Source: a virus
Direction: 5' to 3' (one strand)
DNA: 64,000 nucleotides
IMG/VR virus record: IMGVR_UViG_3300035698_010154
Coordinates: 1 to 64,000 of that record
Positions within the stretch are counted from its first letter, which is position 1. The number at the start of each line of letters is the position of its first letter. Shown in pieces: positions 1 to 64,000 of the stretch. The notes under the pieces were generated by a model, which saw only the letters and a list, made by a program, of their open reading frames with translations, did not search any database and was not told the origin of the DNA. Both the position numbers and the translations under genes were made by a program.

Positions 1-1
1 C

Positions 2-2374
2 ACTACTTGAACTACTAGATTGTGAACTTGAACTAGACTCACTGCTCGATGAACTCTCACTTGATGAACTACTAGATTGTGAACTTGAACTAGACTCACT
101 GCTCGATGAACTCTCACTACTTGAACTTGAGCCACCATCACTTGAGCTAGAACTTTGTGAACTTGATGAATTACTAGATTGTGAACTTGATGAATTACTA
201 GATTGTGAACTTGATGAGCTTGATTGAGAGGAACTTGAGGATTCAGAACTTGAACTTGATGAACTACCAATTTCATCAAAATTAACAATTTCAATTCTAC
301 TTTGAATAGTGTTACCACTTCTTGAACACCATAAAGCCGCATTGGCTAATAATGAAATTCTATAGTTACACCAACCTCTAGCAAAGGCTGTTCCAGTTCC
401 AGATGAATACCTTGTTGCAAATATAGCAGCATTTAGATGACCAGAAAGACCCGCAGATGTAATATCAACATCATTATCACCCATTAACTGTCCTGTATCA
501 GTATATCTTGTTACACCACAATTACTATTTTCTAATACATGGAAAAATTGTTTACCACCATTAGTTACAAGATGATCACTCTGATATAACCATGTAACAG
601 TAGTTGTATCTGATAAGTATGATGCTGGATAATTATCTGCTATAGCCTCATCTGTATCATTAGTATCGCCTCTTGATTGATGTTGGGCAATAAAAGATGT
701 TGATAAATTATCTAATGTTAATGCGGTTGTTGCTCCATCAGCTTCAGAATATAAAGTAGTCGTTCCACTATCACTAGTCGATGTATCTTGATAAGCATGT
801 CCTATAGTCCAGTTAGAACCAATAAATTCAACTGTAGCTATTTGAACTATAGTTGTTCCTAATGAACCACCTCTTTCAACATTAAGAGTATCTGTTCCAG
901 AAATCCAAGATATAGATGTAAGTCCATTAGTATCTGTTCCTGTTTGTGTATTACTAATACCTGTAATGAACGGAATACAATTATTAATATCTGTTGGTGT
1001 AGTGTCTAATGTACCAGTATTTGTTAAATTACCTGCTGTTATTGTAACAGTATTTCTTGACCTGACTTTAAATTCATTTGGGCCACCGACATCACCTAGA
1101 TATTCCCATGATTCCCAATCACATCTAAAGTCACTACTATTACCAGTTGCTATTCTTGTAACAGTAATTTCATCAACACCAGTCAACTCAATTCTCATTG
1201 ATAAATCATCAACATAATAACTTGTTGAATCATTTGTTGCTGCTATACCAGCACTTCCAAATCTATTATTTTTATTGAGAACAAAAGCAGATTCTAAAGA
1301 ATTAAAAGTAGTACCAGGTGTTAAAGTTGTTCCTGTATTAGCAACACCACTTGTACCTCTTTGAATTGATACATCCCTTTCAACAAATGCTACCGAACTC
1401 GATGAGCTAGAAGTAGAACTACTCGATGAACTTGAACTCTCACTCGATGAACTCGATGAGGACTCGCTACTTGATGAACTTGATTCACTTGAACTAGAAC
1501 TCCAATCTACTTGAGAACTTGAGCTTGAAGATTCACTACTTGATGATGATTCAGAACTTGATTCACTACTACTTGATGAACCAGTAGCTTCGATATGTTC
1601 ATCATAATAATCAGTATAGAATGTATCTCCATTACCTGATGATGTATCAGATGCGCCATCGCTTGGATTATCACAAGTAAAATTGGCAATGAGGATACCA
1701 CTACTAGTAATTGCAACATTACCCCCCCAATCACCTCCACTATAGCTTGATGGGTCTAGAACAGATATAGCATCGGGTTCTGCTCCACCAGAATTACCAA
1801 AGTCAGGGTTGCCTGAACCATAGTCAAGTGTATATACGCGTGTACCACTTGCTTCTAAGACACCATTTATCCACAGCCCCATATCACCTTCGGAGCCACC
1901 AGTAGAATTAAATTGAAATCCAACAGCAAACCAACCTGGCAAATCAGCATCAGGTATTTCTTTAATTACTGAATCTTGGGAAGTGGCGTTACCATTATTG
2001 TGACAGCAAGCAATTTCAACACCAGTAGTTGTCGCGCGGAGAAAACCACTTTGTGCGTTAGTACCACCACCATTATGAAATAGACCGTAATTCGTGCCGT
2101 GAGCAAGTCCAGCAGGAATATACACCAATGCACAAGCATCATTGATGAGTTTTATGTCCATTCTATAACCCGCAGTCGGGTCATTCTGGTTATTCATTCC
2201 TTCATAAGAATCTGAAGTAGATATATCACCAGAGGCTACAGCAGGATTATCACCACCAGCAGGATCATCACCGTAATTCGTACCAAGGTTAGTGGAGTTC
2301 AACTCCCAGTAAGTATGTGGGTCCCAGGCTAAAACGAAAGCAGCGCGACCATTTTTAGGGGTTATAGCAGCCAT
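2..2374 (-). CDS. Large virion-type protein with N-terminal LamG/ConA-like domain and poly-Ser linkers (partial, continues past left edge; missing from the ORF track)
   Basis: ATG at 2374 (MAAITPKNGRAAFVLAWDPHTYWELNS...); same frame gives GWFAVGFQFNSTGGSEGDMGLWINGVLEASG (LamG-like) and SSSSSQSSSS tracts at ~1400-1580 and 2-270; TATAAATA on - strand at 2456-2463. Confidence 0.8.
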   Translation of the reverse strand, partial: MAAITPKNGRAAFVLAWDPHTYWELNSTNLGTNYGDDPAGGDNPAVASGDISTSDSYEGMNNQNDPTAGYRMDIKLINDACALVYIPAGLAHGTNYGLFHNGGGTNAQSGFLRATTTGVEIACCHNNGNATSQDSVIKEIPDADLPGWFAVGFQFNSTGGSEGDMGLWINGVLEASGTRVYTLDYGSGNPDFGNSGGAEPDAISVLDPSSYSGGDWGGNVAITSSGILIANFTCDNPSDGASDTSSGNGDTFYTDYYDEHIEATGSSSSSESSSESSSSSESSSSSSQVDWSSSSSESSSSSSESSSSSSSESSSSSSSSTSSSSSSVAFVERDVSIQRGTSGVANTGTTLTPGTTFNSLESAFVLNKNNRFGSAGIAATNDSTSYYVDDLSMRIELTGVDEITVTRIATGNSSDFRCDWESWEYLGDVGGPNEFKVRSRNTVTITAGNLTNTGTLDTTPTDINNCIPFITGISNTQTGTDTNGLTSISWISGTDTLNVERGGSLGTTIVQIATVEFIGSNWTIGHAYQDTSTSDSGTTTLYSEADGATTALTLDNLSTSFIAQHQSRGDTNDTDEAIADNYPASYLSDTTTVTWLYQSDHLVTNGGKQFFHVLENSNCGVTRYTDTGQLMGDNDVDITSAGLSGHLNAAIFATRYSSGTGTAFARGWCNYRISLLANAALWCSRSGNTIQSRIEIVNFDEIGSSSSSSSESSSSSQSSSSSSQSSNSSSSQSSNSSSSQSSSSSDGGSSSSSESSSSSESSSSSQSSSSSSESSSSSESSSSSQSSSSSS

Positions 2375-2455
2375 TATACCTTCGCCTTTCTTCTAATTGT
2401 TTTCTTTTTCATTTTGATACCATCTATATTAAACTCCAATCATATCTATTATCTT

Positions 2456-2512
2456 TATTTATAGATAAATATACTATAAAAATCCATAAAATAAGAACAA
2501 AAACTATAAATA
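2456..2512. promoter_or_regulatory. Divergent T4-type late promoters (TATAAATA, - at 2456-2463, + at 2505-2512)
   Basis: Exact T4 gp55 consensus on both strands between divergent genes. Confidence 0.7.
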
Positions 2513-2548
2513 GAAATAGAAAATATACTTACAGGAGTATTTAAAAAA

Positions 2549-3073
2549 ATGAGGCTTGAAAATTTCATCAGCGAAGATGTACTAATAGAAAACATAATAA
2601 TAAATAATCTGAAAAAATTATTTAATAAACCAGCGAAAAAAGTTATAATGACGTTTCAAAATTCATTCCGTAAGCTTATAAATATTGCCAAGCGAGATGG
2701 TTTTGAAGGTGACATGCTCACGATTTTCAACAAACACGCTGGTAAGAACTATGGCTCACTAGAACAAATACTCAAAGGTAAACCAATCACAGAGGCAAAG
2801 ATAAATGAAGACTTGTCACATTTCTGGGATATGGTCAAGGCTGAAGCATTTCCTTCATTGTCATTCTATCCCGCATTGCAGATCTGGCTTGAGATTGATA
2901 AGCTGATAAAGGGTTCTGATGCTAGTGTAAAAGCTATGGTTGTATATGCGGCAATATGGGCATTGTTGGTAAGTGGTAAGTTTGTCAAACAATTCTATAA
3001 GTGGAAGAAAGATAATCCAGATGAATACTATGATGAGCGACCAAAGAAAAGATCTAAACTGATAGGAGTTTAA
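2549..3073 (+). CDS. Hypothetical protein with capsid-targeting-like N-terminus and a C-terminal hydrophobic segment
   Basis: AGGAG RBS; MRLENFISE; hydrophobic AMVVYAAIWALLVSG. Confidence 0.7.
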   Translation: MRLENFISEDVLIENIIINNLKKLFNKPAKKVIMTFQNSFRKLINIAKRDGFEGDMLTIFNKHAGKNYGSLEQILKGKPITEAKINEDLSHFWDMVKAEAFPSLSFYPALQIWLEIDKLIKGSDASVKAMVVYAAIWALLVSGKFVKQFYKWKKDNPDEYYDERPKKRSKLIGV

Positions 3074-3101
3074 ATGAGATTATCAAATTGCATAAACGAG
3101 A

Positions 3102-3308
3102 ATGACTGATATACTTGACAAGCTTGATACAATAACAAAGACACCATCCAAGAGAACATCAGAGTATTATTTTAAACCAACGCTTGATGAAATTATGGAT
3201 AAGTTTGCCACAATGAATAAAGATGAACAAGATCAACTACTTACAGAACAAGAACAAGATATTATAGATAAAATAAAGAAACTTCAAGAAGGCGGGATAA
3301 TAACATGA
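3102..3308 (+). CDS. Hypothetical protein
   Basis: ORF track, translationally coupled in late operon. Confidence 0.6.
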   Translation: MTDILDKLDTITKTPSKRTSEYYFKPTLDEIMDKFATMNKDEQDQLLTEQEQDIIDKIKKLQEGGIIT

Positions 3309-3658
3309 GTAGTAAATTAAAAGAATATTTGATAGAAAAAAAAATCAAACTAAAACCAAAACTGCATAAACTAGATGATAAGATAGAAAAGTTTCTAGAG
3401 CAGATTGAGAAACAGATTGATGCAGTTGAAGACAATCCTGTATTCCAAAGGCGTTGCGAACAATTACTTGTGGATCTTTCGAAAGAGCATGGGGAATTCA
3501 TTCTGGCACTACGATCAGTTGTTGCGGCACTTGATAGAGGTGCTCAAATGATCCCAGCCAGAAAGCCAGAATTTATGGCTAGAGGTATTGATAGACAAAC
3601 AGAAGAAGAAGCAGAAGAAGCACCAAACCCAGAGGAGAAGGATGAAAACGCTAACTGA
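3305..3658 (+). CDS. Hypothetical coiled-coil protein (MSSKLKEYLIE tag)
   Basis: ATGA overlap with upstream gene. Confidence 0.65.
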   Translation: MSSKLKEYLIEKKIKLKPKLHKLDDKIEKFLEQIEKQIDAVEDNPVFQRRCEQLLVDLSKEHGEFILALRSVVAALDRGAQMIPARKPEFMARGIDRQTEEEAEEAPNPEEKDENAN

Positions 3659-4037
3659 AAATATTGAAGACTTCCTTACTCCTATAATATGGAACATTGA
3701 TGAGCAGATATTTTCACAAATGTTTGCATTCATAATCAATCTTGATCCAGAGATACTTGATACAGAACAGCTTCAAACTGTTATGAACATTATTCAAGAT
3801 ATGCAAGCCCAAGATGAAGACGAGGCAAGTGAATCCATTCTTAAATCCAAGAAGAGCACGATGGCGCATAACAGATATTCAAAAAAATATTATCGACTTA
3901 ATAAAGAGAAGGTCAAGACCAAAAAAGAGAAGTTCGATAAGACCATGAAAACCAAAAAGAAGATAATGAAGCCAAGCGGAAGGACGATTACCGGACGTAA
4001 AGATACTCGATACAATACAAGGAGCCATACAAACTAA
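3642..4037 (+). CDS. Putative prohead core/DNA-condensing protein (acidic N-half, very basic C-half), paralog 1
   Basis: Start likely 3642 (GAGGAG RBS; MKTLTENIEDFL); NIDEQIFSQMFAFIINLD similar to the next gene; Lys/Arg-rich tail. Confidence 0.6.
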   Translation: MKTLTENIEDFLTPIIWNIDEQIFSQMFAFIINLDPEILDTEQLQTVMNIIQDMQAQDEDEASESILKSKKSTMAHNRYSKKYYRLNKEKVKTKKEKFDKTMKTKKKIMKPSGRTITGRKDTRYNTRSHTN

Positions 4038-4429
4038 TGGACACAACAGATAAAATAAATAAATACTTACACACCGATCATGAAGAAAACATTGATGATA
4101 CTATAATGAATAAGATGTTTGACTTCATAACAGATCTTGATTCAGATCAGATACCTGAAAACATGGCCAGTACATATATTGATATAATAGATGAGATAGC
4201 CGATGAGGAAGATGATATTGAAGAAGACTTTGCAAAGAAGAAGGTCAAGATCAAAGTTGCTGATAAAAGAAAACGAAAAATGGAGTACAGAAAGAACCGC
4301 TCCAAGATGAAACTCAAGGCCAAGAAGTATCGTAGAACAACAAAGTTCAAACAATATAAACGTAAGTCTGCAAAAAAAGCTAAACAAGGTAAAACATCCA
4401 CGGGCAAAAGAATAAGAAAATTTTTATAA
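4037..4429 (+). CDS. Putative prohead core/DNA-condensing protein, paralog 2
   Basis: NIDDTIMNKMFDFITDLD, acidic EEDDIEED, then a very basic tail. Confidence 0.6.
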   Translation: MDTTDKINKYLHTDHEENIDDTIMNKMFDFITDLDSDQIPENMASTYIDIIDEIADEEDDIEEDFAKKKVKIKVADKRKRKMEYRKNRSKMKLKAKKYRRTTKFKQYKRKSAKKAKQGKTSTGKRIRKFL

Positions 4430-4442
4430 GGGGGTAAGTAAT

Positions 4443-4670
4443 ATGAGTGTATTAGAAAACATAGATAAGTATTTGAATGAAAAGAAAGAACCTCTTAAAG
4501 TTGGGGATAGTGTTAAAGAGAAAAAAGGCGGCCCATTTGGAAAAAAGGAAGTAGGTAAAGTTACAAAGGTAAAAGAAAGAATGGGTACGGCTTTAATAGT
4601 TTACAATGTTAAATTTCCTGGTGATAAAGAAACATATGAATACCATAATAAAGAAATAGTGAAGGCATAA
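4443..4670 (+). CDS. Small SH3/KOW-like protein, copy 1
   Basis: LKVGDSVK...GKVTKV...YNVKF pattern; IDKYLNE tag. Confidence 0.7.
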   Translation: MSVLENIDKYLNEKKEPLKVGDSVKEKKGGPFGKKEVGKVTKVKERMGTALIVYNVKFPGDKETYEYHNKEIVKA

Positions 4671-4700
4671 TAAGAAAATTTTTATAAGGGAGTAAGTAAT

Positions 4701-4928
4701 ATGAGTATAATAAAAGACATAGATAAATATTTGAATGAAAAGAAAGAACCTCTTAAAGTTGGGGATAGTGTTAAAGAGAAAAAAGGCGGCCCATTTGGAA
4801 AAAAGGAAGTAGGAAAGGTTACAAAGGTAAAAGAAAGAATGGGCACATCATTAATAGTTTATAATGTTAAATTTCCTGGTGATAAAGAAACATATGAATA
4901 CCATAATAAAGAAATAGTGAAGGCATAA
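4701..4928 (+). CDS. Small SH3/KOW-like protein, copy 2
   Basis: Near-identical to copy 1. Confidence 0.7.
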   Translation: MSIIKDIDKYLNEKKEPLKVGDSVKEKKGGPFGKKEVGKVTKVKERMGTSLIVYNVKFPGDKETYEYHNKEIVKA

Positions 4929-4929
4929 T

Positions 4930-5181
4930 ATGAAAACTGAAAACAAGATCTATAAATATTTGAATGAGAAAACAATATCACCTGATCCAAATAAAAAGAG
5001 AGCCTTTGATGAGTATAAAAAAGCTCAAAAAGAAGCAACAGGTCTTCTTCAATCATTTAAAACAAAGCTAAGGAATCATCAAAATGCATTTTTTCAAGCA
5101 TCTCAATTGGATTTGAATTATGTTGATGATATAAAATATCTTGTTAGCGAGCTGAGGGGTCTTAACGACTATTTCAAATAA
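4930..5181 (+). CDS. Hypothetical protein (IYKYLNE tag)
   Basis: ORF track; operon context. Confidence 0.65.
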   Translation: MKTENKIYKYLNEKTISPDPNKKRAFDEYKKAQKEATGLLQSFKTKLRNHQNAFFQASQLDLNYVDDIKYLVSELRGLNDYFK

Positions 5182-5198
5182 ACACAAAGGATAACAAT

Positions 5199-6050
5199 AT
5201 GATATGTGAAATATGTAAAAAAGAATATAAATCATATGTAGCTCTTTCGCAACATATCGTTCAATCACACAAATGGACAACACAAGAATATTACAATAAA
5301 TTTCTATTGAAAAATAAAACCAATGTATGTAAAATATGTAGAAACAACACAAAGTTCATTAATATAAATAAAGGTTATAGAAAAGTATGTTGTGGATCAT
5401 GTTCAGCAAAGTTATACAGAAAAAACCTAAAAAATAATAAAGAAAAGTTTAAAGAATTCTCAAAAAATGTTTCTATAAACCAAAAAGAGATATGGAAAAA
5501 AAGAGAACTAAGTGGTGAAAAGAATATCATAATCAAAAAATCATCAAACACATTAAAGAAAAGAATATCAAAATTAACTAAAGAAGAAAGAATAGAAAAA
5601 TATGATACATATAATAATCTTAATGATGAAGAGAAGAAGAAAAAACTAGAAAAGATGATGAAACCCTTAAAAAAATGGTACAAGAATGCATCAGTAGAAG
5701 ATATAGAAAAAAAATGCACAAAAATGAGAAAAACCATATTAGGTGATAGATTTAATAAAGATATAATGTCTGATTGGATTTCATATAGAGAAAGAGTTAA
5801 ATACTTAACAGAAAAAACATATAAAAAATATAAAAACAAAATAAATCCATATAATTATAAAAGAGGACTTGTAAATTGTTACCAGATAGATCATAAATTT
5901 TCAATAGTTGAAGGATTTAAAAATAACATTAAACCAGAAATAATGTCTTCTATCCATAACTTAGAAATGTTAACTTCTTTTGAAAATAATAGCAAAAACT
6001 GTAATTGTAGTATAACAAAGGAAAAGTTATCAAATTTATATCATGGTTAG
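5199..6050 (+). CDS. Free-standing HNH-type homing endonuclease with Zn-finger N-terminus
   Basis: CEICKKEY..LSQH...H, CKIC..CCGSC; C-terminal YQIDHKFSI..GF...I..IHNL.ML...N.SK. Confidence 0.7.
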   Translation: MICEICKKEYKSYVALSQHIVQSHKWTTQEYYNKFLLKNKTNVCKICRNNTKFININKGYRKVCCGSCSAKLYRKNLKNNKEKFKEFSKNVSINQKEIWKKRELSGEKNIIIKKSSNTLKKRISKLTKEERIEKYDTYNNLNDEEKKKKLEKMMKPLKKWYKNASVEDIEKKCTKMRKTILGDRFNKDIMSDWISYRERVKYLTEKTYKKYKNKINPYNYKRGLVNCYQIDHKFSIVEGFKNNIKPEIMSSIHNLEMLTSFENNSKNCNCSITKEKLSNLYHG

Positions 6051-6480
6051 AAAAAGATATCCATATACTCCAAAATTTATACAAAAATACATAGGACAAT
6101 ATCCACTTTCGTTGAGATCATCATGGGAACTAAAGTTTGCTCAATGGCTCGATTATAATGAAAGTGTAGTAAAGTGGTCTAGTGAAAGATATTACATACC
6201 CTACTATGATCCTATGATGGGTAGAAATCGTAGATATATCCCTGACTTCTATGCAAAGATAAAGAACAATAATAACAACTACATAGAATACATAATAGAG
6301 ATAAAACCAAATAAAGAAACAAAGCCACCAAAGAAAACAAACAAGCAATCGAAGAAAACCAAACTATATCAAGAGGCGACATATATAACCAATCAGGCCA
6401 AGTTTGACGCCGCACGAATTTATACTAAAAAAATGGGAATGATGTTTAAAATAATAACAGAAACAGAATTATTTAAATAA
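6043..6480 (+). CDS. gp4: Head completion nuclease (T4 gp4-like, TnsA-type PD-(D/E)xK)
   Basis: RSSWELKF..WLD....V.KWSSE...IPY.DP....RRY.PDF...IEIKP..ET.PP. Confidence 0.85.
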   Translation: MVRKRYPYTPKFIQKYIGQYPLSLRSSWELKFAQWLDYNESVVKWSSERYYIPYYDPMMGRNRRYIPDFYAKIKNNNNNYIEYIIEIKPNKETKPPKKTNKQSKKTKLYQEATYITNQAKFDAARIYTKKMGMMFKIITETELFK

Positions 6481-6494
6481 AAGGCTATACAGCA

Positions 6495-6734
6495 ATGAAA
6501 ACAACAGAAGACATTGATAAATATTTGAATGAAGACAAATTAAAGAGTGATATGATGCCTATAAAAAAATTGCTGAAAAATGCTGACAGGGATTTAATGA
6601 AAGCATCAAGAATGGCAGAACAACTTGAAAGAAAATATGACGCTATTGGATTTTTGGATGCGTCACGGAAGATAGATGAAGCTATAGATAAAATATCCGA
6701 AGCAATAGATGATATTACTAGTGAAACTATTTAA
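6495..6734 (+). CDS. Small helical protein (IDKYLNE tag)
   Basis: ORF track; operon context. Confidence 0.65.
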   Translation: MKTTEDIDKYLNEDKLKSDMMPIKKLLKNADRDLMKASRMAEQLERKYDAIGFLDASRKIDEAIDKISEAIDDITSETI

Positions 6735-6751
6735 ATAAAAGGATAACAGAA

Positions 6752-7288
6752 ATGAGATTTCAAGAATATATGACAGAAGCGAAATGGCTAAAGGGAACAA
6801 TGGTTGGATTTAGTGTCGATCCATCTGATCTAAAAAAAATATCAAGCTATGTAAAAAGTTGGCTAGTAAAGAATAAGATCAAATATGAACAAGAAAGAAG
6901 ACCCCATTTTACTATAGCACAGATTCCAGAAACTTATCCCAAAGATGAACTTATAAGACAATTAAATAAATTCGATCTGAATATGAAATTCAATCCTAAA
7001 GATCTAACTGTATTCTATGGACAAAAAGTTAAAAAGGATTTTATTGTTCTTGAGTATAAACCAAACTTCAAGTTTCTGAAATACTTTAATGAATTAGATG
7101 ATAAATTTGAAATCACAAAATTTGCTGCAGTAAAACCCCATGTATCATTGCTTACTGTAGAGCAAGGTAAACTAACAGGTGATGTACTGAATGATATAAA
7201 ATTCAATTTGCCTAAGTTACCTGTGTTAAAGCCAAAGGCAATAGAACTATGGAACAATAAATTTGAAATAGAAACGAGGTTAAAATAA
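6752..7288 (+). CDS. 2H phosphoesterase, Acb1 (T4 57B)-like candidate
   Basis: Two HxT/S motifs (PHFTIA, PHVSLL) with 2H-family spacing; GTMVG and LTVF...DFIVLE segments resemble T4 57B. Confidence 0.7.
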   Translation: MRFQEYMTEAKWLKGTMVGFSVDPSDLKKISSYVKSWLVKNKIKYEQERRPHFTIAQIPETYPKDELIRQLNKFDLNMKFNPKDLTVFYGQKVKKDFIVLEYKPNFKFLKYFNELDDKFEITKFAAVKPHVSLLTVEQGKLTGDVLNDIKFNLPKLPVLKPKAIELWNNKFEIETRLK

Positions 7289-7404
7289 TGACATACTTTA
7301 TAGTAGGGATAGTAGTAGGACTTATAGTTGGTTGGAATCTTTTACCACAACCATTATGGATCAAATTGATTTATGATAAAATAAAGGGAAAAATTCTGGA
7401 ATGA
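7288..7404 (+). CDS. 38-aa membrane peptide (below ORF-track cutoff)
   Basis: MTYFIVGIVVGLIVGWNLLPQPLWIKLIYDKIKGKILE; GAGG RBS; overlaps both neighbours at stop/start. Confidence 0.6.
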   Translation: MTYFIVGIVVGLIVGWNLLPQPLWIKLIYDKIKGKILE

Positions 7405-8066
7405 AATTCCAGAACTACATAAAAGAATCGGATGTGGATGATGTATCAAATATTCTCCAAGTTCTTGAAGATAAATGCATGCCCTTCATAAAAGAAATAG
7501 AAGCAAACAAACCAGCAAGAGGGACTTCTATTTGGTTCTGTAGAGGGTCTAATAAACTTTACAAAACTATATCAAATGCCATAACACCACGGTCAGATAG
7601 AAAACCGAAAAACACAAAAGAAGAACTTCACAAAATCTTAGATCTCTATTTCTTCAAGAAATTTAAATGGAAACCCAGAAGTGAAGGAGTATTTGTAACC
7701 AGACTACGATCTTCCACAGATCTATATGGGCATCCAAATTTATTTTTCCCAGTAGGTAAGAATTATAAATATGTTCACAGCCCAAGTATAAGAGATTTAT
7801 ACACAAGTACATTATTTTATAAAGACTTAGATCAATTAGATTATATGTATGATTCATGGAGTGATATAAGAGAGAAATATACATATGAAGAGTATGTAGA
7901 AAAAGAAGAGAAAGAAGCAGAAGAAAGATTAAAAGAAATAGTATCAAAGTATACAGATAAAGATTTACACAAAGCAATATATAATGAAGTAATGTTCAAG
8001 GTTGGGAAGTATTATTTAGTACATAAAGACTATGAGGAAGATATAACAAAATATTTTTTTGGATAA
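7401..8066 (+). CDS. Putative ADP-ribosyltransferase-fold protein, paralog A
   Basis: MKFQNYIKE tag; FCRG...RSDRKP.NT...H...F..KFKWKPRSEGVFVT...YG...FP.G...EVM. Confidence 0.55.
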   Translation: MKFQNYIKESDVDDVSNILQVLEDKCMPFIKEIEANKPARGTSIWFCRGSNKLYKTISNAITPRSDRKPKNTKEELHKILDLYFFKKFKWKPRSEGVFVTRLRSSTDLYGHPNLFFPVGKNYKYVHSPSIRDLYTSTLFYKDLDQLDYMYDSWSDIREKYTYEEYVEKEEKEAEERLKEIVSKYTDKDLHKAIYNEVMFKVGKYYLVHKDYEEDITKYFFG

Positions 8067-8069
8067 ATA

Positions 8070-8564
8070 ATGGCAGTTGTTAGAATATTTAAAAAGAAGT
8101 TCAAAGGTGTGACATTACAGAGTGGTCATTTTTACTCATTTAGGTACAACGCCTGGATCTCAGATCCAGAACCAACTATCATCTTCATGTATTGGTTTCA
8201 AGGTATACATCCAAGAACCGGACATCAATGGAATTTTATGCAAGCAATTAATTTTACTTATGTCTCGCGTACAGTAAGAAAACAATTTGTTAATGACTGG
8301 AAAGCCTATATGGAGAAGACTAACAATCCTAAGTTTACATGGGAAAAGGTCAAAGCCAAATACCCACAAATACAACATGCTGTAAGAAGATACTTATATA
8401 AACCAAATTACAGAATAACAAAATTAAAAGAAATACCATATGATAAAATTGATAAGGTAGTAATAAGTACTTGGCACAAAGATTTTTCGAAAAAAATTAA
8501 ATCAAGTCTTCTTAACAAATTCAGAAGAATCATGAAAAATCGATCTAAGAAAAGGAGAAAATAA
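8070..8564 (+). CDS. gp2: DNA end protector-like protein (T4 gp2-like)
   Basis: GHFYSFRY..W..DP.P....F.AINF.Y...R..F, ..VRRY; near gp4. Confidence 0.55.
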   Translation: MAVVRIFKKKFKGVTLQSGHFYSFRYNAWISDPEPTIIFMYWFQGIHPRTGHQWNFMQAINFTYVSRTVRKQFVNDWKAYMEKTNNPKFTWEKVKAKYPQIQHAVRRYLYKPNYRITKLKEIPYDKIDKVVISTWHKDFSKKIKSSLLNKFRRIMKNRSKKRRK

Positions 8565-8861
8565 ATGGCAGTATATACCTACCAAACACTTTCTATATAT
8601 GAAGTCCGTGTTCTAGAAATAACGATCATTGACCAGGATGGTAATGCATTTGCGCCAGATTCGGTATACTATAGTGTATTGGATAGTGATAGTGCTACAG
8701 TTGTTGCTGAGACGCTTGCTGCAAAAAATAGTAATGTGATTTTTGCTGATATTGATACAACGGTTACAGCAACCGTAGGTATATACAAAGTCATATGGAA
8801 GATAACAAAGAGCGCAAAAATATATTATCATGTAACACAAGTAATCGTTGATACACTATGA
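8565..8861 (+). CDS. Small beta-rich structural protein
   Basis: Ig-like pattern (G.YKV.W.I); operon context. Confidence 0.55.
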   Translation: MAVYTYQTLSIYEVRVLEITIIDQDGNAFAPDSVYYSVLDSDSATVVAETLAAKNSNVIFADIDTTVTATVGIYKVIWKITKSAKIYYHVTQVIVDTL

Positions 8862-9700
8862 GACTAAAGTATTATATAACAGAATATAAGAAAGAAGGTA
8901 GAGGCAAAGAAATCTCTTTTGATGACGCAATCAAAATGGCTCCAAAGTTTAGTGATGCTATCAATAGTAGTGTGTTTATAACAAGAGATACCACAGCTTT
9001 GAAAATATTTTTCTATCTAGTTGATCCAAAAACTGGTGAAAAGCGAGTAAGTAGAAATACAAGTGACTACTATACTTTGATAATGGATAATTCACCCAAA
9101 TGGAAGAAATATCCAGATCGTAGTAGATCATTAATATGTAGTATCAATGAAGGTTGTGGTGAAATGCATCCACACAGAGTATTTCCAGAGAATGGTAGTA
9201 GAATTGGTGTGTCTTCTACATATGATTTATGGGATGCCTTCCAAAAATCATTTGGAAGAACTGATATGAATCGTGTGAATGATGTAATAAATACATTAGC
9301 CAATATAGGTATGAATATTAAGAAAACAAAAGATACTAGAAAATGGTCTAGTACAAAGTATGATAAAGATATAAAAATACTAATGAGATCATTTAAAGCA
9401 TTTGATGAATGGCATAAAAGCAATAAATACAGCATGGATGTATTGCTAGATTATTTTAATAGTTATACTAATAATGATAGTTATATGGCAGACATACTTG
9501 AAAGGGTCATGAATGGATACTCTGGTAATCTATATAAGTTGATAGAACAGAAACTTGACCCAGATAAAAATAACTTTAGATTGGTGAATCCAAAAAACAT
9601 GAATTCTGTATCTGGTAGATTTGAAGTATGGACAGATGGTTTGTCATTAATGGTTAGATGTGATATGGAAGAAGAATTTTTAAAAGCAGTTGAATTATAA
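8858..9700 (+). CDS. Divergent member of the ART-like paralog family
   Basis: MRLKYYITE tag; FITR...R.SRNT...YP.RS.SLICS...VFP...DLW...EVW aligns with paralog motif order. Confidence 0.45.
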   Translation: MRLKYYITEYKKEGRGKEISFDDAIKMAPKFSDAINSSVFITRDTTALKIFFYLVDPKTGEKRVSRNTSDYYTLIMDNSPKWKKYPDRSRSLICSINEGCGEMHPHRVFPENGSRIGVSSTYDLWDAFQKSFGRTDMNRVNDVINTLANIGMNIKKTKDTRKWSSTKYDKDIKILMRSFKAFDEWHKSNKYSMDVLLDYFNSYTNNDSYMADILERVMNGYSGNLYKLIEQKLDPDKNNFRLVNPKNMNSVSGRFEVWTDGLSLMVRCDMEEEFLKAVEL

Positions 9701-9710
9701 CATGTTTTGA

Positions 9711-9742
9711 TATAAATAATAGATGAAGTGGTTGTATAAATA
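9711..9742 (+). promoter_or_regulatory. Two T4-type late promoters upstream of portal
   Basis: TATAAATA at 9711-9718 and 9735-9742. Confidence 0.75.
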
Positions 9743-9771
9743 AAATGTGAGGTAAAGGGAGAGGTAGATTA

Positions 9772-11775
9772 ATGGCAATGAACTGGAAATTTTGGGATAA
9801 CAAACCAGAACAAATAGATGAAGAGATCAAAGCCTTCAAAGAAAAACCAACACCTACAATAAAAGATATTATATCCACTAGAGGTGAGGGTTGGGAATCA
9901 GTACAAGATATCCCAGGTGTTGGCCAGATTGGTCTTCAATCATTTAATATGTTCTATGACTCTTATATAAACAGAGTGTTCGAGAATGAACAACAAAGAA
10001 TTGAAGAGTATAGAGGTATGGCCATATTGCCAGAAGTTGGTGATGTAATTGAAGATGCGGTAAATGAGTCAACTCAAGAAGATGAGGTTGGTGACATTGT
10101 GCATCTAAACATATTAGATCCCAATCTTGAAAAGAATGAAAACATAGTAAAGAACATATCTGACGAATTCAAAGAGTTGTTTGAAAACAGAGTTGACTTA
10201 TATGATCTGTTATGGGATATGATAAAAACATATTATATTGATGGGCGCGTATTTTTTGAAAAGATCATAGATACAAGACATCCAAAGAATGGAATAATAG
10301 GTCTGAAAAAGTTACCCACAGAGACAATGGATTATGTTTATGACCCTTTATCTGGTAAGAATATAGCATACTTTCAATACCTTCAACCCAAAACAAAAAA
10401 ACCATCCACAATAGAAGAAGCTAAACAAAGGGATGGCAAAGATCTAATATATTTTGAACCACGGCAAATAGGGTTTATAAATCATGGTATTTATGGGAAA
10501 ACAAAGTATGAGATATTCGGGTACTTGGAGAAATCAAGAGTACCATATAATCAACTAAAACTCCTTGAAACATCGGTTATCATTTATAGAATAATAAGAG
10601 CACCTGAGAGATTAGTATTTAGGGTTGATACAGGTAACATGCCCCGTGATAAAGCATTGAAGTATGTTGAAAAGATCAAACAAAAAGTAACCAAGAAGCA
10701 ATCATATGATCCAGCTACAGGGCAGATAACCAATGATCCTAATGTATTTTGTATAAGAAAAAATACAGAAATACCTTTACTAGATGGAAGATATTTAACT
10801 CTTAAAGAAGTTATTGATGAGTATAATATGGGGAAAGAAAACTGGGTATATTCTATAAACGAAAAAACACATAATGTAGAACCAGGTAAAATAACCAATG
10901 CCGCAATAACAAGACCAAACGAAAAACTCATAAGAGTATGGATGGAAAACGAATATATAGATACTACTTATGATCATAAATTTATACTGAGAGATGGATC
11001 AAAATGTAGAGCAGATGAATTAAAAGTTGATGAATCATTAATGCCTTTATATAAAAAACAATCTCTTATTAGGATAACTAAAATAGAATATCTAAATGAA
11101 AGAGATGATACTGGATGTATAACAGTAGAAGGAAATCATAATTTTGCAGTAAGTCAACAAGGGAAATCGTTGGTATTTATACAAAATTCCATTTTAGAGA
11201 ATTACTGGCTGCCTCAAAGTGCCGATGGTCGTGGTAGTCAAATTGAATCTGTCGGTGGTAGTAACATTGGATTCACAGAGCTAGACGATGTTCATTACTT
11301 CCAGAAAAAATTATACAGAGCTTTGAAATATCCACAATCAAGAGTGAACGCATCACAACAAAATCAAGATAGCGATATAATGTTTGGTCAAGGCCAAACA
11401 GGAGATATAAGTAGAGATGAAATAAAATGGGCCAAGTTCCTTGAAAGACAACAACTTAAATTTAGTAAAGAACTTACTAAAGTATTTCTACTACACCTTG
11501 AATTCAAAGGACTCAAAAAACAATATGATCTTAATGAAAAGAAAATAAAAATATCATTGAACCCACCTTCAAAATATAAGGAACAAATGGAAGCGAATTT
11601 CACAGATACAAGATTCAATCTATATAACTCTCTAGCAGATAGAGAAGAGATTTCGAAATACTATATGATGAAGAAATATTTGAGATGGAGTGAAGAAGAG
11701 ATAAATAAAAATGTTGAAGGTATGAAAAAAGATATAGAACTCGGCTTAAGAAAATCAGATGATGATGGATATTAA
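9772..11775 (+). CDS. gp20: Portal vertex protein (T4 gp20) with intein
   Basis: YRIIRAPERLVFRVDTGNMP..KA..Y, ENYWLP...GRGSQI, YFQKKLYRALK.P.SR, ISRDEIK. Confidence 0.95.
   Translation: MAMNWKFWDNKPEQIDEEIKAFKEKPTPTIKDIISTRGEGWESVQDIPGVGQIGLQSFNMFYDSYINRVFENEQQRIEEYRGMAILPEVGDVIEDAVNESTQEDEVGDIVHLNILDPNLEKNENIVKNISDEFKELFENRVDLYDLLWDMIKTYYIDGRVFFEKIIDTRHPKNGIIGLKKLPTETMDYVYDPLSGKNIAYFQYLQPKTKKPSTIEEAKQRDGKDLIYFEPRQIGFINHGIYGKTKYEIFGYLEKSRVPYNQLKLLETSVIIYRIIRAPERLVFRVDTGNMPRDKALKYVEKIKQKVTKKQSYDPATGQITNDPNVFCIRKNTEIPLLDGRYLTLKEVIDEYNMGKENWVYSINEKTHNVEPGKITNAAITRPNEKLIRVWMENEYIDTTYDHKFILRDGSKCRADELKVDESLMPLYKKQSLIRITKIEYLNERDDTGCITVEGNHNFAVSQQGKSLVFIQNSILENYWLPQSADGRGSQIESVGGSNIGFTELDDVHYFQKKLYRALKYPQSRVNASQQNQDSDIMFGQGQTGDISRDEIKWAKFLERQQLKFSKELTKVFLLHLEFKGLKKQYDLNEKKIKISLNPPSKYKEQMEANFTDTRFNLYNSLADREEISKYYMMKKYLRWSEEEINKNVEGMKKDIELGLRKSDDDGY
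10750..11187 (+). mobile_element. Mini-intein (146 aa) in portal
   Basis: NVF|CIRKNTEIPLLDG...TTYDHKF...HNFAV...FIQN|SILENYWLP; no endonuclease domain; Gln-Asn end. Confidence 0.9.
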
Positions 11776-11826
11776 GATACACAAATAATATTGTGAATAT
11801 AAATAAAAAGGAGAGTAAGTAAAATT

Positions 11827-12009
11827 ATGTGCCCAATAGACAACCGTGAAATAAAAAAAGCAATCGACAGTTTTGAGAATGATGATTTCGTTACTTCAAA
11901 AGAAATTATGTCACAAGAGATCAAACGAGCTAAGAACGAATTCATCAAAGACAAACTAGAACTAAAGGGAGATATCGAACCCATAAAAGATGCTGATAAG
12001 GAAGAATAA
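11827..12009 (+). CDS. Small prohead core-type protein (gp67-like position)
   Basis: Follows portal; late promoter 11798-11805; AGGAG RBS. Confidence 0.5.
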   Translation: MCPIDNREIKKAIDSFENDDFVTSKEIMSQEIKRAKNEFIKDKLELKGDIEPIKDADKEE

Positions 12010-12012
12010 ATT

Positions 12013-12966
12013 ATGAAATACTTTAAGATTCTGTTACTAATAACATCATTGTTTATGCTGATTGGATGTGGTGCCTTACAGAAAAAAGACATAGATATGG
12101 ACTCAATTTCAAGAGCAGAACTACAAGCAATGGCTGAGAAAACAGGTGCAACAAAAGTAAGAGCATTCACTGCACTGACAGGCGAAGGAATAGGCGCACT
12201 AGATACAATTGATGGTGCTGATCTAAATGATGGTGATGTTGGTATAGTCGTGACTGCTACAGGTGGATATCTTTACTCATTAGATGCAACTAATGGTGGA
12301 ACCGAGAGTTCACCAAATATTATAACACCTAGTGGAACCCCCGGAGATAAAAGATGGGTATTGGTGTCATTATATGCTAACGATATAAATGCCTCACCTC
12401 AAGATGATGGCTCTATTAGTTTCGTACCATTAACAGCAACTGAAACCCAATATCGTATAGGCCCAAATCATGATTCTGCTGGTGATGATAATGATGGCTT
12501 TGAAATAAGAAGATCAGACACGCCCGGAACGAGTGTGGATTTTAGAACTAACCGAAATTCTGTAGCATATGGAGCAGATAAAGTAACACAAAGTTATACA
12601 GAAACACAATTTATAGCATTTGATTGGACAACTGATGTAACAACTGGAGATGGTAAATTCTATTTTCATGTTGGACAAAAGCTAGATAGTTTAAATCTTT
12701 CTTATTGTCATGCTAAAGTAATCACTGCAGGAATAACTGGAACTACGGATATATATATTTATAATGTAACTGATAGTGTTGATGTTCTGTCAGTACCAAT
12801 AACAATTGATAGTAACGAAACAGGATCAGACACAGCAGGATCATATACAATAAATACAGCTAATGATGATATTACTGAAAATGATTTATTAAGAATAGAT
12901 ATAGATTCTGTAAGTACGACACCACCAAAAGGATTATTAATAACAATGGGATTTAGTATTCCATAA
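12013..12966 (+). CDS. Predicted lipoprotein with virion-fibre-like domains
   Basis: MKYFKILLLITSLFMLIG|C lipobox; Gly/Thr/Asp-rich beta domains. Confidence 0.6.
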   Translation: MKYFKILLLITSLFMLIGCGALQKKDIDMDSISRAELQAMAEKTGATKVRAFTALTGEGIGALDTIDGADLNDGDVGIVVTATGGYLYSLDATNGGTESSPNIITPSGTPGDKRWVLVSLYANDINASPQDDGSISFVPLTATETQYRIGPNHDSAGDDNDGFEIRRSDTPGTSVDFRTNRNSVAYGADKVTQSYTETQFIAFDWTTDVTTGDGKFYFHVGQKLDSLNLSYCHAKVITAGITGTTDIYIYNVTDSVDVLSVPITIDSNETGSDTAGSYTINTANDDITENDLLRIDIDSVSTTPPKGLLITMGFSIP

Positions 12967-13053
12967 AAAGTAAAAATTATATAAATAGAATATAGAAACA
13001 ATAAAAATAGAATATAGGAGGACAGGGCCGACGGGCCTTGAAAAGGTACCTTG

Positions 13054-13082
13054 TTTACTTTTTCTCACTCCTACAGTATAAT
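13054..13082 (+). promoter_or_regulatory. Sigma70/T4-early-like promoter
   Basis: GTTTACT-N17-TATAAT. Confidence 0.55.
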
Positions 13083-13105
13083 AAATCTAACAAGGAGATT
13101 TTAAA

Positions 13106-13518
13106 ATGAAAATATGCTGGGACAATTTAGAAGTAGAATAAGATCATTAAAAGGAATTCAAGATGGTGAATGTAGATTATATTGTTCAGAGAGTTGCAAG
13201 CATGAATGCTCTATATTCAACAAATCACCAGAAACATTGATGAAAGAAGATGCTGTTAAATCTGGAAGATTATCATGGTTAGAACTAGGTAGAGAAGTTC
13301 AACCAGAATTAAGGCAAATGGTGTTAGATCGAGATGATTATCAATGTATTAAATGTGGATCAAAAGAATCATTACATTGTCACCATATAGAAGGCATTAG
13401 ATGGGAGCCTCTGATGAGCGCAGATATTGATATGTGCGTAACATTCTGTAAATCTTGTCATAAAGCAGTACATAAATTACCAGATTGTGGATATCATGAT
13501 ATGATGTGTGTAGTTTAA
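13106..13518 (+). CDS. HNH endonuclease, probably frameshifted/truncated at 5' end
   Basis: RDDYQCIKCG....LHCHH...C.T.C..CH...H; the AAGGAG RBS fits ATG 13106 (MKICWDNLEVE*), which is out of frame with the HNH ORF starting at 13114. Confidence 0.7.
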
Positions 13519-13584
13519 TAACAAAAATAAATATTTATACCTTCGAATATCATTGGTATAAAACGAACAAGGAGATTAATTTTT

Positions 13585-14121
13585 ATGGCATTTTCAATCA
13601 ATAGTTTTAAGGCAAATTTTGGGGAAGGCGCAAAAAGTAATTTGTTTTATTACAAGCCTCAATTTCCGCCTGGTGTTGCAGAAATGACACCAGACCAAGC
13701 CATGTATCTTGTTAAATCTACGCAGTTTCCATCTACTACACTTGATGAAACTGTATTAAATTGGCAAGGAATGGATTGGAAGATTGCTGCGAAGCATACA
13801 TATAGTGATATAACAATAACATTTAATGTTGACTATAATGCAAAAATAAGAAAGCTATTCGAAGATTGGTCAAACAAAGCACATGATCCTATAACTAATG
13901 AAAGTGGATTGCATAGTGATTACCAAGCTGACCAGATTTTACAGATGCTCGGCTATAATGGGACTGTTATCTTAGAGGCTAAGCTTGTGCATGCATGGCC
14001 CAAAGAAATAAGCCAAATAACTCTAGATTATAGTTCTGCCGAGATAAGTTCATTTGATGTAACGTGGGCATATGCTTATCATTTACTTTCCTACGAGGCA
14101 ACTGGTGGTAACGTGTTCTAA
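13585..14121 (+). CDS. gp19: Tail tube protein (T4 gp19-like)
   Basis: F.INSFK.....GAKSNLF, TYSDITITF, FEDW, AWPKEIS.I.LDY...I..FDVTWAY. Confidence 0.8.
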   Translation: MAFSINSFKANFGEGAKSNLFYYKPQFPPGVAEMTPDQAMYLVKSTQFPSTTLDETVLNWQGMDWKIAAKHTYSDITITFNVDYNAKIRKLFEDWSNKAHDPITNESGLHSDYQADQILQMLGYNGTVILEAKLVHAWPKEISQITLDYSSAEISSFDVTWAYAYHLLSYEATGGNVF

Positions 14122-14225
14122 TGAACGCTTTTGGGAGGTATACACTGGAATCCAATAGAATCAGCAGATATAGATATGTTGATTTACGATGTGCAGCATA
14201 AATAAAATGTAAGAGGAGAATATAA

Positions 14226-15005
14226 ATGGTGGAAGAAGTAGAAGAAAAAGTAAAGGTAAACCCGAAGTTCGTCAATTATTTGAACATATATGAGTTCGAA
14301 ACAACGTTGCCGGGATCTGGTCAAGTTGTAAAATTCAAACCACTTACTACCGGTCAGCTCAAAAAACTTCTTGTTTACGAAAACGAGACTAGCATAATCA
14401 TACAAGAAGAAGCAATTGATAAATTGATAACATCATGTGTTGTTAGTGAAAATTTTGATATAGATGAACTGTTTCTACAAGATCGATTCTTTCTGTTGAT
14501 AGAGATAAGAAAAAAGACAAAAGGTGAAAAGTATTCATTTACATTCAAGTGCCCGAAATGTGGATCTCAAATAATCAATGACATAGATCTTGATAGCATG
14601 CCGGTGACGACAACATCACCGGATATAGATCATTCTGTAATGTTGACAGAAGACATCGGCGTGACTCTAAACTATCTGAAAAGAAAAGACTTTAAACTTA
14701 TATCTCAATTCCTTGATGTTGATGAAAAAAGAACTGAAACTCAAATAAACTCAGGCATCCAAACAGGACTATTTGCCGCCGGAATAGAATCGGTTGCCTC
14801 ACCAGATGGAATAGAAGAGGACGTTGATATACAGAGTAAAATATATTTGATTGAAAACGTACCAACATCTGGTTATGAAGTAATAAAAAATTGGTATGAA
14901 GATAATGATTTTGGTATAGATATGAGTGTAAGTGTTGCTTGTATAAATGAGCAATGTGGATATGAAAATACAGAAGATATACCAATGGGGGATTTTTTTT
15001 TATAA
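14226..15005 (+). CDS. gp26: Baseplate hub assembly protein (T4 gp26-like)
   Basis: LPGSGQ.VKFKP......K.LL, D..FLL..IR.KT.GE, CPKC and C...C pairs, DFF end. Confidence 0.8.
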   Translation: MVEEVEEKVKVNPKFVNYLNIYEFETTLPGSGQVVKFKPLTTGQLKKLLVYENETSIIIQEEAIDKLITSCVVSENFDIDELFLQDRFFLLIEIRKKTKGEKYSFTFKCPKCGSQIINDIDLDSMPVTTTSPDIDHSVMLTEDIGVTLNYLKRKDFKLISQFLDVDEKRTETQINSGIQTGLFAAGIESVASPDGIEEDVDIQSKIYLIENVPTSGYEVIKNWYEDNDFGIDMSVSVACINEQCGYENTEDIPMGDFFL

Positions 15006-15010
15006 TTCTA

Positions 15011-15199
15011 TTGTACAGTAGTGGTAAAGGGCTAACAGGTATTATAGAAGATCAATTTTACTTATCACATAAATCCCACATATCATTCTCAGAATCACAG
15101 AACATGGCTGATTTCGAAAGAGAAGCTTGTGTATCATTACTTATTAAAACCATAGAAGAAGAATCTAAGCAATACCAAAAAGCGACGAGCAATAAATAA
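15011..15199 (+). CDS. Baseplate hub chaperone (gp51-like)
   Basis: F.L....IS.SE..NM..FER...V.LL pattern after gp26. Confidence 0.6.
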   Translation: MYSSGKGLTGIIEDQFYLSHKSHISFSESQNMADFEREACVSLLIKTIEEESKQYQKATSNK

Positions 15200-15243
15200 A
15201 AGTCACGCTTAACTATATTATAGTTAAAGGATATGGAGCAGTG

Positions 15244-15277
15244 AATCTCAAGGACTTTGTATGTCCTTGAGATTTTT
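15244..15277 (+). terminator. Rho-independent terminator
   Basis: AATCTCAAGGAC-7nt-GTCCTTGAGATT followed by Ts. Confidence 0.75.
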
Positions 15278-15355
15278 GCTTTAGGAAGAGTGAGTGAGTA
15301 GGTTATAATATAAATAATGATTTACAATGTATAGCAATATTAATGAGGTTAAATA

Positions 15356-17236
15356 ATGTCTCCAACTCCTATTGAAAATATAGATAAAAACATTCAAAAG
15401 CTTGTCAGAAATATGGTTGTTAATGACGATAAAGTAGAAAATGCTGTTGATGATGTAGTTGATGCTGTTGAAGAACAAACAGAACAAACAGAAGAAAATT
15501 CTAAAAATTTTATGACAACTATTAAAGGAATTGGCGGGATGTTTAAAGATATTGGTGGTGGTATAAAATCATATTTTCAAAAAATGTATAGCGCCATATC
15601 GGGGCATCTAAGAGAAATATTAGGGCCTGTTGCAGAAGCATATGATTTTATGAAAGATACATTTAAAGGATTTTTTGATTCGATGAAAAGTGTATGGAAA
15701 ACTTTGTTTATTAATACTGGTATTCAACAAAAATTCATGGGTGATCTATTTAATGTTTTTAGAAGAAAAGAAAAGAAAGATGCTAGAGAAGGTGGTAAAG
15801 TTAAAAGAGTATTTCTGGGATTATTTGGAACATTAGCAGTATTGATTGGTATCGCAGTTGGTGCTCTCTTTGGTCTTGTTAGTAAGCCAATGCTGCTTAT
15901 TAGTAAACTTTTGCCAATAAAAACAATAGGGAAAATATTAAAAGCATTACCAGTAGTAGGAAGATTTTTTAGAAGAGTTGGTGTTTTTCTTTGGAGAATA
16001 AAGAAATACGGAAGAAAATTTATTAAAGCGGCATCAAAGTTCAAAATATTAGGGAAGCTTTTTAAAGGATTCGCATTTGGATTTAAATGGATAGCATGGC
16101 CACTTATTATAGGCATTGCTCTATTTGATACCATAAAAGCTTTTTTTACAACCGAAGGTGATGTGGTTACAAAACTTAAAGCATCAATGAGATCTGCTTT
16201 TGATAGTTTATTTGGATTTCCAATAGAACTAATAGGCTGGATAACAAATAAACTTTTTAGTCTATTTGGTATTAAAATCGATGCTACACAAAAAATTAAA
16301 GATTTTTTTCATTCAGTTATTGGTTGGGTTGTAGAAGAAGCTGTTAAACTATTCAAAGATCCTAAAAAATACTTTACAGATGTAATAGAAAGTATTAAAA
16401 AAATATTCTGGGATATGGCAACATGGATAAATGATCGGGGAGGATTTATAATCGAACCAATTACCTCGTTCTTCAAATCAGTTGGAGAGTGGTTTACTAA
16501 CATTGGTACATCTATCAAGAGTATTTTTACAGGTAGTGGCGATAAAGTAGAAGCAGCCAAAGCAATTCTATTAGGAATATTCGATACTTTATTTGAATTT
16601 CCATTAAAAGTACTGGGATGGCTTCCTAAAAAAATACTAGGATTTTTTGATATTGATATTGATCCTGGTCAATTTGTAATTGATATGTTTCATAATATTA
16701 TAAGTACTGTAGTTAATTTTGTGGTTGGATTATTTAAAGACCCCGGTAAATATATAGCTGCTTCAATGAAAATAGTAGAGAACGGTTGGAAAATTGTTAC
16801 AGATAAAATAACATCTATGTTTGATTTTGTGAAAGGATTTTTTATAGATTTAGTTGATTATTTTAAAGAGTTCTTTACTATAAAAAATATAGTAGGCAAA
16901 ATAAAAAGTGGATGGAATAATTTATTTGGAGAGAGCGATGAGGAAAATAAACAACTTACTCCAATGCCTTCTCCTTCTAGTGTTTCAGATGCTGTAAATG
17001 GACTTGAAAAACAAAAATTTATGAACAAAATGGGTCAATCTGAAGAAGCAACACAAACACAAAAAATAATTAGTAAGAATATAGATGATATGATAAAAGT
17101 ACTTAAAGAAGGTAATAAAGGTGGTGGAAACAATGCTATGTTGTTACCTGGTGGTGCTTATGGTGGCACTGGAAGAGAACCTATAGTAGATGAAAATGAA
17201 GCCTATGGATTAAACATGGCGAACCACTATAACTAA
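15356..17236 (+). CDS. Tape measure protein (gp29-like)
   Basis: Long amphipathic F/W-repeat helices, hydrophobic segment; late promoter 15309-15316. Confidence 0.7.
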   Translation: MSPTPIENIDKNIQKLVRNMVVNDDKVENAVDDVVDAVEEQTEQTEENSKNFMTTIKGIGGMFKDIGGGIKSYFQKMYSAISGHLREILGPVAEAYDFMKDTFKGFFDSMKSVWKTLFINTGIQQKFMGDLFNVFRRKEKKDAREGGKVKRVFLGLFGTLAVLIGIAVGALFGLVSKPMLLISKLLPIKTIGKILKALPVVGRFFRRVGVFLWRIKKYGRKFIKAASKFKILGKLFKGFAFGFKWIAWPLIIGIALFDTIKAFFTTEGDVVTKLKASMRSAFDSLFGFPIELIGWITNKLFSLFGIKIDATQKIKDFFHSVIGWVVEEAVKLFKDPKKYFTDVIESIKKIFWDMATWINDRGGFIIEPITSFFKSVGEWFTNIGTSIKSIFTGSGDKVEAAKAILLGIFDTLFEFPLKVLGWLPKKILGFFDIDIDPGQFVIDMFHNIISTVVNFVVGLFKDPGKYIAASMKIVENGWKIVTDKITSMFDFVKGFFIDLVDYFKEFFTIKNIVGKIKSGWNNLFGESDEENKQLTPMPSPSSVSDAVNGLEKQKFMNKMGQSEEATQTQKIISKNIDDMIKVLKEGNKGGGNNAMLLPGGAYGGTGREPIVDENEAYGLNMANHYN

Positions 17237-17259
17237 AGAGAAGGAGTAAGTAAAACAAT

Positions 17260-18462
17260 ATGCCAAAACGCGGCGGGATGTCAATAGAGAAGGGTTTCAA
17301 TAGAGATGTGAATTCATCAGCAAACGAGTTCGCATTTAAAGGAAATACTCTTATTAGAAATCCAGACTTTTCTCCATATACAACTTGGAAAAATGCTCTT
17401 TGGGTTCATATGGTGCCATTAAAGTTAGAGAATCAAAACTCTGCTGATAGGGGTGGATCAATTTCTATTGGTGGTGAGAACAGACCTACTTTTGCATTTT
17501 TAGCCCCTACAGATATATCAGAAAATATAAGTCATTCATGGGAAGGATTTGATTCTATTCAATCGAGATTAATGGGTAAGATTGTTGCCGGTGCTAAATT
17601 ATCAAATGAGCTTAAAGCTGTTGGTAACACATTTGCAAATATTAAAAAATCTATAGAAGGTGATAGTAAAAAACCTGGTGTATCCACTACAAGTGCCTTT
17701 GATTCTGCATTGCGTGCTGCTGGAAAAATGGCCGGAACAAATGTTCCTAAATTTAAAGTAGATACTCCTTTAAGATATATGGATTCTGGTAGAAGAGAAA
17801 TAACTATGGAATTTATATTGATGGCATCGAGTAAAGATACAGGTAGAATAAAAGAAGGTGATAGTATAAAACGAAGTGTAACGGATGTTGTTCATGATCT
17901 AATGATGTATTCATCACCTGCCATAAAAGATAACAATAGTACTGAATATGAATTTCCTTATATATGGAGACTTGAAACATCACCTAATAACTTTCTACTA
18001 TATGAGTTCTGTGCCTTAATTTCTGTACAGCCAACATGGAGCGCTCCTTATATAGATGGATATCCGTCTAATTGTAAATTAACACTTACATTTAAAGATC
18101 TATCACCGCTCTTTAGAACAACAATTGCTCACGGTTCCTCAGTTAATGTTATTGATAATACGAATACTGCCGAAATGTCTAATGCAGAATGGTTGGCAAC
18201 ATTCGAAGAACTAAAACCAACAGTCACGACACCTGATCTGATTAAAGGATTAATGGATGCTCGCACAAAATTAAAACGAACAACAGCAATATACGATTCT
18301 CTTTCATCTGGTAATGAAGAAAGTGTACTTAGATATTTTGCTAGTCAAGCCGAAGATGTTGCTAGAAGAGGTATTACTAGTGATGTTCAACAAACTCTTG
18401 CCGGTGGTATTCCTGGTCTAGCCAAGGTGACTCCTGTTATATCAATTTATCCAAGGCTATAG
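17260..18462 (+). CDS. Baseplate tail-tube cap (gp48-like)
   Basis: P..ISEN.SH.W, R.I...F.L, P.IW, C.L.SV.P.W....DG.P....L.LTF. Confidence 0.55.
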   Translation: MPKRGGMSIEKGFNRDVNSSANEFAFKGNTLIRNPDFSPYTTWKNALWVHMVPLKLENQNSADRGGSISIGGENRPTFAFLAPTDISENISHSWEGFDSIQSRLMGKIVAGAKLSNELKAVGNTFANIKKSIEGDSKKPGVSTTSAFDSALRAAGKMAGTNVPKFKVDTPLRYMDSGRREITMEFILMASSKDTGRIKEGDSIKRSVTDVVHDLMMYSSPAIKDNNSTEYEFPYIWRLETSPNNFLLYEFCALISVQPTWSAPYIDGYPSNCKLTLTFKDLSPLFRTTIAHGSSVNVIDNTNTAEMSNAEWLATFEELKPTVTTPDLIKGLMDARTKLKRTTAIYDSLSSGNEESVLRYFASQAEDVARRGITSDVQQTLAGGIPGLAKVTPVISIYPRL

Positions 18463-18717
18463 CTATACTAGGAATAGATCTTCTTCCAATTGATAATCAT
18501 TATATAATTTAAATCGCATATAATAGTATTTTAAATCATCAGTATATAATTTTACTTGATTACCATCAGCATATTCTATCGACATATAAGTAGTATTTGA
18601 ATATAATTTATCTAATTTATCGGTATGGGATTTAATCAACCAAGCATTGAATTTAATTTCATTCAAATCTCTTAATACTACTTTATCTCCGGGTTTAAAT
18701 CTATTTCTATTGCTCAT
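18463..18717 (-). CDS. Small early protein, paralog with LEEDLFLV C-terminus
   Basis: FKPGDKVVLRDL...RFKLY..QLEEDLFLV. Confidence 0.65.
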   Translation of the reverse strand: MSNRNRFKPGDKVVLRDLNEIKFNAWLIKSHTDKLDKLYSNTTYMSIEYADGNQVKLYTDDLKYYYMRFKLYNDYQLEEDLFLV

Positions 18718-19049
18718 ACTAGAAACAACTCCTCTTCTAGCTCAAATCCATCAAACTGCTCTTTATATAATTTTAATCTAAAGCAATATACCCCACCAAT
18801 CTCATTAAATTTCCACTTACTCCGCTCAGGATAAAAATTTAGAAAATTACCATCTATTCTTTTAACTGTTATATATTCTAAATTATGAAGATACATGTAT
18901 TCTTTTATATTTTTATAGTTGACATTGTTAGCTATCGTGCCACGCATATCCGGATTGCTTCTAATAAAGGAGCGTACTTCACCTAACTCTCGTAATACGA
19001 CTCTATCACCAATCTTAAATGGATTATTAAACCTCTTATCTTTTGCCAT
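18714..19049 (-). CDS. Small early protein, paralog with LEEELFLV C-terminus
   Basis: FKIGDRVVLREL...RLKLY..ELEEELFLV. Confidence 0.7.
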   Translation of the reverse strand: MAKDKRFNNPFKIGDRVVLRELGEVRSFIRSNPDMRGTIANNVNYKNIKEYMYLHNLEYITVKRIDGNFLNFYPERSKWKFNEIGGVYCFRLKLYKEQFDGFELEEELFLV

Positions 19050-19133
19050 ATACTACTACCTATACACCCCATACCTAACTCAATTTATTTACATACACCT
19101 TTAATACAATATTACACCTTTATATATACCTAT

Positions 19134-19162
19134 ATAGTATCATAAATTATCTAGATTGTAAA
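19134..19162 (-). promoter_or_regulatory. Early promoter
   Basis: TTTACA-N17-TACTAT with TG extension on - strand. Confidence 0.6.
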
Positions 19163-19239
19163 TGCTAAAAGTCAAATTTCTTTTAGTATGCTGTGTAGTA
19201 GTATATAGAGAGAGAGAGAGATTATTTTTGTGTTTTTAG

Positions 19240-19790
19240 GTGTATAAGTAGTGGTATGCTGAATAATAGAGCATTTTTATATTTTGATAGGTGCGATTTG
19301 GCCCCCGGGCGGCGTAAAATATATTTTGTAGATTTTTTAGGTGTATAAGTAGTAGTATGCTGAATAATAGAGCATTTTTAGCTGGGGTGTAGGTGCGATT
19401 TGGCCCCTACAGGCGACGTAAAATATGTTTTGTGTATTTTTGTGTATAAGTAGTGGTATGCTGAATAATAGAGCATTTTTAGGTGTAGGTAGGTGCGATT
19501 TGGCCCCGGGCGGCGTAAAATATGTTTTGTAGATTATATTTGTATATCACATTTACTATTCCGTAGTAGTAATAGTAGTAAGGTAAGTAGAGATTTTTTA
19601 GATGTATATAGCTGGTGTTAGTGCGATTTGGCCCCTATAGGCGTAAAAATATTTAGTAGATTATATAGTATATCACATTTACTATTTTGTGTATAAGTAG
19701 TGGTATGCTGAATAATAGAGCATTTATAGGCGTATATAGCTGGGGTAGGTGCGATTTGGCCCCCTACGGGCGGCGTAAAATATATTTTGT
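19240..19790 (+). repeat. Repeat family A (~101-bp units)
   Basis: GTGTATAAGTAGTRGTATGCTGAATAATAGAGCATTT at 19240, 19341, 19442, 19689; GTGCGATTTGGCCCC five times. Confidence 0.95.
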
Positions 19791-19915
19791 AAAATATAAT
19801 CTATAAAATATATAGTATAAACTTGGGTTTGGGGTGTATTTGGATCATGATTTTGCCACTATTTTTGCCACTAGCGAATTTTCTGTATAGTAGTAGTGGA
19901 TTACTAAAATCGGTA

Positions 19916-20290
19916 GGCGGCCAAAAATATTTCTATTTACTAGTAGTGGGTAGGTAAATGTGTGTAGGTAGGTAGGTAGGTAGGTAGGTGGGTGTAAGTG
20001 TGGGTAAATGTGTGTAGGTAATAGTGTAAATCGGGCCGCCAAAAATTTCTATTTACTAGTAGTAAGTGAGTGGGTAAGTGGGTAAGTGGGTAAATTGGGC
20101 CGCCAAAAATTTTTATATTATAGTGGTGTACAAGTGAGTGTAGGTGGATAGGTAAGTATACTGAGTGTGCGAATGTGGGTAGGTAGGTAATAATGTAAAT
20201 CGGGCCGCCAAAAATTTTATATTATAGTAGTGTAAGTGAGTACTGAGTAAGTGGGTAATAGTGTAAATTGGGCGGCCAAAAATTTTTATT
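19916..20290 (+). repeat. Repeat family B (GGC(C/G)GCCAAAAAT x5 with GGTA/GTGG-rich linkers)
   Basis: Direct inspection. Confidence 0.9.
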
Positions 20291-20369
20291 TAATAGTAGT
20301 GTAAGTGTGTAAGAGTACTGAGTGACTGTTCAAATATGGTAGAATCAAATTACGCCCCTATGCCAACAA

Positions 20370-20490
20370 AATTGCCCAATTCGAGGCACTTTGTCCCCAA
20401 TTCTTGTAGTTTACCATACTTTGAACCCCCAATTCTTGTAATTTGCCCAATTCAACCCCCAATTCTTGTAATTTGCCCAATTCAACCCAC
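20370..20490 (+). repeat. Repeat family C (CCCAATT x6, incl. 30-bp tandem)
   Basis: AACCCCCAATTCTTGTAATTTGCCCAATTC twice in tandem. Confidence 0.9.
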
Positions 20491-20805
20491 TTTTCTATAA
20501 TTACAACATATATATTGTAAAAATCGGCATGCGTACAACATATATATTGTATATATTCTCACTATGGCGCACGCTACATAGAGCGTACCTACCTACACTT
20601 GACCAGATATAGTAAATAATCGCCTCAAATAATGAGGCGAAGTAGGTGGTGGCGTTTTGTGTATATGTGTGTATGTGTATGTGTAGGTGGTGGCGGCGAA
20701 GTAGGTAAATATATAGACATTGTGTATATGTGTATGTGTATATGTATGTGTAGCGAATAGAGTAAGGTAGGCATGTAGGTGGGGGGTAGGGGGTGACAAT
20801 AGGTA

Positions 20806-20886
20806 AAGCGCTATGTAGGACAATGGGTAAAATTATGTAGGACAATATGAAGCGCTATGTAGGACAATATGAAGCGCTATGTAGGA
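20806..20886 (+). repeat. Repeat family D (AAGCGCTATGTAGGACAAT-type)
   Basis: TATGTAGGA four times. Confidence 0.9.
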
Positions 20887-20920
20887 GAGAGAGATATATA
20901 TAGGGTGGGTGTAAGGGTGC

Positions 20921-21082
20921 GGCTCCAGGGGGGACGTGAAATCGGGGTTATATGGCTCCAGGGAACGTGAAATCGGGGTTATATGGCTCCAGAACGTGCG
21001 AAACGGCTCCAGAACGTGAAATCGGGGTTATATGGCTCCAGAACGTGCGAATCGGCCCCAGGGAACGTGAAATCGGGGTTAT
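20921..21082 (+). repeat. Repeat family E (GGCTCCAG...ACGTGAAATCGGGGTTAT)
   Basis: ACGTGAAATCGGGGTTAT x4, GGC(T/C)CCAG x6. Confidence 0.95.
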
Positions 21083-21349
21083 GCGAATGTGATGCACTTT
21101 ATCTTGGATTTTCTGGGCCTGCAAAAAAGGAGAGGGAGAGGGAGAGGGAGAGATATAGTGAATAGGGTGTGGGTGCCTCTATTAGTGTAATTGAATGTGA
21201 GACATTATGGGTGGGATTTTCTGGGCTCACAAAAGGAGCATTATATTAACTACCACTTTGTGGTATACTACTACTCGCTTATACTGGGTAGTAATAGTAA
21301 GTAATATACTACTATGTAGGTAAGTATATCAAATTATATTACTTATGCT

Positions 21350-21520
21350 TATATAACTTATGATGTTATATATCTTATAATGTTATATGATCTTATATGC
21401 CTTGATGTTATGCTTATATATCTTATAATGTTATATGATCTTATAATGTTATATATCTTATATGCCTTGATGTTATGCTTATATTACTTATAATGTTATA
21501 TTATATGATCTTATGCTTAT
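21350..21520. repeat. AT-rich repeat family F (CTTATAATGTTATAT / CTTATATGCCTTGATGTTATG)
   Basis: Direct inspection; DUE-like composition. Confidence 0.85.
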
Positions 21521-21651
21521 GCTTAGTAGTCTTTCTTTCTTTCTCTCTTTCTCGTGTCATAACAGTAGTAGTAGTAATCTTATGCTTATGCTTATGCCTA
21601 CTATGCCTACTACTACCTATCTAAACCCACCTACTACTACACCTCATAGTC

Positions 21652-21960
21652 TCATAGTAGTAGTAAATGGTATACCTTATATTTGATTTTGTTATATATA
21701 GTATCTTCTGCTTCATCTTTTGAATCGAAAATGTAGTTCTTTTTTATTGTATGCTCCAAATGTAGTCGCAAATCATTCTTATTAAGATATCCATACAGAC
21801 CATAATCATGATTAGTATAATAACCCGGTAACAGATTTAGTTCATCAATTGTACTTATTAAGTGAATATTATTACCATTTGATACCACTTCTAGATCCGA
21901 GAAATGGTTAGGCTGAAATGATGTATTGCGTATATATTGAATAAGTTCATGAGTATCCAT
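21652..21960 (-). CDS. Hypothetical early protein
   Basis: ORF track; AAAGGT RBS. Confidence 0.6.
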   Translation of the reverse strand: MDTHELIQYIRNTSFQPNHFSDLEVVSNGNNIHLISTIDELNLLPGYYTNHDYGLYGYLNKNDLRLHLEHTIKKNYIFDSKDEAEDTIYNKIKYKVYHLLLL

Positions 21961-21993
21961 ACCTTTATTTTATACCTTTATACCTTTATTTTA

Positions 21994-22344
21994 CTATACA
22001 CCTTTACCTATACCTTTATTAATCTTTTTACGTTTTAAGTCTATCAGTTCAAAGAGGTGTCTATGTATTTTATATTTCAATATAGCCTTAGAATAGTATT
22101 TTATGGCTAGGTTTGAATAAGTGTTAGCAGTCTCAAGTTGTGAGTGTGTTGTGCAACTTTGAATTATTTTTACTACTCTTTTGATTATAGTATGATCTCT
22201 ATTCATCATTTTATTCATTCCTCTACTACTACTTCTACTTATTAGAAATATTGTTATCATTATATCTACAATTGTCAATATGATAACTATTATATTATTG
22301 ATATACTTACATATACAATACAGTATATCATGATGTATTTTCAT
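21994..22344 (-). CDS. Hypothetical protein(s)
   Basis: ORF track; true start may be downstream (MNKMMNRD). Confidence 0.45.
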   Translation of the reverse strand: MKIHHDILYCICKYINNIIVIILTIVDIMITIFLISRSSSRGMNKMMNRDHTIIKRVVKIIQSCTTHSQLETANTYSNLAIKYYSKAILKYKIHRHLFELIDLKRKKINKGIGKGV

Positions 22345-22476
22345 TGTTCAGTATTTTCATTGCTTGAGTGATTCGTTTTCTCAAACTCGGTGGTCTGATC
22401 TTATCCTCCTCCTGTGCTCTACTACGAGCGATTCTCCATCTATTCCTATTTAATAGTCTTCTAGCTGTTTTATATT

Positions 22477-22773
22477 TCATTTTATACTACCCTCCTCCTT
22501 CATAAGTTTTTCATTCATCATATTCTTATAGTTATATTTTAGCATGTTTTTATCAGTAAATGGATTCCACTCTTCTATCTCAGTAACATTTATCTGTGTT
22601 CCCTTAAATGCTTGTATATCATACCATCTATTAAAATGAATATTCTTCTCTATCTTGAGGTTGTTATCATTTTTAAGAAGATCATGTATATTGATAACCT
22701 CCGTGGTCATGAATACAAGAATAATCGCGATGATTATTAGCACAATTGAGTTAAGATTTTCATTCATACGCAC
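22477..22773 (-). CDS. Hypothetical membrane-anchored protein
   Basis: N-terminal hydrophobic helix. Confidence 0.55.
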   Translation of the reverse strand: MRMNENLNSIVLIIIAIILVFMTTEVINIHDLLKNDNNLKIEKNIHFNRWYDIQAFKGTQINVTEIEEWNPFTDKNMLKYNYKNMMNEKLMKEEGSIK

Positions 22774-22866
22774 TCACTCTACCTCCCTACCTTCTTTTTA
22801 TTTACAAGTTACACACCAGTAAGTATAGATTTCATGTACTTACTGGTCATTATCAAATATTATTAC

Positions 22867-23088
22867 CTATACACCCTTATATCCGATTTTTATCTTCTTA
22901 GTATTTACCTTTGGTTTTATCTCAAAATGTGATAAATTGTAACAACTCCTTGATTTGCCATCCCATACAGCCACATCATATGTAATATGATCATTTTCTC
23001 TTATATAGATCCCTGTTATAAACCCCACATTATCAAGATGAACAATTTCAACTTCTGTTCCGACTGGTACCACTTCAATTTGATCCAT
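22867..23088 (-). CDS. Small SH3-like early protein
   Basis: GTEVEI...G.ITGI.I....ITY.V..W; early promoter TTTACA-N17-TATTAT at 23121-23149 (-). Confidence 0.65.
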   Translation of the reverse strand: MDQIEVVPVGTEVEIVHLDNVGFITGIYIRENDHITYDVAVWDGKSRSCYNLSHFEIKPKVNTKKIKIGYKGV

Positions 23089-23255
23089 ATTTACACCTTT
23101 ATTTATACTTTATTTTCTTAATAATAACATAAAAAATATATTTTGTAAATGAACTTTGTTTTATACTTTTGTGTATAAATATAAAAGAGAAAGGGTGTAG
23201 TTTTTATATAATATACAGGTGTCGGTAGTAGGGTAGTAGGGTAGGAGTGTAGGTT

Positions 23256-23639
23256 ATGGCAGTAACAAAGCTAAATACAACATATTATAGGAGTACAGAA
23301 GTCAAGCTGGGTAGTGTTAGTTCATTGAAACTATACCCTATATTTCTTGATGAGGATAGAGAGACAAAGTTCCTTAATCTCTTTAGATCATATCGACTGA
23401 ATGAAGAAGTAATATCAGATGTTGTATTTTATGATACTTACGAGGTTTCTAATGATGAGTTCTGGGACGATGTGGCCTTCAATGTTTACAATGATCCAGA
23501 GCTTTGGTGGATTGTCGCCATGGTGAATAATGTCGTTAACCCATTTGAAGAATTGAGCACCGGAGACAATCTGAAGGTTTTGAAAGAGAGCTATATCTAC
23601 ACGTTGATGACTGATCTTGAGCAACTCAGTCAACTTTAG
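23256..23639 (+). CDS. gp53: Baseplate wedge subunit (gp53-like, LysM-type)
   Basis: Y.V...E.WD.VA..VY.DP.LWWIV...N...NPF; late promoter 23174-23181. Confidence 0.85.
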   Translation: MAVTKLNTTYYRSTEVKLGSVSSLKLYPIFLDEDRETKFLNLFRSYRLNEEVISDVVFYDTYEVSNDEFWDDVAFNVYNDPELWWIVAMVNNVVNPFEELSTGDNLKVLKESYIYTLMTDLEQLSQL

Positions 23640-23686
23640 AGAAGGTGTTAGGTATATAGGGTTTTAGGTAGTAGGTATAGAAAAAT

Positions 23687-24292
23687 ATGAGACTAACACA
23701 ATACATAACAGAGTCAAATAAAACAGAAACAGAAAAGTTTATAGCCAATGTCAGAAAGGACTGTAAACCATGGCTATCAGCAATAAAGTCATTCAAGAAG
23801 AAAACTCTATATAGAGGATATAAAGGAAAGATAATAGACAAGAAAAATGTTAGAACAGATAGAAAACCAACTGATATGTCTTCAAGTACACATGTGATAT
23901 TGGATGATATGTTCTATGATAAATTTGGTTGGAAACCCAGAAGTGAGGGTCTATTCGCGTCCTCTATAATTAGCACAACAAATCAATATGGTAAACCTGG
24001 CCTATGTTTTCCAATTGGAAAATTCAAATATATATGGAATGAACATATAGATGATCTATATGCTCATATCTTACATGTTGGTATGATAGATAATGTTGAT
24101 AACTATACAGATAAAAATTTAAAGAAATACATAAACTCATCGTATACAGAAATAATGATAAAGTGTAAAAGCTATTACATCTTTGATTGTATATCATTGA
24201 TCACATATTTGAAATTACGTGAATCTGAAAAATATGGTGGATTATCTCTAGAAGATGGTTTCAACACTTGGATAGAGGAGAGTATTTTATAA
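23687..24292 (+). CDS. Putative ADP-ribosyltransferase-fold protein, paralog B
   Basis: MRLTQYITE tag; LYRG...RTDRKP...H...KFGWKPRSEGLFASS...YG...FPIG...EIM. Confidence 0.55.
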   Translation: MRLTQYITESNKTETEKFIANVRKDCKPWLSAIKSFKKKTLYRGYKGKIIDKKNVRTDRKPTDMSSSTHVILDDMFYDKFGWKPRSEGLFASSIISTTNQYGKPGLCFPIGKFKYIWNEHIDDLYAHILHVGMIDNVDNYTDKNLKKYINSSYTEIMIKCKSYYIFDCISLITYLKLRESEKYGGLSLEDGFNTWIEESIL

Positions 24293-24293
24293 T

Positions 24294-25595
24294 ATGAGCT
24301 TTGATGAAAAAGGCGACACAGCGGTTGATGAAGGAATATTTGCTGTAACATTAGTATTTAAAGATAAGATGATACAACTAGATACAGAAGACGTTATGGA
24401 TCTGTATTTTATTGAAGATATCTTCAAATTCTCAATGACAGGAAAACTCGTATTCTATGACAAGTACAACTTCTTAGAACTCGGCCCCTTTACTGGCAAT
24501 GAACAGATACTAGTCACATATGGAAAAGAGACAGAGACAAGAATATTATTTGATATATGGAAGGTCAATGAAATATCAATGACACAAACAATGGACCCAT
24601 CATCATTTGGAATGATAGAACTCTTTTTCGTAGATCCTGGATTTCAACAAATCGCGTTTAGGAGATATAGTCGAGGGTGGGCTGAAGATACTAAAGTAGA
24701 TAGTATCATGACTGATATATTCGATCATATGACAACGCTCACCAGAGAGAGCACTCTTGAATATGAGCCAAGTGATACTATAATGACAAATGGGTTCGTA
24801 ATGCCATATTGGACACCACAACAAGCCTTGACATTTTTAATGAAACGAGCAAAAGGTAATATATCAGGAAATTCTGGTTATCTGTGTTATAATAATACAC
24901 GAAATAACGCAATGACAACGAATCTATATACATTGGATTATTTACTCAATGATGAATATGGGAAAGCTGACCCAGATACATATGTATTCAGTAATAGGGA
25001 TATATCAATTTCAAATAAAATATTGGAATGGACTATATCCGGTACTGATAAGATGGCTCATAAATTTTTAAGAGGTGGGACATTCAGAGGATACAATTGG
25101 GATGATAAGAGTCTTATAAATACTGAATTAAAGTACTCAGATGGTGTTGATAGTATGATAATGTTAGGTAAGAAAACGCTATTCCCAGATATGAGTGATT
25201 CAGCGTCAACGAATGAGAATTGGGGTGAGAGTGAAGGTGATATAATAAAGAATATATTCTATTCCGAATGGTCACAACGATACGCCTTACAGAACGTAGT
25301 GAACGTAACACTAAATGGTCATGAAAAGAGATTTGCTGGACAACTGATCGATATTCAATGGCCGAGTTCAGTTGAGCCCGCTGGTAAATTCGCTGGGTTC
25401 AACTTGTCCTATAAGGGTATGTATCTTATAAAGTCAATAACGCATTCTTTCATAGGTTCCCAATCTCAACAAGACCCATATTTACAGAAAGCCGTACTTA
25501 TAAAGAATGGATATTCAGAACAAGAAGACGATTCTCTATATGACTCAGTTAAATGGAAACCATCAACTAGTAAAAATTCGATAGTGGGGATTTAA
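24294..25595 (+). CDS. Baseplate hub protein (gp27-like)
   Basis: EDIF...MTG.L...D...E..P..G.E; P.WTP; G.YLIKSITH.F; upstream of gp5. Confidence 0.65.
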   Translation: MSFDEKGDTAVDEGIFAVTLVFKDKMIQLDTEDVMDLYFIEDIFKFSMTGKLVFYDKYNFLELGPFTGNEQILVTYGKETETRILFDIWKVNEISMTQTMDPSSFGMIELFFVDPGFQQIAFRRYSRGWAEDTKVDSIMTDIFDHMTTLTRESTLEYEPSDTIMTNGFVMPYWTPQQALTFLMKRAKGNISGNSGYLCYNNTRNNAMTTNLYTLDYLLNDEYGKADPDTYVFSNRDISISNKILEWTISGTDKMAHKFLRGGTFRGYNWDDKSLINTELKYSDGVDSMIMLGKKTLFPDMSDSASTNENWGESEGDIIKNIFYSEWSQRYALQNVVNVTLNGHEKRFAGQLIDIQWPSSVEPAGKFAGFNLSYKGMYLIKSITHSFIGSQSQQDPYLQKAVLIKNGYSEQEDDSLYDSVKWKPSTSKNSIVGI

Positions 25596-26176
25596 TGATA
25601 AAACACAAACTCAAAGATCTCATAAGAGATGATACAAGGATAAGAGGTATATATCGTGGAGTAGTAGAGGCTGTCGATGATCCTGAAAGCGCTGGTCGTG
25701 TTCGTTGTAGAATACATGGACTACATACTCAAGCTGGTTCTCCAGATAATAGTTTATCAATAACTAATTTAGATGGTATACCAACAGAATACCTACCGTG
25801 GTGTGAACCGGCAATGTCAACAGCAGAGTTTGGTACTGGGACTGGTATATTCGGTATTCCACAAATCGGTGCTCATGTGTTGATATTCTTTGAGAACGAG
25901 AATATACTGAACCCAATATATTTCGCAGGTGTCCCATCTAAAGCAGATTGGAACACAGACGCTGTTCCGGGTGTCTTTGTGTTCAAATTACCAGGTGGTC
26001 AATCAATAGAAATAGACTCAAATGAGGGTAGTGAAACAATGAAAGCTATACACAAAGGAACAGAGATTGAAATAGATAGTGATGGAAAAATAAATGTAAC
26101 AGGGTCCGGAGATGCTGATATAACTGTAACAGGAAATTGTACAGTAACAACAACAGGAACAATTAATTTAAATTAG
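25595..26176 (+). CDS. gp5: Baseplate central spike gp5/VgrG-like (OB fold, no lysozyme)
   Basis: YRGVVE..DDP..AGRVR.RI.GLH, LPWC.P, P..G..V..FF. Confidence 0.85.
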   Translation: MIKHKLKDLIRDDTRIRGIYRGVVEAVDDPESAGRVRCRIHGLHTQAGSPDNSLSITNLDGIPTEYLPWCEPAMSTAEFGTGTGIFGIPQIGAHVLIFFENENILNPIYFAGVPSKADWNTDAVPGVFVFKLPGGQSIEIDSNEGSETMKAIHKGTEIEIDSDGKINVTGSGDADITVTGNCTVTTTGTINLN

Positions 26177-26205
26177 TAGAGTGGGAGAAGGGAGAAGAGA
26201 AGAAT

Positions 26206-26508
26206 ATGGGATCATCAGTAGCAAGTATAGGAGATAAAGGATTTGGAACATGTACTTGTCATGAAAGTCCTATACCATCAGTTGGGACAATAATCAAAGG
26301 CTCCCAAAATGTAATGATCAATGGAAAGTCATGTGCAAGAGTATCAGATAAAATTGTGTCTGGATGCGGGCATGTAAGCACAATAATCAAAGGAGCTAGT
26401 AAAACGCTAGCAAATGGATTATCAGTATCAAGATTGGGTGATAAGTTTGCCAGTGGTTGTTATACAGGCACAATAATAAAAGGCTCTTCAAATGTGATAG
26501 CGGGGTAA
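26206..26508 (+). CDS. PAAR-repeat spike tip (gp5.4-like)
   Basis: GS.NV.ING...ARV.D...CGH...I..G, GSSNV.AG. Confidence 0.85.
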   Translation: MGSSVASIGDKGFGTCTCHESPIPSVGTIIKGSQNVMINGKSCARVSDKIVSGCGHVSTIIKGASKTLANGLSVSRLGDKFASGCYTGTIIKGSSNVIAG

Positions 26509-26511
26509 AAT

Positions 26512-27090
26512 ATGAGTTTTAATGATTATGTGGATGGAATGGTAAGTGAATCGGCAGCAATATCGGCTTCAATGAATCAACTGGATATACAGATTGCTGC
26601 ATTAGTAATAGAGAGAGATGATATCATAGCTAATGTGTTAACATCACCGGTATCGGCATCGGATGCTTATATAGATGCTAAGTTAATAGAAATTCAAGAT
26701 GACAACCCTACCGAGTTGTTTGCAATTGTAAAAGGCGGTACATATGGGCATGATGATATTGATGGTAATCTTTCAGACTGGTTAATAAAGTATACTACTC
26801 CTTTGCATGAGCCGGTGGATGAAACATATATAAGTGGAGATATGCTTAATGGTACTGGATCTGCAGAAGACATATCCCAATATAACAGACAGGAAAGCCT
26901 AGCATACCCAATGGCTATAGATCATATATATAGACCATTTACTGATCCCGATAATCCTAGTATTAATACTGTAGCGACATATGGTATACAAGCAAACATA
27001 AATTCATTGACAGAAGCTAAAACTATTTTAGGAAAAGATAAAGTAAAATTAGATGCTGCATATATCGCATATGAGCCACTTAAAACATAA
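26512..27090 (+). CDS. Hypothetical structural protein
   Basis: ORF track, baseplate context. Confidence 0.6.
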   Translation: MSFNDYVDGMVSESAAISASMNQLDIQIAALVIERDDIIANVLTSPVSASDAYIDAKLIEIQDDNPTELFAIVKGGTYGHDDIDGNLSDWLIKYTTPLHEPVDETYISGDMLNGTGSAEDISQYNRQESLAYPMAIDHIYRPFTDPDNPSINTVATYGIQANINSLTEAKTILGKDKVKLDAAYIAYEPLKT

Positions 27091-27134
27091 ATATAAGAGT
27101 ATAGAGAGAGAGAGAGGAGAGAGAGATATAACAT

Positions 27135-27461
27135 ATGGCCTTTAAAAAATGTCCGGCATGTGGTATAATGCTAGGTTATAATAAGTTCGGTTGTAATAAG
27201 AGTAGAAAGGACAACATGCAACCATATTGTCGGAGCTGTATGAAGAAGGCAAGAAAGGCGAGTGCCAAGAAAGCTAAATCAAAAGAGTTGGCGAGAGAAA
27301 GACAAAAAAAATATAGAGAGAAAAAGAAATTAGTAAAAAATACGAGTATAAAAGAGACCCAGAAAGTAAAAGATTCCATCACTCCGTTATGGAAACACAA
27401 TGAACCAAAGGATCACAGAATAACGTTGAATCCCTTACCAGTAAAGAGTAAAGAGGAATAA
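27135..27461 (+). CDS. Zn-finger protein resembling a homing-endonuclease DNA-binding N-terminus, nuclease absent
   Basis: KKCPACG......F..NKSRKD....YCRSC, basic tail. Confidence 0.55.
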   Translation: MAFKKCPACGIMLGYNKFGCNKSRKDNMQPYCRSCMKKARKASAKKAKSKELARERQKKYREKKKLVKNTSIKETQKVKDSITPLWKHNEPKDHRITLNPLPVKSKEE

Positions 27462-27465
27462 AATA

Positions 27466-27846
27466 ATGGCAACAGAATATATTTGGTCAGATATAGATGC
27501 TGATATGATAAAGGATACGAGTGGTGACATAAAAAAAGGCACAAATGTTGACTCCATTCTTAACAGTCTGAAAAACATTCTAGGAACAAGTCAAGGAACA
27601 CGAAGAATGATGCCAAGATTTGCCGCAGACATCAGAGGTCTTTTATTTGAGCCTCAAGACAAGTTAACAGCAAGGCTCTTAGGACAAAGGATTATTGATT
27701 CCATAAAATATTGGGAAGATCGCATAAGCATAAATGGTATCGATATTCAACCAGACTATAGGCAAGGTCTGTATAATTGTAGACTACGATTTACTATTAT
27801 TGGTTCAAGTATAGAAGAAGCAATTTCTTTTATTTTATCAAGGTAA
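27466..27846 (+). CDS. gp25: Baseplate wedge protein gp25
   Basis: SI.NSLKNIL.T..G.R.M.P.F...I..LLFEP, I..WE.RI. Confidence 0.9.
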   Translation: MATEYIWSDIDADMIKDTSGDIKKGTNVDSILNSLKNILGTSQGTRRMMPRFAADIRGLLFEPQDKLTARLLGQRIIDSIKYWEDRISINGIDIQPDYRQGLYNCRLRFTIIGSSIEEAISFILSR

Positions 27847-27905
27847 CTATCACAATATGCGATATACAGTTCAATATAATAAATATGAAAGAGAGAGGAA
27901 ACATA

Positions 27906-29618
27906 ATGAGTACTTTAGTTCCGGATTATTTAGCACTAGATTTTAATACAGTTATAGAGAAAATGAAAGAAGAGCTACAAAAAGATGGTACATTTAGAGA
28001 CTATGATTATAGAGGATCTAATATATCAATCTTAATAGAATTGATGGCATGGTTTGCTGATCAGAATAACTTTTTCTTGAACAAGATAGCGAAAAACGTA
28101 TATCTCGAAACATCAGATATCTATGAATGTATTAATAGGCTTGCCAAGCAGGTTGGATACAATGCAAAAGGGACAAGGAGTTCAAGAGTTACTCTTTCAT
28201 GTGCCGTATCTGGACACCAGTCTGGATATACAATAACTGTATTGCCATGGAAACAACTAGACTCTGGTAGACAAACAGATAGTAATGATCCAATATATTT
28301 CGCCACAACAGCAGCACAATCTATTACATTAACAAGTGATACCGGAACAATACCAGTTGTTTTACGACAAGGTGAAATCATTGATATAACAGGATATACT
28401 GGTGATGATCTTATAGATAATGAACTAGTATTGCCTTATAGTTATGCTTATGATGATGATGTGGATGATGATTACCCATCGATACAAGTTACTGTAAATA
28501 ACGATATATGGACAAGAGTAACGGATTTCTATGATGATATAACACCACTCTCGACTGATGATGTATATATGTTCATATATGATAGATATGAACGAAGTAA
28601 ACTTGTCTTCAATTCAGCTAGAAACATTCCTACTTCTAGTGATACAATAACTATCAAATGTTTAGATTCACTAGCAACAGATGGTGATATAAATCAAGAT
28701 ATAGCAACAGATGAATGGACAATAATTGATGATGTGTTAGCTCAAAAAACTGTAGGTAATGTCGTATCTGATTTACCCAATTCTAGTTTAAGTCTATCAA
28801 TATCAGCAGCATCAATAGGGGCCGCTTCTCCCGAGACAATTGATGAAATTAAAGAAAATTCACAATCTACTCTAAGAACACAATTCCGTAATGTAACAGC
28901 GACAGATTATAAAACATTCCTTACTGAGAGATCTGATATGGACGCCGCGAACGCATGGGGAGAACAAGACATATCACCATCCGGTGGGTCTATTGAAGAA
29001 TACAACAAGATTCATTTATCAACAATACCAGCAACATGGACGAATAGCACAATTTCCACAACTACAAGTGCATGGACTACTGATTGGAGTACATCGGGTA
29101 ATATACTGATACCATTAGCATACTCAGAAACATGGACAGATACATTAAAAACATACCTAGAGTCAAGAAAGATGATATCAGTATATGAAGTATATGATCT
29201 ACCGACTCTTGCGTATTTCTCTTTTGAGTTCTCATGTAGAATAAAGAAAGTATTTACATTCTTAGACATATCAACTGACATAAAGAACAAATTGATATAC
29301 TATTTCAGAGCATCGAATCATGAATTTGGTGAGATCATAAGTTTTAATAATATAATTGACTATATAATTGACACAACACAGATTTCACCAACAAATAATT
29401 TCACAAATATTGCTGGAATAAGAAATCTGAATGTACGTGATATAAATATTAGTATTACTATGAATGAACCTAATAGTACAACAACAACTTATCCATACTG
29501 GATTGAACAACCATATACTGGACGAGATAACATATTGAGAAGAATTCAATTAGGGTATAATCAATTTCCTATTCTACAGTCTGATTCTGTATATATCTCT
29601 CAAGAGGAAATATTATAA
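27906..29618 (+). CDS. gp6: Baseplate wedge protein gp6
   Basis: LDF......K..L.....F.DYD..GSN...LIEL.A; ETIDEIK...Q.R.VTA.DY. Confidence 0.85.
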   Translation: MSTLVPDYLALDFNTVIEKMKEELQKDGTFRDYDYRGSNISILIELMAWFADQNNFFLNKIAKNVYLETSDIYECINRLAKQVGYNAKGTRSSRVTLSCAVSGHQSGYTITVLPWKQLDSGRQTDSNDPIYFATTAAQSITLTSDTGTIPVVLRQGEIIDITGYTGDDLIDNELVLPYSYAYDDDVDDDYPSIQVTVNNDIWTRVTDFYDDITPLSTDDVYMFIYDRYERSKLVFNSARNIPTSSDTITIKCLDSLATDGDINQDIATDEWTIIDDVLAQKTVGNVVSDLPNSSLSLSISAASIGAASPETIDEIKENSQSTLRTQFRNVTATDYKTFLTERSDMDAANAWGEQDISPSGGSIEEYNKIHLSTIPATWTNSTISTTTSAWTTDWSTSGNILIPLAYSETWTDTLKTYLESRKMISVYEVYDLPTLAYFSFEFSCRIKKVFTFLDISTDIKNKLIYYFRASNHEFGEIISFNNIIDYIIDTTQISPTNNFTNIAGIRNLNVRDINISITMNEPNSTTTTYPYWIEQPYTGRDNILRRIQLGYNQFPILQSDSVYISQEEIL

Positions 29619-29631
29619 GGAGAAATGAGAA

Positions 29632-31788
29632 GTGACAAAATTTTCAGATAGTAACTGGTCTATTCTTGATGAGTATTTTAGAAGTACAACTGATGTTAGA
29701 ACAGGCACACATAACTCATACCTTTATGCACCAAAACACACAATGGTAATGGAAGGTGGGACATATACAGAATTGTTCGAAGACAACTCAGATTATGGTT
29801 GGGTGGGTCATAATTTCACATCACCTACTGTAGATGGTAATATCTTTACATTCACATATGAAGGAGTATCATCAACCAACTCATTAGCTAGCAATGTAAC
29901 AACAATAACAAATGGATCTGATTTGTATTTTCGTAAAAGTTCATATTTCTATACATGGTTATTAAATAATAGTAGTAGTTATAGAGACTATCTCAACACA
30001 AATAAGAGATTTCTATACTTTGGTAAAATATGGGCATCATCAGAATCAAACAATACGTATTCAGTAGAATTTCAAGGATTGAAGGATCACATGCTGAGAG
30101 CGTTGCCACCTATAAACAGAACAACAGCAATGGAAGATTGGCTAAAAGCATACTTTGATGGAACTCATCATTCTATATATAATCTAACAAAGAATATATG
30201 GTCAATGAGAGATTCTAAAGAAATTGATATAAGATTCTTAGAGTATATAGCGAATGAGTATGGTATAGAAATAAAGCATGATTTAACAACTGAAACAGCA
30301 TTAAGAGAATGGGTTGATAATCTAATATACTTCTTGAAGAGAAAGGGCGATTATTCAACTATATACATTGTATATAAATTCCTTCTTACTAACACTACTA
30401 ACACTTTGAATGTGTACGAAAGATGGCATGACTGGAATCTATCAGAATCATATAATACACCATTAAAAGCGGATTGGGACGATCATCATATTCTTGAATA
30501 TTATAGTATTCAACCATCTGGCGCAGCGGGAAATGATTATTATTTAAGATATGATCCAGATTTGTACCCTGTTTATACTGATATAGAACCAGCACCAGGT
30601 GCTACAGGTAATCCAATTCTATCACCTCACTATAAGGTAGAAATAGATTTAACATCTGAACCAATGAGCGATGATTATATAATAAATGAAGATATAATAG
30701 ATGAGCTAATAAGATATTGGAATTATACAAAACCCGTATCAAGATATGTAACATATACTGAACTTCTTGCACCAGATGGCGTAATAGATGGTACAGATGT
30801 TGAAGAAATATCAACATATGATTCAGATGAAATCGCACATCTAACAACCCAGTTTACTGGCGCGCAGTACCTATCATCAGAACTATCATCTGCGGGATTT
30901 GGCGCCAATACATATGACCATAGAAATGTTGTTAGTTCTGATACATGGAATATTGTTCATAATATAGGGCCAAATGGAGTATTGGTTCAAGTCGAAGATA
31001 CAAATGAAAGTGTAATGTTACCATTAGATATTGAAGAGTTGGATTCTGATACATTAGAGGTTTCATTTGTTTATGGTGTAAAGGGCAGAGCACTAATAGC
31101 AATGGCGGATTATCAAACAAGTTTTACTGTGTCTGATATGCCAGCCATTGAGGATCGCGTTGTTGGTTATGTGTTCGATGAAACAACTGGTTTGACGGCA
31201 GTCGATGATGAATCGAACTTTAATATCACATTAGAGGGATTCTCAGGAGATGATACACAATGGACGGGTAGTGGAGTAAAATTAAATGGTACTGATGAAA
31301 GGCTCAATCCTACTACAACCTACCCAGACTATTTTAATGCAAGCCATACAATAAGAATTAAATATATAGACAACGTAGACACATATTATGTTTTAGGTGG
31401 CACTGCAAATGCGTTTGGTGATGGAGTGTATTCCATCACCAATTCAACTGGTTACTTAGCAGTAACTTGTAGACCCCCTACCTACTCAACGACCTTGGGC
31501 CATTGGGCATCATTGAATAACGATGTGTTTGACAATGATGGTGAAGAACATGAATTGATAATTGTTATTGAGTCTGGGATTGATAGCGGAATCAGGTGCT
31601 ATAAAGATGGGGAATTAATATCACCAAGTATTGATGTTGGGTATACTGGTAATATGTCTGGTATCGATATGGCTACTTATTCTATGGATAATGTTTTCAA
31701 GTGGGGTGTGTTCCATAGCAATGGATTACATCTTCATTATTTTGACGGGACATTCAACTTAATTGAAATTTATAATACGATTGTGTAG
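29632..31788 (+). CDS. Baseplate wedge gp7-like protein with C-terminal LamG-like domain
   Basis: ID..FL.YIA...G...LRE...L....KRKG; TWNIVHNIG repeat; C-terminal ConA-like segment. Confidence 0.6.
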   Translation: MTKFSDSNWSILDEYFRSTTDVRTGTHNSYLYAPKHTMVMEGGTYTELFEDNSDYGWVGHNFTSPTVDGNIFTFTYEGVSSTNSLASNVTTITNGSDLYFRKSSYFYTWLLNNSSSYRDYLNTNKRFLYFGKIWASSESNNTYSVEFQGLKDHMLRALPPINRTTAMEDWLKAYFDGTHHSIYNLTKNIWSMRDSKEIDIRFLEYIANEYGIEIKHDLTTETALREWVDNLIYFLKRKGDYSTIYIVYKFLLTNTTNTLNVYERWHDWNLSESYNTPLKADWDDHHILEYYSIQPSGAAGNDYYLRYDPDLYPVYTDIEPAPGATGNPILSPHYKVEIDLTSEPMSDDYIINEDIIDELIRYWNYTKPVSRYVTYTELLAPDGVIDGTDVEEISTYDSDEIAHLTTQFTGAQYLSSELSSAGFGANTYDHRNVVSSDTWNIVHNIGPNGVLVQVEDTNESVMLPLDIEELDSDTLEVSFVYGVKGRALIAMADYQTSFTVSDMPAIEDRVVGYVFDETTGLTAVDDESNFNITLEGFSGDDTQWTGSGVKLNGTDERLNPTTTYPDYFNASHTIRIKYIDNVDTYYVLGGTANAFGDGVYSITNSTGYLAVTCRPPTYSTTLGHWASLNNDVFDNDGEEHELIIVIESGIDSGIRCYKDGELISPSIDVGYTGNMSGIDMATYSMDNVFKWGVFHSNGLHLHYFDGTFNLIEIYNTIV

Positions 31789-31835
31789 ATATAGTAGCAG
31801 CACTTTATTACAATGATGTATAAGGAATTTAAAGT

Positions 31836-32588
31836 ATGACAGAAACATATGAACAAATAATAACACACAATTTATATTCAGCATCTGCAGCAACAGGTGT
31901 ATTGTCACAATATTGGAATGATGGTTTTAGAATATTACCGCATACAGTAGAAATAAATTCTAGTGATCAATTGACTGCAACATTTACCAAAAACGCAAGC
32001 GCATCAATGACTATAACAGCAGTTGTAAGAAAATCAGATTACACACATGAGCAGACCGTGGCATCAACAACATGGGATATAAATCATAACCTAAATACGG
32101 ATTCTTTAATAACTCAAACATTTTCATCCAATGAAGAGGTAATACCATTAACAATATCACATGATTTCAATGATACTGTTATAACATTTCCTGAGGCCAT
32201 AACTGGCAATGCTGAGTTTATATGGGCTAGATCGGGTTTTAGTGTGCAGGAGTCACCTACTGATATTTCTGGTCTTACTCTATCGGTTTCAGCATCTTAT
32301 TGGAAAGCTGGCACTGGATCATCGGACACTTGGCGCCCATTAGAAGAAAATGATATAGAGACAATGGCCACAAGTGGTAGTTTTATATCATATAGAGATA
32401 GTGATTCTGATCCAGATAATATGTTTATACTAGAATTTGATATTTCTAAGAATGAAGATATAAATATAACAGAGATAGGTATTTTTAATGATGAGGATGA
32501 AATGGTGTTTTATACAGATTGTAGTCCTCTGTTTAAACCAGCAGATGTGACACTAAAATTATTTTATAAAATTATGAAATTTAGGTAG
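31836..32588 (+). CDS. Baseplate/fibre-attachment protein
   Basis: TWDINHNL repeats; ITEIGIF...EMVFY...P..K C-terminus. Confidence 0.6.
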   Translation: MTETYEQIITHNLYSASAATGVLSQYWNDGFRILPHTVEINSSDQLTATFTKNASASMTITAVVRKSDYTHEQTVASTTWDINHNLNTDSLITQTFSSNEEVIPLTISHDFNDTVITFPEAITGNAEFIWARSGFSVQESPTDISGLTLSVSASYWKAGTGSSDTWRPLEENDIETMATSGSFISYRDSDSDPDNMFILEFDISKNEDINITEIGIFNDEDEMVFYTDCSPLFKPADVTLKLFYKIMKFR

Positions 32589-32596
32589 GAGTTTAT

Positions 32597-33373
32597 ATGA
32601 GAATTCATTTTTGGCAATATATAGTAAATGATACAGGAGTTCCACTAGAGAACGTGAATGTAAGTATATATCTTGCGGGCACAACAACAGAAGCGAGTAT
32701 TTTTACACATCCAACAGATGGTAATTCAACAACATCATTAGCAACAGCACAAACAACAGATGGTGATGGTTTTTTTGAATGTTGGTTCGGTGATGGATTA
32801 GAATGGGCCGGTGGTTATACAGCTAGTCAAAGATTTAAAATCACATGGACAAGAGCCGGTCTATCGAATGGATCTATAGATAACATAAATGTATATCCAA
32901 ATACTTATAGTGTCATAGAAACCGATTACACAAGTACAGATAAAGATATCAAGAATAAAATGATCAGTAATCAACTAGCCTATGATTGGGAGTCACATAA
33001 AGACAGTACATCATCAAGCATTCATGGATTAAAGCCTGTAGATTGGAATGACACAAATACTGATTATAATAAACTTGTAAGTAATAATGTAATGAACTAT
33101 TTTTGGTCAGTTATAACAAATGCGGGTGCTGTATCTATTGCCGCATCAGCCGCGGTTGTAAGAGAGTTCACAGCGACTTCATGGACAGCATCAGGTGGTG
33201 AGTATTATACAGACATAGATCATAACTTGAATAGAGACTATCCTGTTGTTTCTGTTTATAAGACATCGAATAGCAAGCAAGTAAACCCAACAGAAGTACA
33301 GTCCATATCAGATTCAGAAATAAGGATATGGATGTCAAGTGAAGAAGAACTCAATGTTACTATTATGGGATAA
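32597..33373 (+). CDS. Structural protein, paralog 1
   Basis: HFW....N..G.P...V.IY..GT; KNKMISNQ.AYDWE.H shared with next gene. Confidence 0.65.
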   Translation: MRIHFWQYIVNDTGVPLENVNVSIYLAGTTTEASIFTHPTDGNSTTSLATAQTTDGDGFFECWFGDGLEWAGGYTASQRFKITWTRAGLSNGSIDNINVYPNTYSVIETDYTSTDKDIKNKMISNQLAYDWESHKDSTSSSIHGLKPVDWNDTNTDYNKLVSNNVMNYFWSVITNAGAVSIAASAAVVREFTATSWTASGGEYYTDIDHNLNRDYPVVSVYKTSNSKQVNPTEVQSISDSEIRIWMSSEEELNVTIMG

Positions 33374-33389
33374 CAAAGGAATTTAGAAT

Positions 33390-34169
33390 ATGGCATTAAA
33401 ACATTTTTGGTATACTCTTAAAAATGAAGACGGTGAGCCAATAATTGGTGATTCTGTACATGTATATAAAAATGGTACGAGTACACATCTAACCATTTTT
33501 GATTCTAACGAGGATGAGATAACACAGCCTCTCACAACATCATCAATTGAACCATCCGGTGCATTTGATTTTTATGTAAAGGATGCAAACTCTGGTGGAT
33601 ACCTGCCTACACAAAAAATGAAAATAGTATGGACTAGTGGTAGTATAGATGATTTAGATATATTTGAAGAGCTATATATAGTAGATGAAACGGATACCGG
33701 TACTATAAAAAATAAAATGATCAGTAATCAAATGGCCTATGATTGGGAAGAGCATATTTCATATACATTACCAGGAAATGCTGTTCACAGTTTACAATCA
33801 GTTGATAAAACAAATAATAACGTAGATCCTAATAAAGTAGTGAATAATAAGTTGATGAATGATATGCTTACATGGCCCACATCAGCCGCAACAATATCAA
33901 TTACATCGTCTGGTGCTGTGATATATCCAATTTCTGTTAATACAAAAGGCGGTGTTGCTCCTGCATGGGCTGATACATTAGTAGCATCAGCAGGTGATTA
34001 TTATGTTGAATTGAATCATGGTCTTAACACATTATACCCAGCTCTGTCTGTTTGGAAGAAATCTAATAGAAGTATTATTATGCCATCAATGGTCGAGGCC
34101 ATTGATGAGTTGAATATCAAGATATGGATAAATGAAGACATAGAGGCAGAGATATCATTAATAGGGTAA
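33390..34169 (+). CDS. Structural protein, paralog 2
   Basis: Full-length similarity to 32597-33373. Confidence 0.65.
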   Translation: MALKHFWYTLKNEDGEPIIGDSVHVYKNGTSTHLTIFDSNEDEITQPLTTSSIEPSGAFDFYVKDANSGGYLPTQKMKIVWTSGSIDDLDIFEELYIVDETDTGTIKNKMISNQMAYDWEEHISYTLPGNAVHSLQSVDKTNNNVDPNKVVNNKLMNDMLTWPTSAATISITSSGAVIYPISVNTKGGVAPAWADTLVASAGDYYVELNHGLNTLYPALSVWKKSNRSIIMPSMVEAIDELNIKIWINEDIEAEISLIG

Positions 34170-34176
34170 AAAGATT

Positions 34177-34530
34177 ATGCGACTTTCAAGATATATGGAG
34201 TATTCAGTAAAAGATAGTAACATCAATGAATTTAGATCATGTAAGATTCACTTGTCTAAGAAGGCTATGAACATCGAAAAGATACGATCCATAATGGAAG
34301 AACATGCTCTTGACATGAGTATAATAAACAAAATCGAGAAAGAGAATAAGAAATTAAATATACTACAAAAAGGTAACATATTCATGGATTTTACAATTGA
34401 TGAATCATCAAAGAGGATAGATCAAAAAATACAAGATAGATTGAAGATCAAGGTATTAGAGTTCAATGATGATTTGTGTGGGATTCAAAGAAAACTAGAA
34501 GAAGATTTAAGAAACTCGGAGGAGAATTGA
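34177..34530 (+). CDS. Hypothetical protein (MRLSRYME tag)
   Basis: ORF track. Confidence 0.6.
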   Translation: MRLSRYMEYSVKDSNINEFRSCKIHLSKKAMNIEKIRSIMEEHALDMSIINKIEKENKKLNILQKGNIFMDFTIDESSKRIDQKIQDRLKIKVLEFNDDLCGIQRKLEEDLRNSEEN

Positions 34531-34531
34531 T

Positions 34532-35926
34532 ATGAAGAGTCATGGACTTGACATGAATGGTGACATGAAGTTGGAGGTTGTGTCAACAGTACCAACATGG
34601 GCATCATCTTATGCAAGAAGATTAATATATGATAGTAATACGAGTTTGATCTACTATGGTGGTAGTTCTGGTTGGAAACAAGTTGTTGTTACTGATGATG
34701 CCCAAACACTTACTAATAAGACCATTGACACAGCTAGTAATACAATTACTATAAACGGGCCGGATATAAATTCCGGCACTATAACAAATGATAAAATATA
34801 CTCATCCGCTGCAATTGATGGTTCAAAGCTAGCAGATGACAGCATAACAGATTTACAAATCAATGCATCCGCCAATATTAATGGTTCAAAGCTAGATGAT
34901 AATAGCATACCAAGTGCTAAAATCGGAACCGACACTATAATGAATAATAAAATAAACTCAGCCGCTGCAATTGATGGTTCAAAGCTAGATGATGATAGTA
35001 TAATGAATCTACAAATAAACTCATCTGCTGCAATTGATGGATCGAAACTGGATAGTGATAGTATAATGAACTTACAGATAAGTAATAGTGCCGCGATCTC
35101 AGGTTCAAAGATAGCAGATGACACAATAATGAATGCTCAAATAAGTGATAGTGCCGTGATCTCAGGTTCAAAGATAGCAGATGATAGTATAAAGGATTTA
35201 CAAATAAGTGATAGTGCCGCGATCTCGGGTTCAAAGCTAGCAGGTATAAAGGATTTACAAATAAGTGATAGTGCCGCGATCTCAGGTTCAAAGCTAGCAG
35301 ATGATAGTATAAAGGATTTACAAATAAACTCAGCCGCCGCAATAGATGCCACAAAAATAGCAAATGGCACTGTAAGTAATACAGAGTTTCAGTTATTGAG
35401 TGGTATAACTGAAATTAGTCTATCAGCAACAATGGTAAACAATACAAATGGAAATGCCAACGTTTCCGATACTCCACTTAATATAGGAGGGAGTAGTTAT
35501 GCTGTCATACCCAAAGAAATATGGAGACATATTGGCCCAACTGATGTTACAGGCCCATCCCCATATACTGCATGGACTGCTATAAATTCATTACCAGAAT
35601 CCATAGATTATATAGTTGTAAGAGCTGTGAGTACTGGATATACATGGGGTAAAGGATTTTCTTCTGCCGATCCGATTCATGCAAAGCTTTATATTAGACA
35701 ATATGGTAGTTCAGCAAGTCCAAGTAATGCTAATTTGGTTATATGGGATACATGGGATGGCACAAGATGGGGGAAATTCGCAAGTATAGACGAGATAACA
35801 ATACCTTTATCGAGTAGTGATTATAGATTTGATTTATATTGGACTTCAGAATTCACAGAAGATCATGACGATGAGGGATTTGAAGTAGAATTTGAACTTA
35901 TAGGATATGGGTATAATCCAGCATAA
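34532..35926 (+). CDS. Fibre/receptor-binding protein 1 with 21-aa repeats
   Basis: SAAISGSKIADDSIxxLQIxx repeats; shared N-terminal anchor; distinct C-terminal head. Confidence 0.75.
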   Translation: MKSHGLDMNGDMKLEVVSTVPTWASSYARRLIYDSNTSLIYYGGSSGWKQVVVTDDAQTLTNKTIDTASNTITINGPDINSGTITNDKIYSSAAIDGSKLADDSITDLQINASANINGSKLDDNSIPSAKIGTDTIMNNKINSAAAIDGSKLDDDSIMNLQINSSAAIDGSKLDSDSIMNLQISNSAAISGSKIADDTIMNAQISDSAVISGSKIADDSIKDLQISDSAAISGSKLAGIKDLQISDSAAISGSKLADDSIKDLQINSAAAIDATKIANGTVSNTEFQLLSGITEISLSATMVNNTNGNANVSDTPLNIGGSSYAVIPKEIWRHIGPTDVTGPSPYTAWTAINSLPESIDYIVVRAVSTGYTWGKGFSSADPIHAKLYIRQYGSSASPSNANLVIWDTWDGTRWGKFASIDEITIPLSSSDYRFDLYWTSEFTEDHDDEGFEVEFELIGYGYNPA

Positions 35927-35946
35927 AATAACAGGAGAACAAGTAA

Positions 35947-37314
35947 ATGAAAAGTCATGGATTTGACATGGTTGGGGATATAAAATTAGAGGTTGTAACA
36001 ACAATACCAGAATGGGAATCAACCGATACCAGAAGATTAGTATATGCTAGTGATGTGGGTTTAATATATTATGGTGATAGTGCTGGTTGGGAACAAGTTG
36101 TTGTTACTGATGATACTCAGTTACTTACTAATAAGATCATTGATACAGCTAGTAATACAATTACTATAAATGGATCGGATATAAACTCTGACACCATAGT
36201 GGATTTACAAATAAACTCATCCGCCGATATAGCTGCTACAAAATTGGCTATTAACAGTATAATGGATTTACAGATAAGTGATAGTGCTGACATTAATGGC
36301 TCAAAGTTAGCAAATGATACTATATCAAATGCTAAATTTGAGAATAATAGTATATCAAACCTACAAATAAACTCGGTCGCGGCAATTGATGGCTCAAAGC
36401 TAGCGGACAATAGTATATATAATGATAAAATAAATACAGCCGCGGCAATTGTTGGCTCAAAGCTAGCAGATGGTGGTATAACAGATTTACAGATAAACTC
36501 AGCCGCTGCGATTGTTGGCTCAAAGCTAGCAGATGATAGCATAACAAACTTACAAATAAACTCAGCCGCTGATATAAATGGATCAAAGATAGCAGATGAT
36601 AGCATAACAAACTTACAAATAAACACAGCCGCTGATATAAATGGATCAAAGCTATCAGATGGTGGTATAACAGATTTACAAATAAGTGACAGTGCTGCAA
36701 TCTCAGGTTCAAAGATAGCAGATGATAGTATAATGAACTTACAGATAAGTAGTAGTGCCGCAATCTCAGCTTCGAAAATAGCAGATGGTTCGGTGAGTAA
36801 TGCAAAGTTTCAACTATTGAGTGGTATAACTGAAATCAGTAATGCGGCAACAATGGTCACCAATACAAATGGTAATGCTGACGTTTCGAGTCCTCCACTT
36901 AGTATAACCGTAGCTATAACACCAGATATTTATACACACATTGGCCCAACAAACAGTACACCTGATTTATATCCCTGGACTGCTATGGATTCATTACCAG
37001 AATCAGTAGATTATATAGTTGTAAGAGCTTTCAGTAAAATGACCAGTCGTGATGATACCACTACTACCACAGGCACTATTTATGCTAAAAAATATGGTGC
37101 TATTAGTTCAGGAAGCTTAATTGTTTATAATCTTAGCTATCTACAAAATTACAATTATGATGATCCAGTAACACAAGCAAATGTAAGCGAAATAACAATA
37201 CCTTTAGGTCAACATGCTAGTTACCCTAATACATTTGATTTATGGTGGTCTGGGGACTTTACTAGTATGATATTTTATCTTGTAGGATATGGGTACAATC
37301 CATTTAGTTTATAA
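35947..37314 (+). CDS. Fibre/receptor-binding protein 2
   Basis: Paralog of 34532. Confidence 0.75.
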   Translation: MKSHGFDMVGDIKLEVVTTIPEWESTDTRRLVYASDVGLIYYGDSAGWEQVVVTDDTQLLTNKIIDTASNTITINGSDINSDTIVDLQINSSADIAATKLAINSIMDLQISDSADINGSKLANDTISNAKFENNSISNLQINSVAAIDGSKLADNSIYNDKINTAAAIVGSKLADGGITDLQINSAAAIVGSKLADDSITNLQINSAADINGSKIADDSITNLQINTAADINGSKLSDGGITDLQISDSAAISGSKIADDSIMNLQISSSAAISASKIADGSVSNAKFQLLSGITEISNAATMVTNTNGNADVSSPPLSITVAITPDIYTHIGPTNSTPDLYPWTAMDSLPESVDYIVVRAFSKMTSRDDTTTTTGTIYAKKYGAISSGSLIVYNLSYLQNYNYDDPVTQANVSEITIPLGQHASYPNTFDLWWSGDFTSMIFYLVGYGYNPFSL

Positions 37315-37352
37315 TGGAGAGAGACTAAGAAGAAAATAATAGGAAGGATCAA

Positions 37353-38777
37353 ATGAAATATTATGGAATAGATATGAGGGGAGATATCAAATTGGAGGTA
37401 ATGGCAACATTACCAGCATGGGTATCATCCGCTGCAGATGCTAGAAGGTTAGTATATGCTACTGATACGGGCTTAATCCATTATGGCGATAGTACTGGAT
37501 GGGAGCAAGTTATTGTTACTGATGATGCCCAAACACTTACTAATAAGACCATTAATACGCTTTATAATACAATTACTATAAACGGATCTGATATAAATGA
37601 TAATACAATAACAAATCTACAAATAAACTCAGCCGCGGCCATTGATGGTTCAAAGCTAGCAGATGGTGGTATAATGGATTCACAAATAAACACATCTGCT
37701 GATATTGATGGCTCAAAGCTATATGTTCATAGTATATTAAATGATAAAATTGAAACCGATACAATAATGAATGACAAGATAAGCCCAGTTGCTGATATAG
37801 AAGGCTCAAAATTGGCTAATGGAAGTATAACAAACTTACAAATAAACTCATCCGCTGATATAGATGCCACAAAAATAGCTAGTAACAGTATAACAGATTT
37901 ACAGATAAGTGATAGTGCCGCAATCTCAGGTTCAAAGATAGCAGATGATAGTATAATGAATTTACAGATAAGTGATAGTGCTGCAATCTCAGCTTCGAAA
38001 ATAGCAGATGGTAGTATATCAAACCTACAAATAAACTCAAGTGCTGCAATCTCAGGTTCAAAGCTAGCAGATGATAGTATAATGAACTTACAGATAAGTG
38101 ATAGTGCTGCAATCTCAGGTTCAAAGATAGCAGATGATAGTATAATAAATGCTAAAATAAGTGATAGTGCTGCAATAGATGCTTCAAAAATAGCAGATGG
38201 TTCGGTGAGTAATGCAGAGTTTCAATTATTGAACGGTATAACAAATCTTAATAATTCATTAACAATGTTCGATGCCTCTACCTATAATCCGTTACAAGTA
38301 GCTCCCTGGAGTGCTGGGGGTGGTGGTCCTTATGTTAGAGAAGGGTCATGGACTATTGTTGGCCCAAATGATGTTTACTCTGGTTCTACGAATTATGAAC
38401 ACAATGCAATAAAATGGAACGCTCTAACATCATTACCCGCACTAGTGGATTATATAGTTGTAAGAGCTGTAAGTTTTGTAGACTTTACAGACGGCGAACC
38501 TTATAGTGATCCGGTGTTTTATGTTTCTGTTAGAAAAACTCATACTGACGAAGGAAGCGTTGTTAGTTATTATACTGCTGATAAAGAGAGTAATCATTAT
38601 AATACACAGGCAAATGTAAGCGAAATAACAATACCTTTAGGTCAGATCACCAGTTATCCTAATTCATTTGAGGTATATTGGCATTCAGACTGGGGTAATG
38701 ATGATACTGATTATGCTGGAGAGATTCTTATGGAATTTTATCTCATAGGGTATGGGTATAATTCAGCATTAGTATAA
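37353..38777 (+). CDS. Fibre/receptor-binding protein 3
   Basis: Paralog of 34532. Confidence 0.75.
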   Translation: MKYYGIDMRGDIKLEVMATLPAWVSSAADARRLVYATDTGLIHYGDSTGWEQVIVTDDAQTLTNKTINTLYNTITINGSDINDNTITNLQINSAAAIDGSKLADGGIMDSQINTSADIDGSKLYVHSILNDKIETDTIMNDKISPVADIEGSKLANGSITNLQINSSADIDATKIASNSITDLQISDSAAISGSKIADDSIMNLQISDSAAISASKIADGSISNLQINSSAAISGSKLADDSIMNLQISDSAAISGSKIADDSIINAKISDSAAIDASKIADGSVSNAEFQLLNGITNLNNSLTMFDASTYNPLQVAPWSAGGGGPYVREGSWTIVGPNDVYSGSTNYEHNAIKWNALTSLPALVDYIVVRAVSFVDFTDGEPYSDPVFYVSVRKTHTDEGSVVSYYTADKESNHYNTQANVSEITIPLGQITSYPNSFEVYWHSDWGNDDTDYAGEILMEFYLIGYGYNSALV

Positions 38778-38792
38778 CAAGGCGGTAAATAA

Positions 38793-39710
38793 ATGGAAAA
38801 TTATGGAATAGACATGAAGGGAGATATCAAAGTAGAAGATGTCTCACCACTACCAACATGGTCAGCATCAGATGAGAGAAGAGTTGTGTACTCATCAAAT
38901 GAGGATAAAGCTTATTATGGATCTGACTTGAAATGGGAGCATATGATCAATAACAATTATTATAATAGTGAGCATAATAAGGGATGGTATAAAAGGCCGC
39001 ATTTTGAGTATATGGGTAGTAATGTTATAGACATATATCCGGGCGCATATCACCATGATGGCACCACCGAGCAAATGGTTTACTGGAATGACAAACTAAC
39101 ATTTACTATGGGGCCGGTTGGTTCAAACTCAAGTTCAGATACTTTAAATGCTAATGAATGGCAATATATTTATTTAAGTGATCAACCCATTGTTGCTAAT
39201 GCATCGGCAGAACTTAATGCCTCATGTTTTATTAATTCAGCAACTCATCCATCTCTTGATAATAGTGGAAAGGGTATTTATTATAGTACTTCAAGACTTA
39301 TATTTGCTGTATATACAGATGCATTTGGTAATATTGTGGAGTTCTTTCAATGTGGGGATTTTATACAATGGACTGATCAAATATTAACCAGCGCGATTGG
39401 GCTGATCTCAACTTTATGGGTTGATAAACAAATGATTGTCCCAATAATCACAAATATAAATATAAGATCACAATTGAATTTACAGCATATTGGTAATTCT
39501 TCTGGTTCCAATTCGTTATATTGGAGAACAAATGGGCAGACCGCATCTACAGGATCATTTATATGCACTACTGGTAATAATGAAATAAATTATATGAGTT
39601 TAAACGCTTGTTCAGATGACACAACAGGTAAAATAGAATTAAAACAATATGGTGGAAGTAATGATGTTAGCGCATGGGCAAATGGTTGGTATTTACCATT
39701 TGGAATGTAA
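38793..39710 (+). CDS. Fibre/receptor-binding protein 4 (no repeat shaft)
   Basis: Same GIDMKGDI...LPTW...RR.VY...YYG...W anchor. Confidence 0.65.
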   Translation: MENYGIDMKGDIKVEDVSPLPTWSASDERRVVYSSNEDKAYYGSDLKWEHMINNNYYNSEHNKGWYKRPHFEYMGSNVIDIYPGAYHHDGTTEQMVYWNDKLTFTMGPVGSNSSSDTLNANEWQYIYLSDQPIVANASAELNASCFINSATHPSLDNSGKGIYYSTSRLIFAVYTDAFGNIVEFFQCGDFIQWTDQILTSAIGLISTLWVDKQMIVPIITNINIRSQLNLQHIGNSSGSNSLYWRTNGQTASTGSFICTTGNNEINYMSLNACSDDTTGKIELKQYGGSNDVSAWANGWYLPFGM

Positions 39711-39731
39711 TCAACTAATGGAGAATAATTA

Positions 39732-40655
39732 ATGGATAATCATCAAATAGATATGAAAGGAAGCATTCAAATAGAGAGTGTTTCAGCATTACCAACATGG
39801 ACATCATTAGACGAAAGAAGAATGATATATGCGGCTGATGTCGATAAAGTGTATTATGGATCTAGTACAAAATGGGAGAGTATCCTTAATAGTAGTTATT
39901 ATATTAGTGGGCATAACAAAGGATGGTATAAAAGACCATATTTCAGATGGGTTAGTAGTACTACTATTGAGATATATCCAGGCGCATATCACCATGATGG
40001 AACTACTGAGCAAATGGTTTACTGGAATGACAAATTAACGTTCCAATTGGGTTCTGGTGGTTCCAATGCAAGTTCGGAAAATTTAGGATCATCACAATGG
40101 CACTATATTTATTTAGATGATGCATCTATTGTTAGTAATGCTTCTGCAGAGCTTGATGAAACATGCTTTGTTAACTCAACAACCAATCCAACACTTGAAG
40201 ACACAGATGGATGTGGTATATATAATAGTACATCAAGATTAGTGTTTGCTGTGTATACTGATGCAGATAATAAGATTAAAGAGTTCTTTCAATGTGGTAA
40301 TTTTATACAATGGGCTGATCAAATACTTGTATTTAGTAACAGCATTACAACTTCATGGGCAGACCTAACAATGATTGTCCCAATAGTCACAAATGTAAAT
40401 ATAAGAACGCAATTAACATTGTGGAATATTGGTAATTCTTCTGGTTCCAATTCATTATATTGGAGAACAAATGGGCAGACCGCATCTACAGGATCATTTA
40501 TATCAAAAGTTAATCTTAATGATACAATATATACTGTTCTAAATGTCTGTGCAGACGACACCACAGGTAAAATAGAAATGAAAATAGATACTGGTACTGT
40601 AGGTAATAGTGTAAACGCATATACGAATGGTTGGTATTTGCCAGAAGGAATGTAA
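39732..40655 (+). CDS. Fibre/receptor-binding protein 5
   Basis: Paralog of 38793. Confidence 0.65.
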   Translation: MDNHQIDMKGSIQIESVSALPTWTSLDERRMIYAADVDKVYYGSSTKWESILNSSYYISGHNKGWYKRPYFRWVSSTTIEIYPGAYHHDGTTEQMVYWNDKLTFQLGSGGSNASSENLGSSQWHYIYLDDASIVSNASAELDETCFVNSTTNPTLEDTDGCGIYNSTSRLVFAVYTDADNKIKEFFQCGNFIQWADQILVFSNSITTSWADLTMIVPIVTNVNIRTQLTLWNIGNSSGSNSLYWRTNGQTASTGSFISKVNLNDTIYTVLNVCADDTTGKIEMKIDTGTVGNSVNAYTNGWYLPEGM

Positions 40656-40663
40656 TTTTTATG

Positions 40664-40692
40664 TTTACATTTAGTTAATTATAAGTTATAAT
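40664..40692 (+). promoter_or_regulatory. Early promoter
   Basis: GTTTACA-N17-TATAAT. Confidence 0.7.
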
Positions 40693-40731
40693 AATTATAG
40701 TTAATTATAGTTAATTTGAAGCTGGAGATAT

Positions 40732-41190
40732 ATGGAATTTAGAGACAAGAAGGAAAGGTACTATATAAGGAACAAAGATTTATTACCAGAGATAATAAAA
40801 TACAAAGATAGTGGGGATATTGGTGAAAAGTTAGGATTGATGATACAGCGAATAGCTATCAATTATTCTAACAGAGGCAATTTTGCTGGATACACATGGC
40901 GTGAAGACATGGTATCCGAAGCTGTTTTGATCTGCTTTAAATACATGCATAACTTTGATCCAGAGAAACAGGCTCGACCCAATCCATTCTCTTACTTTAC
41001 AACAGTAATACACAATGCCTTTGTTAATTATATAAAGAAGCAGAAGAAGCATAGTGATATAAAGGATGTGTGCTATAAGAACTATCATTTGATTGATGAG
41101 GAAAATGAGTTCTATCACTATGCCGTAAAGGGTATAGATTATCAAGTAATGAGAAGGAATGATATAGTCAAAAAAAAGAAAAAGAAATAA
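40732..41190 (+). CDS. gp55: Late-transcription sigma factor (T4 gp55)
   Basis: Y..NK.L, NF.GYT.REDM.SEA...C.KY..NFDPEK..NPF.YFT....NAF...I.K.KK. Confidence 0.92.
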   Translation: MEFRDKKERYYIRNKDLLPEIIKYKDSGDIGEKLGLMIQRIAINYSNRGNFAGYTWREDMVSEAVLICFKYMHNFDPEKQARPNPFSYFTTVIHNAFVNYIKKQKKHSDIKDVCYKNYHLIDEENEFYHYAVKGIDYQVMRRNDIVKKKKKK

Positions 41191-41199
41191 AGGATGTGT

Positions 41200-42186
41200 A
41201 TGAAGAAAATTGTGATGTTAGGAGACACACATCTCGGAATATACAATGATTCCGAGGTGTGGCATAATGTAACAAAAACATTATTCAAAGAAATTCATGA
41301 CTATTGTATAAAGAACGATATTGATACTATAATCCATGGCGGAGATTTTTTTCATAATCGTAAATCCACCAATACCAAGACATTAAACACCGCGCTAGAA
41401 ATAGCCGAAATACTCTCACCACTCAAAGTTAACATAATCGTAGGCAATCACGATACCTTTTTTAAAAATAAAATCCAACCAAATTCATTACAAATATTTC
41501 AAAAACATAATAATATAACAATAATAGATAAACCAATAAAAATTAATGACATTCTATTAGTTCCGTGGAACGCAGATTTTAATGATATTGAAGCAAAGTA
41601 TTGTTTCGGCCACTTTGCCATCAATGGATTCAATATGAATGATAACTATGTTTGTGATAAAGGATTAAAAGCATCAATTTTCAATAAATTTGAATTAACA
41701 TTTTCATCACATTTTCATTTACCCTCAAGGCAAAAAAATATAATATATCTTGGTTCACCACTTCAGCAGACATTCAATGATGTTGGTGGTGAAAGAGGGT
41801 ATTATACATTTGACAATGGTGATTTAGAATTTATAGAGTTCACTAAATATCCTCACTTCATAAAGGTGAACGCTAATGACAAGATATCAAAGGAGGTGGT
41901 GAGTGGTAACATAGTACGACTTATATTCACAGAGGACTATGGTGAAGGTAAGAATCAGCAAATAGTAGATAGTGTACTAAGCAAGACACCACTGCAATTG
42001 CACGTGGACTTCAAAATATCAAAAGAGGATTCTGACAAATACCAAGGAGAGGTAGACATTGGTATGCTAGACCACAGCGAGGTTATGGTAAGCTATATAT
42101 CGGATTATGAAACACCTAAGCACATTAATAATGCAGTACTAACTAAAATGATGTTAAAATTTAAAGAAGAGGCTCATGACTTATGA
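41200..42186 (+). CDS. gp47: Recombination endonuclease subunit (T4 gp47/SbcD/Mre11)
   Basis: GDTHLG, GGDFF.NR, VGNHD, GHF, SHFH, YLGSP. Confidence 0.92.
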   Translation: MKKIVMLGDTHLGIYNDSEVWHNVTKTLFKEIHDYCIKNDIDTIIHGGDFFHNRKSTNTKTLNTALEIAEILSPLKVNIIVGNHDTFFKNKIQPNSLQIFQKHNNITIIDKPIKINDILLVPWNADFNDIEAKYCFGHFAINGFNMNDNYVCDKGLKASIFNKFELTFSSHFHLPSRQKNIIYLGSPLQQTFNDVGGERGYYTFDNGDLEFIEFTKYPHFIKVNANDKISKEVVSGNIVRLIFTEDYGEGKNQQIVDSVLSKTPLQLHVDFKISKEDSDKYQGEVDIGMLDHSEVMVSYISDYETPKHINNAVLTKMMLKFKEEAHDL

Positions 42187-42365
42187 ACTATAGACGAATA
42201 AATATAAATTTAACAGAAAGAAATTGGTGTTCCTTTAGCGGAGTTTGTAAGAAAGATGTATGTACGACAAATGATTTATGTAGACATTGTAAGTATAAGA
42301 CACTTATTGATATACCGAGAATGATAGATAAAAATATGGAATTAATTAGGAAAGAGGCATAAGAG

Positions 42366-42716
42366 ATGGCTATAGCAACAGAATCAACATCATGGAGCAA
42401 TGGATTTGTTCAATGGACAGACCCAGCAACAGAATCAACATCATGGAGCAATTCATTTTCTGATGGATTTGTTCAATGGACGGACCCAGCACAAGAACTA
42501 CGTGATGAACTAAACAAAAATAAGAAACACATAGATTTTCTGTATAGAATAATCTATAAGCTTATGACTGATATCGTTATGAGGGTTGATATAACAATTA
42601 GTGATTCTTTAAAAGCCGAGTTACGGATCATGTTCAAACAAATTGATCACCTTGAGGGTAAGGAAAATTTGCCAGAAGATGATGGTTTTATAAAAAGTAA
42701 AGAAATGATGATATGA
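42366..42716 (+). CDS. Hypothetical protein with internal duplication
   Basis: ATESTSWSN..GFVQWTDPA twice. Confidence 0.6.
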   Translation: MAIATESTSWSNGFVQWTDPATESTSWSNSFSDGFVQWTDPAQELRDELNKNKKHIDFLYRIIYKLMTDIVMRVDITISDSLKAELRIMFKQIDHLEGKENLPEDDGFIKSKEMMI

Positions 42717-42718
42717 TG

Positions 42719-42747
42719 TTTACATTTTTCACCAAAAATTGTATAAT
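42719..42747 (+). promoter_or_regulatory. Early promoter
   Basis: GTTTACA-N17-TATAAT. Confidence 0.7.
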
Positions 42748-42787
42748 TAGACATTATTAAAATTGTTGAGAAAGGAGAAATTTGTTT

Positions 42788-43249
42788 ATGAGATTTGAAG
42801 AAGCACCAACAGAAGTGTATGAAATGATGAATGAGTGTAGAGAGGGATACTTTCCTACACTAGCTGGATGTAACATAAAGATAGTGTTCGATTTGAAAAA
42901 GAGAATGTCAGGTGGAAAGCTAGTGATGGGTTCATTACAGAAACCTAATGAGTTATTGAGGTTCTTTACAATTGATGAGTCTGGCAATGGTGAGGGATAT
43001 GATTATCTCATGCGGATAGACAAGAAGGCATGGACGGAAATCATGACTGCTGATGATAAGAAGAGATTGGTTCGCCATGAGATGAGGCATTCAGATGTGG
43101 ATTTCGACTCTGCTAATCCTTACAAACTAAGGGGCCACAGTATTGAGGACTTCTATTCTGAAGTGGCATTAAATGAGGACGATCCTCGATGGGGCGAAAG
43201 AGTTGCAGCGGCAACATTTTCGGCATATGAGATCGAAAGGAATGAATGA
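42788..43249 (+). CDS. Putative phage metallopeptidase
   Basis: LVRHEMRH (HExxH), H..EDF..E; AGGAG RBS. Confidence 0.7.
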   Translation: MRFEEAPTEVYEMMNECREGYFPTLAGCNIKIVFDLKKRMSGGKLVMGSLQKPNELLRFFTIDESGNGEGYDYLMRIDKKAWTEIMTADDKKRLVRHEMRHSDVDFDSANPYKLRGHSIEDFYSEVALNEDDPRWGERVAAATFSAYEIERNE

Positions 43250-43482
43250 TGGAGTTCTTATTAGGATGCTCGGTACTGTTCTTAAAGGCAACAGTTGGCA
43301 TGGCAATAATAACTACAATATCTTGTCTGATATTAATGTGTGTTATGTTTATATGTTACTTAATTAAATGTGAGAAAAATGATTGACCAGACTATCCTAT
43401 TTCCTCCTACTTTATATGATGGTTTGGGGCAAGGTGGTGTACGTCCATACACTGCCTTGCCAACTATAAAAGGTGTGTATAA

Positions 43483-43698
43483 ATGAAACTAGAAATTGAA
43501 TCTGTAGAATTAAAAAACTTCCTATCTTATGGAAGTCGAGTTCAGAAGATACCCTTCCTAAAGGGATTAAATCTTGTTACGGGTATCGACCTGGATCGCA
43601 AGAGGAGTAATGGATCCGGCAAATGTGTGAGAGCTGATACTCTTATAGAGATTGAGTCTACAGAAAAAATAATAAAAATTTTAAAAGAATACAAATAG
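43483..43698 (+). CDS. gp46: gp46/SbcC N-extein (47 aa) fused to split-intein N-part (24 aa)
   Basis: KNFLSYG...GLNLVTG...SNGSGK|CVRADTLIEI...*. Confidence 0.9.
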   Translation: MKLEIESVELKNFLSYGSRVQKIPFLKGLNLVTGIDLDRKRSNGSGKCVRADTLIEIESTEKIIKILKEYK

Positions 43699-43720
43699 CT
43701 ATAGTAAGGAGGCTATTTGT

Positions 43721-43902
43721 ATGACTAAGATTTATCCAACAGAACAAGGTAAATGTTTGTATATGGAGCATACTAACACTATATATTAACAATAAGAATT
43801 GATCACTTAAAAAAAGTGGATATAATAGTATGGGAAGATGATTGGACAAATAATAAAGAATTGGTGATAAAAGAATGTTGTGTGAAATTGGAAAAGTTGT
43901 AA
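43721..43902 (+). pseudogene. Decayed Vsr/PD-(D/E)xK-like homing endonuclease remnant
   Basis: AGGAGG + ATG 43721 (22-aa stub); downstream frame RIDHLKK...IIVWEDDWTNNKELVIKEC, LKKSGYN in an adjacent frame. Confidence 0.55.
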
Positions 43903-46295
43903 GATTATATAAAGAGCATCCAGAGTATAAAGGACAAATTTTTGTAAATACTCCTTATGGTATGAGACAAATAATTGATGCCGATGTTATTGAAAAAAAT
44001 TCCGAACAATTCAGGCTAGTAACAGAATCGTTTGAATTATTTGGATCTGGACTTCATAGAGTAAAATGTAATGACAATTGGAGATACTTAAAAGATATAC
44101 AAAAATGGGATTCTGTCAATACCATAAATGGTGAAGAAACAATACAAGAGTGTTATAAAATAGATGAAAAATGTGATCTATATGATATACAGGTAGAGGG
44201 TGTTAAACAATATTACTCTAATGGTATATTATCACACAACTCTTCATTTTTAGAATCCGTGCCTTTCGCCTTGTTCGGTCAAGTACATAGGAACATCAAT
44301 AAGAAGCAAATTGTCAACTGGAAGAACCGGAAGCATTGTGAAGTCTCGCTTGATTTCAGAGTAGGTGAAGATCAGTACAGAGTATCAAGAGCCATCAAGC
44401 CTGATAATTTTGAGATATACAAGAACTCAAATTTAATAGACAAGCCTTCTCATGTAAAAGAGTATCAAGCCCAACTGGAAGAGATAATTGGTCTAAATTA
44501 TAAAACATTCATGTCTCTTATCCACTCTAACATCAACTCATCGGCTAAAATATTGACAATGGGTAAGCCCGAGAAAAGAAAACTCATAGATATGATGTTC
44601 GGATTGACTGTGTATAAGGATATCTCTGACCTTGCAAACAAGAAACTGAGAGTCATAACCGAGAAACTGAGAGAGATAGAACTCACTGGCTCTTCAAACA
44701 CAGACAGGATAAGTGATCTAAAGAGTACAGTAGATGATCTTGAGTACAGGGCCTCAAAGAAACCAATTCAGTATACTCAACTCAAAGAGAAAGAAGAAGA
44801 GCTTGAAGAGCTGAACGAGATTATGGATGAGTCCAAAGAGGAGTTAGAGAATAAAAGGACTCTACTAGCTGGTGAAGAGAGTACACTAAAGTATCTTGAA
44901 GGCATAATAGTCAATGTAGACAACTCGGGATATAAGCTTGGCTTGAAGTTAAAGAATATAGATGAATTACTGCTGAAGTCCGTTGATGTCGAGAGGATCA
45001 AGAAAGACAACAAACAATATAATGAATCATTAGATTTGTTGAAAACAGAGTTTGGTTCACTAGATGAGATAGAGTTAAAGTTGAATAGTAAGAGAAAGGA
45101 AATATCTGAACTTGAGATAGAGATTGGTACTATAAAGAATAGTCTTGATACATTAGAGAGTGAAATGACAAGGCTTAAGAGAGACAAGATCAAATCGGCT
45201 GCCAAACTTGAGAAACTTGAATCGGATATATGCCCAACGTGTAATCAAAAGATAGCCGATGATTCGTTATTGAAAGAAGAGCGAAAGAAGATGAAAGTTG
45301 TTGATCTAAAGATGGAAAAGGTTAACGAGAAATCACTTCGACTCAATAATGGGCAACTAAAAAATAAACTAACTCTACCAAAGCTGAGTGGCACAGAGAA
45401 TACACTTGATGATGTTTATAAACAGATGATTCATATAGGCAATCATATAGTGAATGTTGACTTCTCAGATAACGTAGATGAACTGAAAAGCAATAAGACA
45501 AGGTATGAACGAACTAATGAAAAACTGAGTAGCCTACATAAGAGCCTTAGTACTGATAAGTTCGATGTAGGCAAAACCATATCATTGTTGACAGAGAGGG
45601 TTGAGGAACTACAGAAAAGAGTATCAAAGGTATATGATCTTGAGCAAGAAATAGTCAAGTTACAGGAATTCATAGAGTTGGAGCGGAAGAACCAACTAGA
45701 ACTAAAAACACTCATAGACTCAAACAAGAAAAAGATTGCAACCCTGAATAAGAACACAAGTGAGTCAGTCAAAAAGAGCGAAACATTGATGAACTTGAAG
45801 AACTATGTATCATGTATAAAGGATATATGCAAGGATGAGAATATAAAACAGTATGCCATATCATCCGTTATGCCTTATATCAATGAACGAGCTAATCACT
45901 ACCTGTCAAAAGTTAACTACTCATTCTATGTTATGTTAGATAAGTGGTTAGAAATGGAAGTAAAGGGCCCTGGTATAGTTAATGCATCCTATGGGTCGCT
46001 GTCAGGTGGCGAATCGAGAGGAATTGATATAGCGATACAATTAGCATTCCTTGATGTGTCGAAATTGAGAGCCAGCATATTTCCTGACTTTTTGACATTA
46101 GATGAGTTATTGGATTCTTCAATTGATAGTGGTGGCATCTCACAACTGTTTAAGATCATAAGCTTGAAACAAAAGAAGGACGATTCAAAAACTTTCATCA
46201 TTTCCCACAGGAGTGAGCTAGATGATGCCGATTTAATTGATAATGTTTATCACGTATCAAAGCGTAATGGTTACTCAACTGTGGAAATAAGATAA
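43875..46295 (+). CDS. gp46: Split-intein C-part (122 aa) fused to gp46/SbcC/Rad50 C-extein
   Basis: SGLHRV (block B), LYDIQV...YYSNGILSHN|SSFLE; coiled coil, CPTC zinc hook, LSGGE, LTLDE, ISH. Confidence 0.92.
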   Translation: MLCEIGKVVRLYKEHPEYKGQIFVNTPYGMRQIIDADVIEKNSEQFRLVTESFELFGSGLHRVKCNDNWRYLKDIQKWDSVNTINGEETIQECYKIDEKCDLYDIQVEGVKQYYSNGILSHNSSFLESVPFALFGQVHRNINKKQIVNWKNRKHCEVSLDFRVGEDQYRVSRAIKPDNFEIYKNSNLIDKPSHVKEYQAQLEEIIGLNYKTFMSLIHSNINSSAKILTMGKPEKRKLIDMMFGLTVYKDISDLANKKLRVITEKLREIELTGSSNTDRISDLKSTVDDLEYRASKKPIQYTQLKEKEEELEELNEIMDESKEELENKRTLLAGEESTLKYLEGIIVNVDNSGYKLGLKLKNIDELLLKSVDVERIKKDNKQYNESLDLLKTEFGSLDEIELKLNSKRKEISELEIEIGTIKNSLDTLESEMTRLKRDKIKSAAKLEKLESDICPTCNQKIADDSLLKEERKKMKVVDLKMEKVNEKSLRLNNGQLKNKLTLPKLSGTENTLDDVYKQMIHIGNHIVNVDFSDNVDELKSNKTRYERTNEKLSSLHKSLSTDKFDVGKTISLLTERVEELQKRVSKVYDLEQEIVKLQEFIELERKNQLELKTLIDSNKKKIATLNKNTSESVKKSETLMNLKNYVSCIKDICKDENIKQYAISSVMPYINERANHYLSKVNYSFYVMLDKWLEMEVKGPGIVNASYGSLSGGESRGIDIAIQLAFLDVSKLRASIFPDFLTLDELLDSSIDSGGISQLFKIISLKQKKDDSKTFIISHRSELDDADLIDNVYHVSKRNGYSTVEIR

Positions 46296-46483
46296 TGGTA
46301 CATAAACCAGAACCAAGCCTATGTGATACTTGCTCAAATGCATATATTGTTGAGAGTGGTACTGTATCAATGGGCACTGATAATGGTTCAATCACTTTAC
46401 CACAGAGGTACTGTTCTAAATTAACTATATCAATTCATTTTGGTGGAAAGCAAAAGTGTGATAAGTATAAAGAGGAGAAGTAG
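46295..46483 (+). CDS. Small Cys-rich protein
   Basis: CDTC...C...C. Confidence 0.55.
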   Translation: MVHKPEPSLCDTCSNAYIVESGTVSMGTDNGSITLPQRYCSKLTISIHFGGKQKCDKYKEEK

Positions 46484-46492
46484 AGGAAATTT

Positions 46493-47632
46493 ATGACAAC
46501 ATTAGAAGAACTCAAATCAGCCATTTCTCGTAATGTTAAAGGCGCCCATGTATCAGTACTATCGGAATCTGATATAGCAGTAAATAGATTTTGGGTAAAG
46601 ACACCAGCCCTTGATTTTAATAGAATACTATCTGGTTCACTATTCAAGGGTATTCAATCTCGTAATCTACTAGCTCTTGTAGGCCCCGAACATTCATTTA
46701 AATCATCAATCATGGTACAATGTATGGTAGCATCGCAGAAAGCAGGGAAAAAGTGTGTCATAATAGACACAGAGGGTGGCGTAAATGACGAATTTTGTAA
46801 AAGATGGGGATTGGACACAGATAATGTATTATATATATACACACCTTGGGTACATGAAGTAAAATCTGTAGTAGCACAAATAAAAGAATCGGGTGAAGAA
46901 GAGTATGTTATAGGAATTGATTCCATCGGTGGCTTAGATAGATATAAGTCACACACAGACGCTTTAGGTGGTGATCCTAAGGCAGATCAAGGACTTTTAC
47001 AAAAAGAAATTCGCGGAGTTTTGAAATTGTTGCTAAATATATGTATTGGACAGAATTCCATAGGTATCGTGAATGGTCATTACTATGGTAAACCATCAAG
47101 TGTTCCAATGCCAGATCAAATAGGTGGTGGAAAGGCAATGAAACTATTCCCTTCCATACTCGTAACTCTGAAAAAAGGTGTTATACATGAAACAAGTGCC
47201 AAGACATCGCCAGTCATTGGGACAAAAATAACAGCTACAACAGTAAAGAACAGAATATATCCACCATACCAAACAGCAACAATAATAGTAGACTACAAAA
47301 ATGGTCTAAATGAATATGGTGGTATAATGGAATTGGGTATGGAAGCTGGTTTGATAAAACAAGGTGGCTCATGGTTTTCATATGGTGAAGAAAAATTAGG
47401 TCAAGGTATCATAAATGCCATGGAGGGTCTAAAGGATCATCCTGATATATTAAAAAAGTTAGATAAGTGGTTAGAGGACACGGGATATTCTAAGACAGAT
47501 ATTGAGATCAAGGAAGCTATCGAGATTGTGGAAGAGGCTGTAGTTGTAAAAAAGCCAGTAGTTAAAAAGAAAGTCGAGACAAAGAAACCTATAAAGCAGG
47601 TAAAGAAATCATTAACTATAAAGAAGAAATAA
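46493..47632 (+). CDS. uvsX: RecA-like recombinase (UvsX)
   Basis: N.ILSG...G, GPEHSFKS (Walker A), IDTEGG, IDSIG, GGGK, KNR. Confidence 0.9.
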   Translation: MTTLEELKSAISRNVKGAHVSVLSESDIAVNRFWVKTPALDFNRILSGSLFKGIQSRNLLALVGPEHSFKSSIMVQCMVASQKAGKKCVIIDTEGGVNDEFCKRWGLDTDNVLYIYTPWVHEVKSVVAQIKESGEEEYVIGIDSIGGLDRYKSHTDALGGDPKADQGLLQKEIRGVLKLLLNICIGQNSIGIVNGHYYGKPSSVPMPDQIGGGKAMKLFPSILVTLKKGVIHETSAKTSPVIGTKITATTVKNRIYPPYQTATIIVDYKNGLNEYGGIMELGMEAGLIKQGGSWFSYGEEKLGQGIINAMEGLKDHPDILKKLDKWLEDTGYSKTDIEIKEAIEIVEEAVVVKKPVVKKKVETKKPIKQVKKSLTIKKK

Positions 47633-47776
47633 ATATGTATTGTCCATTGTGTTGTATAGAAATGGTGCCACAAAAAGATTTCATCAATATGAAAGAATGT
47701 CCAAATTGTGGTTACAAAGGAAATCCTGTTTCATTAGAATGGTATAATAAATTCGGTAACAAAGAAATAACAGGGG

Positions 47777-48088
47777 GTGAAAGTTAAAGTGGAATGTTTA
47801 AGCGAATGTGAATTTCAGAAATTTAAAGAGGGTAGTTTTCATTGTGGATACTATAATATGGATCTGATATACAGTATACAAGATATGGGCGATGATCTAA
47901 GAATTGTAAGATGTGAGGCATGCCAGAATGAAGATATAATTGGAAAGAACACAACACAGGAAAAAGCTAAGAAACTGAAGTACAGAATTGGCCTATTAAT
48001 GGATTCATTCTATTCCTTCAAGGATGATATAGAGTCTGAAGTAACGGATATATATAGAATCTTAAAGGATTTAGAAGATGAAGCTTAG
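47777..48088 (+). CDS. Hypothetical protein
   Basis: ORF track. Confidence 0.55.
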   Translation: MKVKVECLSECEFQKFKEGSFHCGYYNMDLIYSIQDMGDDLRIVRCEACQNEDIIGKNTTQEKAKKLKYRIGLLMDSFYSFKDDIESEVTDIYRILKDLEDEA

Positions 48089-48284
48089 TAACTGGAGATC
48101 ACTAAAGGTTGTAGAACATCCAGAAACATTAGAAGAAGGTGATTACTTTCTAATGGGTGAAAGAGTATCAGAACAAAGAGAAGGCAAAAAAATAGGTGAT
48201 AAAATATCATACTATAAATTATTGAAAAAAGGAAAGAGCATAGAATATGTACCATTGTATGATATGTTAGAGGAGGGAGATTAA
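48078..48284 (+). CDS. Hypothetical protein
   Basis: ORF track. Confidence 0.55.
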   Translation: MKLSNWRSLKVVEHPETLEEGDYFLMGERVSEQREGKKIGDKISYYKLLKKGKSIEYVPLYDMLEEGD

Positions 48285-48285
48285 A

Positions 48286-48759
48286 ATGGTAGACAAACAA
48301 GTATCAATGGTTGTAAAGATAGAGTACGAGATTGAAGATAACAGAGATAGGATATGGACAGCGTACATCATGGCATATTCACAGGACGAGGCAGTAAAGT
48401 ATCTTGCAAAGTTCTTGAAGAAGACTATAAAGGTAACTACTATTTCTCTTGAGGCACCAAGAGTTGATGCTATATCTGATAGTGTAAGAGCCGCTATATC
48501 TGGTACAATAGAACCAGAGGTGAAGAAAAAAAATAAGAAGAAGAATAAGAATAAGAATAAGAATGCCGAAAAGAAGGCTGATGTGGAGCCAAGTAAGGAA
48601 GATCTAGAAATCCTTGAAAAGACTAGAGCGAAAGTTTTAGCAGATTTGAAACAACAGGGTGCTGATATATATGAGGTTCCTGTAGAGAAAAAGAAAGAGC
48701 AATCGCCTAAAAAGAAAACAATACTATCAAAACCAATAAGCGTAAAAAAAGGAAAATAG
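48286..48759 (+). CDS. Hypothetical Lys-rich protein
   Basis: GGAGGGAG RBS. Confidence 0.65.
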   Translation: MVDKQVSMVVKIEYEIEDNRDRIWTAYIMAYSQDEAVKYLAKFLKKTIKVTTISLEAPRVDAISDSVRAAISGTIEPEVKKKNKKKNKNKNKNAEKKADVEPSKEDLEILEKTRAKVLADLKQQGADIYEVPVEKKKEQSPKKKTILSKPISVKKGK

Positions 48760-48760
48760 A

Positions 48761-58705: not shown

Positions 58706-60013
58706 ATGGGAATAATATATCATTCGGACTGGGATTTATCAGATAAATCTCGAAAAGATACACAACGTCACCGGGAAAAGATTGACGATGCTATCCGTAG
58801 GAATGCTCGTGATGTTATTGGTGAAGAATCAATCATTACTAAAAAAGGCAAGAAGACTGTAAGGATACCAGTAAGAGGATTGAAAGATTATCGTTTTGTT
58901 CATGGCCAAGGCCAAAGTGGTGGGGCTGGTCAAGGTGAGGGTAAGCCAGGTGATACAATTGCTAGACGGCAGAAAGAAGGCAAGGGCAATGGTAAACCAA
59001 AGCCAGGTAATGAAAAGGGTGCTGACTACATGGAAACAGAGGTTGACATTGACTATCTTCTAAAAATCATGTTTGAAGATTTGGGTCTACCTTATATTGA
59101 AGAAAAGACAAAAGCAACACAGGTCATACCTAAGGGCTGGAGATTCAAGGCCATATCGAAGAAGGGTATCCCACCAAGACTGCATAAGAAGAGAACAATG
59201 ATCGAAACAATAAAGAGGAACATTGTTTTGGCTGCCGCGGTGATGGAAGATACAGGATGTGATGAAGAAACAGCCTACAAGGCACTGAACATGTCGTTCT
59301 GTGATCTGAATGACGCCGTTATGATAATTAGAGAAGATAGAGTCGATCCTGATGCATCGACAGATTTAGTCATAACAGATGATGATATGAGGTTCAAGAA
59401 AATCGAACAGATCATAGAGCATCATTCAAACGCAGTTGTTATTGCCATGATGGATGTATCTGGCTCTATGGATAGACGAAAGAAGTATCTTTGTCGAAGT
59501 CTGTTATTCTGGATGACTGAATTTCTAAAGAAAACATACGAGCATGTTCAAATAAGGTTCATACAACATACCACAGAGGCTCAAGTTGTTGATGAGGATT
59601 CATTTTTCAATAAGGGTGAAAGTGGTGGTACTTATTGTTATTCAGCATTTGAATTGGCTAACTATATGATCGATACAGAGTATCCAATAAACGAGTGGAA
59701 CGTGTATTGTGTATACTGTGGTGATGGTGAAGATTTTGATTCCGATAAAACAGTATCACACATACAAAAAATGCTAGATAAAAAAATTAACATGCTGAGT
59801 TATATTGAAATACTTATTCATGGTGATTATGGATATGGCGGATCTTTGTTAAATAAGATCAAATCGAAATGGAAGTTCAAAACTACAAGAATAAAGAGAA
59901 CAGATTTCTTGAAAAATGAAGAGTTGAGATTTTTGTGTTCTGTAATCAAGGACAAATCTCACATTTGGCCGTGCCTGAAACATATGCTTTTTAAAAAGAA
60001 AGGTAGTAAATAA
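58706..60013 (+). CDS. yeaH: YeaH/YhbH (DUF444) vWA-domain protein
   Basis: D..RH..K...AI, IP.RGL..YRF, Gly-rich linker, FEDL.LP, DD.RF, MMDVSGSM, ESGGT, DGE. Confidence 0.9.
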   Translation: MGIIYHSDWDLSDKSRKDTQRHREKIDDAIRRNARDVIGEESIITKKGKKTVRIPVRGLKDYRFVHGQGQSGGAGQGEGKPGDTIARRQKEGKGNGKPKPGNEKGADYMETEVDIDYLLKIMFEDLGLPYIEEKTKATQVIPKGWRFKAISKKGIPPRLHKKRTMIETIKRNIVLAAAVMEDTGCDEETAYKALNMSFCDLNDAVMIIREDRVDPDASTDLVITDDDMRFKKIEQIIEHHSNAVVIAMMDVSGSMDRRKKYLCRSLLFWMTEFLKKTYEHVQIRFIQHTTEAQVVDEDSFFNKGESGGTYCYSAFELANYMIDTEYPINEWNVYCVYCGDGEDFDSDKTVSHIQKMLDKKINMLSYIEILIHGDYGYGGSLLNKIKSKWKFKTTRIKRTDFLKNEELRFLCSVIKDKSHIWPCLKHMLFKKKGSK

Positions 60014-60015
60014 TT

Positions 60016-62595
60016 ATGAATAAATCTGAGATGAATAGATTGATAAAAGTTGAAGACAAGATCTACCAAATTGCTGATGAAATGAATTTGGAATATGTTC
60101 CCATTGAGTTTGACATCGTTCCGAATAAAAAAATGATGGAACTCATGGCATACATAATGCCAGGTAACATCAGCAATTGGAAATATGGTAGGGATTATGA
60201 AAAGATCCGCACAAGATATGAGAAATCTGACAATAATCTGCCTCTTGAAATGGTTGTAAATACTGACCCTTCAAGAGCATATTTAATGAAAGACAATACA
60301 TTCGCCATTCAGGCACTTGTAATGGCTCATGTTGTAGGTCATGTTGCCTATTTCACAATGAATAGGCACTTTACACCTACTGATAAAGAAATCATAACAG
60401 TACTTACAGAGGCATCAAAGAGATTTAACAAGTATGAAAGAATGTATGGTATTGATATAGTAGAAAAAACCATTGATGCCGCACATTCAATTATGTTTCA
60501 CTCTTCACCATTTGATATGGAACTGGAAAGTGAAAAGCGTGAACGTATCTTCAAACAGTTGAAAAGAAAGTTCACTTCAACTGGTAATTCAGAGTTTGAG
60601 GATTTGATACCTTCGAACAAGCATAAGATTGAGGAAGATATAGAACTATTCAATAGAAATCTATGGATGAAATTAAGAGGACAATCACCTGTAGAACCAA
60701 CAGAAGATCTATTGAGATACATAATTGATAACTCAAGAGCATTGGATGATTGGCAAAAAGACGTTTGTGAGATGATAAGGCAATTAGGTATATACTTCTG
60801 GCCCCAAATGAGAAGTAAATACTCAAATGAAGGTTTTGCTTGTGTTGTTCCGAATTCGCTTGTCATGACTGAAAATGGATTTGTAGAAATAGAACAAGCT
60901 GTTGAATATTGTAATAAAGTTGTTGGTATAAACGGCAGTCTAACAGAAATAAAGAATAGGTATGCTACAGATAAAATAAAGACTATTAAGATAGAAACAA
61001 ATAGTGGTCTTATTCTTGAAGGTGCCGAATTACATAGAATTCTAGTAAGTGATAATGGTGAAAAAGTAGATAAACATCTAAAAGATATAAAAATTGGTGA
61101 TGAGGTTTTTATGTCAGTTGGTACAAATATATGGCCAGAAAAACAGGTAGAAATATCAGAAATAGATTCTATACTACAGAGACATCAATTTTCACGGACA
61201 CAAAAAGTTACAATACCTAATAAAGTGAGTGATGATTTATCATATTTTATGGGTTCTATAACAGCAGAGGGTACAATTCTGGATAGAGGTGTTTCTTTCA
61301 CAAATCAAAATGATTTATATTTAAAGGATATTCAAGAAATAGTAAAAAATGAATTTGATAAAGATGTAAATATAATACAGAGAAAGGATAGCAATACAAA
61401 AGATATAAAAGTATATTCAACACCAGTATTAGATTTCTTATTCCAATGTGGATTGACTAATAGTAAAAGTAATGGAAAACAGATACCTTGGTCTATTTTA
61501 CAAAGCCCAAAGTCAGTAATGTCAAATTTTATTGCAGGATTTTTTGATGGTGATGGATGTGTGTATTATGATGGTAGATATGCGAGATCTTGTATATTTA
61601 CAAGCAAATCAAAAAAAATGATAAGACAACTAGCTATAGTATTATTAAATTATGGTATTGTTGGAAAATTTGCAATAAATAAAAAAGAAGGATATGACGA
61701 CTGTTATCAATTTGTTATAGCAAAAGGTGAATGTTTAAAGATATTTTATAATGAAATACCATTCAGAGATAATAAAAAAAGACTTCTCCTAAAGAAAGCA
61801 ATTGATTCAATTAAATGGACATATCCAATAAAAGATACTTGTAAAGTTATTAGTAAGAAATATGGTAAATCAATAAACTATGATTGGAGTATACCTGATG
61901 GAAAACATTATGTGGCTCAAGGATTTATAAATCACAATACGTATACTCACGAAAAGATCATGTGGCGATTGTTCCAAGATGGTCTTTTAAATAAATCAGA
62001 TCATGCTCAGTATAACTACTCCAATTCACTTGTAAAAGCCAAAAGTCCATTGTCATTGAACCCATACCTAGTAGGCTCTAAGATATGGGAAGACATCGAA
62101 GATAGATGGGATAAGGGACGATATGGTAGAGAGTATGAGAACGTAACTAGTATCAAGGAACGTGACAATTGGGACACGAAGGCTGGTAAGGGCCAGGAAA
62201 AGGTTTATGAAGTATTAAGAACTTGCCAAGATTGGTTCTTTATGAAAGAGTTCCTAACACCCGATCTTGTGAATGATATGGACTTGTATATATATGCCAT
62301 AAAAGATACTAATATCACTGAAGACTTCGTTGTTACGCGGCACAAGGCAAAAGAGATCGCCGAGTTGATTTCAAATAGTTTCGTTCACAATGGAATCCCA
62401 AAGATTCAGATTATAGATGGCGGTAATGATGGGAAAATGCGAATAGAGCATGCATATGCAGGTGTACCATTGGAACCAACATACTGCAAGGAAACATTAA
62501 AACACATGCATTTCTTGTGGGGCGGTGATATCACATTGAAAACAAATGATGGGATAAAGGAAATGTTCTATACAGCAGCAAAGAAAGGGTCATGA
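60016..62595 (+). CDS. spoVR: SpoVR/YcgB family protein with intein
   Basis: W.YG..Y, E.V.N.DP..AYL..N, LVMAHV.GH..YF, L.DWQ, YFWPQ...K..NEG, NPY..G. Confidence 0.92.
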   Translation: MNKSEMNRLIKVEDKIYQIADEMNLEYVPIEFDIVPNKKMMELMAYIMPGNISNWKYGRDYEKIRTRYEKSDNNLPLEMVVNTDPSRAYLMKDNTFAIQALVMAHVVGHVAYFTMNRHFTPTDKEIITVLTEASKRFNKYERMYGIDIVEKTIDAAHSIMFHSSPFDMELESEKRERIFKQLKRKFTSTGNSEFEDLIPSNKHKIEEDIELFNRNLWMKLRGQSPVEPTEDLLRYIIDNSRALDDWQKDVCEMIRQLGIYFWPQMRSKYSNEGFACVVPNSLVMTENGFVEIEQAVEYCNKVVGINGSLTEIKNRYATDKIKTIKIETNSGLILEGAELHRILVSDNGEKVDKHLKDIKIGDEVFMSVGTNIWPEKQVEISEIDSILQRHQFSRTQKVTIPNKVSDDLSYFMGSITAEGTILDRGVSFTNQNDLYLKDIQEIVKNEFDKDVNIIQRKDSNTKDIKVYSTPVLDFLFQCGLTNSKSNGKQIPWSILQSPKSVMSNFIAGFFDGDGCVYYDGRYARSCIFTSKSKKMIRQLAIVLLNYGIVGKFAINKKEGYDDCYQFVIAKGECLKIFYNEIPFRDNKKRLLLKKAIDSIKWTYPIKDTCKVISKKYGKSINYDWSIPDGKHYVAQGFINHNTYTHEKIMWRLFQDGLLNKSDHAQYNYSNSLVKAKSPLSLNPYLVGSKIWEDIEDRWDKGRYGREYENVTSIKERDNWDTKAGKGQEKVYEVLRTCQDWFFMKEFLTPDLVNDMDLYIYAIKDTNITEDFVVTRHKAKEIAELISNSFVHNGIPKIQIIDGGNDGKMRIEHAYAGVPLEPTYCKETLKHMHFLWGGDITLKTNDGIKEMFYTAAKKGS
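60841..61938 (+). mobile_element. LAGLIDADG intein (366 aa, Cys1, Thr+1) in SpoVR
   Basis: NEGFA|CVVPNSLV...GAELHR...GSITAEG...AGFFDGDG...GFINHN|TYTH. Confidence 0.92.
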
Positions 62596-62625
62596 TAGAG
62601 AGAATAATAATATTAAATAGGTAAT

Positions 62626-62658
62626 AAAGGGGCGGATAATAAAAATCTGCCCTTTTTT
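62626..62658 (+). terminator. Rho-independent terminator after spoVR
   Basis: AAAGGGGCGGAT-loop-ATCTGCCCTTTTTT. Confidence 0.8.
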
Positions 62659-62692
62659 ATGCTCAAGGTTGTATAAATAAGTATAAGTAATT

Positions 62693-63286
62693 ATGGATAC
62701 AAAAGACCAATATATAGCAGCTAAAAAACGGTTCAGATCAACCACACATGGTTCTATGGGTATTCTTATGGAGAAGTATTCCGTGGAAAGAATGGTTGAG
62801 ATAGGACTATATAAGTGCAGAGCCGCCAAAGAACTACTGAGAAGGTATGATCACATTCTTGATGAATATTGGGGTGTAGACTTTTATCTTGAGCAAGAGT
62901 GGAGTATAGCAAGAGGACTATACCAGAAAGATTGGAATGATCTATATGGCTGGGCCTGTTATTTTATGATGTTCTTCAAAAGCTTTAGAGTACTGAATAT
63001 GTCGAGCAAAGAAGCATCGGATAACTTTAAGTCGAGGGCGAAGTTTCCTGACTGGGTTCCATTTGACATGGTGTTCATTGATGCCGCGCATGATAAAGAT
63101 TCTGTGAAGGAAGATATAGGATTGTGGATTGACTTGATCAAGCCAGGTGGTATCATATCTGGTCATGATTATGGCCAAGGCAGGCATCCAGAAACAGAGA
63201 CAGCCGTTGATGAAATGCTAGGCAAAGAGAACATAAAAACATTACCAGGATTTGTATGGTACATGGAGATACGTAATGAAGTTTAA
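62693..63286 (+). CDS. Class I SAM-dependent methyltransferase (Methyltransf_24-like)
   Basis: VEIG, GVD, FDMVFIDAAH....V..DI..W...IKPGG.ISGHDY; late promoter 62672-62679. Confidence 0.85.
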   Translation: MDTKDQYIAAKKRFRSTTHGSMGILMEKYSVERMVEIGLYKCRAAKELLRRYDHILDEYWGVDFYLEQEWSIARGLYQKDWNDLYGWACYFMMFFKSFRVLNMSSKEASDNFKSRAKFPDWVPFDMVFIDAAHDKDSVKEDIGLWIDLIKPGGIISGHDYGQGRHPETETAVDEMLGKENIKTLPGFVWYMEIRNEV

Positions 63287-63911
63287 AGAATACATAAATG
63301 AAGTCGATTTGGATTTCTCATCATCTTTGAGTTTTATAATTGATGATGATGTGGTTGATGCTTTATCTAAAAAGCTAAAGAAAGAATGTGCTCCATATCT
63401 CAAGGAAATGGGAAAGGGGCGTAAAGAAAATTGGTTATATAGAGCAACAGAGCATCAATTTGATATTTTTAAGAAATTCACACCTCGAACAAACAGAAAA
63501 CCACGTAATACGCCAATTGAAATTCATACAATGATGAATGATTTATTCAAAAAGAAATTTGGCTGGAAGGCAAGAAGCGAAGGAGTGTTTGCCTCTAGTG
63601 ATATAGCTCAATTGGAATATGTATACGGTGATCCATATATGTTCTTCCCTATAGGTAGTTATAAATATATTTATCATCCTACCATAAGAGATATATTCAT
63701 GGATATGGACAATGGAAAAATAATTAATGCATATGGATATGATGAAGAATTAGCAACAAAATACTTAAATAAAAATATACCAAAATATAAAGACAATAAC
63801 CTACATCTAGCATACAAGAATGGTGTAGAAGTAGCATTTAAATGTAAATCATATTATCTGGTTAGAAGATTATATGAGGATGCATTGAAAAAAGAGTGGG
63901 GAATGGTGTAA
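63276..63911 (+). CDS. Putative ADP-ribosyltransferase-fold protein, paralog C
   Basis: GGAG RBS, MKFKEYINE tag; LYRA...RTNRKPRNT...H...KFGWKARSEGVFASS...YG.P..FFPIG...EVAF. Confidence 0.55.
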   Translation: MKFKEYINEVDLDFSSSLSFIIDDDVVDALSKKLKKECAPYLKEMGKGRKENWLYRATEHQFDIFKKFTPRTNRKPRNTPIEIHTMMNDLFKKKFGWKARSEGVFASSDIAQLEYVYGDPYMFFPIGSYKYIYHPTIRDIFMDMDNGKIINAYGYDEELATKYLNKNIPKYKDNNLHLAYKNGVEVAFKCKSYYLVRRLYEDALKKEWGMV

Positions 63912-63914
63912 CTA

Positions 63915-64000
63915 ATGGCAATAAAATATGACTCTGTTTTTGTAAAACGCCCGGATGTAGAAATAGAATATACTCCAGAACATATTTCAGAATTACATAA
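63915..64000 (+). CDS. gp17: Terminase large subunit gp17, N-terminus (partial)
   Basis: MAIKYDSVFVKRPDVEIEYTPEHISEL matches the T4-like TerL start (KR....EYT.E.I.E). Confidence 0.6.
   Translation, partial: MAIKYDSVFVKRPDVEIEYTPEHISELH

Follow-up and report, generated by a model that had tools for sequence, protein, structure and literature searches.

In the window, i.e. the whole 64,000-nucleotide stretch of DNA analysed (positions 1 to 64,000 of IMG/VR record IMGVR_UViG_3300035698_010154), the gene for gp46, a Rad50/SbcC-like DNA-repair ATPase of an uncultured salt-lake phage, is split into two ORFs on the plus strand, and the cut lies inside the Walker A motif (the ATP-binding loop). ORF1 (43483-43698) encodes 71 aa, which consist of a 47-aa N-extein of gp46 (43483..43623), whose last residues, NGSGK, form the first half of Walker A, and a 24-aa intein N-part (IntN), and it is closed by a TAG (43696..43698). 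After a spacer of 176 bp (43699..43874), ORF2 (43875-46295) encodes 806 aa in a frame different from that of ORF1, namely a 122-aa intein C-part (IntC) followed by S123-SFLES and the remaining gp46. The C-extein (44241..46295, 684 aa) begins with the +1 Ser, which is the second half of Walker A, and carries the CPTC zinc hook (45231-45242), the LSGGE signature (45999-46013), the Walker B D-E (46101-46106) and the H-loop ISHRS (46200-46214), all on the plus strand. The ORF coordinates, the lengths of both intein parts, the TAG, the spacer, the frames and the motifs given in the original prediction were all reproduced.

The PHROG SbcC-like profile phrog_77 matched the C-extein with an E value of 1.5e-82, and the Rad50 chains 5f3w and 3aux matched it starting at their residue 39. 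A profile built from 13 N-part ORFs matched the N-termini of Rad50/SMC proteins as far as the GK. Since positions 294-333 of phrog_77 correspond to residues 1-47 of ORF1 and positions 334-953 to residues 123-804 of ORF2, the exteins abut exactly. In addition, a metallophosphoesterase gene (gp47, Mre11-like; 41194-42186) is located near the split gene. The full set of motifs together with this Mre11-like neighbour indicates that the host gene encodes an ABC ATPase of the Rad50/SbcC/T4 gp46 type. The closest extein belongs to an intein-less relative (L001), a contiguous protein of 731 aa that is 89% identical to the N-extein and 72% identical to the C-extein. This protein reads NGSGK-SSLLES, which places the insertion point of the element precisely between Lys and Ser of Walker A. 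Many further intein-less proteins of ca. 731 aa also occur. A blastn search of the gp46 region against 50,697 phage records gave no match.

IntN (43624..43695, plus strand; CVRADTLIEIESTEKIIKILKEYK) starts with Cys1, which is Cys48 of ORF1 and directly follows NGSGK, and contains block A (CVxxxTxIxI) and then a predicted helix. IntC (43875..44240, plus strand) contains S58-G-L-H61 (block B), D-L-Y-D104-I-Q-V (block F) and S-H121-N122 (block G), and S123 is the +1 residue. Block B reads SGLH in the gp46 IntC and SPxH in most relatives. When the N-parts of 13 loci were aligned, position 1 was Cys or Ser in all of them and Thr at position 6 was invariant; in an alignment of 17 IntC sequences, H61, D104, H121 and N122 were invariant. 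The class 1 catalytic residue set is complete, and it is invariant or nearly so across these 13-17 relatives. Cys1 with a Ser+1 nucleophile is ordinary for inteins, and the gp41-1 split intein has the same combination as the gp46 intein.

IntC alone matched Pfam Intein_splicing (PF14890) at an E value of 8e-4, which is below the cut-off. The family profile matched six solved inteins with E values of 1e-13 to 1e-8, including gp41-1 (7.7e-14), CatC (6dsl_B; 2.8e-13) and VidaL (6vgv; 7.7e-13); position 13 of the profile aligned to residue 8 of CatC, and IntC matched nearly the whole of CatC. The residues, these similarities, the in-frame insertion at a conserved site and the existence of intein-less alleles suggest that the element is a class 1 intein with a HINT domain. 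With 24 aa in IntN, within the range of roughly 15-37 aa of atypically split inteins, and 122 aa in IntC, and with a break near the N-terminus instead of the endonuclease-domain site, it is atypically split. The two halves lie on two ORFs, each fused to its part of the extein, as in a naturally split intein of a fractured gene.

Logan contigs from four salt-lake metagenome runs matched the gp46 region with 0 mismatches and 0 gaps. The TAG and the spacer, which the original prediction had proposed to confirm with raw reads, were identical in all four, and a single 280-nt contig (43643-43922) covered the TAG, the entire spacer and the ATG of IntC. These independent contigs leave 43956-44160 uncovered, have a low depth of 2-3x and come from runs that may represent one sampling campaign. 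The contiguous intein ORF expected in the data from an assembly error was not borne out, as the two-ORF layout recurred letter for letter in the four runs. The layout is thus not an assembly error. The contiguous alleles of the same intein that occur elsewhere would fit a break that is an artefact (mis-assembly or a frameshift error) or is bridged at the nucleic-acid level by an intron, translational bypass or stop-codon recoding. However, besides the agreement of the four runs, no Rfam family, introns included, matched 43300-44400, and since the in-frame codons following the TAG are CTA TAG TAA, so that two more stops (TAG and TAA) come within 3 codons, readthrough would not lengthen ORF1. 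Moreover, the spacer is homologous to the 3' end of an endonuclease gene and not to an intein, and the corresponding gaps of relatives hold a separate gene. Such an explanation is largely refuted, and we regard it as extremely improbable.

The homology of the spacer is to a free-standing Vsr/DUF559-like homing-endonuclease gene, of which ca. 35 C-terminal codons plus the stop are left (43795..43902, plus strand). In tblastn searches, the last 25 aa of the endonuclease of the related locus L004 were 68% identical to this remnant (E 3.8e-10), and for the copy at locus L008 the identity was 51% over 37 aa (E 1.2e-9); a search for the remnant in the phage's own genome gave an E value of 2.5e-7. 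Both the L004 and L008 endonucleases score above the Pfam DUF559 cut-off. The remnant overlaps the start codon of IntC in another frame, and the DNA alignment showed an identical overlap with the ATG of IntC. An intact free-standing endonuclease gene is absent between the halves at the gp46 locus. Since only the remnant is present here and the full gene is found in relatives, the locus is a post-endonuclease derivative of a fractured gene. The spacer also contains, on the plus strand, an SD-like AAGGAGG (43706-43712) upstream of a 22-codon ORF (43721-43789), which is possibly the old endonuclease start, and the promoter-like sequence TTGATC-16-TATAAT (43799-43826). The 22-codon ORF showed no significant match to endonuclease N-termini, and the promoter-like sequence is only a lead, as such sites were not enriched (7 versus 4.4 ± 1.9 in shuffles).

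The same split layout, consisting of an N-part ORF with an IntN of 23-58 aa, a gap and an IntC ORF, recurs at no fewer than 13 further viral loci, which stem from over 12 different metagenomes (L004, L006-L010, L012-L014, L016, L017, L019 and L020). Their gaps measure 355-1496 bp and contain intact, broken or truncated endonuclease genes; in most of the split relatives the gap holds a free-standing Vsr/DUF559-like homing-endonuclease gene of 1-1.5 kb, and a free-standing endonuclease lies between the halves in L004, L009, L010, L012-L014, L016, L017 and L020. At two further loci (L021 and L022), the 3 kb upstream of the IntC ORF contained no N-part ORF. The members fall into Cys1/Ser+1 types with an IntN of 23-40 aa and Ser1/Ser+1 types (L012-L016) with one of 53-58 aa. 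A scan of 1.84 billion representatives yielded 136 matches at E ≤ 1e-10; among the top 58 intein-bearing matches of these 136, ca. 38 begin with IntC, i.e. are split, and ca. 20 have IntC at residue 48 or later, like contiguous alleles. Unsplit mini-intein alleles occur at the same gp46 site, and when the two gp46 intein halves were compared with the contiguous P0061, all but 2 residues, which lie between the halves, were covered. The gp46 locus is a genuine member of a known and widespread class of elements, the atypically split inteins of fractured genes, and does not represent a new mechanism. The closest intein-bearing relative shares only about 40-60% protein identity. The gp46 IntC is 61.5% identical to that of L004 while the C-exteins of the two are 38.9% identical, and the GC content of the element is 28.4% as compared to 36.6% in the exteins. 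Together with the lack of an intein in the closest extein, these differences argue for mobility of the element. The endonuclease remnant, the large family, the contiguous alleles and a second split intein in the same genome (described below) were absent from the original prediction.

The clear decay of the endonuclease at the gp46 locus would also be expected if the whole locus were decaying, with the endonuclease-fractured gene non-functional, the intein halves relics, and gp46 either dispensable or supplied by the host or a second copy; the virus record is a 32%-complete fragment, so that the rest of the genome might contain another, uninterrupted copy of gp46. However, both ORFs stay open throughout (71 and 806 codons), and all catalytic intein residues and ATPase motifs are kept. 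Furthermore, in L007, L008 and L019 the endonuclease is broken or truncated and both intein halves are still intact, a pattern that is expected if selection keeps the intein and not the nuclease. Decay of the locus thus seems quite unlikely.

A complex model placed IntN in IntC with a score of 0.74, as compared to 0.01 for the best of three controls, and passed a mark that 58 of 80 solved complexes pass, as do 2 of 110 mismatched pairs; the pass of the gp46 pair may partly reflect likeness, because solved split-intein complexes resemble it. The runs shared at least 88% of contacts, the pLDDT of the partner was 71, and the modelled IntN contacted IntC strands 1-11 and 21-25 as well as blocks B, F and G. 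The model supports association only and does not bear on the chemistry. It would also suit an arrangement in which the intein halves only hold the gp46 pieces together, as a dimerisation handle of high affinity, and these pieces work as a non-covalent complex, which would resemble the fragmented NrdA of phage Aeh1 (PMC3045599). In this case, however, ca. 146 intein residues would hang in the nucleotide-binding loop, since the P-loop is broken between Lys and Ser. Besides, Cys1, the block B His, the block F Asp, the His-Asn pair and Ser+1 are conserved family-wide, although binding alone would not need them. Assembly without ligation is accordingly judged to be very improbable.

The original prediction of a naturally, atypically split intein in the Walker A motif of gp46 is thus supported by the exact insertion, the residue set, at least 13 split loci, the profile matches and the complex model. 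A fractured gp46 gene with a naturally split class 1 short-IntN intein is a highly probable reading of the locus, and the halves are most likely joined by trans-splicing; we infer that they are expressed, associate and are spliced as described below. At first, a mini-intein would have occupied the Walker A loop of a Rad50/SbcC-like phage ATPase at the junction of Lys and Ser. A free-standing Vsr/DUF559-like endonuclease gene would then have entered a variable loop after the first helix of the intein, splitting the gene in two, and would later have been lost in the gp46 phage except for ca. 35 C-terminal codons. Their survival may be due to the overlap with the start of IntC and to the ribosome-binding site of IntC that they carry. 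The two products would be gp46N-IntN (71 aa) and IntC-gp46C (806 aa), and the 24-aa IntN would dock, as a β-strand and a helix, into the HINT fold that IntC leaves incomplete. A thioester at Cys1 would be attacked by Ser+1, and cyclisation of Asn122 would free gp46 (731 aa) with its GSGKSS P-loop complete, presumably ready to work with gp47.

AceL-TerL, GOS-TerL and their consensus Cat are described as inteins of phage large terminases with a natural, atypical split (PMC13014065, PMC11766414; PDB 6dsl). They share with the gp46 intein a short IntN (25, 37 and 30 aa as compared to 24 aa) with a long IntC, a break after the first helix (the 'S2' position, PMC13014065) and an origin in phages or saline-lake metagenomes; in AceL-TerL the first nucleophile is likewise Cys1. 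However, their host is TerL and their +1 residue Cys, whereas the gp46 intein lies in the gp46/Rad50 P-loop with Ser at +1. That the element is an allele of AceL-TerL or GOS-TerL was ruled out, as its host is gp46 and not the large terminase. VidaL and PolB16 OarG (PDB 6vgv/6vgw and 8cpn; PMC10189870, PMC13014065) also have a short IntN (16 and 15 aa), and the family profile matched PolB16 OarG with an E value of 4.6e-06, but both occur in other hosts and break one element earlier, after strand β2 (the 'S1' position). The best profile match in PDB, gp41-1 (6qaz), also comes from a phage fractured gene; its split, unlike that of the gp46 intein, is canonical (IntN long, IntC short), and its host protein is the helicase.

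The fractured genes described by Dassa and co-workers in 2009 (PMC2677866) resemble gp46 in that a same-strand ORF pair encodes extein parts each joined to an intein half and in that the host is a phage DNA-metabolism enzyme, and they share with the gp46 relatives a Vsr-like free-standing endonuclease between the halves. A locus that has no endonuclease is also reported in that study; at the gp46 locus, the endonuclease is a remnant. Apart from a single exception, nearly all of those inteins are broken at the canonical site of endonuclease insertion, whereas the gp46 intein breaks near its N-terminus. The terms gp46, Rad50 and SbcC each have 0 occurrences in the text of PMC2677866, which lists an SbcD-like gene fractured without an intein. 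Among the searchable papers, a literature search for inteins in gp46, Rad50 or SbcC returned none of relevance, and Rad50 and SbcC go without mention in the main text of an intein survey (PMC4760082).

The characterised natural short-IntN split inteins named in reviews are AceL-TerL, GOS-TerL, VidaL and PolB16 (PMC13014065). Such inteins are few, and since their N-part is accessible to chemical synthesis, they are valued in protein semisynthesis. The gp46 locus belongs to a large untapped family with Cys1/Ser+1 and Ser1/Ser+1 members. Its use as a candidate new orthogonal intein is a reasonable prospect. The family also displays a life cycle, from the contiguous mini-intein through the fractured gene with an endonuclease and the broken endonuclease to its near-total loss with the split intein obligatory, as at the gp46 locus. 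As the gp46 split intein was kept after endonuclease decay beside a TerL split intein, it may be more than a stranded parasite, and gp46 trans-splicing could serve as a conditional switch, set by salt, temperature or redox, for the timing of recombination-dependent replication, although we consider this unlikely. On this reading, the gp46 and TerL split pairs in one phage would have to be naturally orthogonal in vivo, and in practice the family would supply a new orthogonal short-IntN set that includes the Ser1/Ser+1 members. The occurrence of two different atypically split inteins in one genome suggests a ready-made test of orthogonality: an AceL-TerL-like split intein (L003) lies in the terminase of the same genome, and the gp46 IntC and this TerL-type IntC are only about 33-36% identical.

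The gp46 gene, which encodes an SbcC/Rad50-type ATPase, is divided between two ORFs in different frames. ORF1 (43483-43698, 71 aa) encodes 47 residues of an SbcC/Rad50-type N-terminus ending in NGSGK, a 24-residue intein N-part (IntN, 43624-43695) whose first residue is Cys, and a TAG. A spacer of 176 bp (43699-43874) separates it from ORF2 (43875-46295, 806 aa), which opens with a 122-residue intein C-part (IntC) ending in YYSNGILSHN and continues with SSFLESVPFALFG..., followed by a coiled coil with a CPTC hook, LSGGE, Walker B and an H-loop. The coordinates, ORFs and motifs re-read from the sequence agreed exactly with the original prediction, which had described a naturally and atypically split intein within the Walker A motif of gp46. 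The PHROG SbcC-like profile matched residues 1-47 of ORF1 at positions 294-333 and residues 123-804 of ORF2 at positions 334-953; since these matches abut, the host protein is complete and has no duplicated part. Solved Rad50 chains matched the N-part as far as residue 37 of the chains, and the C-extein beginning at residue 39. A small ORF between the gp47-like (Mre11-like; 41194-42186) and gp46 genes (42366-42716) contains an internal direct repeat (ATESTSWSNGFVQWTDPA..., two copies).

The window covers the first 64 kb of an IMG/VR virus record of 76.8 kb with an estimated completeness of 32%, and parts of the split region were present in five salt-lake metagenome runs. The TAG and spacer, for which a check with raw reads had been proposed, were compared with contigs of four of these runs, and every match was perfect; depth was low, however, and the source sample may be among the runs. 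One 280-nt contig spans 43643-43922, covering the TAG, the entire spacer and the start of IntC, and three further contigs, assembled from other runs, extend over the TAG and most of the spacer. Given these perfect matches, an assembly error or frameshift at the split is very unlikely. The TAG of ORF1 as a sense codon was also rejected, as TAG and TAA are met within three codons. No Rfam family was matched in 43300-44400.

IntC alone showed a weak match to Pfam Intein_splicing (E 8e-4) and ca. 30% identity to a contiguous terminase mini-intein of Klebsiella and Salmonella phages. When a profile of 17 family members was compared with solved inteins, it matched gp41-1 (7.7e-14), VidaL (7.7e-13) and, over almost the full length, the consensus atypical CatC (6dsl_B, 2.8e-13), as well as NrdJ-1 and PolB16. 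The residues conserved across relatives, namely Cys/Ser1 and Thr6 in the N-part and block B His61, block F Asp104, His121-Asn122 and the +1 Ser in the C-part, are all kept in the window. On sequence grounds, the gp46 element is a real, natural, atypically split intein of a widespread family, and splicing activity is predicted.

On a syntenic viral contig (L001), gp46 is contiguous (731 aa), with 89% and 72% identity to the window protein in the N- and C-exteins, respectively. Because it reads NGSGK|SSLLES, the insertion point in the window falls exactly between the Lys and the Ser of Walker A; this position is a classic one for inteins of P-loop ATPases (PMC4760082). Protein searches retrieved many proteins that open with IntC and then run on as divergent SbcC-like proteins. 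The matching upstream ORF (...G-x-G-K|C(or S)V-x-x-x-T-x-I-x-I..., 23-58 residues and a stop) was found at related loci on viral contigs from more than 12 metagenomes (L004, L006-L010, L012-L014, L016, L017, L019 and L020). In the sub-family of L012, L013 (= L015, L018), L014 and L016, both position 1 and position +1 are Ser, so that no cysteine serves as splice-junction nucleophile; IntN is longer (53-58 aa) and the gap endonuclease gene larger (352-471 aa).

Among 1.84 billion representative proteins scanned, 136 matched at E<=1e-10; of the best 58 intein-bearing ones, by our count, ca. 38 open with IntC and ca. 20 carry it at residue 48 or later. Those with internal IntC that were retrieved proved to be contiguous alleles with a mini-intein at the identical site, such as P0045 (GHGK|CVRKDT...SHN|ST). 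When ORF1 and IntC were aligned with the contiguous allele P0061, just two residues were left uncovered, so IntN and IntC together make up a complete mini-intein. The break point falls in a loop of variable length (2 to ca. 70 residues in contiguous forms). Two contiguous alleles, P0041 (802 aa) and P0047 (742 aa), have 26-70 extra residues exactly at this loop, which evidently tolerates insertions.

In three of three runs, the predicted complex of ORF1 with IntC scored 0.74 (best of three controls, 0.01) and passed the mark; 58 of 80 solved complexes pass it as well, as do 2 of 110 mismatched pairs. The runs had at least 88% of contacts in common, and the partner pLDDT was 71. Contacts involved ORF1 residues 46-60, 63-64, 66-67 and 70 and IntC residues 1-11, 21-25, 55-62 (block B), 100-105 (block F) and 113-121 (block G). 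Since solved split-intein complexes exist, this pass expresses likeness to them; it supports IntN-IntC binding but is a demonstration neither of binding nor of chemistry. Mere association of the intein halves without ligation fits less well; ligation of the gp46 halves is the most economical reading, given a break point within the P-loop and the conservation of every splicing residue. Trans-splicing yielding a 731-aa gp46 is considered quite probable.

Relatives have a gap of 355-1496 bp that contains an ORF of 337-471 aa on the same strand; its product combines repeats of a YWxxKGYSEEEA-like motif with a nuclease domain at the C-terminus. The L004 and L008 gap proteins scored above the Pfam DUF559 cut-off, and REase_MTES_1575 was also matched; we take both families to be Vsr-like, PD-(D/E)xK-type folds. 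In the window, 43822-43896 showed 68% identity to the C-terminal 25 residues of the L004 enzyme (E 3.8e-10), and 43795-43896 aligned with 37 residues of the L008 copy (own-genome search, E 2.5e-7). As judged from these alignments, the spacer retains the last part of an endonuclease gene, whose stop overlaps the IntC ATG, an arrangement identical in L004 and L008. No second endonuclease copy was found in the record by the own-genome search. The endonuclease is split into two broken ORFs in L007 (1946-3005) and L019 (2016-2974) and reduced to its last 105 codons in L008 (2708-3025), and both intein halves are intact at all three loci despite this decay; the pattern indicates that the nuclease decays and the split intein is retained.

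The gap endonuclease is taken to be the Vsr-like free-standing type of 'fractured genes' (Dassa et al. 2009, PMC2677866); the locus has the same layout as a fractured gene, with the window in the post-endonuclease state. IntC is 61.5% identical to that of L004, whereas the C-exteins of this pair are 38.9% identical; the closest extein relative (L001) is without the intein, and GC content is 28.4% in the element vs 36.6% in the exteins. The contrasts in identity and GC fit either a unit of intein and endonuclease that has spread horizontally between divergent gp46 genes, or its exact loss from close relatives.

The gp46 intein shares split position and fragment sizes with the atypically split TerL inteins (AceL-TerL 25+104, GOS-TerL 37+115, Cat 30+104; PMC11766414), which are broken at 'S2', after helix alpha1 (PMC13014065). 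It was ruled out as a TerL allele, as host protein and site differ. The text of Dassa 2009 (PMC2677866) contains none of the terms gp46, Rad50 and SbcC, the main text of an intein survey (PMC4760082) has neither Rad50 nor SbcC, and literature searches found no inteins in gp46/Rad50/SbcC, although an earlier listing is possible in Burton 2020 or Sekar 2022. This is a known kind of element in a host protein apparently not described before; its special interest lies in the near-complete endonuclease loss and in the presence of a second intein of the atypically split type in this genome.

This second intein interrupts the large terminase just beyond the window (L003:437-2604, about 63915-66082 of the record). 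The TerL-N ORF ends with ...NQEFN|CVTGDTYIDV... (IntN of 33 aa), and after a gap of ca. 188 bp the TerL-C ORF opens with a 109-aa IntC ending in ...NNIISHN|CQFIGS, a sequence that matched CatC (6dsl_B, E 1.2e-15) and shares 36% identity with the IntC of gp46. A 72-aa ORF across the gap (L003:1302-1520) had no Pfam match and is suspected to be a helix-turn-helix remnant of an endonuclease. The portal protein (ORF 9772-11775; phrog_213, E 3.5e-95) carries a contiguous 146-aa mini-intein at 10750-11187 (...DPNVF|CIRKNTEI...VFIQN|SILEN; Pfam Intein_splicing above cut-off). A 366-aa intein with a LAGLIDADG-like motif (LIKGDGF), apparently with Ser1 (AH|SVVGNTPI) and Thr+1 (VVCHN|TNQ), lies at 56178-57275 in ORF 55257-58322; its host, a 1021-aa protein with an AAA-type P-loop (phrog_22605, unknown function), looked similar to PrkA. 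In total, four inteins (gp46, TerL, portal and the phrog_22605 protein) are present in this 77-kb phage fragment.
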